From positions 17,360,001 to 17,424,000 of the forward strand of contig CM069156.1 in the NCBI GenBank assembly GCA_035221665.1: a DNA stretch of 64,000 bases, read 5' to 3'. Each line of letters starts with the position of its first letter. Within the stretch, counting starts at the first letter, position 1. The notes under the pieces are model-generated. The model saw only the letters and a program-made list of their open reading frames with translations. It was not told the DNA's origin and made no database searches. Origin of the DNA: Okamejei kenojei (Eukaryota). The position numbers were made by a program, and so were the translations under genes. Below, piece after piece: positions 1 to 64,000 of this stretch.

Positions 1-3000
1 GAGTACGTATAGGGCTACGCCATCCTGATTATATTACAAATACCAGGCTGCTCAGCAGATTTAACCATGTCTTTCTTGTCGCTGCAATCAAAACAATGTC
101 TTAGATGGAGTTTATGGAACAACCCAGACCAGGAACTGTGGCAAAAGCTACATGCATTTGAGCGGGTGAGGGAAAGAGATGTACTCAACAGAAGCTGTTG
201 ACTGCATTAATTCCTGTTCATGTTCGTTATGGGGAAGGAAATGAGCACTTAAGGTACAAACCAAAGATACAAACTGCTCAAGAGTGGTTTGGATACATGT
301 TAGCAAATTACCATTCCAACTTGGAATAATAACATACAGCTCAAAGTGGGTAAAACAAGATTAAAATCTGCATCCTGTCAAGGCGCCTCAACAATAAGCA
401 GAGTGCTGACACAAATTGTGCCAATGAAGTGGCAAGAGAAATAGATACATTAAAACTTTTTCAATAAATAGCTTCAAAATAGCCTGTATTGTTGAAAATG
501 TCTGCTGAAATACAAACATAAATTAAGCCGAGAGTAAACCTTTGCGGTATAAACTATTTAATTTCAAATGTCATCAGAAGTAATCCAAGCCTTTGGATAA
601 AAACCAGGCTGCAAAAATATTTTCTATGCAAAATAACACTTGAGAATCAGTGACATTGATCACAAAGCAATGACTGCACGTTGATATGTAAACAGCTCAA
701 TCCACACATCAACGCTGGCGGTGAAAGGCCGCAACTGAAAAAGCAACTGCATGCAGACCAATAAATACACTTAACCAGTACTGTGTGAAAAATGCGCTTA
801 TGTTGCAACTTGTTGTATGCTGTAGTTCATTCCAAATTAAATATCCAACTTCCCAATCTTTTCACTGTCCAGATCATGGCTCAGTGTGAACAGGACTGCA
901 TACAGATCAAGTGCAGAAAGGTCTACTTAGATGCAAACATGACCTAAACCTATGACAAACCTTAGTATTATCAGTGATTCAAGTATATATGCCGTCAGAA
1001 ATAAAGCCTTTTGACAAAATGCATTATTTGGCTGAAAAATTGGAAAGTCAATCCAACTCAGATAACAAACAAAGACAACTCTGTCTTATCAGAATGTAGC
1101 ATGGTCAAAGTACGTGTCAAAACCAACTGTCACTGCCTGCAAAGGGCCGGGTATAAATAGTCCATGAAGCACCAAACTGACCACATTCCACATTACCATT
1201 GCATATGAAAGCCCATTCCTCACCATGACCCCAGTTGGAATTTCCCACCCTTAATGCTGGCTGGTAGCCTCCACCATTCAGTTATCCAGCTCCAGTAACA
1301 ATTTTGGTGCAAGTGAATGTCTCAATGGTGAGAAGCCTATGAAACAGGATGACCCCAGGAAGAGTAAACATCTCTGACTTAGTCTGGGTTATCAAGGGTG
1401 CGAGCAAATCTGGTGAATGATGTCGATATGATTGTTTGCCCAAAAGACCAGCTAACAAGGCTGTTTAATGGGGGAAACAATTGAATGAAGGCAGAAGCAG
1501 CCCAAATATAAACAAATATTTGATTGAATTTTTCCAACTTCTGCTTCTTCCAAGATGATTGGCATTGAAACATGTTGACATTTCTCAGTGGTGCTTGAGT
1601 GTTTCTTGAGGGTGCATGGCAGGTATGATGCTATTCCCCACTGCAACAAGGGCACAACCGAGCAATGTCACCAGGGCTTTATACGGAAATCCTATGAGGG
1701 CCAGGCACATCCACCCTCCTTCAACCACCTGTGTCGAGTGATGTGAACTCCGTTCACACTGGGGCCGACTTGTTGATCCAAGCGAATGACAGGCGGCAAC
1801 TATCTGTGAGTATATAGAATGATCACTGTCTTTCAACATTCAAGACAATAACAAACTATTTCTCTTCACTAACACAAATAATGGACCATTAATGAGGCAA
1901 AGACAAATTAAATTATTTGAGTTAAACTGTTGAAGGAGAACCATGTCAAGGAACCTGTCAAGGAAGTTGACACCAGAAACCGACAATCGGAACCACGGCG
2001 AGGACTTAATTGTAAAGAACTAGACAATTTTACATGGCATGAGGTGACCTAGCTTCCAGTCCACACAGCAAGCCAAAAATATTCTTTAAACATGCCTTAT
2101 TGAGTAACAGGTTAATAGATTGGACTGCACTGTAATATGTTTAGTGATGCCAACTTCAATAAAGCAACAAATACCATGAACATTGAGGATTACTGTCAAT
2201 ACAGAAGCAGAACTATCCTGATTGTCTATGTCGCAAAGGCATACATCAATATAGTCCCTTTGGCAATAGAGAAAGGACAGGTGATGTTTGGCTGCCACAC
2301 AATAGGTGTGTATCAACTGTGAGATCACTTGGAGGAGGTTATTACTGATTTCATGCTGACAGAAGGTTATCCGTTTGAAATGTCAAATTGACCTCTCTCA
2401 ACAAATGTTATCTGAGCTGCTGAGTAATTCCAGCATCTTCTATCCTTTTCAGATTTCCAGTGTTTAATGCATTTCACTTTAGTCTTGGGTAAACAGGACA
2501 AACTAGGGGTTAGAGCAGCAATTAAAAAATAGTTCAGGCGTGGTTTGGTCTTGTGAGGAAATTTAGCTTCAAACATCACTAAAGCAATGAGCAAAGATCT
2601 GAAGGATAAAATAAATTATGAAAGTGATTGCCCTTGGCATCAATAAAGCATTTGTCTGTTAGCATCCAGGAGCCTATGTACAACTGAAGAATTGGGAATT
2701 AAATGAGAAATTCTCCAATGATGAAGTTACACCTGACAAACTAGAGGGTAATTTCAGCAATAGAACAAAACATATTTTAAACTTCATTAACAATCTTCAC
2801 TCAGTCATAAAGTCACAAGTGAAAATGTTCACTTATCATTTCTCAACAGTCACTTTCATTTACAGCCACTTAGATAATGTAGTCAGCCAAGGTCACATGT
2901 CCTACATCTGAACAACATTCAGTAATTGGTTGATAAATAGCCATAATATTTACACCAAGCAGTGACCATTTCTTAGTGAATCCAACCATCTGTGCGAGAT

Positions 3001-6000
3001 CTTCTTCAACAATGCGTGATTTAATTCTCCACTACTGTCCAAAACTTATCCAGATCAATGCAAATGTTGTCGCTACTACTGCAGGTTAAGGTTCCACACT
3101 CAAATTCACTTTCTAAAGCCTTTCCACTATTTAAAGGGAGGTGGGGGCAGGACAAAGTCTGGCAAGTAAAAGGTATACCACTTTACTTGCCAGAGTTCCT
3201 GTGAGTCACACATCAAGCTGCTATGGAAAGATATAGAAGGTGCTTCAATATAACTTGTGGAACTCCCTCCTTCAACACATTGCTGAAATAAATCTCATAA
3301 ATAACTCCAGCAATTCAAGTAGTTCATTGCCAGTTCATTGTACAGTAATTAGTAATGGACCATAGCTTTTGGTCATGCCATCAATGCTGAATCCTACAAA
3401 AGAATAAAAAAAGGTAACCATTTCAACTATCCTGAAATAGTGAACAGTCACAATTATATTTGTTTCTCTCATCTTATCAATCTTCTAGTCATCTTGGCAT
3501 GGTTTAGGCTTGTGTGAAAATCTTCAAATTGGATACATTGGCTGTTCTTGCACAAGACGAACCTACCACTGTGAAGCGGTCTTTCAGCAGAAGACAGACA
3601 AGTTTGGAGAGAGGACATCTTAGAAACTTAATGATGTTGGCTGATAAAGCTGGAAAGGGTCCACTCAATGTACTGTATAAATATCAGGAGACCCAAATAT
3701 TTATTGGTCACCGAATTATAAGTTTTAATAAATTTACCATATTTCATTTTATTGATGATAAGCAACATTCCACGGCCTATAAAACATCCCACTTTTTTCT
3801 CTGGGTAAGACTACATTGAAGATCTCCATTCCATTTCTTGATAGATGAAATTCCCACTTTGACCACTGATCAAGGTGGTAAAAAGAGGACCCATGTAATG
3901 ACCTTTCCCGTGATAGATAATAAGGCAAAGATCCAGGAAAACACAGGGATAGTGAAGGCTGCAAATAGCTTTATGTACACTTATCCATTTACGTTTTAAA
4001 TTACAGGATAGAACAACCTATCCTTGATATTCAATGATATCACCTTCACTAAACTTCCCACTGTCAATATCTTCAGGGTCAACGAATCATCAGAAACACA
4101 AATGTACAGGTGGAAGAACACTGTGGCTGCCAGGGTACTGCAAGAGACTGCACTTCCTGAAAACACCACAGTAATTACACTATTTTTCGTAAGAGGTACA
4201 CGCTGCAAACACTGAGCCGGTGGTAGAGGGTTGAATGTAATGATTGGATAGAGTGCCAGTCAATTCCATAAACAGGGGAACACCACCACATTGTCCAACT
4301 GTTGGCTGCCAATTATAAAACTCTGCACCCAACAGCATTGTAGGAGTAGTTTCATCATAAGGGCTATCGTGTTTCAAGATGTGTCGGAAAGAACTGCAGA
4401 TGCTGGTTTAAACCCAAGATAGACACAAAAAGCTGGAGTAACTGAGCGGGTCAGACAGCATCTCTGGAGAAAGGCAATAGATGACATTGCGGGTCGAGTC
4501 TGAAGAAAGGTTTCGCCTTTGTCGTTTACTCAGCCCACAAGCAAATCACACCCCCTTCTCACCTGTATCAGCCCGTCACCTACCTGGCTATGCCCCAACC
4601 CTACCTCTCCTTTCAAGCTTTCTGCCCTCTAATCCATCAGTCTGAAGAAGGGCCCAGACAGAAACTTTGTCTGTCCATTCCCATCAGGTGGTGGCTGACC
4701 CAGAGTTCCTCCAGCACATGGAATTTTTTGCTCAAAATTCCTGCAACTGCAGTCTCATATTAGCAGATCTTAACCCAATAAAAATACATTAACATTTATT
4801 TATAATGCATTAATTTCTGTTCTACCGACAAACCTGCCAAAAAGTCAATTTCTATTGCCAGTTTCTTGTTATCTTCCCAAACTTCTGGACACACTTACAA
4901 TTATTTAGATGTGAATTTCATTCTGAGTATATAAAATTGGCAATGTTATTTGAACAACAGATAGCAAGTTCACATAAAGATAGTGTCTGAAAATTTGAGC
5001 AGTGGCTTGTTTCCTTATGTTTGCTGGTTGCTAATGGGTTTCTGTCTACTGGCTGTTCAAATATTGGAACTAATTGTCTACTTCCACAGCTTTGTGTCCT
5101 TTGTTGATGTGAAAAATATTTTTTTAGGAATGACAGAGGGGTGGTGCAGATTTAAATTTCTGGTCAAGAGATTGGAGGACCTGAGGCATCGAGAAATTAT
5201 GATCTGTAAATCCGTTCGCAGGGTTGAGAGAACCAGAGACAATTAGGCTTTTAAAAGTGGATTGTACAATCGCTAAAGATACTGATTTGCAGCGCTATGG
5301 GCTAACAAATAACAGGGTAAACAATCAATGGGGATTGCTGATGGATGACATAATGAGTCGAATGGCCTCCCCGATGTCACAGCGAACTTACGACCATCTC
5401 CCTCCTCAACAAGCACAAAATGCATGAGTAAAGTATTTGAAACCATATTTAGCCACATGTCCAACGTAAGGATCCATTGCAGCCTCCTCCTAAAGTACCC
5501 TGTGGCACACAAGCCAACCTTCAGCCGTTATAAGTTAGTCAGTATGGGATCAAAAAGATCTGAGATCTTTGGATCTAACGCGGTATAAGTCCTCTCAACA
5601 ACCCAAATGTCATGTCGATTTTTTTTTCTGGATGAGCTGCAACTCTAGACAAGTTGCTGCAGCAAAATTACAATACAGGCGTCTATCCAAGAAAGCGGGG
5701 TTGTTCAATAATATTTGCTCTCGGATTCAATCTTGATCTTGGGTACTGTGTGGAGCTTGCATTTTCTCTCAATGACTGTGTATTTCTCCTAGACATATTG
5801 GTTATCTCCCACACTCCAAAGACATTCTGGTCGGTAACGGTTATACCTGAGTGTTGGCTTCAGCAAAAAGAATCAAAGGGAGGCTGGCATGCATATGTGA
5901 GAAAGAATAATTTGCAGCAGTATATGGCAATATGGGGAAGGGCAATGGAATTAACGGGATTGCTCCCATGAGGGTCGACATTTTTCCCCCATATTTTATT

Positions 6001-7959
6001 CCAGATCTACGGCATCCAGCGTTTTTCAGTAATTTCAAATACTGATTCTGTTGCCCTTTTTCTAATCATCAGGAGCCACAAGAGACTTCTTCACGTACCA
6101 TTACCATCCTATTTTCCTTTATGCTGTGACTATCTTGGTCATTCAACCTTTCCCCTCTCATCTTATCATGTATTTTCTTTAATCCTCTCCTTCTCCTTTG
6201 CAACTAAAACACTTTCCAATCTGAAACGTTGACCGTTTTCTCTCTCTCCACTTATGCTGATGGGCCTGCTAAGGATTTCCAATTTGTTTTCATGCCAGTT
6301 CCTTTGCCCAAATTGTAAAGCCACCAGGAGGTCAGAGGTAGGCCACTGTTTGAACATTGATAGAGCAACTTAACTCCCTCCAATTCTAGCCTTTCTATGT
6401 TAGTAGGCTATCCAGTTTACCACCCGGGTGAAATTTACCCAACTGAATGTTTGCTGAAAAGTAAACCATGCCCAAGCTGAATATCCTCTTGAATTCTTAA
6501 ATGGCAAACAAGATTAGGTCAAACCATTCCCTTTCCCATCTGTATGGTGAAGACGATTACACACAGCAGAGATTGAACTTGGGTCAGTCCTACTCTGTGC
6601 AATATTGGAACTGTTCTCTCTAAATCCCTTTTGCACTGACGGCAGATGCAGCTGGAAACATGTTTGTGAACAAACAGTGAGCAAAAAAAACAAGCTGCCT
6701 GGAACATTTACCAATTAGTAAATGATACTGTGGAGTCTAAGAACAATGTCTCTCATAGATGTGATTCTTCTTCAGGAAGGCTGGAATTGGAGGGTTAAAT
6801 TCCTCTGTCACTCTTCAGCGACTGGCCTCCTCGTGACCTGCTGGTGGCTTTACAATGTGGCCAAAGGAACATTGCAATTATACGGTCCCAAAACCAGCAC
6901 CACAAGGCACCCGCATGCTGACAAAACAATAAGCTTGAGCTTTCCAGCGATGACAACATCTGGCATTTGTTCGAAATCAATTTTGGATGCAAGGCATTCC
7001 TGCTGTCTATATCTCATATGTTCAACACAGCAGGAACAGCACGAGTGGAACAGGAAATTCAGTGGTAACAAAAGCAATCCAAAAATGCTTGCTTCAATAT
7101 CAGTCCAATAAATCACATACCTCGGTCACCGTGAATTTCCTGGTTCTCAGGATGTTGCATCCTCATTGCAATTTCTTTGTTTGGGTCAAATTAGTTCACT
7201 ACACCTTTTCCCACTACAACATAAAATCCTGCTTGGTAATTTATAATCAGTGTATAATTTTTTCTTCTTACTTTATCTCTATTCACTGGCCCAGAAGCCA
7301 GTGGTCATTAAGTCAGTCATACAGCATGGAAGCAAGGCCCTTTGACCCACCTGATCCATGTCGACTAAGATGCCTCATCTACGCTCGCCCCACATGTCCA
7401 CATTTGGCCCATATACCTTTAAACCTTTCCTACCACGAATAGTTTAAGTGAATATACAATTTTTACTGCACTGCCATACTTCATGCCTGTCTCAGCTAAT
7501 ATGTGATGGAAACATGGCTGTTGCCTTAAGACCTGACCATTCCAATTTACTCCGAGATATCTCCCATGTTTTTTCAGCAAGGCGATACTAGAATGAACAT
7601 TTTCATTTCAAAATTATTTAGTATCCTCATTCTTTGCCTTACAATTGTCTGAAATATCTGCATTCATGCTATTCTGGATTCTCGCATGACAGTGAATTCG
7701 CCTTCACTGCCAAGGTACAGAGTAATGAAATTCTGTTCCACTTCAATATTTCCTTCTTCTAGATATACCTCAAAATCACTTTTGTGTCCAATATAAAATC
7801 TGATGCAGTGACTGGAAGGGATAAAGTATGCCCTTATGCTTCATAGCATCACCCCGTTCTATAATTTCATCCACATATCTTTCATATGCCAAAAGAAGAA
7901 TGTACTCTCTAGACAGGAGCCACTGCAAGGTAAAAAGGCATAAAGGATGCAGATCAAAA

Positions 7960-8120
7960 GATCATAAGTGATAGGAGCAGAATTAGGCCATTCAGCCCAT
8001 CAAGTCTACTCTGCCATTCAATCATGGCTGATCTATCTCACCCTCCTAACCCCATTCTCCTGCCTTCTTCCCATATCCCCTGACACCCGTACTAATCAAG
8101 AATCTATCTATCTCTGCCCT
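7960..8120 (-). mobile_element. CR1 3' end
   Basis: Matches 23225-23370. Confidence 0.75.
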
Positions 8121-8869
8121 ATGTAGCCTTTAGGTGTAACATTAGATATCGCTCCTTTGCCCAAAGGGTATGTTAGCCAATTGCCCCTTCTCATCTTCCA
8201 CTGTGCATTCAAGTCAGCAAAGAGAAATGATAAAATCTAGACTGAACTAGCAGCGAAGATGCAGTGATTTAAATTCCTGTCTCTCCATTTAATATTTAAA
8301 AAATGTCAGCATTTTAACAACCAAAAAAATTGACATCCACTAATAACACTGAGATAGCATGCCCCAGATGATAAAACAGCAAAATGAAATGAAATTAATG
8401 CATTTAAAATTGCAGCATGCTGTCAATTCAAATTACATGTCATTTTGAAAATTATTAGACAATTCTGTCAGCTGAAAGTCAGACTTACTTAGCCAAACCA
8501 CTACCGTCACCACCGTGTAAATTAAAATGACTAGAATGCATAAGTAATTTGCACTTTTCCTCTCCATTTCCAGAAGGCACTGCTCCTCACTTGATATTGT
8601 TTCTTAGCCACAGGCTGCCCGCCGAGCAACAGAAAGTGAATGGCGAACCTTCAGTTTCTACATGTCCAACACAACGCCTCAACACCCGACAGTATCCATT
8701 GAAAAAGTTTGATTCATTTAAAAAGGTTGGGAAATCTGATGTTGCACATGCAACATCCCTAAAAATGAATTCTCAAAGGCAGCTTTTGATGTCAAGATTA
8801 AAAACCTGCCAACTTCATCACCCAAAGTCTATGACACTTCTTTTCAAGAAGTCACAGCAGTCAGAAGTA

Positions 8870-9110
8870 ACGTAACAGCTAGTGTTCCTACTGCACAGCT
8901 CCAGCGACACAGAAATAATCCTGATGTCAGGTGTTGTGAGCATGATTTCCCACTGGGAGCTCCAGTATGGTCCCAGATCTTAAACAGGTAAGTTAATTGT
9001 AAATTGCCCCAGAGTAGATGTGCTGAAGGGGAATTGGTGGGATGGGGAGGATTTGAGAATATAAGAGACATATAAGAGAATATGTTACAAATAATGGGAC
9101 TGACAAGGAT
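8870..9110 (+). mobile_element. V-SINE (HE1-like), degenerate
   Basis: TGTAAATTGCCCC..GTAG tail shared with 41565-41600. Confidence 0.55.
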
Positions 9111-9119
9111 GATGGGCAA

Positions 9120-9538
9120 ACAACTTCCCTCTCTGCATCACGTTAAGCTTCGGTGGAGGCCCTGGTCCCGTCTCTCTCTCTCGCTCACACACCCATCTCC
9201 CCTGCTCTCCCTCTGCGGCTATGGCCGTCCCGTCTACCCATCCCCCAGGTGAATGGCTGCGACGGTAAGTCTCCTCCACCGCTGCCGCGGTAACTCACCC
9301 TCACGACCCTGAGGGTGAGTTTGGGGTAGGGGAGGAGGAGAGGGGAAAGAAGAGGGAGAGTGAAGAGGAGGGGGAGGGAGTGATGGGAGATGAGGTGAAA
9401 TGAGCCGCGCCTGCGCAGTTGGGGGCTATGCATGAGTGGTGGAATATTGCGTTGGGTGAACGGTAGCGTCGGGAGAACAGGTGAGTGGTGGGATGTTGCG
9501 TTGGGGAGGCATACCCAGCGGGTTTGCACTTAGTTTAG
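9120..9538 (+). mobile_element. Non-autonomous Helitron fragment (same family as 52899-54266)
   Basis: 9151-9300 aligns to 53228-53362 and 9410-9538 aligns to 54140-54266; degenerate hairpin then TTAG|T. Confidence 0.75.
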
Positions 9539-10106
9539 TCTTCCAAATAAATGCCATGAAATTCCTGTGCATTTGGCACAGACTATTGCGCCAATAGGGA
9601 TAAATACACATCAGTGGGAGGATGCATGTGAAACATAAACACTGGCAAAAATCAGATGGCCAGAATCACTCATTTTAATTCATGTGAATTTGGAGTAATC
9701 TGAGATGAGATTAGGCTAAAAGCACTCCAATTAGTTTGCTCCTAGACTGATAAGGCACGGACCGGGAGGAAGTATATGGAAGCAGCACTCCTGAATATCA
9801 CATACTAAACTGCAACGTGGTGTGCGTGTCAGCTTAGAACAGGCTCAATTGCAACTCCTCCCATGGTCAAAGAGTCAGCCCAGACTCTGACAATACAATG
9901 TCAGGAGGCTTTTGGTGTTGGAATATACACCACAAAAGTCACATAGAAATTAATGTCTCCTGAATTAAAAAAAAAAAAAATCCATGTTCAGACAGGAAGC
10001 CAAAAACAAAATTTAACCTGTACTTCAACTTCCTTCAATAAGAAGTGTTACCCTGGAGAGGGAATAAAGAGAAAATGTCAGGCTGTGCAAATCATAAGCA
10101 TGCCTA

Positions 10107-11075
10107 ATATGCAAGTTCGGTATTCCGAAAAACGCAAGGAATCATAGGATTTGTCAAAGGTCATTCACCACAAAGAAAAAGCGAACGAAGCGCTGGCCGT
10201 ATAAATTCTTATCTTTATTCATAATTTATGTGTAAAAATATATTTAATCTGAGAACGGGGTGTAACAGCAAGAGGGAGTGAGACAGGGAAGAGACTGGAC
10301 CAGCGGAGAGACATTCTCGGCAGCCGCTCGCACTCAGACCAGCACTTCATCCGCAGCCAGGATCGAACCCGGGTCCACAACACCGCAAGTGCTGCCGAAC
10401 CGCCACTGGATATGTGTGTGTGCGTGCGTGTGTGTGTGTCCCCACCCGAGTGTCCCATCCCTGCCCGGGGGGCAGCCAGAGACATCCAGGGAGACCCCGG
10501 ACTGACGGGACACCAGCGGCCCCAGGCCCACAACCAGCGCAGAGAAGAAGCTCCAACTCCAGCCCAACCCCGCTCCAACTCCTGAGGAACCTGCCCCCAA
10601 CAGGACGGGACCCACCAGCCACACCCCCCGCCCCACCCAGCGGCCGCCAGACAACACCCTCCCCCCCGGAAGTCGAGCACCAGCCATCAACGGGATACAC
10701 GCAAAGCACTGCAGCAACTCAGCTGGACAGGCAGCATCCCCGGAGAAAAGGAATGGGTGACGTTTCGGGTAGAGACCCTTCCCCAGAGAAGTTGCCTGAC
10801 CCACCGAACCACCGCAGCACCCTATTTGGATCCCCACCGATGACCGGCGCTCGACGCCCACCGGCACCAAGGGGGCCAACCGACAGCCACTGGACAAGGA
10901 GAGAGGCGCAGCAGACGGTCCCGGCCCGTCGGGGAATGGCCCGCTCGGGAGCCGGAGCAGAGCCGAGCTGGAGCCAGAGCCCCCCTCCCCGCGCCGGCTG
11001 CAAGTCTGGGCCGCCGTCACCCCGCTAGCCGGATAGGAACGGGACACCCAGGAGGGGACGGGTTGACAGTGACAG
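10107..11075. mobile_element. GC-rich non-autonomous interspersed repeat (possibly Helitron/Helentron-like), copy 1
   Basis: Inverted homology to 60945-61551 over ~600 bp; terminal hairpin TTCGG-TATT-CCGAA; internal tRNA-like B-box; short Penelope-type insert at ~10715-10810. Confidence 0.7.
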
Positions 11076-11779
11076 TTAAAACACCTGACAGTTAAAAAAC
11101 CTCACAGAAGGTTGAGCAAATGTCACCAGCCACAACCACATTATCTTTTTACCTTGGGTTGACCACACAAATTGATCAAAGCCACTCCGAACCATCTGTT
11201 AACAATTTTGTTTGAGCAAGTTTAAAGAATCAAATTTATTGTGGATGTGGTACAACAGAATTGCACATAATTAACAATTATTTAGGAATACCATACAAGA
11301 TCACAAGGATGCCTGGTTTGGGGAAATTCAGTAACACAAGTCCAGCATATTTATTTTATGGAATTGGAGTTAAAATGCCTTACAGGAGTTCTACTCTGCA
11401 TCGTAAGATCCTGCAGTAGAAGACGTGGTAGTGCATGCTTTAAGCTCTGGGTGGAGAAAACTGAAAACCATTCCAGATATCACTACACAGATTTCTCTCC
11501 TTCAGTGGACACAACACGACTCTGATCCAGAGGGTGATTTGCACCGTTGCATGGTGGATACATCTGTGCCACTGATTTTTTTGTTCCTTCAGCTGAAACC
11601 TGACCAGATATTGTCAGATATCAGACCAGATATCGTCTGAAGAAGGGTTTCGATCCGAAACGTTGCCTATTTCTTTCGCTCCATAGATGCTGCCTCACCC
11701 GCTGAGTTTCTCCAGCATTTTTGTCTACCTTCGATTTTTAGCATCTGCAGTTCCTTCTTAAACAGATATTGTCAGCGAT

Positions 11780-12345
11780 TCTTTCACTGAACACCTCCAC
11801 TCAGTCTGCCTAAACCTACCTGATCTCCAGGTTGCTAAACACTTTAACTGCCCCTCCCATTCCCCCACTGACATTTCTATCTTGGGCATCCTCCATTGTC
11901 TTAGAGGGAGGTGCAGTGCAAATTGGAGGAAGAACACCTCATATTTCGCTTGGGCAGCTTACACCCCATCGGTATGAACATTGACCTCTCTAACTTCAAG
12001 TAACCCTTGCTTTCCCTCTCTCTCCATCCCTCCCCCTTCCTGGTTCTCCGAACAGTCTGACTGTCTCCCTGATTACATTTTATCTCTGTTTGCTTTGTTG
12101 TCAACTTATCCTTGCTGACAATGATCCATTCTACACTTTCCGTGAACTTCATCTCTTTTGATGTCTTGTTTTGACACTTTTCCCCTTCCTTATCTCTGTG
12201 TCTACCTCTCCCCTGACTCTCAGTCTGAAGAAGGGTCTCGATCCGTAACATCGCCCACTCCTTCTATCCAAAGATGCTGCCTGTGCCGCTGAGGTTTGTG
12301 TCTATCTTCGGTGTCAACTAGCATCTGCGGTTCCTTCGTACACAG
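11780..12345 (+). mobile_element. Penelope-like element 3' end (GIY-YIG C-terminus plus pseudo-LTR)
   Basis: PDLQVAKHFN.PSH..ILGILH..KLEEEHLIFRLGSLHP.GMNID, followed by the CTGAAGAAGGGTCTCGA.. repeat. Confidence 0.8.
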
Positions 12346-14407
12346 ATATTGTATGCTGTTATTTAAGAATACAAAAAGGTCAAAATGACTCCAAAATTAT
12401 TTACGCAGTGATTCCTCTGCAAAAAGAAACATTAAAAGGGAAGTGCAATATTTTGATGCTGCAGGCCCGATGAGAAAAACACAGGAAGCTGCTGACCTTT
12501 ACTGGAATGTAATGGAATGACTCAGTGAATCTCAAAAATATGAATTAATGATACCAGGTGCATGGGAAGAGATAAAATTTCTAAAAGAAAGGGATAGAAC
12601 TGCCAGGAAACAAAGGAAAATAGGCCTGGAAACAGAACAATTACACCAAAGGAGGAAACAATTCTCCCCAAAATCTTTGAACCAGCACTTCAAACAGTTA
12701 GTTCTGATTCCCTTCACTTTCCGAGCAAACTTGTAATCCTTTCTTCTTTGCACTCACTCAATTATTTTTGAAGTTCAACGGTGAAATTTTATCCTTCTTT
12801 CTTTCAGGCAGTCCATTCCAAATCCAAAGAACTCACTGCAAAAAAAATATTTCCTCACATTTGCTCCAGATCGTTTACCAGTCAGCGTTCACTGGTGAAT
12901 TGTTCATCAGTCCTGGGAATCATTTCTCCTTATTTATTCCACCAGAGGACTTTGTGATTTTCAAAACAAAACTATCTCATCCAGAAACGTCGCCCATTCC
13001 TTCTCTCCAGGGATGCTGCCTGTCCCACTGAGTTAATCCAGCATTTAGTGTGTATCTTTGGCATAAACCAGCACCTTTGGTGTAAACCAGGCAGTTCCTT
13101 CCTACCCATTTATCACCTGTTTCTTACAACATTATTCCTGTTTGTCAGTTAGCAATTGTCTTTCAACCTATCATATGCCTTGCTTTATTTTAGCTCCTCT
13201 TTTCCCAGCCTCTGCACTTATTTAAAACCATCTATATATCAGAATATTTCCTAGTTCTGGGACAGAAATTCTATCTCAGTTTTTGAGATGCTGCCCAATA
13301 ATCTATTGAACACAATCAATATTTCCTCTTTTTATTCCCATCGTCAAACTAGTTGGGCCAAATTGTCTGATTCTGTGCTGTAAATTTAATGAAATGATGG
13401 GCTGTCTGTCATTGGTAGGAGAGCGGGAGGTGTTGCAAAGAATCTAATATACAATCATGAAAGTGATTTTTTTCCATGCTGTGGTTGGATCCAAAATAAA
13501 TTCTGTGTTGTGTGCCAGAAGGTAAAACAAATACGCAGAAGCAATATAGTAGATGCCGTAAATCTAAACTAAAAACAGCTATTTCTGGAAATAGTCAGAC
13601 AGCATCTGTGGAGAGGGCAACTGTTAACATTTCAGGTCAACGATCTCCTATAATGTAAAGAAGCAGCACAATGTAAGCTCAACTAACTGCATATGGCTCT
13701 CCACCAGTAACATTTACTGCCTTCTGGAGTCAAGTGTGTTGCTCAAGTAATGTTGACAACATTGTGTACTTAGAAAATCCACACGTAAATAATATTAAGC
13801 ATTTCCAGAACTGTGGAAAGATAAATGGAAACGGGAAACAGAAATTGGCATTTTATCATAACAGTGAATATCTCAAAAGAAATTAAATGGATTATAAATA
13901 AATATTGATATTAAAGGATCAATGCAGGAGCCTAAGGCCTAAAGTCAAATGAGCAAGCAAGCTGCATTCATCCAAGATCTCAAGCAGCAGAATATGGTTA
14001 AGATACAGCAGATCATAGAGCAGTGCATGGATAATTAAATGTTACAAATGGAATAACTTGGGATGCAAAAAGATTGCTGGTCTCAGAATGTGCTCAAGAC
14101 ATTCAAGTAAGTAGAATAATTCATTTCATGTTATGTGGAGTCATAGAAGATGCAGACAATCTGATATAAGATTCGGTTCTGACATATGGTACCGGTTCTA
14201 ATAATGAACAAAACAGATTTCATGCATGGAAATCTCAACTTGGAAAACTCGGTGTCTGGAGATTTAAACCGTATTTGTACATATGTACATGCTCTAAAAA
14301 ATATAGTAATCTATAAACTTCTTTATTGCATATAACCTGCACTCATCTAGTTAATAATTCCCAAGATGCTCCACAGGAGTATATTCTGTCCAAAATTACG
14401 CCTAATA

Positions 14408-14640
14408 AACAGAGAGTGGTGAGTCTCTGGAACTCTCTGCCACAGAGGGTTGAGGCCAGTTCATTTAAGAGGGAGTTAGATGTGGCCCTTGTGGCTAAGG
14501 GGATCAGAGGGTATGGAGAGAAGGCAGATACGGGATACTGAGTTGGATGATCACCCATGATCATATTGAATGGCGGTGCAAGCTCGAAGGGCCGAATGGC
14601 CTACTCCTGCACCTAATTTCTATGTTTCTATGTTTCTATA
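14408..14640 (+). mobile_element. CR1 LINE 3' end
   Basis: QRVVSLWNSLPQ..FKRELD motif; GGGCCGAATGGCCTACTCC and (TTCTATGT)n tail. Confidence 0.85.
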
Positions 14641-14659
14641 AAGGAAAGCCAAGGAGATA

Positions 14660-15177
14660 TAAACAGTCCCTGGGTTACGCAAGGGTTCTGTACCTCAAAA
14701 CTGTACATAAATCACTTTTTCTTCGCAAGTCATGAACAGTTTCAACAATGGTTAATTATAATTTAGTTAGCGTCTTTCCCTACGTAGTTACAAATAGTAC
14801 AGAAACAGAATGGCTAGTTCAATGGCCATAAAAGTATCAATGGATGATGTTACATTGTTTTATGAACAGAAGCAAAATTTGACTTGTCAGTTTCCAAAGC
14901 AAATCTCTTAAGTAACCTGTTATGCACTAGTTGCTATGTTCTGAAAGACAATGTATCATTTTGATTATTGTGGGGCGGTTATATGTAAACACTTTTTTTT
15001 CAATGGTTTTCTTTTGAACAAACCAGCGACTACCCTTATTCCATAACTCCCAAAGATATATGCTTTCTGAAAACTATGTTTTCTGTCTTGAAAATTATTA
15101 AAAAAAACATTATGGGGGAATGTACATGAGGTTGGGTTGACATAAACCGGGTCTTCATAACACAGGGATCCCCTGTA
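14660..15177. mobile_element. Old Tigger/pogo-like non-autonomous DNA transposon
   Basis: Degenerate TIRs CAGTCCCTGGGTTACG / CATAACACAGGGATCCCCTG|TA. Confidence 0.45.
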
Positions 15178-18100
15178 TCAGGAAAATTGAGAACTTGTTC
15201 AAAATGAATGCTGCTGGAGATGCAGAATGATATAGGATTGAGTAGAGTGTTTTACCGGAACAGTTCCGCTCTCGACCCAAGGCAGACTTGATCGAAATAT
15301 GGGCCAGAGCCGACTACCTTCTCTCGACATCAAGAAGCCAGGGAAAACTAAAATGAACAGACTGCAAATAAAAAAACATTCCAGCGGTTAAAGACGCACC
15401 TTCCACAAAGGAAATTAGTTGTGATCATTACAGCCCTCGGATGTCGCCGCTGTAGTTCCTCAGGACTATAGCCTAGGCCCAATCATCTTCTCCTTCATCA
15501 AGGGCTTCCTTCCATCATAAGGTCAGAAAGGGGGACGTTTATCAATGATCGCATAATGTTGACTTGCACTTGATCAATTCTAACTCCCTGTGGCATTCAA
15601 TGGCCTTACTATCTCTGAGTTCTCCACCATCAATCTTCTGCGGCGGTGACCGCTGAATACAAAGGCAGTTGGAGCAGCCGCATAAATTCTGTGGCCACAA
15701 AAGCAGATCAGAGAGGTTGGATATCCTGCAACGAGTTACACTTTCTGACACATCCATGATCTTTCCACCACTTGTAAGGCGCAAGTCAGGAATGTAATGG
15801 AATGCAGACTGCTAGCCGAGATGAGCTCCAACACTCAAATAACTCTGCACCATCTGGGACAAAACAGCCCACTTAATTGCTAGATAACACACTTCCTAAA
15901 TCACTTTTCTCTCCCCCCTTGACATACCACAGCTGTAGAAAGTGCCATCTAAAAATGCATAGCAGTAACTTAAACAGCCACTCTGACCCACCAAGTGAAT
16001 GCCAACCGGAATTGAAAATTCATTCGTCACTAAGTCTAAATCCTGGAGTTTACTCCCCAACAGCTTTGTGGGAGTACCCTCACCAACAGGATTGAGATAG
16101 TTCAAGACAGCAGATCACTGCTACCCACTCAAAGGCATTATGGGGTGGGAATAATCATGGCCTAAGAAGTGAATAAAACCAAGTAGGAATGAAACACAAA
16201 GTGTTGGTGTAACTCGGCGGGTCAGGCAGCATCTCTGGAGAACATTGATCGGCAACACATTGGTTTGATTGTAGTAGGGGGATGGGGGGGGGGGGGGGGA
16301 AGATCGGGAGCTCAATCAGTCTGAAGAAGAGTCCCGATCCGAAAAGTCGTCCATCTATGTACTACAAAGATGATGCTTCACCCACTGAGTTACTCCAGCA
16401 CTTTGTGTTATACTAAAGGTTCCAGCAACTACAGTTCCTTATTGTCCCCATAAACAAATTGGGGGTGGGCTGCAATAATTACCGGAATAATCAAGGACAA
16501 GACTGTAGAAGATTTTAACTAAGTCCACAGACTGAACAAGGACAAGCATTGTTACAGATATAGCATCGTCACAGAGTACTGGTGAAACAGGAGTTTTAGG
16601 AACGTGTGTTCAATTCAATTCAAACCGTTCAATTCTGTTTCATGTCAGACATTGAAGATACAAACAAGCTAGTTCGGCCTGAATCAAGATGTAGATAAGG
16701 GAGGGTTGGGAAGGTTAAGAACAAATGCCCAAAATAAGCAACTGCTTTAAAAGTGAGGGCAACATGTGGCATTCACATCGCTGAAGATCACAAACCTGAA
16801 GCTGCAGTGAGTGATACCCTGCTCCTCAAGGAGCACTCTGGAATGTGGAAACTGCTCGCGATATAAAAACACATCACTGAGCAGCCTGCCGAAACTGTGG
16901 ATGCAGCTTTCGTCAAACAACATCTCTTTGCCACAAACTGTAAAGGCCGGGACAATGACAACAACATTTCCACATTTAATATTTCCATACAACATGGGAG
17001 GAGTCACTTTGGCCCACTCAATCAATGTAACTCACAGAAAAATCTCACTCCCAGCTAATTTTCCCTAATCTACTCCTTGTGTTCCCATCCATTCCACCCC
17101 ACTCCCACAAATTCTACCTCTCACACGAGGGGCGGCTTACAGTGGTTAATTAAATTACCTACCCAGACATCTTTGTGACATGGAAGGAAGCAGGAGCACA
17201 CACAGGGAGAGCATGTAAGCTCGAGACAGTGCTGGAAGTCACGAGGCAAGAGGTTTACACTATCCTGAAATATCTAAATCCCATGGCCTGACAGGCCATT
17301 TACAACTTTATTATTTTTGCTGTGAGCATGAACTCAAGTCATCATTCAACAAAAATAAATGAGTCCTCCTCACCACCCCTTGGATCTAAACTCATTAACT
17401 ATTGGAAATCCATGCTTCCTATCTACTGTTATCCCTTCCTTACTCATTGTATTAGCACAGTGGATATAACTCCAGACCCAAAGATGACAAGTAAAACTGT
17501 GAAAATGAACAAATAAATGACAATAAAAGCTGCCACATTTTTTATATCGAGCTGATGAACATACGGATAAAAATAATGTGCTCTCTGTCCTTGCAGCCTT
17601 AAATTAAATTGATTTTAATTAAGCATCCGAGGTTCTTAATCGGGCAATATGTGGTTGAAAGATTAATTGGCCGAGGGAAGAAGCAAGGGAAAACTCTAAA
17701 TAATCTCCATAACATTGTATTCTCTAAAAAAAAAAGAGTGCTAGAGTAGCTCAGCATGTCAGGAAGCAGGTCCTGTTTCAGGTCGAAATATTCCCTGTCT
17801 ATGTTCTCCAAGAATGCTGCCTGACCCACTCAGTTATCCCAGCACAGCGTGTCTTTTTTTTGTGAACCAGCATCTGCAGTTCAGGTCTTTCCACATGGTA
17901 TTCTCCCATGTTGATTGGGGAATAAAGGGAAATTGCCGAGGGAGTCACAAACATAGCAGTATCAATAAATAACAAAACGTATAAGCTGATCACAGAGCAG
18001 GTCTATGATTTCTTTCGAGCATCTGCGGTAAGATTGGATTTTGAACGCACACTGGGTAAGTCTAAAGAACACTGAATTTACACTTGTGCGGAAAACTGGT

Positions 18101-20433
18101 GGCAGAATTTGTGTCGGGGTGTTCAAGTCTCAAACTCCAAGCATCAGTAACAAGTGGGATTCTAACACACTAATTGAAAACCATCTCAAAAAGGCTACTC
18201 AAAAATGTAAAAGCTACGAGGCAATGCACAGGAACTGCATCATGTATCAATGTTTTAATCTTAGATAGAAATTAGAACGTGTGCAATTAGAACTTGTGTA
18301 TCATGAATGACTGCACACAATCACCAGTTGCAGACTGCAGGAACTGTGCAGTGCTGGTCATTAGAAGCTGAACTTTAATAGATATTCTTAGAACTTTACA
18401 ATGATGAGATTCAATTGAATTTAAGAATATATTTTTAAACCTTTCCCCCCAAAAGATAAACTAAACACCAAGATCACGGTCTTCTGTTTAGGCCATCTCT
18501 TATGTTGTACCAAGATATGTTACAAACCTGTGTGCATAATGTGGAATGACAAGACACCCCAATGCATATAAATTATGTATAAAACACTGCTGTAAAATAG
18601 GAAATTGTCCAAATGTTTCACCACTGCTGTTATCAAATTGGAATCAGTTATGCTTTGAAAGCCACTGGCAGTGGAGATCCCAAATGGGAAAGTTCCTACC
18701 ATTCAGAGTAAACCCACCAGATTTGTCAAAGTCAGGTGCAGGAAAGTGTTGTTTTTAATTCAAGATTAATTTATGATCAACCTTGCAGGTTACTACTTAA
18801 CAGCCAAGTCCATTAACATTCCCGAAATCCCAAAATTAGAGCACCTGATTAAAGTAGAATCATCTGGAAGCTCCCCGTGAAGAAGTGAAATGAAAAGAAA
18901 GGTCTGGCTGCTAACAGCAAAGAGGGAAGGATTGACCAGTCCTAAAACAAGAATTCATTGATGCTCTGAAACAACTCAGAATTAGGTGTGAAGTGGTTCT
19001 ACTAAGGCTGTATATAACAGAAATGGCAATTTTCAAAGATTCATTCAAGTTAGTTGCATTTGGTTATGGCACCCTGGAAAGACAAGTTATGGACAGTGGA
19101 AGTAAAAAAAACTGCAGCTCAAAATCTGAAATAAGAACAAACAAGTGCTGGAAACACTCAGCAGATCAGACAGGATCTGTGGAAAGGGAAACAGTTAGTA
19201 TTTTAGGCCAGGGACCCATCAGTGGAACTGAATTATCTTTTCACAAATACTGCGTGACCCATCAAACATTTCTTATTGTCCCCATTAGTTATTATATCAG
19301 TGAAAGACAAATTTAAAAAACAAATTTGTAACCGAAATATACCACCTACAGGAGAAGTTTGCGTTCTCATGTTTTAAAGAGGGCATCATGTCATTTTCCT
19401 GCAGGTTTTTTACGAGTATTTATCACTCAAGCAACATCAATAAAAATCAGTTCGTTTGCACATATCTCTGTGTAAAACCTTGCTATATTACTGACATTAC
19501 AAACTTGACTTTATTCAAAGTGCTTTGCAGCCACTTTATTGGTTGTAAACCACCTTGCAATATCCCAAGTTGGGAAAAAAACTTTCTCACAGCTGAACAC
19601 AAACTGAGCTACATAATAGGTTTGATTTTTGATATACCTAATAATGGGCAAGTACAGTGGGGTCCTATTCAAAATAGTGACGTTATCACAGAGGCAATAA
19701 AAATACAATGAAAGTCCTGAGCAGGAAGAAGAGTGAGCAATCTCAGCAGTGACTCCGGTGAGCAATAAGTATTTTTATTAAAATTACTTAGTTGGTAGAA
19801 AACAAATGTAATAAAACAATAAACCTGGGAATTTGAGTTTAGTTTATGGCCACGTGTGTACCGAAGTACAGTGAAATGCTGTACAGAGGGACTCCACATG
19901 TGTCCCATAGAAAATAAATTTATCAAAATACCTGCCCAGCAGCCCAGATATCCTCAGTAACCTTCCTCTCGAGTCACGTTTATCCATTTAATCCTCAATA
20001 ACAGCCTCCAATCAGGGTGACTTTTAGTGGCTCAATGGGAAATAGTATGAACCTGAAGAGTTATTCACTTCATAGAAATATCCTGCCACTGCCAATAGTA
20101 CTGAAATATTCACTCTCAACTCAACCAAATACCATTCCCTTTCAAACACAATATCATTCTACCACCCAAAGCATAACTAACAACATAGCTGAATTCTTAA
20201 TTTGATCCAGTTATATGGATGCATGAGAATCAAACAGATTCCTAGCTGGAAAAAGTGTCAAGAGTGTTTTATTGTCATATGTCCCAGATAGAACAATGAC
20301 ATTCTTACTTGCTGCAGCCCTGCAGAATATCTAAACATAGTACATTGTAAACAATATAATAAACAAGAGAGACAAAAGTTCAGTATAAGGAGATATATAT
20401 ATATATATATATATACACAAACACAAACACATA

Positions 20434-20630
20434 CAGTGTCCTCCATAATGTTTGGGACAAAGACCCATCATTTATTTATTTGCCACTTTACTCCACAATT
20501 TGAGATTTGTAATAGAAAAAAATCACATGTGGTTAAAGTGCACATTGTCACATTGTCAGATTTTAATAAAGGCAATTTTTATACATTTTGCTTTCACCAT
20601 GTAGAAATTACAGCTGCGTTTATACATCAG
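20434..20630. mobile_element. Tc1/mariner terminal fragment
   Basis: TA|CAGTGTCCTCCATAATGTTTGGGACA, a typical Tc1 ITR start. Confidence 0.7.
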
Positions 20631-21387
20631 GTTCATCAGTACTGGTGTAAAGTGTATCTCTGCTGCGTTAGATATCTTCTGCCAAACCATCACCTCTAAT
20701 CAAGTACAAGTTTTTATTTCTCTCCTTGTCCTTTAACAACAACTGTATAAGAAGAATGTGTTGGAAGGAACAGCCGTTGCTGGTTTACACTAACAAAAGA
20801 CACAATTGGAGTAACCCAGCGGGTCAGGCAGCATCTCGAGAGAAAAGGAATAGGTGAGGTTTTGGATCAAGACCCTTCTTCAGAGGTTGGTGGATGTTTT
20901 AAGGTACTTTTAAATGCCAGAAAGCAGTGAGGATGATGATACTGACTTCATCGCCAAAGTGGCGAGGAACTTGTTCCCAACTAGGTCAGAAATCCTATCA
21001 AAGGCAGAAGGTGTCTTTAAAACAAATTATTTTGTCTTTGTGTTCTCCTGTGTAGCTTTTTATGCACTGTTCAAGTGAACATGTGGCGGTATACAAAAGG
21101 AGTTGAGAGATTTAGTGAGAGGAGGCGGGGGGGTGGGGGAAATGCGAGGTACAACGGAAGGCTTGTGGGGGTAAACTGTCTGGACAATACTTGAAGAATG
21201 TGGACAACTCTTCTCCTCCCTTGTGATCTTACAAACCAAGGTAGGAGGACGCATAGATGTGAATCCCTCCTTCCCAGAGTCTAGGGACCCATGACAATTT
21301 TCTCCATTGGCTTTGTGCAGTATCAGCACAGGCAGTATGTGACACTAGAGTTTTAACATGCCCATGCATATGCAAACAGAATTAATT

Positions 21388-22629
21388 TTGTATAATATTT
21401 TTATTAGAAGTAATCCATCATAACAACGGTATAACAACTTTTCAAATACACAACCAACTTATTTCAATAGGTATACGAATGTTACGAATAATTCTTATAA
21501 ACTTCTATTTTTTTAGAAAGTAGAAAAAGAAAAGAATAGATTTTAATCAATAAGAATAGTGATTAAATAATAATTTTGATTATATAGAAAGAGAAAGAGG
21601 AGAGAAAAAAAATGTATATATTCTTGTTATATATATTTAATTAAAACAAAGTATTATATATATATTAAAAAAAGAGATTATAGTATACATCTTAATAGTG
21701 AATAACACAATTACAAATAGCGATATCAATAGAGACATGTATACAAATCAAAAAAAAAAACAGAGTTATTTTCATCTAATCCTGCCGGGTACCCATTGTG
21801 TTGTGATGCCAAGAACAGCTACCCCTTCAAATATTCTGTATATGGAGACCATATCTGTTCAATTAGTTCATATTTGTCCATTAGGACAAATCTGATTCTT
21901 TCCAAATGCAACGTCTCCAACATTTCCACTGTCCACATTTTAATTGTGGGGGATAATGTTCCCTTCCAAAATTTCAGTATTAATTTTTTCCCTGTTATCA
22001 AACAGTAATCCAAGAAATTTCTTTGGTTTACCGTTAATATTAAATTTGAATCCGGAACACCTAATATTATTAATTTTGGATCTGGGTCCAGTTTAATTTT
22101 AAGAACTTCAGAGATAACTCTAAAGATTTCTGTCCAATAATAATTGAGTTTTATACATGTTACAAAACTATGCGTTAAATTAGCTTCCAAGTTCTGACAT
22201 TTATCACAAATAGGAGAAATGTTAGGATAAATTCTATTTAATTTCGTTTTTGAATAATGTAATCTGTGTAATACCTTAAATTGTATCAATATATGTCTAG
22301 CATTTAATGAGCAATGATGTATACGTTGTAGGCTTTCTTCCCAAATTTCCTTCGTTTAGATAAACCTATTTCATTTTCCCATGTTTGTCGATATATTTCC
22401 GAAGTTGGGATTTCCCTATCCAAAATAGTATTGTATATATACGCTATTAATTTTTCTGTATTTGGGTGTTTATTAAACAATTCATCTAATAATCCTGGTT
22501 TTCTATTTTTATAGTCTTGCATATTTGACTTAATATAGTTTCTAATTTGTAAATACCTAAATATGTTATTTGACTGCAATTCATAGACATCCTGTAACTC
22601 TTGAAATTAAAGAAATTTTCCTTTCTTGT
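21388..22629 (-). mobile_element. 5'-truncated L1 (fish-type) LINE: ORF2 C-terminus and AT-rich 3'UTR
   Basis: IQFKVLHRLHYSKTKLNRIYPNISPICDKCQNLEANLTHSFVTC (L1 ORF2 CCHC); AATAAA near 21400; 12-bp TSD ACAGAATTAATT at 21376-21387 and 22630-22641. Confidence 0.9.
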
Positions 22630-23214
22630 ACAGAATTAATTGTGTTGGACCCAACTTTTAAAATGAAAAGAACCAGAAGCATCAAATGCACTCAGGTCGA
22701 ACAGTGCCTTTCAAGGGGAGAAAAAGCACCTTTGGAAACAAATTCCAAAGTCACGTCCACAGCAACAAAAAAAGATGGGGCCGCAGACCAAGTGCAAGTC
22801 TTTAAATTCCAGCATATTCCAGGACTGCTGTTATGATTATTCTTCTGTTGTTCACAAAGACCAAAATGTTTACCGAAAAACCCAAACCTTATTCTTCCTA
22901 CCACATGACAACATTTTGGACGAGGCAACAACATTGAAATTACATCCTTACACTACCTCAAAGCATGCAAATAGCAGACCATCACTGGCAAACCACCAAA
23001 TTTGATTCCTCAACAAGCAACCCTGTGTTATTTATGCCACATGCACAATTATTTCCAACAATATTCCTGCTGCTGTGGAATTTATCAACACATCTAGGGA
23101 TAAGGACTTAGTCCTAAAGAACATGAATCGCCAAACTATCATAAAGCCAGAAGTCCGATGCTCACTAATGATGCTACATAATAGGTTTGATTATGCAGAT
23201 TCTCAGCAGATAAG

Positions 23215-23775
23215 TTCATATGTTCATAAATGATAGGAGCAGAATTAAGCCATTCGGCCCATCAAGTATACTCCATCATTCAATCATGGCTGAACTATCT
23301 CTCCTTCCTAACCCCATTCTCCTGCCTTAACTCATGGCACCCATACTAAACAAGAATCTATCTATCTCTGCCTTAAAATATCAATTGACGGCCTCCACAG
23401 CCTTCTATGGCAATTAATTCCACAGATTCACCACCCTCTGACATAAGAAATTCCTCCTCATCTCCTTCCTAAAGAAACGTCCTTTTATTCTGAGGTAATG
23501 ACCTCTGGTCCTAGACTCTCCCACTAGTGGAAACATTTTCTCCTCATCCACTCTATCCAGGCCTTTTACTATTCGGTGAGTTTCTGTGTGGTCTTCCCTC
23601 ATCCTTCTAAACTCCAGCGAGTAGAGGCACAGTGCCGTCAAGCGCGCATCATATGTTAACCCACTCATTCCTGAGATCATTCCCGTAAATGCCCTCTGGA
23701 CCCTCTCCAGAGCCAGCATGGTCTTCCACAGATATGGGGGCCAAAATTGTTCGCAATATTCAAAATGCGGCCCGA
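23215..23775 (-). mobile_element. CR1 LINE 3' fragment
   Basis: HFEYCEQFWPPY..LALERVQRAFTGMI..LYSLEFRRMREDHTETHRIVKGLDRVD..ESRTRGH; CR1 3'UTR. Confidence 0.9.
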
Positions 23776-24489
23776 TGAAGCAGCCCGCTCTTGCATTCAG
23801 CAGGATGTAGGCAGCAGTTAAACCAGGGATGATTTGTGGTAAGTAAAATAGGCCCCTTAAAATTACCAACAATCGCCATCTCCAACAACGGACTCCAATC
23901 TCCAACCGTTAATATTCAGTGGCATTACTATCACCAAGTACAACACCGCCAACACTTTGGGTGCCAATGCTGAGTAGAAATGTAACTGTTGGAGTCACAT
24001 AAATAGTCTCTTCCCAATAAATCTCTCAACTTCTTTCCAATACCACCACATGAACCCTTAAGCAAGTCATAAAAATACAATACTATAGCGGGCTGCAGCT
24101 CACCCACTATTTCCCAAGGGCAATTTGGGAAAATTACATTTTTTTTAAATGAACAAAAAAGGATCAATGTTTTGCGAAATTGCCACAACAGTGGCTGCTA
24201 TGGGTCTTAACATCAAGCCAGATGCTGAAAACCATGCGACTATCAAACTTTAGAAGGGGAAATCACACAAGGAAACTGCAAACCACATTACCTGGCCACA
24301 AACCTTCTACCATGCCAGCACAAGGATCATTACAAATACTGTTTCTGATGCATAGCACCAGCTATGGTACCTCTTTACTATAGCTATCAACATGATTCTG
24401 ATACACTCCCCCGAGAATGTGCTATTCTCATTTCAAATTGCTTCGGTCAGATCTGGCCCAGCACATCAAATGCAAAACATAATTATTTG

Positions 24490-24697
24490 TTTGTAGGAAA
24501 GAACTGCAGATGCTGGTTTACGCTGAAGATAGACACAAAATGCTGGAGTAACAAAGCGGGTCAGGCAGCATCTGGGGAGAAAAGGAATAGGTGACGTTTC
24601 AGGTCGAGACCCGAAACCTGAGTCTGAAGATGGCTCCCTCTTCTCCAGAGATGCTGCTTGACCCGCTGAGTTACTCCAGCATTTCATGTCTATCTTG
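24490..24697. repeat. Head-to-head (fold-back) pair of the Penelope-derived short repeat
   Basis: AAGATAGACACAAAATGCTGGAGTAAC..GGTCAGGCAGCATCT is mirrored by AGATGCTGCTTGACC..GTTACTCCAGCATTTCATGTCTATCTT. Confidence 0.8.
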
Positions 24698-25161
24698 ATG
24701 CAGTTTGGCATTGCTCATATGGTATGCTATTTTATTGATGGGAGGAGACCTATGCTGAGCCTGAATATTAGCACTGATTACAGAAAGGACAAAATACATG
24801 ATGTGGTGTTCATATTTCCAATAACTGTACATAGGAACAAGAGCTTTAATGTAATACTCTATATTATTCTGTTACACTGTCCTTTAAATAACCCGACTGA
24901 TTATTCGATATTAAGAAAAGTAGGAGCGTAATCCATGTTTTGATAGGGAACTCAGCAAACTGAAATACTGTCCTGTTTCAGCTGGATAACAGAGACATGA
25001 AATAAATACCCCTTTTTGTAATTGTTTTAAGTTTGTTTTATTCTGTGACAGAGGGTAATGAACTGATTTGTGTTCAGAAAGGAAGAAAATTCATGCAGAT
25101 ACGAATTGCAAGCTGAAGCAATAGAACATGAAGAAGAACTATGGCAAGGCAGTTCCTGATA

Positions 25162-25261
25162 CAAGAGGAACTTTTCCCCAAAGATTAATGCTTATTTCCC
25201 CAAGAGGAACTTTTCCCCAAAGTTAATGCTTATTTCCCCAATTGGGGAAATAAGCATTAAC
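25162..25261. repeat. 39-bp tandem duplication ending in a perfect 40-bp palindrome
   Basis: Units 25162-25200 and 25201-25238; palindrome GTTAATGCTTATTTCCCCAA|TTGGGGAAATAAGCATTAAC at 25222-25261. Confidence 0.95.
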
Positions 25262-26833
25262 AGCTGCAGTTCTTAACTGATAAAAGGAAACCTGCGACAT
25301 GCGTCATTTTTTCTTTAATTATTCATGGATCTTTGTCATGTCAGCAACTCGTTCATAGTTTCAGCCATTAAATGACATGGGAGAAAAACAAGGAACAATG
25401 TGCAAGGTTTCAGCGAGGTGGAGCTGGAATTCAAAAGCAGCTGAAATCGAAACCAAAAAAACGGCCTTGCTGCTGCCATCTGAACAGACATTTCATCACA
25501 GACACAATTCTTCATTCATACAAATTGCATTGGTGTAGTGTAAAGCATTTGTTGGGACACATTTCTACTAGGAAACTTTGTTGATCAGATTCACACAATG
25601 GATATTCATTTCCACGATGCTGGGGTTAATGGAATACCATAATTTATGACCTCCTACAAATCTTCAAAAGATGGTGGTGGTCTACCACATTACTTGCACA
25701 GAAGGTCCACCCATGGAGCTGTAGGCAATGTTCCAGGACTTTAACCTCACAACCATAAACAAAAGTTGGGAAGATGGGCGGATTGAGCCGGAAAACAGAG
25801 TCAATGTTATTCCCATGCACCAACTGGCCTTGCTCTACCATGCTTTTGAGATTCTACTGAAGCCATGATGAGTTCAAATAATGCTTACACTCAACTGCCA
25901 ATATCTTCTGGAGATGATGGAATAAATGTTTACGGAGTACGACAGAACATTGGCTGCCTGGATCTCGATGGGGTTGTGGGAGTTAAACTCACTTTGGCAA
26001 AAAGAGAGTAATCATCACACTTTAGACGTGCTTTTTGGGTGGTGGAAAGACCCAGTCAAATGTCGAGCCTCAACCCACTGCATGTTGTTGATACTATATG
26101 CCTAGCAGTTTCAGGTTAATGTCAACCCGCAGGATGTGGACGTGGGTAATGTGACATTGGTAATGCTGCTGAATGTCAAGGAGAGCTGTTTAGGTCTCTT
26201 CTTGGAGATGGCCTTTGCCCACTACACATCTGCCATGAACATTATTTGCAGCGTCATATCAAGGCTGGATGTTGTCCAGATTTTGCTGGACATACCACCA
26301 CTGCTTCATTTTTTGATAAGTTGTAAATGAAACAGAATGAATTGTAATTAGTCAGTTTGCAATCAGTCAATATCCCAACATCTGACCTTATGATGGATTG
26401 AAGATATTAAAGAAGAAAGAAGTAGGAAAGTTATCAAAAGTTTAAAATCAGTGAAGTAGGCTTTAATTGCATCTCGGGACAAGAAAGATCAGGAAGATTC
26501 AGGGAGGGTGACAGCATTTTAGTCCAAGCCGTCTAAAACACAGACCACCAGCAATGAAGCACTGAAACTCAATTATGCTCTCAGACAGAACTGGAGAAGA
26601 TCACATATCAAGAATGGAGGATAGTAGTCTGAAGAATGATCTCGACCCGAAACATCACCCATTCCTTCTCTCCAGAAATGCTGCCTGTCCCGTTGAGTTA
26701 CTCCAGCATTTTGTGTCAATCTTCGATTTAAACCAGCATCTGCAGTTCTTTCCTACACATGGAGGATATTACGTTTAGTGCAAGGCTATACAGATGAGAT
26801 ATTTTTAAAAAATCACACGATTGAGTAGAAGTT

Positions 26834-27000
26834 ACATAGAAAGATAGAAAATAGGTGCAGGAGTGGGCCATTCGGCCCTTCGAGCCAGCACCGCCATTCA
26901 ATATGATCATGGCTGATCATCCGTACAAACAGTACCCCGTTCCTGCTTTCTCCCCATATCCTTTGATCCCATTAACCCTAAGAGCTATATCCAACTCTCT
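26834..27000 (-). mobile_element. CR1 3' end
   Basis: Reverse complement of the 14408-14640 tail. Confidence 0.8.
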
Positions 27001-29462
27001 CGAGTTAGTTATGAAGAGTAGCAGAAATACAATCGGAAATCTGAAAATAAAATGTTTATTTGATATAGTTGAACTCAATGTTAAGGCTGTAACATGTCTA
27101 GTAAGGAGATAATATGATGTATCTTTGAGTCTCAGTTCCTTTCTTCAGATTTGCTGTTGAACTTCTATTTCCAGTATTCATCGTTTTATGGGAAACTAAT
27201 TTAAAAGCTGCATAAACTACATGCTATTTTACAATGTCCAATCCCTAGTTTAAGTATAACAAAAGTTTGTCATTTAGATTTGGGATCAAATGTTAAGAGA
27301 GCCACTGCTGGGGCAAAATATCTAAAAGGATATTGATTCCTGCAGTTAGACACAAAATGCTGGAGTATCTCAGTGGGACAGGCAGCATCTCTGGTGAGAA
27401 GGAATGGGTGACGTTTCGGATCAAGACCCTTCTTCAGACCGGTTCTTGCTGAGCTCTTTTTCATCAACAGGAGGCACTATTCTCAAGGGTCATTAATGAC
27501 CCCTTGCGGCAGTAACCAGTAACCAATAATAAACACATGGATTTTCATAACTTGCTCAAAGACAATACAGATGATGGATTTTTTTTTAATGGAAGTGTCA
27601 GCCAACAGAAGAAAAAAGTAGACAATTAGCCACATGATTACATTTATGGCCACAAAATAGTGGAGATAGTCCCTTAAAGTTTCGCATGTACCTCCACAAA
27701 TTGTGGCCTCAACAATGACAAATCAAAAATTACTCTTCAAGTGTCAGCTTGGTTTTAAACTTCACACCGACAGAGGATTTAACTTACACGTATAACATAG
27801 ATTTGAGAGCAGAATGGATTTTTGATATCAGCATCAAGGACAAGTTGTTAAACGTCCAATACTCAGAAGTGAAGATTACCTGGCAGTATTAAAAGAATCC
27901 TGTACTTCAAATATCCCAACCACCATTCACCGCTCAATCAACACTACTAAAACACAAGAACTGTCATTTTCTTATGCTTAAAGCATTGCCAGATACATTT
28001 ATATGTCATAATCATAAGCAGTATAGAATCTATATGAAGAGTTATGGGAGAATGATTTTGAACTGTAATAAAATACTCTATAGATTCAAAATTCCTTACT
28101 CAACAGTGTTGGTGTTCACAGTTCAACATACCCATTGTCAAAGATGTAAGTTAAAATTAGGAGCCCTGACTTTTATTGTAAAAGTCAAAAGAAGCACATC
28201 AAAAAGCTCTGAGGAAAGAAGTAGGCAGACAAGGTGTCAGGTTGACACCCTTCTTCTGCCCACATGTGGGGTCTTGACCCGAAATGTCGACTGTCCACTT
28301 CCCTCCACAGATGCTGCATGACCCGCTGAGTTAGTCCAGCCACTCTCCTATTTTGCTTCACATTCCAGCAATTGCAGTGTCCTGTGCCTTCATTAAAAGC
28401 TTATACTTGGTTTTCAAGTCCACACTGCAGAGTGAAGGCCCCGAAGGGAAACTTTGCCTATCTATGTCCTCCAGAGATGCTGCCTGACCCGCTGAATTAT
28501 TCCAGCACTGAGTTCTACGCAAGATTCCAGTATCTACAGTCCCTTCTGTCTCTACCACTTCCTTTAATCAGGAAAATACTAACATGCAATGGAGTTTGTA
28601 ATTTACTGAGTGAGCCACAAACACACTTTACAAGTTTTATGAACTGTCCTTCCTGAATAAAATCACATTAGAATTTGATAAACATCCACTGATTCGAATC
28701 TCCCAATGTGAGGAGCTCCCAACTACAACAGCCTTTAAAAAACATGCTCTGCTGAAATAAATCCCAAGATAGATTTTTGATCAAATGTTGAGGCAGCAAC
28801 AGCAGTATTTGCATTCAAGAGTGAGTGTGGCAGATGGGGGAGGGAAGGACAGGAGGAAACACTCCACACAATGTACTCAGACTGTGGGCAAACTCATGCT
28901 AAACAGGGCTCTCCCCGACTGCCAGCAGAAGCTCGCTGATACACTAGGTTATTCAGTGATCGAAGCCAGTGAACATTATACAACCAAACACAAACACCAT
29001 TGCATACCATGCTGAGAAGTGACTGCTTTCACTTGTGGATTAACCCAGTAAGCTCTCCCTGATATTGCCACATCTGTCCAGTCATCAGTTTTGCACTTAG
29101 GATGTTTCTCATAAAAAGGCAAAAGGCTTTACTCGACTGTACCAGGATATACATTTACAAAATGTAAATTATACATGCTGTCTCCTCATCATCCAGCCTT
29201 ATCGACCTAACCAGCAATGCTAACAAAACCTTCAACGGTGCTTTTCTCTGCAGCTGCCTTTTTCACATTTGTATGTATGTAAACTAGTCAGTCCCACATA
29301 ACAAAAGCTGCAACATTTCAAATCATGAAGGCTAACATTGCATTCTCCAGGTATTTAGTGCTGTTCAATAGATTCTCAGCTGGGGACAGGGGGGTGGGGG
29401 AGGGGAGGAGGGAAATCTCTCGTTTCTGATCTTTTCCCCTCCTATCAGTTGCACAAACTTAC

Positions 29463-29480
29463 CGTTTTCCCAATATCCAT
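29463..29480 (-). CDS. Candidate first coding exon (MDIGKT) of an unidentified host gene
   Basis: Strong Kozak CCACAATGG, six codons, perfect phase-0 donor ACG|GTAAGT; ~1 kb of TE-free, promoter/5'UTR-like sequence upstream. Confidence 0.4.
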
Positions 29481-32274
29481 TGTGGAAGTCTGTATTTATG
29501 TCCTGCTTCTTCCAGGAGAGGAGAGAGAGTGAGAGAGAGAGAGGGGGGGGTGGAATAGGAATGAAACACAAAGCAGAGTTGTATCCAGAGAGACTCCAGT
29601 GGCCACTACCCTGTGGTCCTTATACAATCTTTCATCGACAGCTTGAACGGCCTTCTACTTAACCTGTGCCTGGAAAGAACATGACCTGCCCTTTCCGATT
29701 AAGTCCAAGTCCAACTGAATGGGAAATTGTTTTTCTTTCCTCTTCCCCTTGCAGCAGCAGAAACTCAGCACTCACATTCCCCTTAATGCAAAGTCTGGAA
29801 GTCGTTACGATCAGGACTGAAAGGCTGGTCGCAAAGATGCCATCTCCAGCTGAGAGCTTCCGGACAAGGGGAGGAGGAAAGCGGCTAGGGAGGTTGAGTG
29901 AAGGGGGGGGGGGGGGGGGAAATCAGGGGGGGAATCTGACAGCTGACATCCTCATTCACAGAAAACGCTGTCTCTGATGGTTGTATATACACCTCCCTCC
30001 ACTGATTAGAAGCTCCCAGGGTTTTTAAAGAAATGAGCCGAGCTAAATCTACACACACACACGACGGCACCTTCTTTTAAATACAAATGCAATTGCAACT
30101 GGGAGGGAGGAGGAAGTAGGAAGCAGCATTCAACATTTGTCAGGCTTTGAGCAACAAAGATCAGGAAATTAACCCTAACAAAAGGTTTCACGTTACCAAG
30201 AGCGCTAATCCTTTCTCCCAACCCCCACTCTCCAAGCGAAAAGTCTATCCAATACTGAAGATCACAGATCACAACACAATTAACCAGTTAACCACCAGTT
30301 GCAATATGTAAAAACTCTCAAATATATACCCTGCTTAAAATTAGTTCAGGTTTCAAAGAGTTCTTTTAATTTTAAAAGGCTCCGCCACATACACCACAAC
30401 CCCCAGTTGATATGATGATGCTCGCAGATAATAGTGCATTAACAATATACCATCCAACACAATGGTTGCTTCAACACTAGAGGAGGCCATTCCACCAATA
30501 TAGTCCTATTCCAATGCAACTGTTCATTTCTTGGTGACTCTTTTCTCCACTTCAATATTCTTCATCACTTTATTCCTCAAGCAGGAACTGACCCCATCGC
30601 ACAAGACGCTTGCAGTTATATTCCTTTTTCTAACGATATGTTTATTCAGACATATCCCTGTAGTAATCTGCCCTATACACGTCCACTCAATACCAAAAGG
30701 ACATTCATCTTTTACACTAACCTGGCCAGATAATTTGCAAATGGTTGACAATTTTTGAATGCTTATTTTCTTTTTTTTTTGTGTCAATGTCCCTGGCCAG
30801 AATTATGTTTCTAATTCTCAACAAGCTCTTTTTGGCAATTGTTCCATTTCTCTTCCAATGGTCAAATGCCGCCTTTGCGGGAATTAAAACTGGTGCTTAT
30901 TTGTCCTCACAGAAGAATGTTATAAAAATCCAATAGGTCCATTTTCACCTTTAGCAAATGTATCCCTCGGGGTTCTGGCCATGACTTATTACTCAAATAA
31001 CATCACTGAAACAGCGTAGTTATTATTACAATGCCTTTTTTTTCAGAAATTGCTGCTTGCAAATTAAAACCTATGTATTCTACCATAATGGCAACCACAT
31101 CTGAAAATACTGCATTTGTTCTATGATGATTTGTAACAGTGATACAGTGTGGAAACAAGCCCACACCGGCCAACATGTCCCAGCTACACTAATCCCACTT
31201 GCCTACGCTTGGTCCATATTATCCCTCCAAACCTGTCCTATCCATGTACCTGTCTAACTGTTTCTTAAACGATGGGAACCTCGACTAACTCCTCTGGCAG
31301 CTTGTTCCACAGCTTGTTCCATACACCCACCACCTTTTGTGTGAAATTATGAACCTTTTTAGAAAATGTCAATTCAACCCAATTCTGGGTTCCAAACTTC
31401 AAGAAAGATACAAAGACCTCAGTGGGAGCAGCGCAGAGATTTACTCAAATTAGAGATGAGGAACTTTACTTATATAGGTAGACAGAAGTTGGGTCTATTC
31501 TCCTTGAAAGCAATATGGTTGGAAGAGATTTAACTTGAGGTCTTTAAGATCAAGACCAAAGACAGAAGAAAGAGAAAGAAAATGCTCCCACAGCTGACAG
31601 ATCAAGAACCAGATGTACACAGTAAATGTCCCTCAATGCTTCCTTTCTTTATTTTGGTCCATTCACATCTTGTGATTATAACAAATCCTCTTGCAATTAA
31701 AGACAACATACTGTTTGTCTAATTGTTTGCTTCAACCACGTTAGCTTTCAGCGATGTGTGTACATGAGAGCTCATGTGCACAAAGCAAACACTCCCTTTA
31801 TTAGCCAAATACTGTGCAACCTGCAGAAGAGATTCCTGTCCTGGAGCCTAAAGGAGACGATGCCATATCATCCGAGGATGCCCGAGTCATGGACACTGAC
31901 AAGAGTACAGGGAATGCAATGATTCGAGAAGGCAATCCAGCATCATCGTCTCAATGGAAATGAAGGATGGTCAATGTCCTCTATGCTTGGAAGCAACACC
32001 CACATTCAAATGAAAACAAAAATTAAAACTGGCCTGAGAAGTTTCTCAACCAATATCCTGATGATTAATTTCCAACAAAAATCACCATCGCTCATAATCC
32101 AGCATGTTTTGCACATCCAGCAAAAGTTTGAACATTAAGAAAAACAATTTATACATAAATAAAATCAGCAAATGAAGGCATTCTTCCCAGTGTCTAATAA
32201 TCCAAGTGGAGCTGAAAGCCCTCACAGTGAAGTCATAATCCTGCAAATATGGAAGACAAAGTAGATTAATAAAA

Positions 32275-32830
32275 TTGAAGATAGACACAAAATGCTGGAG
32301 TAAGTCAGCAAGACAGGCAGCATCTCTAAAGAGAAGAAATGGGTGACATTTCATGTCGAGACACTTCTTCAGGCTAGTCGGGGAAATGAGAGATATAGAC
32401 AGTGATGTAGAGAGATATAGAACAAATGAATGAAAGATACGCAGAAAAGTAACAATGATAAAGGAAACAGGCCATTGTTAGCTGTTTGCTCGGTGAGAAC
32501 TGGAACCTGATGCGACTTGGGTGGGGGAGGGAGTGCAGGGGTGACTTGAAGTTAGAGACATCAAAATTCATACCACTGGGTTGTAAGCTGCCCAAGAGAA
32601 ATACGAGATGCTGTTCCTCAAATTTGCGATGAGCCTCACTCTGACAATGGAGGAGGCCGAGGACAGAGAGGTCAGTGTGGGAATGTGTTTGGTAACCGGA
32701 AGATCAGGTAGGAACAGGCAGACTGAGTGAAGGTGTTCAGCGAAACGATCGCCCAGTCTACATTTGGTCTCACCGATGTATAAGGGTCCATATCTTGAAC
32801 AACGGATACAGTAGATGAGGTTAAAGTGAA
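32275..32830 (-). mobile_element. Penelope-like element 3' end
   Basis: Reverse-complement homology to 11780-12345 (..LGSLQPSGMNFD). Confidence 0.8.
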
Positions 32831-33688
32831 CCTCTGTTCAATAAAATTGATTTGCTTTGTACAATGATGAATCAGTGGGAGGGTCATGTAATCTCAGCAC
32901 TGAATGTCTCATGCATAATAAGGGACACGGCTCCTATATCTAACTGTTCTCTAGTTTCCTCTCAAGAGAGAGCAGGTAACTCACAGGATGAGGACAAGTT
33001 CAGGGTCGTCTCTGATGCTCACAACCAACCGGCCTGACCAAAAATTGTAAATACTGACCCAACATCCCACCCTTCCCCTCAGTCACAAAACCTTGCAGGA
33101 AGCTGACCATTCGAAAGAGTGCAGGAAGGATTTCTGCAGTTAATGGGTATGCAGCAGCCAATAATGACAGATTCATATTGGTGCTTCCCACATGGACCAG
33201 CTGAACGATTTTTGCAGTTGAAGGAAATGCCCCCATTCGCATCGGATGAATCCACCACCATCAGCCAGGGAGTTTCATTTGAGGATTAACTAACCATTCT
33301 GCTGACATTGGGAAGCACCGTGAGCTGCTGGTTCTCCAAAGTGGTCTGGCAGATGTTTGGAGATAGTCCAGGCTACGCTGAAGGCTTTGTGCAGCTTGAC
33401 TGCTTTATGAGTGGACTGTGAGAAAAGTGTGACTAGGTGGGTGGAATTGGTCAATGGGGGCTTCCTCTGGGAGAAAGAGAGATCAAACGGTTGGCAACTG
33501 TAGAACAGGGTGGGAGGAAAGATGGGTGAAGAAGTGCAACCAGGAATCTGGAGGTAAAAAGGAGGATGATTGTGTGAAGGGGCAGGGAACTGAGCAGAAG
33601 CAAGCATGTGTGGAAGAGCAATAATGGGGGAGGTAACTGAAAAAGGGTCAGGAAAGGACTCTGCGAGATGAACGGTTTAGGAAGAAGG

Positions 33689-33782
33689 GGTGTACACAAA
33701 AAGCTGGAGAAACTCAGCGGGTGCAGCAGCATCTAAGGAGCGAAGGAGATAGGCGACGTTTCGGGTCGAGACCCTTCTTCAG
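33689..33782 (-). mobile_element. Short Penelope-derived retroelement with hammerhead-like core
   Basis: 17-bp TSD ACGGTTTAGGAAGAAGG (33672-33688 and 33783-33799); minus strand starts CTGAAGAAGGGTCTCGACCCGAAACGTC. Confidence 0.8.
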
Positions 33783-34434
33783 ACGGTTTAGGAAGAAGGT
33801 TGTGCGTCAGATCATGTTGCCAATGTTACTCCAAAAAAATGGGGCAAAGCCAAAGATACCTGTTCACTCAATAATGCTACACTTGCATCCTTTAAATTAT
33901 CAACAACACGCTGCACTTCGGCTCTGCTTTACATTTACTCACATCCAGTTAAAAGATTAAGTTAACTTTACGCCCAGTTTTAAACCATTTACATGGATTG
34001 GTGGCAAATGCTTGTTTGATAATACTATGAGATGCCTTGGGATATCCTGCTGTATGTAATAAGTCAATACATACAACAATCAAATTAGGCACATTGGCCC
34101 CTTGAACCTGCTCTGCTTTTTAATGATATTGTGGCCAATCGCAGTGTAACTACAGTGTAGTCCCCTCCTTTTGCGAAGAATTGTAGACCTCCCATATGTA
34201 AAGCAATGTTATATTTTGTTCTTCAGTTCAGATTTAATGACCTCCGCATGAAGTGTTCCTACACCATTTCCTAAGGACCCTCTGGCATTCAACAATTAGC
34301 CAAGTATTCAGAATTAATCACATTTACACTCTAGTTTCGCCTTTTTGCCAAACTAATGATTTATTTCTCTCACTGGCACTTAACTAAACTGGTCTCAAAT
34401 ATGCTCAACAGACAAATCTATTCAGATTATTATA

Positions 34435-34690
34435 CAGAGTTCTCCCAAGTTTTCCCCCCGATTCGAACTCGGAGAATGTCCGTAGCGGGTCTGTAGGAGT
34501 TCGTGGATGTCTCGTAGCGGCTGGTACGAGTAACGGTAGGTACTCGGGAAATCCGGTAAACTCGTGACGTTTTTTCAACACTGTGAAAAATGTCCACGAG
34601 AAAAAAAATACTCGTGATGAAAAAAACTGTTACTTTTTACTCGTACGAGCCGCTACGAGACATCCACGAACTCCTACGGACATTCTCCAA
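34435..34690. mobile_element. Palindromic MITE core
   Basis: Arms GGAGAATGTCCGTAG..GAGTTCGTGGATGTCTCGTAGCGGC..TACGAGTAA and TTACTCGTACGAGCCGCTACGAGACATCCACGAACTCCTACGGACATTCTCC with an inner hairpin. Confidence 0.75.
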
Positions 34691-34694
34691 GACA

Positions 34695-35020
34695 TGCAGA
34701 GTTCAGAGTGATGATGGCCTTGGGGTAGAAACTGTTCGTTAATCTTGTGATGTGTGATTTGATGGACCTATAACGCTTTCCTGAGGGCAGAAGGGCAAAC
34801 AAAGTAATGTGCGGGATGAGGAGGCCTTTAGTATGCGTGATGCCTTCCGCAGGCAACGAGAGCTGTAGGCTCTTCCAGCACGGCAGGTGTGTGTTGGTGA
34901 TCTTCTGGGCTTTATTGATGACTCTCTGCGGAGCTTTCTTGACAGCCGCAGACCTGTTGCCATACCATACCAGGATGCCATGTGTCAGGACACTCTCTAT
35001 GGCGCAACGGTAGAATTTAA
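34695..35020 (-). mobile_element. Rex1-type LINE 3' fragment
   Basis: FALLPSGKRYRSIKSHITRLTNSFYPKAI. Confidence 0.75.
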
Positions 35021-35169
35021 CGCTGTGTTAAATAATCCAGATTAAACTGGGAAACTAATGGCTTCAAAGTGTAGTACTGTAGAAAAGATGACCAGTTTTG
35101 TTTATTGTCATATGTACCGAGGTAGAGTGAAATGCTTTTTGTTGCATGCTATCCAGTCAGCAGAAAGAC

Positions 35170-35418
35170 TTCTTCTTCGAGTCCGTCGCAATCTCAGATG
35201 TTGTTCTGCCAGTATCTAGCGCAGGTCACAGCTGGTCGGGTCGGTTCAGCCAGGTCCTGGGGGCTGCACTGGGGGGGCGTTGTCACACTCCAGTAGGTGG
35301 GACATTGTCTGTACTGCCCCACAGCTGCATGTGTCTTCTGCCAGGTAGTTCCATGCTTTCATAAGTGCTTTGCACCTCCCCTGCTCCACTCGTAATCTGT
35401 TGAGGGTCTTCCAGGTTG
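35170..35418 (-). mobile_element. RTE/RTEX-like LINE 3' fragment
   Basis: (GAA)n tail on minus; 10-bp TSD GCAGAAAGAC (35160-35169 and 35419-35428); family assignment tentative. Confidence 0.6.
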
Positions 35419-36419
35419 GCAGAAAGACAATACAAGATTACAAAAAAGCCATTTACAGTGTACACAAAAGGCTGGAGAAACTCAGCGGGTGCAGCAGCAT
35501 CTAAGGAGCGAAGGAGATAGGCGACGTTTCAGGTCGAGACCCTTCTTCAGACTGGTCAGGGATCAGGGAAACGAGAGATATAGACGGTGATGTGGAGAGA
35601 TAAAGAACAATGAATGAAAGATATGCAAAAAAGGCCATTTACAGTGTATAGATTACATGATAAGGGAAGGTAAGTGCAAGGTAAAGCCAGCAAAGTCCAA
35701 TCAAAGATAGCCCGAGGGTCACGAATGAGGTAGTTCATTCAGCACTGCTCTCTTGTTGTGGTAGGGTGATTCAGTTGCCTGCTGGGAAGAAACTGCCCAT
35801 GAATCTTGAGGTGTGGATTTTCACATTTGCATACACACTTCACACTTGACCAGCTTGTATACTTCTCATCAAATCTGACCCCATGTATATGGCTTGAAGG
35901 CTGTCAATTATTCTGAGTCCATATTATTCTCAGCAGGAAACAGAACATTCTGGGCCGTACTTGTTCATTTACTTTCCACGTAATAGCTTATGCAACAATT
36001 CTGAAAGGCATCGTACTGACATTTATACTTATTTTCATCTTGTATCTAAAACATGCTTCTCATTAAGCTGTCCAGAAGCCAAAGCATTGAGTTTCTAGAA
36101 TCTTCCATCATAGGAAATCAAAACAAATTTCACACTGTGTTAAATATAGTGTTGCCGATTTTGGTAACAACACATTTCTTAACCTAAGGTGCATGCCCTC
36201 AAGCTAACATTGTGCTAGAAACTCAAACTATATCCCACTCCTTTCACAGTTTTAAACATAATGTCTTAACGAGTTTGTGACAGTCATTGATCCACACAAT
36301 AAAAGCCATCCACAGAATGAGAACCAATGGTTGATCAAGGAGTAAATCCCAATAATTTTATTAAACAGTTCTCCATATTTTTATGGTGTGATTATGGTGA
36401 GAAGCTGCATTATTAACAG

Positions 36420-37030
36420 GTTCTAAGAGACAATGTTCTGGGCAAGATTGGACAACAGATTGACCTTGTCCAACCACATTAACAACACTGCCAAGAACCC
36501 ACACCATTGCTTCAACTTCCTGAGCAAAAACTAGAAATTTGGCATGTCCACAATAACCTTTTCCAATTTCTGTAGAGATACCATAGAAGGCATCGCATCC
36601 GGATGCATCGTAAGTTGGTACCTCTCATCAGGTAAATCAACCTCACCACTTCCCCCACTCCACTCCATCTGCTGTTCATGCTCCCACAAGAAAGCAGCCA
36701 ACACATTCACATGCCAAACATTCTCTCCTCCTCTCTCCCATCAGGTAGAGGATTCAAAAGCTCAAAAGCAAGTGCCATCAGATTCAAGAACAGCCCCTTC
36801 CCTGCTGTTAACAGATTCTTGAATAATCCTCTCTGAAACTAAGGTTTAATTCCCGATCGCCCCATCCACTTTGTGGCGGCCCTTACACTTTCCATTTATA
36901 TGCACTCTCTCGGCGGCTGTAACACTGTGTGCTGCACTCTGTTTCCTTTCTCTTTTGGCATTGAGTTATCATGCATGGTGTGATTGTGGTCACATATGGC
37001 ATGATTTTCCTGGACAGCATGTAAAACATG
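36420..37030 (+). mobile_element. Old Rex1-type LINE 3' fragment
   Basis: FGMSTITFSNFCRDTIEGIASGCIVSWY; degenerate PSGRRF..RFKNS.FP. Confidence 0.65.
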
Positions 37031-40000
37031 GCTATCAAGCGTGCCCAGCTTGCCACGACAGGAGGGACCCGGCTAGCAGGCCTAGCTCGCCAACGCTGAA
37101 GACCGGCGATGGGGAACCGCCCACCACGGACCAAGGATCGCTCGCCGTGGACTAACGACGACGGAGCATCTGCTCGCATACCACAAACTCTGAACTGGGC
37201 CCAAGCCACCGGCATTGACGAGAAGTACGCCGCCAAGAGCGAGGAGGGACGTGGTACATTGAGGTAGGAGTCGCTGGGTGCTGGGGTGGACGGGCCTTGT
37301 TGCAGATAACAATGGGGACCCGGCATGGGGGGGACGCTGAATAAAGGGAGAAATCAGCATGGGGAGCCGCTGAGACAAGAGGGACTGAGGAAGGGGGTAG
37401 GGACGAAGGATCAACAATATTTAAGGGTGCTTTTATAACTTTGTCAGCGCCTTGAGGCGACCCTTTTGTGTACTATGTATACAAAAACAAAGAATTTCAC
37501 TGTACCCTCAGGGTGCATGTGACAATAAAGTATCAATCTCTCCAAAGTTTTTTAACTGGGTCTTGGTGCATGTGACAGTAATGCACTGAAGCCAAAGTGG
37601 AAGTGATTGAATAACAACTTTTCAAAGTCATCTGGACAGATAGGGATATGCGCCAAAGATGGCAAATGGGACTACACAAGATGTTTCTGAATTGTGTGAC
37701 TCAATGACTAAGTGAAATCAGTCTTCTGTGGTGCCCTAACTAATCATAACCAAGCTCAGATGACTTCAATCTTCAAAAGTATTTCTGTAAACCACAAGTT
37801 AGCTCATCTCATGACTTTCCAAGCAGAAATCTGCCACACAGCTCAAATTGCTCTTTTGGCAAATGGCTATTTGGATGCTGACCCAGAAGGGAGCCAGCAC
37901 CACACAAAAAATATTTTAAAAGTGAATATTAGATCATCAAGACTACTCCGTGCTATATTTTTGACAGACCCCACACATAAATAATCACCCAACAACTACC
38001 AAGCCATATCACCAACAAGGAAACATATCACTGCCACAATGGGAGATTACTGGAGATCGACACACAATGCTGGAGTACATTAGCAGGTCAAGTAGCATCT
38101 CTGGAGAAAATACATAGGTGACATTTCGGGTTGGGACCCTGAGATTACTTGAAATTGGTAACTTCAAAGCTTCACAAAGTAGCACGCACGAGAAACAATT
38201 GCATAATATCCGTTATACAGAATTGCCCTGTACTCAGCCCAATTGATCTACGTTTAAGACCCGACCTAAATTGCAGGATGAACTTTAAAAAAACTGTTGC
38301 AGTGCAGATCAGCAGACCAGAAAAAACTGCATTATGATTGTACTGTTATCAATTACCATACTTTTCAAAATTCAATAAATAGTTGTTCCTGGGAGGAAGA
38401 GACCTTAAACTCTACACATGTATTTCTTAAAAGTTATTTTAATGATTATATTATGTCCACGGAGCGTTTTACTTTTCCTCATTACAGTTCTCCAGATGAT
38501 TGATTGCACAGTGGATTGCTTCAATCCAAGAATGACTGGTATGCTTGAGGGGGTCTGCAAGAGGAACTAGCAATGCTGGAGTCTGCGAATGGGTGGGACT
38601 TGGAGCAGCAGGCAAGGAGCTCAGAGAACCGAAAGCAGGGAGCGTGCCGGATAATCAAAACCATTGCAGAAGGACCTGATGGTTCAGGATTTGTGATTTC
38701 ACAACTTAGCTCAGGCATTAAGCATCCTTATTTTTGCATCTCCAATAACACTTCTTCCTCATGTGAATATGTAGCTGCTACAAGTTATGCAGGAGAAATT
38801 GTCCAATACAAATTTAGACGGCCAAGGGTATTAAAGAAAGCTTCAGAGATGGAACATAGACGCTGGCCCGGCTGATAATGGCAAAGACAATTTATTGCAT
38901 CTAACATCACCTGCAATTAATAAATCAGCCACTGAGTGGGTGAAGCAAAACAATGTCAGATTTTTTTTTTAAATGATGCTTTTCAATATAAAACTGACAC
39001 AGATGGAGGTGTGTAGACAGCTAATAAAGCTGGAAGAGAATACCAAATAAACATAGGAACCTGGAGAAATGACCTTTACTGATTAGGCCCTGACCATGCC
39101 CAGCATTTGGAAGCATTCTTAACAGTGTGATGCTATTCAAACAACCAAACCTTTTACAGTGAAAAAGAGTCCACATATTGCAATAGCCCAAACCACAAAA
39201 AAAGGTCAAAGGGACAATGATAAATTGACCAAATTCAAAATCATTATGTAAAGGTTTGAGATAGAATAAAATTAGCCGTCATGGTCATTGGTAGAAAAAA
39301 GTTAATAAACAACGTTTTTGATTGGCATACGTGCAGACGAATCGGCTTTGCATTACGGAAAATTGCGACAAGCTGGTTTTCCAGGAACACAAACACCCCA
39401 TAGCATTGTGCACTGTTTGATGATTGTGATTGCATAAAACCATTCAAGCATAAGATTCATAATCTTGTGTCACAAGAGTAACTTCAGGAAGAAATGTGAT
39501 ACTCTAATTCACCTCTAAACAACTGCAATCAGAAATAATGGGCCAAATGGTTTTAACCCATCCACCTATTCATAGGTTCTACACCTCCTCATGTTTCTCT
39601 GTAAGTCATGAATACTACTTAACCTTCAGCGTTGCACTTCCCCACTTTATCTCAAACATATTAAATGTTTGAAGAAGGGTCTCGACCTGAAACATCACCC
39701 ATTCCTTCTCTCCAGAGATGCTGCCTGTCCTGCTGAGTTACTTCAGCTTTTTGTGTTTATCTTCAGTTTAAACCAGTATCTGCAGTTCCTTCCTACATAT
39801 TACATGTTTGCTTAGTCTACTTTATGCAAAATTCTTAACTCTTTGCATAAACGCGACTTCCTGAAATCCGACGTGAACTCACTTTAATTGATGTGAAATC
39901 TGTTCTTTCAGATATGCACACTCAAGTAATACCACTGGCCGTAATCTCATTGAGCCATCAACTAATATTATAGGTTTGCAATACGTAAGAATTCTGAAAA

Positions 40001-40204
40001 GCACCAAAGGCTTGTGCGATGAAGGAGCCAAAGTGTTTGGGAACTTTAACATGAATGTTGATTAAACATGTCCACTGTGGCCTTTTGGATACAAGTCACC
40101 TGGATGCAAATCGTAAATTCTAGTGACCCCAAACTCTCACACCATATCTTAACATCAAAATAATGTATTTTAATTTAATCCACTTATGTGTGCACACATG
40201 TACA

Positions 40205-40385
40205 TGCCACTTTGATGCAGCAGTTAGTGCTGATACCACACAGCTCAAGTAATTTGGGTTCAATCCTAATCTCAGCAACTATGTGTGGTGTTTGCAAGTT
40301 CTCCTCAACATTCCATTCATTTCCGAGGTGCTCCGGTTTCCTCCCACATCCCAAAGACATCCTGGTAAGTTAAATTAATACGGTA
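40205..40385 (+). mobile_element. V-SINE (HE1-like)
   Basis: GGGTTCAATCC B-box and GGTGCTCCGGTTTCCTCCCACATCCCAAAGAC. Confidence 0.75.
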
Positions 40386-40419
40386 CATTACCTCTTGTAC
40401 TGAAGATAGATAAAATATG

Positions 40420-40860
40420 CGGAACAGGCAGCATCTCTGGAGAGAAATAGGTGACCTTTCGGGTCGTCACCCTTCTCCAGACTGAGAGATAGGGGAGAGG
40501 GAGACTAGAGATATGGAAGGGTAAGGTGTGAAAATTACAGATCAAAGCAGAAGCTGTTCTAGGAAATAAAGAATGGTTCATTGTTGGCTGAGGAGATACA
40601 ATCAGTAAAATTAATCAGGAAGGCAGTGAAACTATTCGGAGAACTGAGGTGGGGGAGGAACGGAGAGAGAGGGAAAGCAAGGGAAATCTATATTATTACC
40701 ATTGGGTTGTAAGCTGCCCAAGTGAAATATGAGGTGCTTGTTCCTCCAATTTGCATTGGGCCTCACTCTAACAGTGGAGGAGGCCCAGGTAAGTATGGGA
40801 CTGGGAGGGGGGGTTCATGTGTTTAGCAACCGGGACATCGCATAGGCCTAGGCAGACTGG
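40420..40860 (-). mobile_element. Penelope-like element 3' end
   Basis: Reverse-complement homology to 11780-12250. Confidence 0.75.
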
Positions 40861-41399
40861 TGCGGCAAGAGAATCGTGGGCCATTGATGGACATGTGAAA
40901 CAGAATAGGTATGTCAGGTAATGGAACTATTGAGAATGCCTTGAAAGCAGGCAAAAACTAAATTACTCAAATGGCCTCTTTCATTCTTGTGAGGAAAATT
41001 ACAAAACATGAAATATCAACAAAAGATTAACAAAAGATAATGATGCAAACTTCCCTTATGTTATAAAATACATTAACAAGAAGACGACATAACTTATTTT
41101 GCCAATAGTCAGGATTATCAAAGTAAAATGTATTGGACACCAACAAGATCATATGTATATGGAGACAAAAACATAATATTCTTGATAAATACATTGTATT
41201 TTCTTTCACAAAGAAAAAATGATGAATTCTAGTTTAGGTGCAGAAATATTGACAATATAAGGAGGAAATAATTAGTTTGGTAGCTTTGATAAAAAGCCAT
41301 TCAACATCCTGTGCCCTTATCTATTGGAGGGAAGTTGTTGGGGGGGGGGACTTCATGGGGCTTGAATCATTGTTTTTTCCATCCTTCCTAGTTAGGCTA

Positions 41400-41615
41400 G
41401 TAGGGCGACACAGTTGCACAGCTGCTGGAGTTGCTGCCCCAGCACCAGAGATTGGGTTGATCCCGACTTCGGGTGCTGTTTGTATGAAGTTTGCACGTTC
41501 TCACTGTAATGCGCGGGTTTCCTCACACATCCCAAAGACATGCAGGTTTGTAGATTAAACAACATCTGTAAATTGCCCCCAGAGTGTGGAGAGTAGATGA
41601 GAAAGTGGGATGATA
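41400..41615 (+). mobile_element. tRNA-derived V-SINE (HE1-like)
   Basis: B-box-like GGGTTGATCCC, then V-domain GTTTGCACGTTCTC..GGTTTCCTCACACATCCCAAAGACATGCAGG. Confidence 0.75.
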
Positions 41616-41629
41616 AACAAGACAAGAGG

Positions 41630-42980
41630 CAAGAGTGTTTTATTGTCATATGTCCCGGATGGGACAATGGAATTCTTACTTGCAGCACAATAGAATATGT
41701 GAATATGTAAACATAGTACATAACGGGGGAGGAGAAAATTTTTTTTTTAAATAAATAACAAATATAGAGCAATAATAATAGTTTTTTGCCGATCAGAGCT
41801 CAGAGCTTATTCGTTGTTGTGTTTAATGGCCTGATGGCTGTAGGGAAGAAGCTGTTCCTGAACGTTACAGTTTTCAGGCTCCTGTACCTTCTTTCCGGTG
41901 GCAATGGTGATATGGTGTGAGTCCTTGATGATTTTGGCGGCCTTTTTGAGGCAGCCACTACGATAGATCCCTTCGATAGTGGTGAGGTCAGTGGTGGACT
42001 GGGCAGTGGTCACAACTTTTTGTAGTCTTTTCCACTCCTGGACGTTCAAGTTGCCGAACCAGGCCACGATGCAACCAGTCAGAATGCTCTCTACCGTGCA
42101 TCTGTAGAAGTTTAGGAGAATCCTCTTCGACATGCCGAACCTCCGTAATCTTCTCAGGACGTAGAGTCATTGATGAGCCTTCTTTATAATTGCATCAGTG
42201 TGCTGGGTCCAGGAAAGATCTTCGGAAATATGCACGCCCAGGAATTTGAAGTTATTGACCCTCTCTCCCATCGTCCCATTGATATGAACAGGATTGTGGG
42301 TCCTCATCCTTCCCCTACTAAAGTCCACAATCAGTTCATTGGTCTTACTGATGTTGAGAGCCAGGTTGTTGTGCTGGCACCATTTGGTCAGTCGGTCGAT
42401 CTCACTTCTATACTCTGACTCGTCCCCATCTGTGATTCGTCCAACCACAGTGGTGTCGTCGGCGAACCTGATGATGGAGTTTGCACTATGTCCGGCTACG
42501 CAGTCATGGGTATAGAGTGAGTAAAGCAGGGGGCTGAGCACACAGTCTTGAGGTGCTGCCGTACTAATTGTCATTGAGGATGAAGTGGTCCCTCCAATTT
42601 GAACAGACTATGGTCTGTGGATGAGGAAGTCGAGGATCCAATTGCAGAGGGATGCGCAGAGGCCCAGTTCAGTGAGCATGGTAACTAGCTTGGAAGTTAT
42701 AATGGTATTAAACGCCGAGCTGTAGTCTATAAACAACAGCCTGATGTAAGTGTTTTTATTGTCCAAGTGATCCAATGCGGAGTGGAGAGCCAGCAAAATT
42801 GCATTCTCCGTTGACCCGTTGTGGCGGTATGCGAACTGTAGTTGGTCGAGGTTCTAGTCGAGGTAGGAGCTGATGTGCACCATAACCAACCTCTTAAAGT
42901 ACTTCATCACCACAGACTTTAGTGCTTGGTCGATAGTCATTGAGGCACGTCACCTTACTTTTCTCGGACACCGGTATTGT
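41630..42980 (-). mobile_element. Rex1/Babar-type LINE: RT domain and 3' end
   Basis: [23 protein letters not shown]; APQDCVLSPLLYSLYTHDC..IIRFADDTTVVGRI..LALNISKTNELIVDF; FYRCTVESILTGCI; tail ACATATGACAATAAAACACTC. Confidence 0.9.
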
Positions 42981-43217
42981 GTGTGAACAAGTAATCGATG
43001 GTTGGCATGGACACGATGTGAATGTGTTTCCTTGATGTATCTTTCAATCAGTCAAAGTTTTCAGATGACTAAGTGCTGACCTGTTCATGCTACTTAAAAA
43101 TAGTAGACTAACACTTTTTATTTGCACCCTCCCATTCCTGCCTTGCACTCTCCAATGTAACCAAAAAGATCAGCCAACTTCAAGGGATGCAATTGTAAGA
43201 TATTGGTTTATCATGAG

Positions 43218-43475
43218 ATCATAAGATTATGTGTGATAGGAGCAGAATTAGGCCATTTGGCCCATCAAGTTTACTCTGCCAATCAATCATGGCTGATCTA
43301 TTTCTCCCTCCTAACTTCATGCTCCTGCCTTCTCCCCATAACCTCTGACAACTGTACTAATCAAGAATCTATCTGTTTCTGCCTTAAATATATCCACAGC
43401 CTTCGGTGGCAAAGAATTCCACAGATTCACCACCATCTGACCAAAGAAATGCCTCCTCTTCTCCCTAAAAAAAAC
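43218..43475 (-). mobile_element. CR1 3' end
   Basis: Matches 23225-23470. Confidence 0.75.
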
Positions 43476-45284
43476 ACGTAAAAAAACTAAGCAAGTAACG
43501 CCCCCAAAGTAGCTGTGACCTTTTATAGCAGGATATCACAAACAGTCAACAGCTTTTGGCTGCAATATATTTAGGAATTAAATTTTAAATTTCATCTCTG
43601 GATCTGCAAGCTAGGGGTTAAAATCATTTTTTCCCCTCCTCCTCCACTACCACCGAGTTATGGTAAACAAAAACATCTTTGTTTGCTCCTGCTGCTCTTG
43701 AGTCCCTTTCGCTGTAAATGCAATCAACTATTCAAGGAAACCTGCAATTTGAACAAATATTGACTGCAATAAACAATGTGCTGTGACACACCCAAAGGCT
43801 CTTGGCTGAAAGCAAGTCTGTGTCCAGCATTGTTTTAACTGAATCCATCAAGACTGCTCCAATACAAGGCATACTTTATGTCTAAATGTGCTCAGCAGCA
43901 AATACAGACAGATTCACAAAATAAATGGCAATCAGGACACTGAACTGTCGCGGCTGCGGTATCTACTGCTGTTTAACATATAAAACATGCAGAATATTTC
44001 AGGAGCAGAAAGGGATGTCCAGGTTACATTGTACACCAGGGATGTCACAAATGGCATCATGCTGTGGAGTTGAGTTCCATCCGCCATCACCCCAATTTCT
44101 CACCCCCTTCCTCACCCGTCTCCAGAGTCCCTTCTCAGAAAATGCACATAAAGTCAAATATGTGCTTTGACCTGCACTGCCCCATTCACCATTTCCCAGA
44201 ACAATATCCCCCCCCCCCCTCCTCCCCCAACCATTTCCTAGACGTCTTCCAACCATCTGCTGCAAGGCCCAACCACACAAAACCTGCTCCCACCTCACAA
44301 AGTGCCTCTAGCCACCATCCCCCCTTTCCACTCCCATTTCTATTACTGAAAAATGAAGCACAATCAAGTCTCCTTGAGTTACCCCTCTCTAATTTCTTTG
44401 CTCTTGTAATAACGGCACCTACTCTCACTGCAGAATAACTGTGCAGACCTCCTACATCCTGGAGATGTGGCTACTTTTCACACACTAACTACAGCACCAC
44501 CCACAAAGCCCTATCAATTCACAGAATAAATAAATATCACTTGCTGACTGACAATTTATTGAGGTATAAGCTTTATTCGTAATTTATTTTTGGCAGCATA
44601 ACAACGGAGCTTATTGGTGTCCTGAAGGTGGGTGTCATCTGTTTTAATAGAATAGTTCTGAATGGTACTCCTTTCCCATGAGAAAGAAAGGCTACATCTG
44701 ATTGCTGCAAAAAGACTTCCCCCAATAGAATTTTTCAAAGAATATGCAGAGGTCAGCCAAGGACAGTGCCAAAATTCTTGAGAATCAAAAGATTTGTTGT
44801 TTGTGAAACCGGAGGCTATTCGCGCCATTGTGTCGATGGCAGTGTCTACATTTTTATACTAATCTTGTTCCTTACCTTTAAGTACATAGACATGGAGGAC
44901 ACAATGCTTCAAGATCTCATCCATTTTAAAACATGTAGGGTTTGAGCTGTAGATCAATACCATACCATTCTTCGGGCAAAAATAAATATTCCCTAATCCT
45001 TACAATTTTTCAAATTCCATGTCCTTTAGTTATTGATCTGGCTGCTCTGTTCATTAAACATCCCCCACCCCCCATCCATGTTCTCCCAAACGATGCCACC
45101 TGATCCGCTGAGTTCCTCCATGACTTTGTGTCCTTTATTTTAAAAAAAAGCAACACCAGTTAAATTATTCCTTCAGTCCTGGGACCCCTGAATCCTCCTT
45201 TGTATTTTCCATAGCTCCATCGTACGAGCTGCCACACGCTCCATGGACCAGCCATCTCCTCCTATGCTGCAGGAGAATATGAGA

Positions 45285-45568
45285 AATAGAAACAGAGAAA
45301 CATAGAAAATAGGTGCAGGAGGAGGCCATTCGGCCCTTCGAGCCAGCACCGCCATTCATTGAGATCATGGCTGATCGTCCCCAATCAATAACCCGTGCCT
45401 ACCTTCTCCCCATATCCCTTGATTCCACCAGCCCCTAGAGCTCTATCTAACTCTCTATTAAATCCATCCATTGATTTGGCCTCCCCTGCCTTCTGTGGCA
45501 GGGAATTCCGCAAATTCACAACTCTCTGGGTGAAAAGTTTTTTCTCACCTCAGTCTTAAATGGCCTCT
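45285..45568 (-). mobile_element. CR1 3' end
   Basis: ACATAGAA repeats and GGCCATTCGGCCC tail, as at 26834. Confidence 0.8.
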
Positions 45569-45689
45569 ATAATAATTTACAATTACAAGCTAATGATCAA
45601 TGCATAGTTCAATTGATCATAAAGAAATGTTAAGATTACAAAGCCAGAGAAATTTAAAGCGCATAACTGGCCTGTAACTATTTAGTCAA

Positions 45690-46875
45690 TAGCTATCTTC
45701 CATTTTAAGCAAGCGTACTCCTTCGGCAAGCTTCGTGCACTATGTCCAAAGTCAGAAAATATTCTAAAGTAACGAGACCAAGGCGGGGGGGGGGAGCCGG
45801 GCGAGTGAGTAGGCTGCGAAGAGCGGAGATAGAACCGGCTTAACTCTCTGGAAACCGACATCTGGGCGGGCGGGCGGGGGAGGGAGGGGCGGGGCTTCAC
45901 GAGCTGCACGGGCAGCGAGAAAACTTCCCTCGCTCGAGGCGTCGCTCGCTCACAGCCAGAGACAACCAGCTTGCTTCTGAATCCTCTCCGTCTTCCCCGC
46001 CGGATCTCAGAACATGGCGGCGGCTCTTATCATCGCGCAGGGCACGCGACGAGAAGGTGGACCTGGCGGCCATTACACCCTCTGGGAAGCCCGCTACAGG
46101 ATCTTTGGTCCGCAGCACAGCGGGAGGCGAAAAAATGACTGAATGGGGGGGGGGGGGGGGGAATGAGGAGGGTGGTGGAAAGTGTGCCTGCGTGTTGACA
46201 GCATCTGCTTTAATCGAGAGCGAGGGGGCGGCTGCGAGCAAGGGCATTGTGACGTCCACAGCTGTCGCGAGCAAGGGCATTGTGACGTCCGCAGCTGGGC
46301 AGCAGTTTGATTTTTAAAAAACAGTAAATTTTGTGAACAATTTTATTGAAAATGTGGAGAGATAAATGACCAAATTTAATGAGATGATTTCTAAAATCAT
46401 AAGGTAAATCGCTACTGAAATCTGTAATAATTTGCCCGTTTTGGCATCTGGTTTTCGAGGAAATACGTTTCAAAGACAAAATGACACACACACACAGTTT
46501 TAAAAGTATACTAGACCAAGTGCAGACCCGTTGGGTCTGTTCCCCCAACGCGCGTTTGCGGGGGGGGGGGGGGGGGGTGTGGGGCGGCATGTGGCGTCAC
46601 ACACACTAACCACCCCCACATTAACTACCCCCTTGATATTATATTATTATTAATTAGATCCTTTTACCCCATAACCGCTCTAGCCCCTGACGCATAGCCC
46701 CCAACTCGCAGGCGTGTCTAGAGAGGGAGAGGGGGGTTAGAGAGTGAGGGCAGAGAGAGAGTGGGGAGGGACAGAGAGAGAGGGGCAGAGGGAGGTGGAG
46801 GGGAGGAGGAGAGGATGGGTGGATGAGGGGGGGAGGGGGGGGAGAAGGGGAGAGGGAGATGGGGAGAGAGTGGAA
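45690..46875 (-). mobile_element. Two Helitron-family segments joined head-to-tail at 46510/46511
   Basis: Minus strand reads ...CAGACCCAACGGGTCTGCACTTGGTCTAG|TATACTTTTAAAACTGTGTGTG...; (GT)n and repeated GACGTCACAATG follow; CpG-rich interior. Outer boundaries uncertain. Confidence 0.65.
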
Positions 46876-47420
46876 TACAGTTTATCCAGCCTGATGATTT
46901 GTACACTTGGTATGATCATTTAATATTTCCTTGATATTTATCGTATCCAATATTTCATTTTCATTCTTCCTGACTTCAATTTCCAGATCATCCTTCTCTT
47001 GTGAAGGTAGACACATAATATTGTTGCCGAACCAAACTCAGGTTTATCTTTTTCCATCCCTTTTCCTTATTAACCTTTTGTTCCTTATGTTTATAAAAAA
47101 TATTAAGGTTATCCTTGACTTTTCCTGCACATTTTCTTTTCCGTGTTCTCTCTGTCTTACCAGGTTCTTCTCCAACTTAACCCTTGCAAATTGTACAATA
47201 TTCTTCTTTTTAAATTTGTCTGTTGAGTGACATTAAACAATGCTAACTTCTTTGCTGCCATTTTTCCAGTTCTTGTTTCCTCACCTTTTCAAACGTGTTC
47301 ATTCATCCCCTGCCTTCCACGTAACTCTGCCTGTAGCTCTTTTGAGTTCTTTTGAGCACAGATACCTCCTTCTCCAGAACTATTACTTGCCTCCCAGGAA
47401 CCTTGCCTCCTTCATCATTT
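46876..47420 (-). mobile_element. Old CR1 ORF2 internal fragment
   Basis: Degenerate Lys/Arg-rich stretch between EN and RT ending ..YKSSGWINCIP (KSPGPD.IHP-like). Confidence 0.5.
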
Positions 47421-50189
47421 ATTAGTAATGCATTAATTTTAATTATCCAATTTATGTTTATATCATCAATGTCCTAAGCTCTGGAATTCTCTTCCTAAAC
47501 CTATTCCCCTCCTGATCATTCTGGTCAGCACTCTTAGTGAGTTTTCCAATATTTGGTTATTTAATGAAGCCTGCAAAGCAAAAATCATGCTGTATTAAAT
47601 GTACAATATAAATGCAATTTATCTTATTCGTAGAACCCTCTTTCTATGTCATAAGGAAATATGAGAATTACGAGCATGTTAGAAAGTTCTTTCATTTTAC
47701 TTGGAGTGGAATGTCAACTTGCACTCACATCCTAAACACCAAGTTTTCAACATTCTACTGGGAAAGGATTGCTATTAGTTCACAGTCACACCAGACATAG
47801 TGTGAACATCCCTGTCATTCCCAGGACATGCATTCCACACGGTTCTCCATTGTTTTTTCCGGCCCTCACCAGAGTGCAAGCTAGCTTTCAGTTGGCCAGA
47901 GCATGTTCCAACTTCAAGAATGTAAGTGGATACGGTTGCTGAAGTATCACAGAAATCCCTTCAGGATGTTGAGAAGTTAGACTTGAATTTGAATCAAAAT
48001 TAATTACTTGCCGGAACCAAGTCCCACCTCAGCTGCTTGGTTCCCAGTCACCAGTAGATGCTCCAACCACTGATGACTCTGCCAGGATGTAGACCCCTTT
48101 GTAACTGGTTGCACTGGAGACTTCTTCAGTGTATGAGTCTGTGGGTGCAGATTCAAGGAATGCAACTTCAGCACCATCTGGTGGGCTTCCTGGAGAATTT
48201 CACCTTGCAGTCAGTTGATCCAATGCAATGCTGTCAAACATTAAGATCAGTTCAATCTTGGAGAAAATAAACCAATTCATCATTGATCTACTTGTTACTG
48301 GTTTGTTTTCAGGAGCAAGGACCCTCAAATGACTATTTTTTTAAATTAAAGAATTACATTTATAGCCAAGGGCAGTGATGTGTGCCTCACTGAAAGAAGT
48401 AAAGTGAGATATGCAAGGACAACTGAGAGTGCGTCGTGGAATACAATGCAAGTATTGAATTCATTGATTCAATATTCACTAAGAATTCATCAATTTCATT
48501 TCACATGATATTTTAAATACTAACCAAGTAACTCCCAAAAAAGAGTAGCTTTCCTAAGTAAATGAAACCCGAGCAACTTAGGCAGGGGTAAAAATCCTGT
48601 TCTTTCATCACAAGAGCCTGTGGCAGGTGACATGTCCTGTTGGACCTGGCACTGGAAGTAAACAGTGTGCTTTAAATCATTTTGAAGCTGCTCCTATATC
48701 AAAAGTGTTGGAAGCATTGATCTTAATCCCGAGTCAGATATCAAATGACAATGAACAGGTACCACCCATCTATGTGCACCACACAGAGGAGTCTTGTTGT
48801 CTACTCTGTCGAAGGTAGGTCTTGTACAATTATCCTCAAACAGTGCAAGCAGCAGCATGTCTGACCCAGTCGGCATTCTTCCGTGATGCCTTTACATCCT
48901 ATAGCGAGTTGCCCGAAGTTCTGCAGCCAAATCTTTGGCGTGCATTTTCTTGCAAAACAAATTACAGCATTTTTCCTTTAAACATCTTGCATACTCCCAG
49001 AACTGTGCATAGCATACGATAGGTTAGGAATCTCTGGGCTGGATCAAGTTTTCCAGTGATGTTGATAAGGGATGAAATATGACCAGATCATTACGGCCAA
49101 CCCTGTGCAGCTCTTGGATATAGAAACAAGGAACTTCAAATGTTGGTTTACAAAAAAAAAACTAAGTGCTTGAATAACTCAGTGGGTCAGGCGGGATGGA
49201 TAGATGCTGCATGACCCGCTGAGCTACTCAGGCACTGTGTCTAATTTTTGCCCTGATATGGCTATTTTACATCAACCTCAGGCAAAATAGAGGGTTCTAT
49301 CTTAAATCTCAGCATAAGTTCAGATCCTTCAACTGCACAACAATTATTTAGTGCAGACAAGCACCAAAATGTGCTGTGGTTCTGCAGTCATTAGTTGGAC
49401 TCACACTGGAGAGCAGTCACATCAAGTGCAAGAGGGCATTCTCAGTGAGCTTGGCAGCAAGCTTTGTAACAAAGGAATACAAGTGTAAGTCAGTTTCTAA
49501 ATGAAGAGGATGAACCGGTACCTTGTCAGGACTGGGGATACAAGCCCTTTGAGCTCAACGCTGAATTGAACTTTTCCCCCAAATCAAAACAGTACCAAAG
49601 CAGAAAAAAATGAATCTGTGTTACCTGAAGGATGTCGAGTTAAGCCTTCCAATTTCATGTTCAGTTTATTCAAGCTGCCACAGGATTTTGACGTAACAGG
49701 GATTAAAGGTATGAGAGGAAGAATGGATCATCAATTCTCAATTATCTCACTGCTGGCACTTTTTTCAATCTTGCTCTTGTTCTGCACTATGGATTTGGCC
49801 TTTCACTTGAACCAATTATTGAAAATGCAAGATTTAAATCAGTTACAGGATCTCAATGCCCTGACTCAAACTAACAACTTTTGTAGTTGTTAGCCAGATT
49901 AAGCCAATAAACCCAAATAGACGATGGTAAAACAGATGGAAGGAAGGTGCCTACTCATGCCAGTGTGAATGTTCACATAAGCGGACAGCTGTCGAGAATG
50001 ACACGTTCTTTGCCTCAGTGGAAAAAATTAAACCAGTACTAAATCAGGCCAGCTCCATCAACATGCTCTGATTTCAAACACTGCTTTGAAATTCCAGCAA
50101 TTTATTTTCTCAATTTAAAGTGCAGCAGAAGAAATTTGATTCTAATTGGCAGATTGAATCTTCCAATCCATTGTAATAAGTACCAAAGA

Positions 50190-51130
50190 GTTAAGAGTGT
50201 TTGTATCTTCGCCAAAAGGCTGTGGCAGCGCTGAAATTCTCACAGAATCTTACTCACATTTTTCCCGTCGTCACGATAATCAGGTTCCCTTCAGATTTGA
50301 TGCTATATTTCACAAGTTATTGATGATTACATTTTTTAAAAAAGCAAAAAATGGCTTCTGAGAGAGTCTTCCAGCAGCTTCCAGTGATGATGTCACAATG
50401 CCATCTCACAGTCCACCAATCACAATGGGCTCTCATTTACACAAGCTGCCGAGTGTGACAATTACATCACAATGGGACATTGCCAACAGTAACGGCAGCA
50501 ACAGCTTGAAGGAGAGGTTGCCAATGGTAATGACAGCAGAAGCTTGGAGGAGAATGCTGCGCGCCACCATCTTCAGACCGACTGGGCCTCACAAGGGGGG
50601 AGGAGTGTGTGACGGGGGTGGGGTGGTGTATGACGGGGTGAGGGGTCAAGTTAAAAGTCGACTTTATTCATTGACTCCCTCACAGATTAATTGGCGTTTT
50701 ACAACTTTCCTCGAACGCTGCCCGCAACCTCTGCAAAAATCTTAACGCTACCGTGTAAGTCTCCATGTCAAAGGCAGCTATTGTTTTTCAAAGTTGGCTT
50801 TTTTAAAACTTTAAATATCAATAACTTTTGTAAGATTTCGCAAATTTTACTCCCAGCCCACTCCCTTAAATTTCATGTCATTGATATTTAAAGTTTTAAA
50901 AAGCCCAGTTTGAGAAGCATAACTGTCACTCTGCTTTGAGTTTTCTGGCAGCCTCCAGTGATGATTTCACAATGTCATCTCACAGTCCACCAATCACAAT
51001 GGGATCATTTACATAAGCTGCAGAGTCATTGTTGCCAACGGTATCGGCAGCCAAGAATTTTACCCTCAGCTTACTCCCCAGAGCCCACTCCCCACAGCCT
51101 ACTCCCAAAGTCCACTCCCCACAGAATTTT
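50190..51130. mobile_element. Helitron-like non-autonomous element with internal direct and inverted repeats
   Basis: GATGTCACAATG motifs like the other Helitrons; ~90-bp direct repeat (50377-50455 / 50948-51025); inverted repeat 50773-50927. Termini not seen. Confidence 0.45.
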
Positions 51131-52662
51131 GAGAGGCAGAATTTTGGCCATGCCCTTCTCTGGCATTGGTGGCCCAATCGTTGAGCAGCAAAAATGTAAT
51201 TGTCTCTTGTATGTAGGATAGTGCTCGTGTATGGGAATCTCCGGTCGGCGCGGACTCGGTGGGCCGAATGGCCTGTTTCCGAGCTCACGAAAGTATACAC
51301 AGCAACAAAAGAGCATGCATGACACACAGTTAAACTCCAACAATCAATGGACACCACTATTACAGACAATCGTTGACTCAGCAACAAATGGATAACACAT
51401 AGTCATTCAGTCAGCCCCAAGTGATCATATTGGGGATTAGCAATGCATACTTAATACATATCTAAGTTTCAGATCATTAACTTTTATACTGATATAATGA
51501 AGGCAATATATTTAGTTGGAAAGAGTGGAAAAATATACAAAGATCATGAGTGAGTCAAATAAATTTGCGTGGTGAATTTATTAACATTACATTTTTTTTC
51601 AAACTGACATTAGTATTTGACCCCACTGCTGCAGAACCCATGAAACCGGCCCACAATGTGCACACATGCCCTTCTTGCTTTCTACATGAGAACTGTAGTT
51701 CTTTTGAAATTCTACCAACTGCTTACCTTCAGAAATGAAATAATTATTCCTGAGCGATCACAAAACACCCCTTAGAATCATTTATCTATTTGCTATAAGA
51801 CCAGTAGGCTAAGCCTTTTACCAAAGATCAATTTATGAGACCGAGTTTGTTGTTGAATTCCTTGTATGCAGTTGCCCCAACCTCGCAGCAACAAACTACA
51901 GTAACAGATCTGGACAATGGAATGCGCCACACGAAACACCTCGTCAATCCATCGCCCAAGGCTGCTCATTTTAATCTGAATCCATGTGCTTTGTGCACAA
52001 GAACCAGCTTTTCTTCCTGTCTAATAAGCAATTACTGTAATACCACTATCCTTTCTAAAGCAAATAAGCTTGTATAAACCACATGGCAGCAGAATCCCAG
52101 TAACAAATAAGTCTTCACACAGACACACATACCAGCTGTATTTAGAGAAGTACTGTGATAACAAGCAGTAACAAGGAATGACAAGGGCTATTTCAACGAT
52201 TCCCAAAGGGGGTGTACCACTCAACTCAATGAACATTGGCAATGGACCAAAATGTCCATACACAGCAATTTGTTAATTTGTTCATCACATATTCATGAGC
52301 CCTATGATGGTCAACGTATCTCGCAGCAACTGAAGTCATGCAGACCACCAAACTCAATCAAGTGAGCTTGATAGGAAATTCCTAGAAATCTGAAATAAAA
52401 CAGAAAATGGTGGAAATACTCAGCAAGTCAGGCATTATTTGTGTAGGCAGAGAAAAACAGAATTTAAAAAGTCCTATGCACCATAAACTATCAAATGAGT
52501 TGATAATGATTTCCTCTGCCGCACCTTAGATGTTGCCTGACTTTTGCAGTACAGAACTCCGCAGGAGATCCTTCTTCCCTGTGGCTATCAAACTGTACAA
52601 CTGGATCAGTGCACTGTGGATGCCTTGATTGTAATCCTGTATAGTCTTTTCATTGACTGGAT

Positions 52663-52898
52663 TGTTAAAGTTCGTTTTACTTTCCACAGACAACCAGACA
52701 CAGATCAAGTAAAGCAAGACTTCTTTATTCGCTAGCGCGAGTGGGCAGCAGCTTTAGGGATGATAGATTACATTCCCACAGCTCCTCGTGGCCCCACTCA
52801 CCAAAACAAACGACAGACATCGTAATTATACTATTATCTTATCAGTACATTCCAGTAGCCATAACCATATATGGTAAAACAAAAAGCTCTACAGCCTA
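52663..52898 (-). repeat. 3' LTR remnant (R/U5 side); U3 part lost at the Helitron junction
   Basis: By eye about 15 substitutions plus one 9-nt indel versus the 5' LTR over ~220 nt; ends ...TTTAACA next to the GGAT TSD. Confidence 0.9.
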
Positions 52899-53554
52899 CA
52901 CGATAGCGCTACGAATTTTCGCCACCTTACTCACCAATCCTGTGCTGCAAGTGCAACAAGTTTTGTTCCGATCGATGGTATATTTTAACATTTATTAAGA
53001 TTTAAAACTCTTAAAAACCGCACATTCGCAGAATGGTCTCTTCTCCTGTCAGTCTGTGCCACGCAGATTGGTCTCCTCTCCTGTCAATCAACGCCACAGC
53101 CAGTACAGCAATGCCCCTTCCTGCACTGCGGCCACTCCCGCCTCACTCACAAACTCCTCTCTCTCCTCCTCACAGTAACTTATCCACCGTCTCCCCCACC
53201 ACCGGCGGCGGCCGGGAGGGAGGGTTCAGTGGAGGCCCTGGTCCGGTCTCTCTCTCACCCTTCTCCCCGCCCGCCCTCTGCGGCAATGGCAGTCCCATCT
53301 ACCCATCCCCCTGGTGAATGGCTGCGACCATCTGTCTCCTCCGCCACCGCGGTAACTCATCCACCAGATCTACTCCACCAGCTCATCGAAACTCGTGGTG
53401 CCCACCGTGACGAACACCGACTCCATTCCCCCCCACGGCAGCAACAAGCAGGCAGGCAGGGACGGGCCAAGCGGCAGCAGCAGGCGGTCGGGGACGTGCC
53501 GAGTGGGCAGAGTTAAGGAGGGAGGGAGAGACAGGTTGCTGGGTGGCTGAGCAG

Positions 53555-53590
<36 letters not shown>

Positions 53591-54266
53591 AACTGGTCCA
53601 ATCGTCAAGTCAACGGGATCTAAACCACAGCTAACAATGAATGACCTTTGGAGGAAGGAACTGCAGATACTGCTTTTTATGGAGGGAGGGAGTGACTGAG
53701 GGTAGGGGAAATGAGAGGGAGGGAGAGGTGAGGGGAGATTGGGGGAGGGGAGGAGGAGAGGGGAAAGATCCTGCGGAGGTGAGGAGGGAGAGTGAGGGGT
53801 TTGAGGGAGAGGAAGGGGTAGGGAGGGAGAGAGGAGAGAAAGTGGGGGGAGGTGACGAGGGAGAGTGATGGAGGAGGGAGAATGGAGGGAAAGGAGGGGG
53901 GTGGAGGAGGTAGGGAGTGGGGAATAGAGGGAGAGGAGGGCAATGGGGGGAAGTCAGGAGGGATAGTGGGGGGGGATAGGGGGCTGAGTAGGGGAAAGGA
54001 GAGGGAGGGTGTGGTGAGGGAGGGGTTGGGGAGAGGGAGGAGAGGGCTTAAGAGGGGTTAAGAAGAGGGAGGGTGAAGAAGAAGGGGGAGGGAGTGCTGG
54101 GGATGGAGTGCTGGGGGGATAAGGGGAAATTATCCACGTCTGCGCAGTTGGGGGCTATGCGTGAATGGTGGAATATTGTGTTGGGGGAACGGGTTGCGTG
54201 GGGGAACAGGTGAGTGGTGGAATATTGCATTGTGGAGCAGACCCAACGGGTCTGCAATTAGTCTAG
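52899..54266 (+). mobile_element. Non-autonomous Helitron (5' end deleted) nested in the ERV
   Basis: 3' terminus GCAGACCC-AAC-GGGTCTGC hairpin, short spacer, then CTAG|T (54263-54266); homologous to copies at ~9120-9538 and 46511 onward; contains (CA)n and a purine tract. Confidence 0.8.
53370..53426 (-). pseudogene. ALG13: Captured N-terminal fragment of ALG13 (UDP-GlcNAc transferase subunit) inside the Helitron
   Basis: MESVFVTVGTTSFDELVE* versus the ALG13 N-terminus MKCVFVTVGTTSFDDLI; GC-rich 5'UTR-like sequence upstream (to ~53520). Confidence 0.85.
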
Positions 54267-54373
54267 TTTAATAATAAAAATCAGAGCAATGATTAGCAGA
54301 AGGGTAGAGCCATAATGTATCACAGTACCCCAAAGTCCATCAAACAAATTGTATGGCCACCAGTTCTCACTCT
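54267..54373 (-). pseudogene. env: env TM remnant: Trp-rich membrane-proximal region plus transmembrane helix
   Basis: [35 protein letters not shown], in frame with the THBS2 segment and truncated by the Helitron. Confidence 0.7.
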
Positions 54374-55207
54374 CTTCCTCGACCATCACCCTGATGAAGC
54401 ATGTTTTGGGTCGCTGGATCAGGTGCCACCTGTGGGCGGTATAATCTTTCCAGCCAATATTCTTGGGATCGTGCCATAAAGTTTGCACCTGTCCGAGAGT
54501 GTTGCCAGTGTGCCGGAGAGCATTGTGCAGGTGCTTCCCCCCCCCACCCACTCATGGTGGAGTTAACCACCTTGAGTGAGACGCCAACGTATCCCTGGGC
54601 TTTGAATGGCTTCTCTTTCCAGTAGGTTTGGGTGACCTGTTTCCACATCACCACTTAGAAGCGGCTGCTGGACTGGAAGCCAAAGACAAAGCCGGCGTAG
54701 ATTGCGGTCTGTGTTGACGTAGAAGATGCCACTGAAGTCGATGGCGTTAAACTCATCTAAGCCGAAGCAAGGAGGGTCAGAGTTGGCGGTGTGCATTAAC
54801 TCCCTGCCCTGGCTGCGCACTACCCAGTTAGGATCAATCTGCGTCGTCCCCTTTGGAACTTCCTCAGGTCGGTCTCGCTGATGGCGCTGTTCTCGGGGCG
54901 CACGTCATAGATGTCTTGGATGTTGTCGTTGTCAAAGTCGTCCTTGCAGGTGTTTCTTCTGCCGTCACCATCAACATTGATCTGGTCAGGGTTGGGGACA
55001 AGGCGGCAATTGTCCTTCTCATCAGGAACGCCATCATTGCCATCCTCATCAATGTCCTGATTGTCATCACACTGATCACCCACCAGGTCTGAGTCATTGT
55101 CTTCCTGGTCAGGGTTATGCATAAGTGGACAGTTATCACACATGTCTCCAACCCTATCTGGTCAGTGTTATAAATGTAAGGACAGTTGTCAGCCTCATTC
55201 AGGATGT
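54374..55207 (-). pseudogene. THBS2: Processed (intronless) thrombospondin-2 fragment: type-3 Ca-binding repeats plus most of the C-terminal L-lectin domain
   Basis: [17 protein letters not shown] / [72 protein letters not shown] / [37 protein letters not shown] / [14 protein letters not shown] / [21 protein letters not shown] / [43 protein letters not shown] and GWKDYTA are THBS2- rather than THBS1-type residues. Several frameshifting deletions. Confidence 0.93.
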
Positions 55208-55284
55208 CTTGGTCCAGGAGTTGTTCTCCAAGTCCAGCCCATCTGGGCCAACCCCAGGATAAAAAGGAGGGTCAATAGCCCCAT
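55208..55284 (-). pseudogene. env: Putative env start / signal peptide
   Basis: MGLLTLLFILGLAQMGWTWRTTPGP: hydrophobic signal-like peptide overlapping the pol end in another frame, the usual env start position. Confidence 0.65.
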
Positions 55285-56280
55285 TGTCCTTTCTTGGTTC
55301 TCTGATCCATTTACAGTCCATCAGATATATCCAACAGGGGTGATCCTCAGTCTTCACGGCGGTTGGTGCAGAGATGCCAACCCTAAATTTAGTTCACAGT
55401 AACATTCAACCCATTTGTCCGTAACAAATGGGGGTAAATGCATTTCTCTCAGTAACATACTACTCACTTGGGGTTGTTACCGGCGGCTATGCGCCTGCGC
55501 ACTGGTGCAGATCAGCGGGCTGCCGGCGGGCGGGTGCGGCACGCGCACTTGGCAAGGTTGCCGGCGGGACTGCGCCTGCGCACTGGGTGGGAGTGGGGGG
55601 GAGGCCCGGTGATGGGGCTGCCGCGAGCGGCCGGCTGGCGGCAAGAAACGTCGCCGTGTCGCTGATCGCGCGGGCCGGCACCGCCCGGGCTCTGGGCCGG
55701 GCGTGGCTGCGAGCTGCCGGGCTGGCAAACCGGGGGCACATGGCGCCGGCGTTCACCACGGGAGGAACACCAGCACGGCGGTGTTCCGTAACAACATGTT
55801 TGGCTGCCGGAACACCGTAATATGGTTATTTCGCCGGGACAAAATACGGCGAATCCGGGACACTTGGCACCTCTGTTGGTGGCATAGTAACAGAAAGATG
55901 CAGTTCCCTCCAACACAGTCCCAATTTCGTCCGATCCCAGTACCTTATCAGTACGTAGTCTCCCGATTGTATGGATTCTATGTTATGGGCAACTGGTAGT
56001 GGTTTCGGCGTTTTCAATATCTGTGAATGTAAGACTGGCATGGTTCAAGTTAATTGCTGTGCATACGTACTTAATTCATCGCTTCACAGCTTGTCCTGTT
56101 ATCAGTTCAAAAGGTGTTAACCCTGTCTCTCTAGCTGGGGTAGTTCTGAACCGTCAGAATGGCTGGGAATACCTTAGCCCATTCCTGTCCAGTCTCGGTC
56201 AAGGCTTTACTTAAACTCTTTAGTATCCTGTTCATTCCCTCCACTAATCCAGAACTCTGCGGGTGGTGAGGGATGGAAGA
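55285..56280 (-). pseudogene. pol: Retroviral integrase core/C-terminal remnant, split by a MITE
   Basis: HHPQSSGLVEGMNRILK, TTPARETGLTPFELITG, IQSGDYVLIRYWDRTKLG; removing the MITE restores ...LCWRELHLSVTMPPTAVKTEDHPCWIYLMDCK, resembling the class-I integrase C-terminus. Confidence 0.85.
55369..55875. mobile_element. Non-autonomous DNA transposon (hAT-like MITE) inserted in integrase
   Basis: TIRs CAGAGATGCCAA / TTGGCACCTCTG; subterminal CCGGGAC motifs; TTGGTG duplicated on both flanks; excision restores the integrase frame. GC-rich interior. Confidence 0.8.
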
Positions 56281-57109
56281 TTGCTCTTTACCTACTTTTT
56301 AAAGACAGACCCTTTAAGAATAGATCATATTAAGACAATTTAAAAGTATTCCCAATTGTTCCAATCTATCTCTCCAAATTCACAATTTCATATTGACAAT
56401 CTTTTTCCTGAGATATAGGTATTTCCAATCTCATCTAACACTTTAACCAGGATTCCGCATGGTCAGTGTGGAATCCAGGTCTTGAACTCAATTCAAAAGG
56501 TAAGAAATAGGAAGAAAATAAACTTAAAGCACCAATAAAACAAAACAAACCATATTAACCAGCTGTTAAAAGTTGAGAAGACGGAGAATAAACAGTTAAT
56601 TTCCACATAGATAGCGAACGTATTTGCAAAGAACAAAGGAAAAGAAAACAACTGTGTGCGGTTCATCCCCACACAACTGCAACTTCTTAGAGACACTACC
56701 TCTTAAAACACGAGACTCTACAAAGATTTATCTCGTAAAAGAGCAACCTCATTCAATGGCATCCTATTTCATCTGATTAATTCAACATTCACCCAGAACC
56801 TGTTCCACAAACAAGTAACAATCTTTAAACTTACTCACTCCGTACCCTTTTATCCCTGTGACATTCACTCACAAATTTCCACACCTCATGCAATATGCTG
56901 AATCTCAGATATTCACACACTTTATTAAAATAATAACATTCAAGGAAATCATGCAAACTTAACACTTTGACTTACCCAAATACACTCATACTTTGTTCAT
57001 AAATACAGCACATACTGAAGAATGGTCTCGACCCAAAACATCCCTTGTATTCCACTCGACTCTCCCCCCACTGCTGCTGCTGCTCCCCCCTCTTATAAAA
57101 GCTTCTAAG

Positions 57110-58049
57110 TGTAAGCTTTCCCTTCCCTCCTTACCAGCATGCGTAAGGGGGTGTGAAGAATGTAAAAGAATGGGCAGGAAAGCATCAGGTACCCAAACTT
57201 GTCCGAGAGGGGTAAGCCAGAGGCCCGTCAAAGAATCAACGGCGCAGCCCACTCATTTCCAAAAATCGCGATGCGAGGCAGAGGCGTCCCCCTGTATTAA
57301 GTTTACATCACCCGTGTCTGGAAGTGCCGTTCTGTCTACAAGAATCTTTGGTTCTGTGGGGATCAATGTGCAGAATTCGCAAGCTGCCAAGCGAGCATTC
57401 CTTTGAGGGTTCAAGAAGGAACTGCAGATGCTAGAAAATCGACTGAAGATGGGTTTTGGCCTGAAACGTTGCCTATTTCCTTCGCTCCATAGATGCTGCC
57501 GCACCCGCAGAGTTTCTCCAGAAATTTTGTCTACATTCCCTTGAGAGACGTTTGTCGCGGCTACTCATGGGCATTGCACTTAATAATGGCCAGGAGGACT
57601 GGGAGGGCTTAGTCTGGTGCTGTAGCCAGAGCTGTTTTTAAGTTGCGAAAGTCTTCTTCTTGTTGGAATGAGAGAGTGAATTGCTACGATGCCTTGGCAA
57701 AAGCACAGGCGACAGTAGTTTAGTGTATCCACTGCCAGCAGAAATTAACCAAGCCCAGAAAAGCCCTCATCTGCTTAGGGGTGGTCGGGCTGGTGTGGAT
57801 CACAAAGGGAACCACCCGGGTCTTATGTAGCACTGAGCAATAAACCAAAGATTTTACTTGCGTCTGCCCCTGAACTACCTTTCGTTTGGGTAGAATGTAA
57901 CCCCAGCAGTGGAAGGCTTTTAGTAGCTCATCGGTGTCCTCAGCATTCTTCTAATATCTGTACTTGCAAACAGAAGGTCATCAGCACACTGTATCACCGC
58001 TGAGCCGTGGGACAGCCTCAGGGTCTGAACTTGTTTCAAGACTGTTTTA
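57110..58049 (-). pseudogene. pol: Retroviral pol remnant: RT, RNase H end, integrase HHCC start (interrupted by a short retroelement at ~57409-57534)
   Basis: SAVIQCADDLLFAS (YxDD motif), PTTPKQMRAFLGLVNFCWQWI (RT thumb), ILLHSSHPLTHAGKEG (integrase Zn-finger His pair); frameshifts and large deletions. Confidence 0.85.
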
Positions 58050-58688
58050 AACTGTGCACTGTTGGTTTCGGTTAAAGTTCTCGTCTCCTCCATATGTGCG
58101 ATACACTGTTGTAATTCACTCCCAGAAATCATGCGCTGATTCCTTGGGTAAGGCTATGCATTCAATTACTTTGTCCATATCAATAGGTCGTTTCAGGCAC
58201 TGAGTTAGCGCAGTGAGCATAGCCTCGATCCTTGCGGGGTTGTCAGGGTATAATGCCTTGAGAGCCACCCAATCAGCATCATGATTTTTCCCTTTTCAGT
58301 CTTCTTTGATTTATATCCTGGCTCTGGTGTTCTACATTGTTTAACTCTCTCACTCTGGATTCAATTACTGCTCCTCCATCCTCTTCTGCCTCAGCACTTT
58401 CCCTTTTTTATCTCATCGTCCTTTTCCGTTTCCGAGTCGCTATCAGTATCATTTTCTTCTGGGGGTGCCCTTCCCGGTAGGGGTGCCGGTGATCCTCCCT
58501 ACTGGATCTTAGTGGGGGAGCTACTGCTGCTAGGGACTGGTGGCTATTGGGGAGGTTGTCTACACTATTCCCAAATTAGTTCCTCATTCTCCTTGAATTT
58601 GTTCCTTATCCCCCTCTTTTGTAAACAGGATCGCCATCCCAGGTCCCCGGGGATATTTTGCTAAGGTTTCCGTTTTCGCATTACCAAT
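58050..58688 (-). pseudogene. gag: Retroviral gag remnant (internally deleted)
   Basis: Degenerate start (ATT)GGTAAT = (M)GNAKTET, myristoylation-like; Pro/acidic stretch; major-homology-region-like IALPKESAHDFWE*ITTVYRTYGG at ~58085-58160. Confidence 0.75.
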
Positions 58689-59387
58689 TGTTTATATTCT
58701 CTTTTTTTGATAATCTTTTTGCCTGATCAGATTTCTCCGTTTTCTCGGATCCAAATAACACATATGCTGTACCGGAGCTCCACCATTTAATACAGACCGC
58801 ACACGGACTGTTCTAGCCAATCGAAAATATTCCACAGATCTCTGACCTGCTCAAGATTTACGACAGACCACACATGGTTTGCTCTAACCAATTAACCAGG
58901 GCTTGTCCCATTCTTAGCCCTCTAATTTATGATAAACCACACATGGTCTGCTCTAGCCAATTAATAACAGGCCGTACGTAGTCTGCAATCCCTATCGACA
59001 TGGGCCATTCCCACAGACTGCACTTTCCACAGACTGCACTTAATAATATCCTGACCAATCGAAAATATCCTGACCAAACGAAAATCTCTTAATCAAACAA
59101 AAATATCCAAACAAAAATATCCAAACAAAACTATCCAAACTATCCAAACGAAATATCCAAACGAAAATGACCAAACGAACCTAACCAATCGAAAATCTCT
59201 TACCTTACGTTGCCCGTGTTAAAGGATCCCGGCAGGGAACTATATCAACCTCAGACAAAGGACTACAGTGTTCCCGGGAACTTGTTCGGGAGTTCAGATT
59301 CAAAGGATCCGATAGTGCACTTTTATTCGCTCAAGGTCCCGGTGAGACTGTAGCCTCTTACTCTGTCGTCAGAGATTCCCAAGCGAG

Positions 59388-59405
59388 ATCCTGACAACTA
59401 CGCCA
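59388..59405 (-). promoter_or_regulatory. Primer-binding site complementary to tRNA-Ser 3' end
   Basis: Minus TGGCGTAGTTGTCAGGAT matches 16/18 to the complement of vertebrate tRNA-Ser 3' end ATCCTGCCGACTACGCCA, immediately inside the 5' LTR. Confidence 0.85.
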
Positions 59406-59854
59406 AAGTTGATTTTACCTTCCACAGACAACCAGACACAAATCAAGACTTCTTTATTCACTAGCGGGAGTGGGCGGCAGCTTGAGGGATGATAGATTAC
59501 ATTCCCACATCTCTTCGTGGCCCCACTCACCGAAACAAAGGACAGACATCATAATTATACTATTATCTTATCAGTACATTCCAGTGGCCATGACCATATA
59601 TGGTAAAACTAAAAGCTCTGCAGCCTATTAGGATATGAGAAAAGCTATGCCATATTAGGCTTATCCAGTAAAGAATTATTACTGATCTCTACAGTTTCGC
59701 GCCATTCTCTGCAGTTTGGCACAGCCTGGTTCTTTTAACCTTGGGCAAAAGCATGCTTTCTACAAGCAAGTTTTCATTTTATATATTACTTGAAAACAAC
59801 AGCAGAGTCTCCATTTTGTAACCTACAGCAGTTTTGATTGCTTTCATTCTTTCA
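59406..59854 (-). repeat. 5' LTR of the ERV (~450 bp)
   Basis: Begins TGAAAGA on minus; AATAAA near 59453-59458; 59406-59627 aligns to 52667-52898; directly followed by the PBS. Confidence 0.9.
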
Positions 59855-60234
59855 GGATAGCACACAACAAAAAGGTTTTTCACTGTACCTCGGTACACAA
59901 TAAACTAAACTAAGTAACTAACTTGTCCCAAAACTACCCTCACCTCATTATTTTTCAGCTCCTCTCAAAGCACCAACCGTCTATTTCTCTCCACAACTGC
60001 TGCCTGATCTGCTGAATTCCTCCTGCAGTTTGTTTTTAGCTCCAGGTTTCAGTAATTACAGTCTAGTGCACCTTCAACAAACTCTTCCAATTGGCATCAC
60101 TTCAATATCACATTAAAAACAGGGAAAATGGTCAAATGTTTTGCAATTTAATTAAAAAAATGATTCCTACATTATTGAAAGCATTACATTTTTACAGTTG
60201 TACAGTCAGACAGGCCTAAATCCATGCTAAGCAC

Positions 60235-60520
60235 CAACTACCCATTTACACTAATCCTGTTTTAATCCTATATTTTGTTCTCCCTGCAGTCTCATTACTT
60301 TCTGCCGCATATCTACACACATGGGGCAATTTACAACAGCCAATTAATCTACTGACGCCGAGATCTTTAAGATTTGGGAGGAAACCAAAGCACCTTGTGG
60401 AAACCCACTGTCACAGAGAGAATGTGCAAAATTCCACAAAGACAGTAGAAAAGGTCAGGTTTTAATTCGGTTTTCCGTGCTATGAGGTATCAGCTCTATT
60501 TGCTCCACCACTGTGCTGCT
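60235..60520 (-). mobile_element. V-SINE (HE1-like), degenerate
   Basis: Reverse complement of the V-domain (TTTGGGAGGAAACC..GAATGTGCAAATTCCAC). Confidence 0.65.
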
Positions 60521-60944
60521 CATAAGCAAGGGATTACAGAGGACCTGTTCCCATTTTCACATTTAAGTCGAATGCAAAGATCCTACTGTTCTAAATGGAA
60601 CTGGGTTTTCCGGATTCCAGGCCAATATTGCCACTTTAGGAAAATAACTAGACTCACTCCTTAATTAAGAGATTTGTGGGATATGAAAGACAAAAACTAA
60701 CAGAACTCAAGTGTCCTCTGAAAGAATAAACGTGTTCAGTCTTCCAACTGCTCATGCCTTGGTCATAGGTCACTCGCCATGAACATTGTTGGTAGCTGAG
60801 GAGCTGGACCTTCGTTTCATCCGTATTTTCCAGCTTTGATTCTTCAAGGTAAGAAAATACTGCTTTCAAACTATGAATTAGTTGTATTTATTGTTCCTTG
60901 TACAAAGCCACGATGATTTTGTTGGTTTTATTGCTTTATGCTTC

Positions 60945-61551
60945 GGTGAGTGAGCACTTTGTGTGTATCCCTGTTGTTGGCTGGTGCTCAGCTCTCGCCG
61001 GCTGCTAGGTGGGGTGGGAGGTGCGGCTGGCAGTCCCCGGCCGGGAGCGGGTTCCTCGGGAGTTGGAGCAGGTTTGGGTTGGAGTTGGTACTTCTTCTCC
61101 GCACTGGCTGTGGACCTGGGGCTGCCGCTGCTCCGGGCCGGTGTCCCGTCGGTCCGGGGTTGCCCCGGACGTCTCCGGCCGCCCCTCGGGCGGGAATGGG
61201 ACACTCGAGGGGTGACGGGGTGGTCCAGTGGCGGTTCAGCAGCGCTTGTAGCGCCGGGGACCCGGGTTCAATCCTGGTTGCGGATGAGGCGTGGGTCTGT
61301 GGGCACGCGCTCCCGTCTCCCACTCGCATCCGCCCCCTCTCTCTCGCTGTTACACCCCGCTCTCTTGCTACCTGACACCACCCCCCCATTCATCAGATTA
61401 AATATATTTTTACACATAAATTATGAGTAAAGATAAGAATTTATACACAGTTTCATCAGCTAGCGCTTTGATCACTTTTTCTTTATGGTGAATGACCTTT
61501 GACAAGTCCGATTATTCCCTGTGTTTTTCGGAATACCGAACTCGCTTATTG
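60945..61551. mobile_element. Same repeat family, copy 2, in opposite orientation
   Basis: Reverse complement matches 10113-10715 (e.g. GTTCGGTATTCCGAAAAAC..GTCAAAGGTCATTCACC..TATAAATTCTTATCTTTA). Confidence 0.7.
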
Positions 61552-61734
61552 AAAACCTCACAAAAGTGAGATGAAACGCCGTTTCATTTCTTGTTACACA
61601 AAAAACCTGATCTTTTTATGAAGGATACTCATATGCAAACTGCCAGCAGCTTTAAAAATAGATAATGCATTAAAAGTGGAGCTCAATATTTTAATGGATT
61701 ACAACTTCACAGCTCAATATCAAACAGAGCCAAC

Positions 61735-61965
61735 ACTGCATATGGAAGAACTTGCACAGGCGTTGTATAGGTTAAAACTAGACTACCAGAACCAAACATC
61801 AGGTTCAATACCCAGTCTCTGAAGAATTGATAGATTAACAATATGGAACAGTGCCCATACTGCAATTAGAAGAACTTGCACAGGCGTTGTTTCGGTTAAA
61901 ACTAGACTGCCAAAACTGAACAACAAGTTCAATACTCTGAAGAAGTCTCTGAAGAACTGATAGAT
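61735..61965. repeat. Diverged ~123-bp tandem duplication
   Basis: GAAGAACTTGCACAGGCGTTGT..GGTTAAAACTAGACT..GTTCAATAC..GTCTCTGAAGAA occurs twice. Confidence 0.85.
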
Positions 61966-63134
61966 AGCAGAGAAAGATGGCAGTCAGAGTGATACACATG
62001 GCTTCAAATAATCTTGTGTGGGGAAGAGGAAAGGAGACGTTTAAAATGTTCAATCCAAATCACAATGCAGACTTTGACTGGGTGGGGTCCAGGTGCAAAT
62101 AGAGAAGGCCAAGGACACGATCAGGCTTGCCACGATGCCTCTCTTGCCTCCGAAGCTCCTGACATTATTTATTCGAAAGGCAATGTTAAACAGCCAAATG
62201 TTCTTTTTTTTTTAATTATGTCATATGCCTAGGGCTACACAGCAAACCATGTCAGGATCTTCAGCATAATGTTGCAAATCTAATTGCTGTCACAGACAGT
62301 GGCGCTGCCCTGGGATTACAATTCACTTGCAGATTGGAACATGACTCAGACAAGATGTCATGGAAATTTAATTTGTATTCTGTACTCTCAATTACAGGTA
62401 TTCCAACTATGCAGGAACACATCAAACGTTCAGAGATAATGAACTCCAGGTGCCAGACTAAATATTATTCACGGATACGGAAGATGCAACATCAAAAGTC
62501 GGGCAGCATACCCTTAAACACATCAGAACCTGAATAGGTTGATTCCATGAACGGGCACGGTGAAGTGCAACAAATGAGTCATTGGACTTGTAAACCAGAG
62601 GCCTGGACGTAAATTTAATTTCCACCAAGCCAGCTGTGGGATTTATATTCAATTCATACTTTTGAATTTTAAAAGTAACAGCTAGCCTCAAGAATAATGC
62701 CCACAGGATTTATTTCAAAACTCACCTGGTTCAGCAATATCCTTTAGCCACGTAAACCTTCAACCTCCACCTATACTGACCAGTATGCGAGCTTCCCATG
62801 AATGGTCTGGCAAATTTACATTAAAGCAACAAATGGGGAAAAAATGGACAAATGACCTGGTATGCTAAGCATTGTATTCAGATGTGGTGAGGTCACCCAC
62901 AGATCAGTTAGCTGTGTAAAGTCCTCCTCATAAACCACCTGATTTAATTATCACCACTAGCTCATACTTCAGAGTGAGCATGCTAAAGTCCTTTATCATA
63001 ATTTCTGGGTGCCTGGTCCAACTGCATGGAGTTTTTGTGCTCATCTTAAACCTTTCAATACTCAGGTCCAAAGTTCCCACCTGCTTTAAAAGGACATCAA
63101 TAATAAGTGCCCAAGAAGAGTAAAATGACATGAC

Positions 63135-64000
63135 TCAATGGCACAAATGTCCATGGTAAAGAAGTACTTTGAGAGGTTGGTCATGATGTATATCAACTCC
63201 TGCCTTCGTAAGGACCTGGAACTGGTAAAATTCCCCTACTGCCAGGATAGATCAACAGGGGATACAAACTTGCAAGCTCTCCACTGGATCACCAGGACAA
63301 TAAGAAACATGTACATCAGCCTGTTGTTCATCAATTACACCTCGGCATTCAGCACCATCATCTCCTCAAAACATCATCAAACTCAGAGAAATGGGTCTCT
63401 GCTTATCGCTGTGTAACTGGAACCTCAACTTCCTCACTGGGGACCACCAATAGTACGAATTGGCAACAGCACTTCCTCCTTGATAACCATCAACACAGGA
63501 GCACTTCAAACATGTGCTCAGCCTCCTGCTCTACTCTCTCTACACCTATAACCGTGTAGCCAGACACAGCTCCAACGACATATTTCAATTTGTTTAAGAA
63601 GGAACTGCAGATGCTGGAAAATCGAATTTGCCAGCCATTGTTGGACAAACAACGTGTAACGATGAGTCAGAGTACAGGAGGTAGATTGAAAATCTGATTG
63701 AATGGTGCCAGAACAGTAATCTTGCTTTCAAAGTTAGCAAGACGAAGGAGTTGCAATATTCAACCTCTCCCTGGCCAAGTCCGTGGTCCCTGCCTGCTTC
63801 AAAAGATCCATCATTGTACCTGTATCAAAAAATGCCTCCCCAGCTTGTCTGAATGACTACCGTCTGGTGGCCCTCGGTAGTCATGAAATGCTTTGAGAGG
63901 CTGGTCAAGAAACACATCTGCACCTTCCTCCCTCGCAACATGGACCCGCTACAATTCGCATACCGTCCGAACAGATCCACGGACGATGCGGTTACCCAGG
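63135..64000 (+). mobile_element. Two Rex1/Babar-type LINE RT fragments
   Basis: VKKYFERLVM..LLFINYTSAFSTI..LSLLLYSLYT; second copy from ~63755 reads [41 protein letters not shown] and runs off the window. Confidence 0.85.

Follow-up and report, generated by a model that had tools for sequence, protein, structure and literature searches.

A non-autonomous Helitron-like element at positions 52897 to 54266 of the window (the whole 64,000-nucleotide stretch of skate DNA analyzed here) carries the start of the ALG13 coding sequence in antisense orientation, and this ALG13 piece is present in many copies. The whole account that we favor, to which we give a probability of about 0.8, is that an ancestral skate non-autonomous Helitron captured the 5' end of ALG13 as DNA and spread it, and that the copies subsequently decayed.

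Identity of the ALG13 piece

On the minus strand an ATG at 53426 opens 18 codons (53426-53373) that end at a TAG (53372-53370). The 18 residues are identical (18/18) to ALG13 of Leucoraja erinacea (P0129, XP_055500161.1) and agree at 15 to 16 of 18 positions with five other chondrichthyan ALG13 entries. By tblastn the piece scored 38.1 bits, while the highest score among 100 shuffled windows was 26.6. When the frame was used as query with the stop read as X, one protein among 8 candidates was returned, a shark ALG13, and further protein searches led to ALG13 of other cartilaginous fish. The 21-residue peptide was not detected in PDB and Pfam searches because it is too short. The ALG13 identity of the 18-codon peptide is thus real, and the parts of the captured piece are as follows.

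53427-53520, minus strand: GC- and CpG-rich stretch 5' of the ATG, probably ALG13 5' UTR or promoter, judged from composition and depth
53370-53426, minus strand: ALG13 codons 1 to 18, then TAG at codon 19 (Glu in skate ALG13)
53366-53369, minus strand: ALG13 codon 20 (Ile) and the first base of codon 21, where coding homology ends and a contig of run X21 departs (at 53366)
53360-53365, minus strand: by alignment, 6 nt where 21 are expected (the final 20 nt of exon 1 plus the donor G); donor lost
53091-53359, minus strand: probable start of ALG13 intron 1, of which 53225-53359 is common to the 9-kb copy and the rest, to about 53091, is placed by a depth step and contig joints

The original prediction had the Helitron holding the first coding exon of ALG13. 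This stands for codons 1 to 18 and fails for the exon as a whole: the 53-kb copy has codons 1 to 20 only, with Glu19 changed to a stop, and the exon end and splice donor are gone. The GC-rich sequence upstream of the ATG, also part of that prediction, was confirmed, with a GC content of 0.67 and a CpG observed/expected ratio of 0.70 in 53201-53500; 5 CpGs are retained over 61 nt. The upstream extensions of two ray ALG13 models (Pristis, and Mobula by eye) did not match the upstream frame of the window.

A second ALG13 exon was not found in the 64-kb window, where the next match to a 164-aa shark protein query had an E value of 1.9 and the next matches to the 1130-aa skate ALG13 were proline-rich only, with E values of at least 0.049. 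In metagenome contigs a 29-base exon pattern had 0 matches. Selection on the 18 codons finds no support: the chance of zero amino-acid change is about 0.07 at 6.5% divergence (0.02-0.13 over the range tried), which is not significant, and the piece was chosen because it was recognizable.

The Helitron-like carrier and its copies

The carrier and its relatives in the window were placed by their 3' ends and by contigs.

52897-54266, plus strand: non-autonomous Helitron-like element, 5'-truncated, with the ALG13 piece antisense inside it; placed by its 3' end, left limit from contigs
52897-53090, plus strand: high-copy family block 5' of the captured piece, with summed depth about 450-2600x that of reference contigs in 52939-53092
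54237-54266, plus strand: Helitron-type 3' end with a perfect 8-bp stem around a 3-nt loop (19 nt in all), then 11 nt that finish in CTAG, with T next; from a hairpin test and a contig edge
46511-46540, minus strand: third 3' end of the Helitron-like family, agreeing with the 53-kb end at 27/30 positions; no ALG13 piece observed

The hairpin at 54237-54255 is a perfect 19-nt palindrome 11 nt from the end (z -3.47; 1 of 200 shuffles was as good), and the terminal CTAG at 54263-54266 provides the CTRR 3' terminus that is a feature of canonical Helitrons (PMC4224331). This geometry is the same as that of the Helraiser 3' end, in which a 19-bp palindrome lies 11 nt upstream of the CTAG end (PMC4778049). 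The last 30 nt are common to three elements of the window (ends at 9538, 46511 and 54266) at 24 to 27 of 30 positions, where at least 80% identity defines a family, and a T stands directly after all three ends. The left flank of the 53-kb copy is lost. No 5' TC end, left target base or complete empty site was found for this copy, which stops at 52897, and no RepHel partner either; among the matches listed 100 contigs of run X1 and 106 of run X6 extend left of 52897 into sequence that is absent from the window; the Helitron 5' end is deleted in the 53-kb copy. Among the 25 longest of 46 inverted pairs none links the element ends as a terminal inverted repeat, in a copy whose 5' end is missing.

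Since the Helitron-type 3' end is on the plus strand and the ALG13 piece on the minus strand, the piece is antisense to the Helitron, as predicted. It lies between the high-copy 5' block and the 3' end, the true 5' end being missing. In 5 contigs (3 of X6 and 2 of X8, hence 2 of 4 runs, among the matches listed) position 53090 is joined directly to 53765, with the join marked 'between: not known', which suggests that family members without the interior exist. Together with a step in depth at about 53090, these joints suggest outer limits of about 53091-53764 for the captured block.

To gauge copy number we used contig depth. A word search found 20 runs from 7 organism labels that have part of 53100-53560, none with half of the words, and 4 of the 24 listed runs were aligned to the window at 85% likeness, 3 of them being DNA runs (X1, X6 and X8). 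The search named no RNA dataset with the sequence, which carries no information on expression. Relative to reference contigs, depth over 53324-53400 and 53401-53477 was 184x and 105x in X1, 128x and 76x in X6, and 146x and 81x in X8. It stayed high to 53477 and fell to 8-20x in 53478-53554, and over the Helitron 3' end it reached 2900-7700x in the 3 DNA runs. Summed contig depth is not copy number, as short overlapping contigs inflate the figure, and the reference contigs (29.3, 14.8 and 12.8) were chosen by us, that of X6 lying in LTR sequence. Depth being only a proxy, we read these values roughly as a copy number of the ALG13 piece between the tens and the low hundreds. The piece is multi-copy and a single-copy origin is excluded. 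Its multi-copy presence under three organism labels makes it probable that the capture is older than their split.

Capture of ALG13 by a Helitron, the core of the original prediction, thus agrees with the Helitron-type 3' end, the multi-copy depth and the lack of other ALG13 exons nearby. The findings that would have spoken against it were not obtained: neither single-copy sequence with the remaining exons close by, given 76-184x depth and no further exon in 64 kb, nor a lack of nucleotide similarity to host ALG13. The fragment was amplified with the element: two copies in the window have ALG13 sequence and the same 3' end, and depth over the piece is high in all 3 DNA runs. Among the matches listed, no contig of the aligned runs connects the ALG13 piece with a Helitron end at a different locus.

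We also considered that the ALG13-derived piece was spread mainly by another carrier, an LTR element or a segmental duplication, the Helitron-like end being a mere neighbor. The 53-kb copy does lie inside a multi-copy LTR element, and one X21 contig (record 9) that spans the LTR-Helitron junction at 52663-52965 with about 90% identity could be a second locus. However, the 9-kb copy, which likewise combines ALG13 sequence with this 3' end, shows no LTR-element sequence around it when the window is compared with itself. Moreover, an X1 contig (record 6) of the flanking LTR-element repeat has its edge exactly at 54267, with 13 unaligned letters only (among the matches listed), as a paralogue of the LTR interior without the Helitron would. 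We consider spread by another carrier very unlikely and retain the Helitron as the vehicle.

Exon boundary, sister copy and probable capture as DNA

Among the matches listed, one X21 contig aligns with the ALG13 piece up to 53366 and then continues for at least 255 letters. Its first 30 letters past 53366 encode, in the ALG13 frame, residues 22-30, which are 9/9 identical to P0129 (by eye); this contig, from a run marked 'RNA? (probably DNA)', looks like spliced host ALG13. Four of 214 ALG13 database proteins have a foreign N-terminus, joined at residues 24-28 (at 27-28 in 3 cases), in agreement with an exon 1 that ends after codon 27. A literature search on the human ALG13 exon 1 boundary returned nothing relevant.

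The missing exon end was located in a second member of the family.

9149-9538, plus strand: shorter sister copy with a decayed 3' end (TTAG, then T); last 30 nt 25/30 identical to the 53-kb copy
9293-9309, minus strand: end of ALG13 exon 1 (11 nt, 9309-9299), then the donor GTGAGT with its G at 9298; ranked first among 208 GTRAG sites in the window

In the 9-kb copy the 11 nt at 9309-9299 lie between a block matching 53729-53768 and a block matching 53225-53359. Compared with the host-type end of exon 1 they are identical at 9 of 11 positions, the final 7 exactly, and GTGAGT follows directly; the same place in the 53-kb copy has 6 nt versus 21 and no GT. The original prediction that the copy at 9120-9538 lacks ALG13 therefore holds for the exon body, which is absent, and has to be amended for the exon end and donor, which are kept. 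The body shared by the two copies differs at 15 of 135 aligned bases (about 11-12% divergence). As the exon end and donor stand directly before it in the 9-kb copy, this GC-rich body is probably ALG13 intron 1. Most likely the 9-kb copy has lost the exon body and the captured block exceeds the exon; both copies are probably deletion derivatives of an element in which the upstream region, exon 1 and the start of the intron had been captured as DNA. The exon-end argument stands on 11 nt and one X21 contig.

Alternatively, only an exon piece (about 53363-53728) was gained by the lineage of the 53-kb copy, the 9-kb copy being ancestral and without ALG13, and the exon-end match is due to chance. 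The 9-kb copy indeed lacks 53363-53728 while matching the 53-kb copy on either side, and the match is short. Against chance, the match of 9/11 with the last 7 exact precedes a consensus donor at a place preset by homology to the 53-kb copy. With both strands counted, the window has a single occurrence of the 7-mer followed by GT, and of 208 donor-like sites this one matches best. We therefore consider this alternative very unlikely, and loss from a larger captured block the better reading.

The donor-plus-intron structure also bears on whether the piece came from DNA or from mRNA: the exon end and donor in the 9-kb copy point to capture as DNA, not via mRNA. That the 53-kb copy is a processed, mRNA-derived insertion, or else the genuine first exon of an ALG13 gene whose remaining exons lie over 53 kb away, would suit the perfect amino-acid identity and the CpG-rich setting with its retained CpGs. 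Against both forms speak the stop at codon 19, the lost donor, the different continuation of the host-type contig, the multi-copy depth and the location within nested repeats; an mRNA origin is further opposed by the lack of exon-2 sequence after the piece and by the donor and intron-like sequence kept in the sister copy. We regard this as exceedingly improbable and prefer capture as DNA by a Helitron.

On that reading, an ancestral non-autonomous skate Helitron would have taken up the ALG13 5' end as DNA, in antisense. The captured stretch, no larger than about 53091-53764, would have run from upstream sequence through the first coding exon (81 nt) and its splice donor into intron 1. By rolling-circle copying, with RepHel from another source, the subfamily may have reached tens or low hundreds of copies before these decayed. 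The 53-kb copy would have lost the exon end and donor and gained the stop at codon 19, and the 9-kb copy would have lost the upstream part and the exon body while keeping the exon end and donor. Rolling-circle transposition can bypass the 3' hairpin and so carry flanking DNA (PMC4778049), and because family sequence lies on both sides of the ALG13 piece the likeliest route of capture would be such a bypass of the 3' end that stopped at another member of the family. The same anatomy would result if an element had gained the piece by gap repair. A comparable composite is HelibatN539/KCNQ5, in which a second family member ends the run and host DNA is enclosed by family sequence (PMC4224331); the skate ALG13 piece likewise has family sequence on both sides. 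For HelibatN539 the progenitor ends were found at the parental gene (PMC4224331), whereas the skate case is known from the window and contigs.

The closest likeness is to Myotis HelibatN3, whose copies, about a thousand in number, contain the promoter, 5' UTR and first exon of NUBPL together with the splice donor and part of intron 1; in bats, gene 5' ends are captured more often than other gene parts and are also the most highly amplified (PMC4224331). Like HelibatN3, the skate element is non-autonomous, has amplified a gene 5' end, and ends in CTAG with a 19-bp palindrome 11 nt upstream (PMC4224331, PMC4778049). It differs in the gene, ALG13, in the lineage, and in copy number, about 10^2 versus 10^3 by a rough reading of depth; moreover both skate copies are broken, and it is for HelibatN3 that chimeric transcripts have been demonstrated (PMC4224331). 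ALG13 had 0 matches in 4 supplementary files of the bat capture catalogue, the search covering the supplement other than file 1 (PMC4224331). In Xenopus laevis, Heli1Xen1 has 19 captured coding fragments in 64 insertions, 17 of the 19 from gene 5' ends (PMC12001565), and so is likewise a vertebrate Helitron with a coding fragment from a gene 5' end. The Heli1Xen1 family is young with autonomous members (PMC12001565), whereas the skate family is older and decayed, as the divergence between its two copies indicates, and no autonomous member of it was seen. The open literature, searched apart from subscription papers and repeat databases, yielded no paper on Helitron gene capture in skates or on Helitrons with ALG13, and the word 'rolling' is absent from the main text of the little skate genome paper.

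These findings extend Helitron capture of gene 5' ends, seen in bats and Xenopus, to cartilaginous fish. The ALG13-bearing family offers a testable case of 5'-end bias and, if intact copies exist, of promoter dispersal, and in skates such Helitron-borne copies can lead ALG13 annotation and read mapping astray. The 53-kb copy itself is most likely inert: with a stop, no donor and no 5' end it cannot yield ALG13, nor, the left end being essential for movement in Helraiser (PMC4778049), would it be expected to move. A bolder proposal is that skates have tens to hundreds of cassettes of ALG13 promoter, exon 1 and donor, some of them intact and acting as portable CpG-island promoters and exon traps, in the manner of HelibatN3 in bats, or as sources of antisense or small RNAs acting on ALG13. 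We find this unlikely; if it were true, the 18 unchanged codons and the kept CpGs would reflect an unmethylated or selected state and not just youth.

Nesting in an LTR element and other features of the window

The 53-kb copy lies within a larger element that holds a second gene-derived piece.

52663-59854, minus strand: decayed LTR retroelement hosting the Helitron, with a 4-bp target duplication (52659-52662 and 59855-59858); from LTR halves, the duplication and the resumed flank repeat
54372-55158, minus strand: intronless, decayed thrombospondin-2-like piece in the LTR element; Pfam TSP_3 and TSP_C, best match THBS2

The remaining 3' LTR is 52663-52898 only, 88.8% identical over 232 columns to 59405-59627, and the repeat that the LTR element split resumes at 59859, as the loose ends at 52662 predict. 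A solo-LTR reading of 52663-52900 was abandoned in view of the second LTR that pairs with it, the target duplication and the resumption of the flank. The 53-kb Helitron copy would have inserted into this LTR element, and its 5' end and half of the LTR would have gone afterwards; since both are missing, one deletion probably removed them. The interior is presumably gag/pol, judging by its motifs, and none of its 6 read-through frames gave a Pfam family at an E value of 0.01.

The thrombospondin-2-like piece packs about 300 residues of the solved THBS2 chain, matched at 279-413 and 522-580, into about 0.8 kb, leaving no room for the introns that the THBS2 gene has in this span. Depth over 54325-54478 is 35-123x that of reference contigs, so that by depth this piece is also multi-copy. 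A second capture by another mechanism close to the first, which the original prediction had put forward, is therefore present, and its proximity is one of nesting: the two captures adjoin because the Helitron inserted into an LTR element holding the THBS2 piece, and no link between them is needed.

Several further features of the LTR element were observed. A PBS-like site lies at about 59386-59405, the THBS2-like piece lies where env would be, and short tandem arrays with periods of 14-36 occur at 59011-59196, just inside the PBS. By eye, 55371-55877 is a GC-rich, MITE-like insert with short inverted ends, and its base composition is CpG-rich. The X21 contig across the LTR-Helitron junction has a different outer flank.

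Elsewhere in the window, a strong CpG island at 45700-46300 adjoins the third Helitron-type end (46511). It contains a GC box and, at 46014, a well-placed ATG, and may be either a genuine promoter or a further captured 5' end. For the 42-codon frame at 46014-46139 there were 5 weak matches (E 2e-5 to 7e-4; TPR, WD40 and other unrelated proteins), which we take as chance. A GC-rich repeat is present in two copies in opposite orientation, 10106-11100 and 60999-61550, that are 73% alike. Minus-strand translations of 7600-7910 and 8530-8900 are coding-like by eye and may be exons or decayed transposase. Upstream of the LTR element, a 91-bp direct repeat (88%) at 50364-50454 and 50938-51026 bounds a unit of about 660 bp.

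Follow-up and report, generated by a model that had tools for sequence, protein, structure and literature searches.

An intronless THBS2 mRNA fragment in place of the env body of a decayed ray endogenous retrovirus, joined at a probable exon start

For ALV c-erbB and M-MuLV c-myb, PMC3186009 describes read-through and splicing that join a viral leader to an internal host exon. The resulting hybrids have Gag or Env sequence fused in frame to a 5′-truncated gene, and they are selected and somatic. The ray locus described here resembles these cases in having a viral leader on an internal host exon of a 5′-truncated gene, but it differs from them in being a germ-line copy of a matrix-protein gene with an out-of-frame 5′ join and a putative splice donor. 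Acutely transforming env-onc viruses have an open fusion ORF, whereas the ray provirus lacks one.

A second group of related cases comes from endogenous retroviruses (ERVs) of other non-mammalian vertebrates. According to PMC4299795, CrocERV31-nectin3 and CrocERV29-KITLG each hold a processed host mRNA, as the ray provirus does, and nectin3 likewise replaces env. The crocodilian captures are described there as multi-copy, with near full-length ORFs under purifying selection; in contrast, we saw a single ray copy that is partial and decayed. That paper also summarises co-packaging with recombination, and the word “splice” does not appear in its main text. Background on template switching by reverse transcriptase (RT) is given in PMC3187697. 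LTR-mediated retrocopies, including HERV-K/FAM8A1, also have a partial mRNA in place of internal ORFs between two LTRs, but their joins fall at microsimilarities anywhere in the mRNA (PMC5131818), whereas the ray 5′ join coincides with a probable exon start. Both the splicing and the template-switch routes are thus already known, and the ray locus is a fresh fossil example; taken alone, it adds one decayed copy to what is known of this process. A search of the main texts of open-access articles yielded no account of an ERV that had captured a thrombospondin, which is weak evidence of absence.

A THBS2 mRNA fragment between two LTRs

The window, the 64-kb stretch of ray DNA that we analysed, contains a degenerate ERV provirus on the minus strand at ~59630-52663. 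The 5′ LTR (59406..59630, minus strand) has degenerate ends and an uncertain outer start; paired with 52667-52898, it is 88.8% identical over 232 columns. The 3′ LTR (52663..52900, minus strand) has the form TGT...ACA and is followed by ATCC at 52662-52659. With a 5′ copy at 59631..59634 (minus strand), ATCC forms a 4-bp target-site duplication that is a candidate only, because a similar TATC also lies before the 3′ LTR. Directly after the 5′ LTR is a primer-binding-site-like stretch (59388..59405, minus strand), which we take to be tRNA-Ser-like; no purine tract was seen just upstream of the 3′ LTR. Broken gag remnants (58038..58787, minus strand) were matched by tblastn with P0124 (E 6e-11) and P0122. 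Broken pol remnants, comprising RT, the RNase H region, and integrase (IN) with later insertions (55922..58066, minus strand), were located by tblastn with P0122, P0125, P0126, and P0127, which carry the Pfam domain MLVIN_C (PF18697). The gag, RT, and IN remnants occur in the expected order between two direct LTRs. The MLV-type integrase C-terminal domain PF18697 in P0122, the closest pol relative (E 1.6e-12), points to a class I (gamma/epsilon-like) provirus; the provirus's own two split integrase pieces had no Pfam match.

Between the pol remnants and the 3′ LTR lies a degenerate, intronless fragment of THBS2 (54381..55208, minus strand; residues 810 to ~1130, ~830 nt) that spans the type 3 repeats and part of the C-terminal domain. 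Its best PDB match is THBS2, and it matches Pfam TSP_3 and TSP_C. A frame-aware alignment to Mobula THBS2 gave 230 identical codons among 280 aligned, a count that takes in six non-homologous codons upstream of the join. The damage consists of a 33-codon in-frame deletion, smaller deletions, four frame-changing events, and one stop. In a tree with 27 named reference proteins, picked from the 120 matches listed (of 242), the insert grouped with chondrichthyan THBS2 (support from 85/78 to 94/64, on a long insert branch). This placement by itself suggests the genome of a batoid or another cartilaginous fish. THBS1 was rejected as the source, since the insert falls outside the 100/100 THBS1 clade. 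The 64-kb window contains no other THBS sequence; hence, the provirus did not integrate inside THBS2, at least within 64 kb.

One of the 111 named proteins listed, the predicted protein P0035, has a 91-residue gap (residues 1004-1094) that fits two THBS2 exon boundaries, which we assume to lie at residues 1004 and 1094. The assumed boundaries earn some trust because they match the ends of this gap. The insert runs continuously, with no intron, across both positions and therefore derives from spliced mRNA. We concluded that the locus is a host mRNA capture by an ERV, in which intronless host coding sequence replaces viral sequence between the LTRs. The initial annotation had proposed a provirus with spliced THBS2 mRNA in place of the env body, and the LTR pair, the gag and pol remnants, and the intronless insert bear this out.

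A separate observation concerns the 33-codon loss, which is sited at the step from 55039 to 55038, between two type 3 repeats. It is of the kind expected of repeat-guided slippage.

The 5′ and 3′ joins

The junction sequence and the start of THBS2 homology given in the initial annotation both hold: GGACCAAGACATCCTGAATGAG is present at 55215-55194 on the minus strand, its single occurrence in the window, and homology runs from G55208. Comparing codon by codon with THBS2 of Mobula, Chiloscyllium, and Callorhinchus, we found that codon 55208-55206 fits residue 810 with no mismatch in two of the three references and one mismatch in Mobula. In contrast, the codons just 5′ of the join miss invariant residues, D809 by 2 nt and D807 by 3 nt. 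All 112 named THBS1/2 proteins among the matches listed (120 of 242, with 8 unnamed, unclassified, or bacterial matches excluded) share D805, D807, G808, and D809. Since codons fit from 55208 and fail at invariant residues upstream, the homology starts at G55208. This G ends the viral-side CAAG and at the same time begins host codon 810; it could come from either parent and is therefore assignable to neither alone. The 5′ capture junction is accordingly sharp, at 55207..55208 (minus strand), with only this G visible as common to both sides. Residue 810 varies among G, D, and E, all with G as the first base, a weak point in favour of the splicing account; it is one of 9 among 80 variable columns with that property.

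Human COMP bears on whether this position is an exon start. PMC3272220 places c.1133 (D378) in exon 10 and c.1152-1153 (D385) in exon 11, and c.1133 also appears in PMC4051597. COMP R379 aligns to the first codon of the insert (E 6.4); together with these exon positions, this confines an exon boundary to a bracket of 19 nt in which the join itself lies. Text from PMC1464143, PMC4051597, and PMC13115595 did not narrow the bracket. COMP is a subgroup B paralogue from another species, and the same intron in ray THBS2 is inferred. The exact phase-1 site, which we take to be G805 in THBS1 and c.1135 in COMP, would be at most 1 nt from the onset of homology. By chance, a coincidence with the exact boundary would be expected in ~1% of cases and with the bracket in 8-11%, assuming 15-21 introns and bearing in mind that the coincidence was noticed after the fact. 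No isoform gap at residue 810 was found among the 111 named proteins listed. We concluded that the 5′ join is probably at or next to an exon start. The earlier claim that it falls on a thrombospondin exon boundary agrees with its location inside the COMP bracket, and the exact phase-1 site is kept as an assumption.

The viral sequence upstream of the join was initially taken for env. It proved instead to be an integrase/pol C-terminal tail (55232..55387, minus strand), resumed after an insertion of ~500 nt, that overlaps only a 26-codon env-like leader in another frame. The pol tail is 46% identical to P0122 over 52 aa, ungapped (E 5.5e-05 among 1.84 billion proteins); P0122 pol ends short of the position equivalent to the join, and no viral homologue has been verified for the final 24 nt ahead of the join. 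The leader (55208..55284, minus strand) consists of an ATG and a hydrophobic, signal-peptide-like stretch (KD11 2.8), which we infer from position and composition to be env. A phmmer search with the 84-aa upstream flank gave three matches, only P0122 (pol) being relevant and two being judged spurious repeats. The flank profile search gave 41 proteins, mostly of gag/pol type, and none of the 10 C-termini inspected matched the flank up to the join. Atlas searches for the parental env yielded nothing usable. A retained intron upstream of the join was rejected, because the flank is 48% pyrimidine and its pol homology reaches to 24 nt from the join.

With that pyrimidine content the flank does not resemble an acceptor, and it ends in MAG. 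This triplet has a background of 4.5% in the viral part; 18% of the Gs in the provirus follow MA. Because the G of CAAG also opens host codon 810, the donor-like signal shrinks to MA before G. The CAAG end, previously read as donor-like, is thus a MAG end of which the G is ambiguous and only MA is informative, against that 18% background. The join lies 77 nt past the env-like ATG at 55284, in phase 2, and the THBS2 codon is split in phase 1; therefore, the env-like frame meets a stop four codons past the join, and as the sequence stands there is no open in-frame viral-host fusion ORF. With the 5′ join and the env-like ATG in different frames, nothing selected for the join, which counts against the splicing account. 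An open env frame here would also restrict the putative donor: GTAA, GTAG, and GTGA would each create an env stop and could not have served. These are the commonest donors; weaker ones remain.

A double RT template switch would need no donor, and this stop constraint would vanish. Under this explanation, RT would have jumped from the viral genome onto a co-packaged mature THBS2 mRNA and back at microhomologies, reaching the exon start by chance. This is the usual route of LTR-flanked retrocopies; in Drosophila, 25 of 29 junctions show microsimilarity, with internal ORFs replaced (PMC5131818). The shared G55208 could be the edge of a microhomology, and the internal deletions of the insert are of the same slippage type. 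However, the explanation requires a ~1% coincidence if the boundary is exact, and MA before G adds another 18%. We regard it as unlikely, although it is the main rival account.

The 3′ junction zone (54372..54381, minus strand) lies inside an exon. THBS2 homology can be followed clearly as far as 54381 and ambiguously as far as 54372, 10-19 nt beyond an exon boundary that we take to lie in R1127, and the earlier placement of this junction a few codons inside an exon is upheld. A 3′ join made by splicing or by intron retention was rejected, as homology runs past that assumed boundary. Downstream is a Trp-rich, hydrophobic, env-TM-like tail (54270..54374, minus strand; KD19 2.31), which we read, by position and composition only, as an env membrane anchor. 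The last THBS2 block is in frame with it (a 97-aa open stretch at 54551-54261), as would happen by chance in 1 case in 3. The tail search found no homologue, with 0 of 6 candidates matching.

These two flanks raise the prospect that the original chimera was an in-frame protein of env signal peptide, THBS2 signature domain, and env transmembrane segment, selected and membrane-anchored, that replaced Env. The insert does directly follow the signal-like leader and is in frame with the TM-like tail. Against this, the 5′ join is now out of frame, with an ~11% chance of a later frame change in the 24 unverified nt; the C-terminal domain ends ~45 residues short; and a second chimeric copy was not found. 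We consider such a protein very doubtful. If it existed, the locus would be the fossil of an env-onc-env transducing virus whose cargo was a matrix/angiogenesis gene.

The structure of the insert also bears on whether LINE machinery made it. A 5′-truncated THBS2 retrocopy could have landed in env of the integrated provirus, and a subsequent deletion could have taken away the env body together with the 3′ end and poly(A) of the retrocopy; the provirus does show several later insertions and many deletions, and LINE RT remnants are present in the window (42170-42607). This would require two events as well as the ~1% boundary coincidence, and the insert has no poly(A), 3′ UTR, or target duplication. 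We judge this origin very improbable.

Probable read-through, splicing, and template switching

We propose that read-through and splicing made the 5′ join and that RT template switching made the 3′ join, which we consider likely. Read-through, splicing, and one RT switch would together yield one join at the start of an exon and the other within an exon. The apparent exon start at the 5′ join fits textbook splicing capture without proving it. The initial annotation had suggested this same combination; its placement of the two joins stands, in that the 5′ join coincides with or adjoins a probable exon start and the 3′ join falls mid-exon, but the viral flank is mostly pol/IN and not env.

The ancestral provirus would have lain upstream of a THBS2 exon and in its sense orientation; the simplest site is the intron that precedes the exon starting in codon 810. 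Transcription from its 5′ LTR would have read through into THBS2. A weak donor in the env leader, 77 nt from the ATG, may then have been spliced to the acceptor of that exon, with normal removal of the THBS2 introns farther downstream. The resulting hybrid RNA would have been packaged alongside a normal viral genome. While synthesising the minus strand, RT may have moved from the env TM region of the viral template to the hybrid RNA, landing 10-19 nt inside a THBS2 exon. The recombinant would have integrated away from THBS2 and decayed as a non-coding passenger.

The same acceptor could have been used without a provirus in cis, either by trans-splicing to THBS2 pre-mRNA or by an RT switch onto partly spliced pre-mRNA at the intron-terminal AG. 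These routes would give an identical junction sequence, and the viral AG would match the acceptor AG. Both processes are rare, however, and the RT switch needs one intron to be retained while later introns are spliced out. We consider them improbable. The weight given to each explanation is a rough weighing, not a computed value, that sets a low splicing prior and the donor constraint against the ~1% coincidence, discounted because the host exon map is presumed and the coincidence was noticed after the fact.

If the donor behind the proposed splicing is confirmed, the locus would be a germ-line fossil of the read-through and splicing route in a cartilaginous-fish retrovirus, as in bird and mouse tumour viruses, here apparently without a selected fusion protein. 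It would also raise a genome-wide question, namely, what share of the 5′ joins of ERV-captured genes lie at exon starts as opposed to following the microhomology route.

Later insertions and other repeats

A later insertion with a Helitron-like 3′ end (53225..54266, plus strand; 5′ end not fixed) interrupts the env-TM-like tail. Both of its ends resemble 9149-9539 at 76-80%. The elements at ~53225-54266 and 9149-9539 are related, with a hairpin and then CTAG, followed by T, at one end; the Helitron label is our presumption. Helitron capture of the THBS2 piece was rejected, as the piece lies outside this insertion and has no introns. Within the insertion, an 18-codon stretch (53426-53373, minus strand) is possibly a captured first-exon piece and, we presume, resembles the N-terminus of ALG13; the peptide had no Pfam or PDB match and is probably too short.

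Other insertions interrupt pol. A GC-rich insertion of ~500 nt (~55390-55900) splits the integrase C-terminal domain. It contains three TGTTACT-like motifs as well as two TGCGCAGGCGCA-type repeats, and the 64-kb window has no other copy of it. An AT-rich stretch at ~56490-57075, with no pol homology by tblastn, is possibly a further insertion, and it also has no second copy in the window. A SINE-like repeat with many copies in the window is inserted at 57409-57538.

Outside the provirus, 2 of 63 long ORFs had a Pfam match, both in a LINE reverse-transcriptase remnant at 41810-42607 on the minus strand (RVT_1, E 9e-10). Rfam and ARAGORN gave no matches. Two GC-rich regions, 10219-11101 and 60881-61430, have common stretches in their translated frames and probably represent another repeat family.
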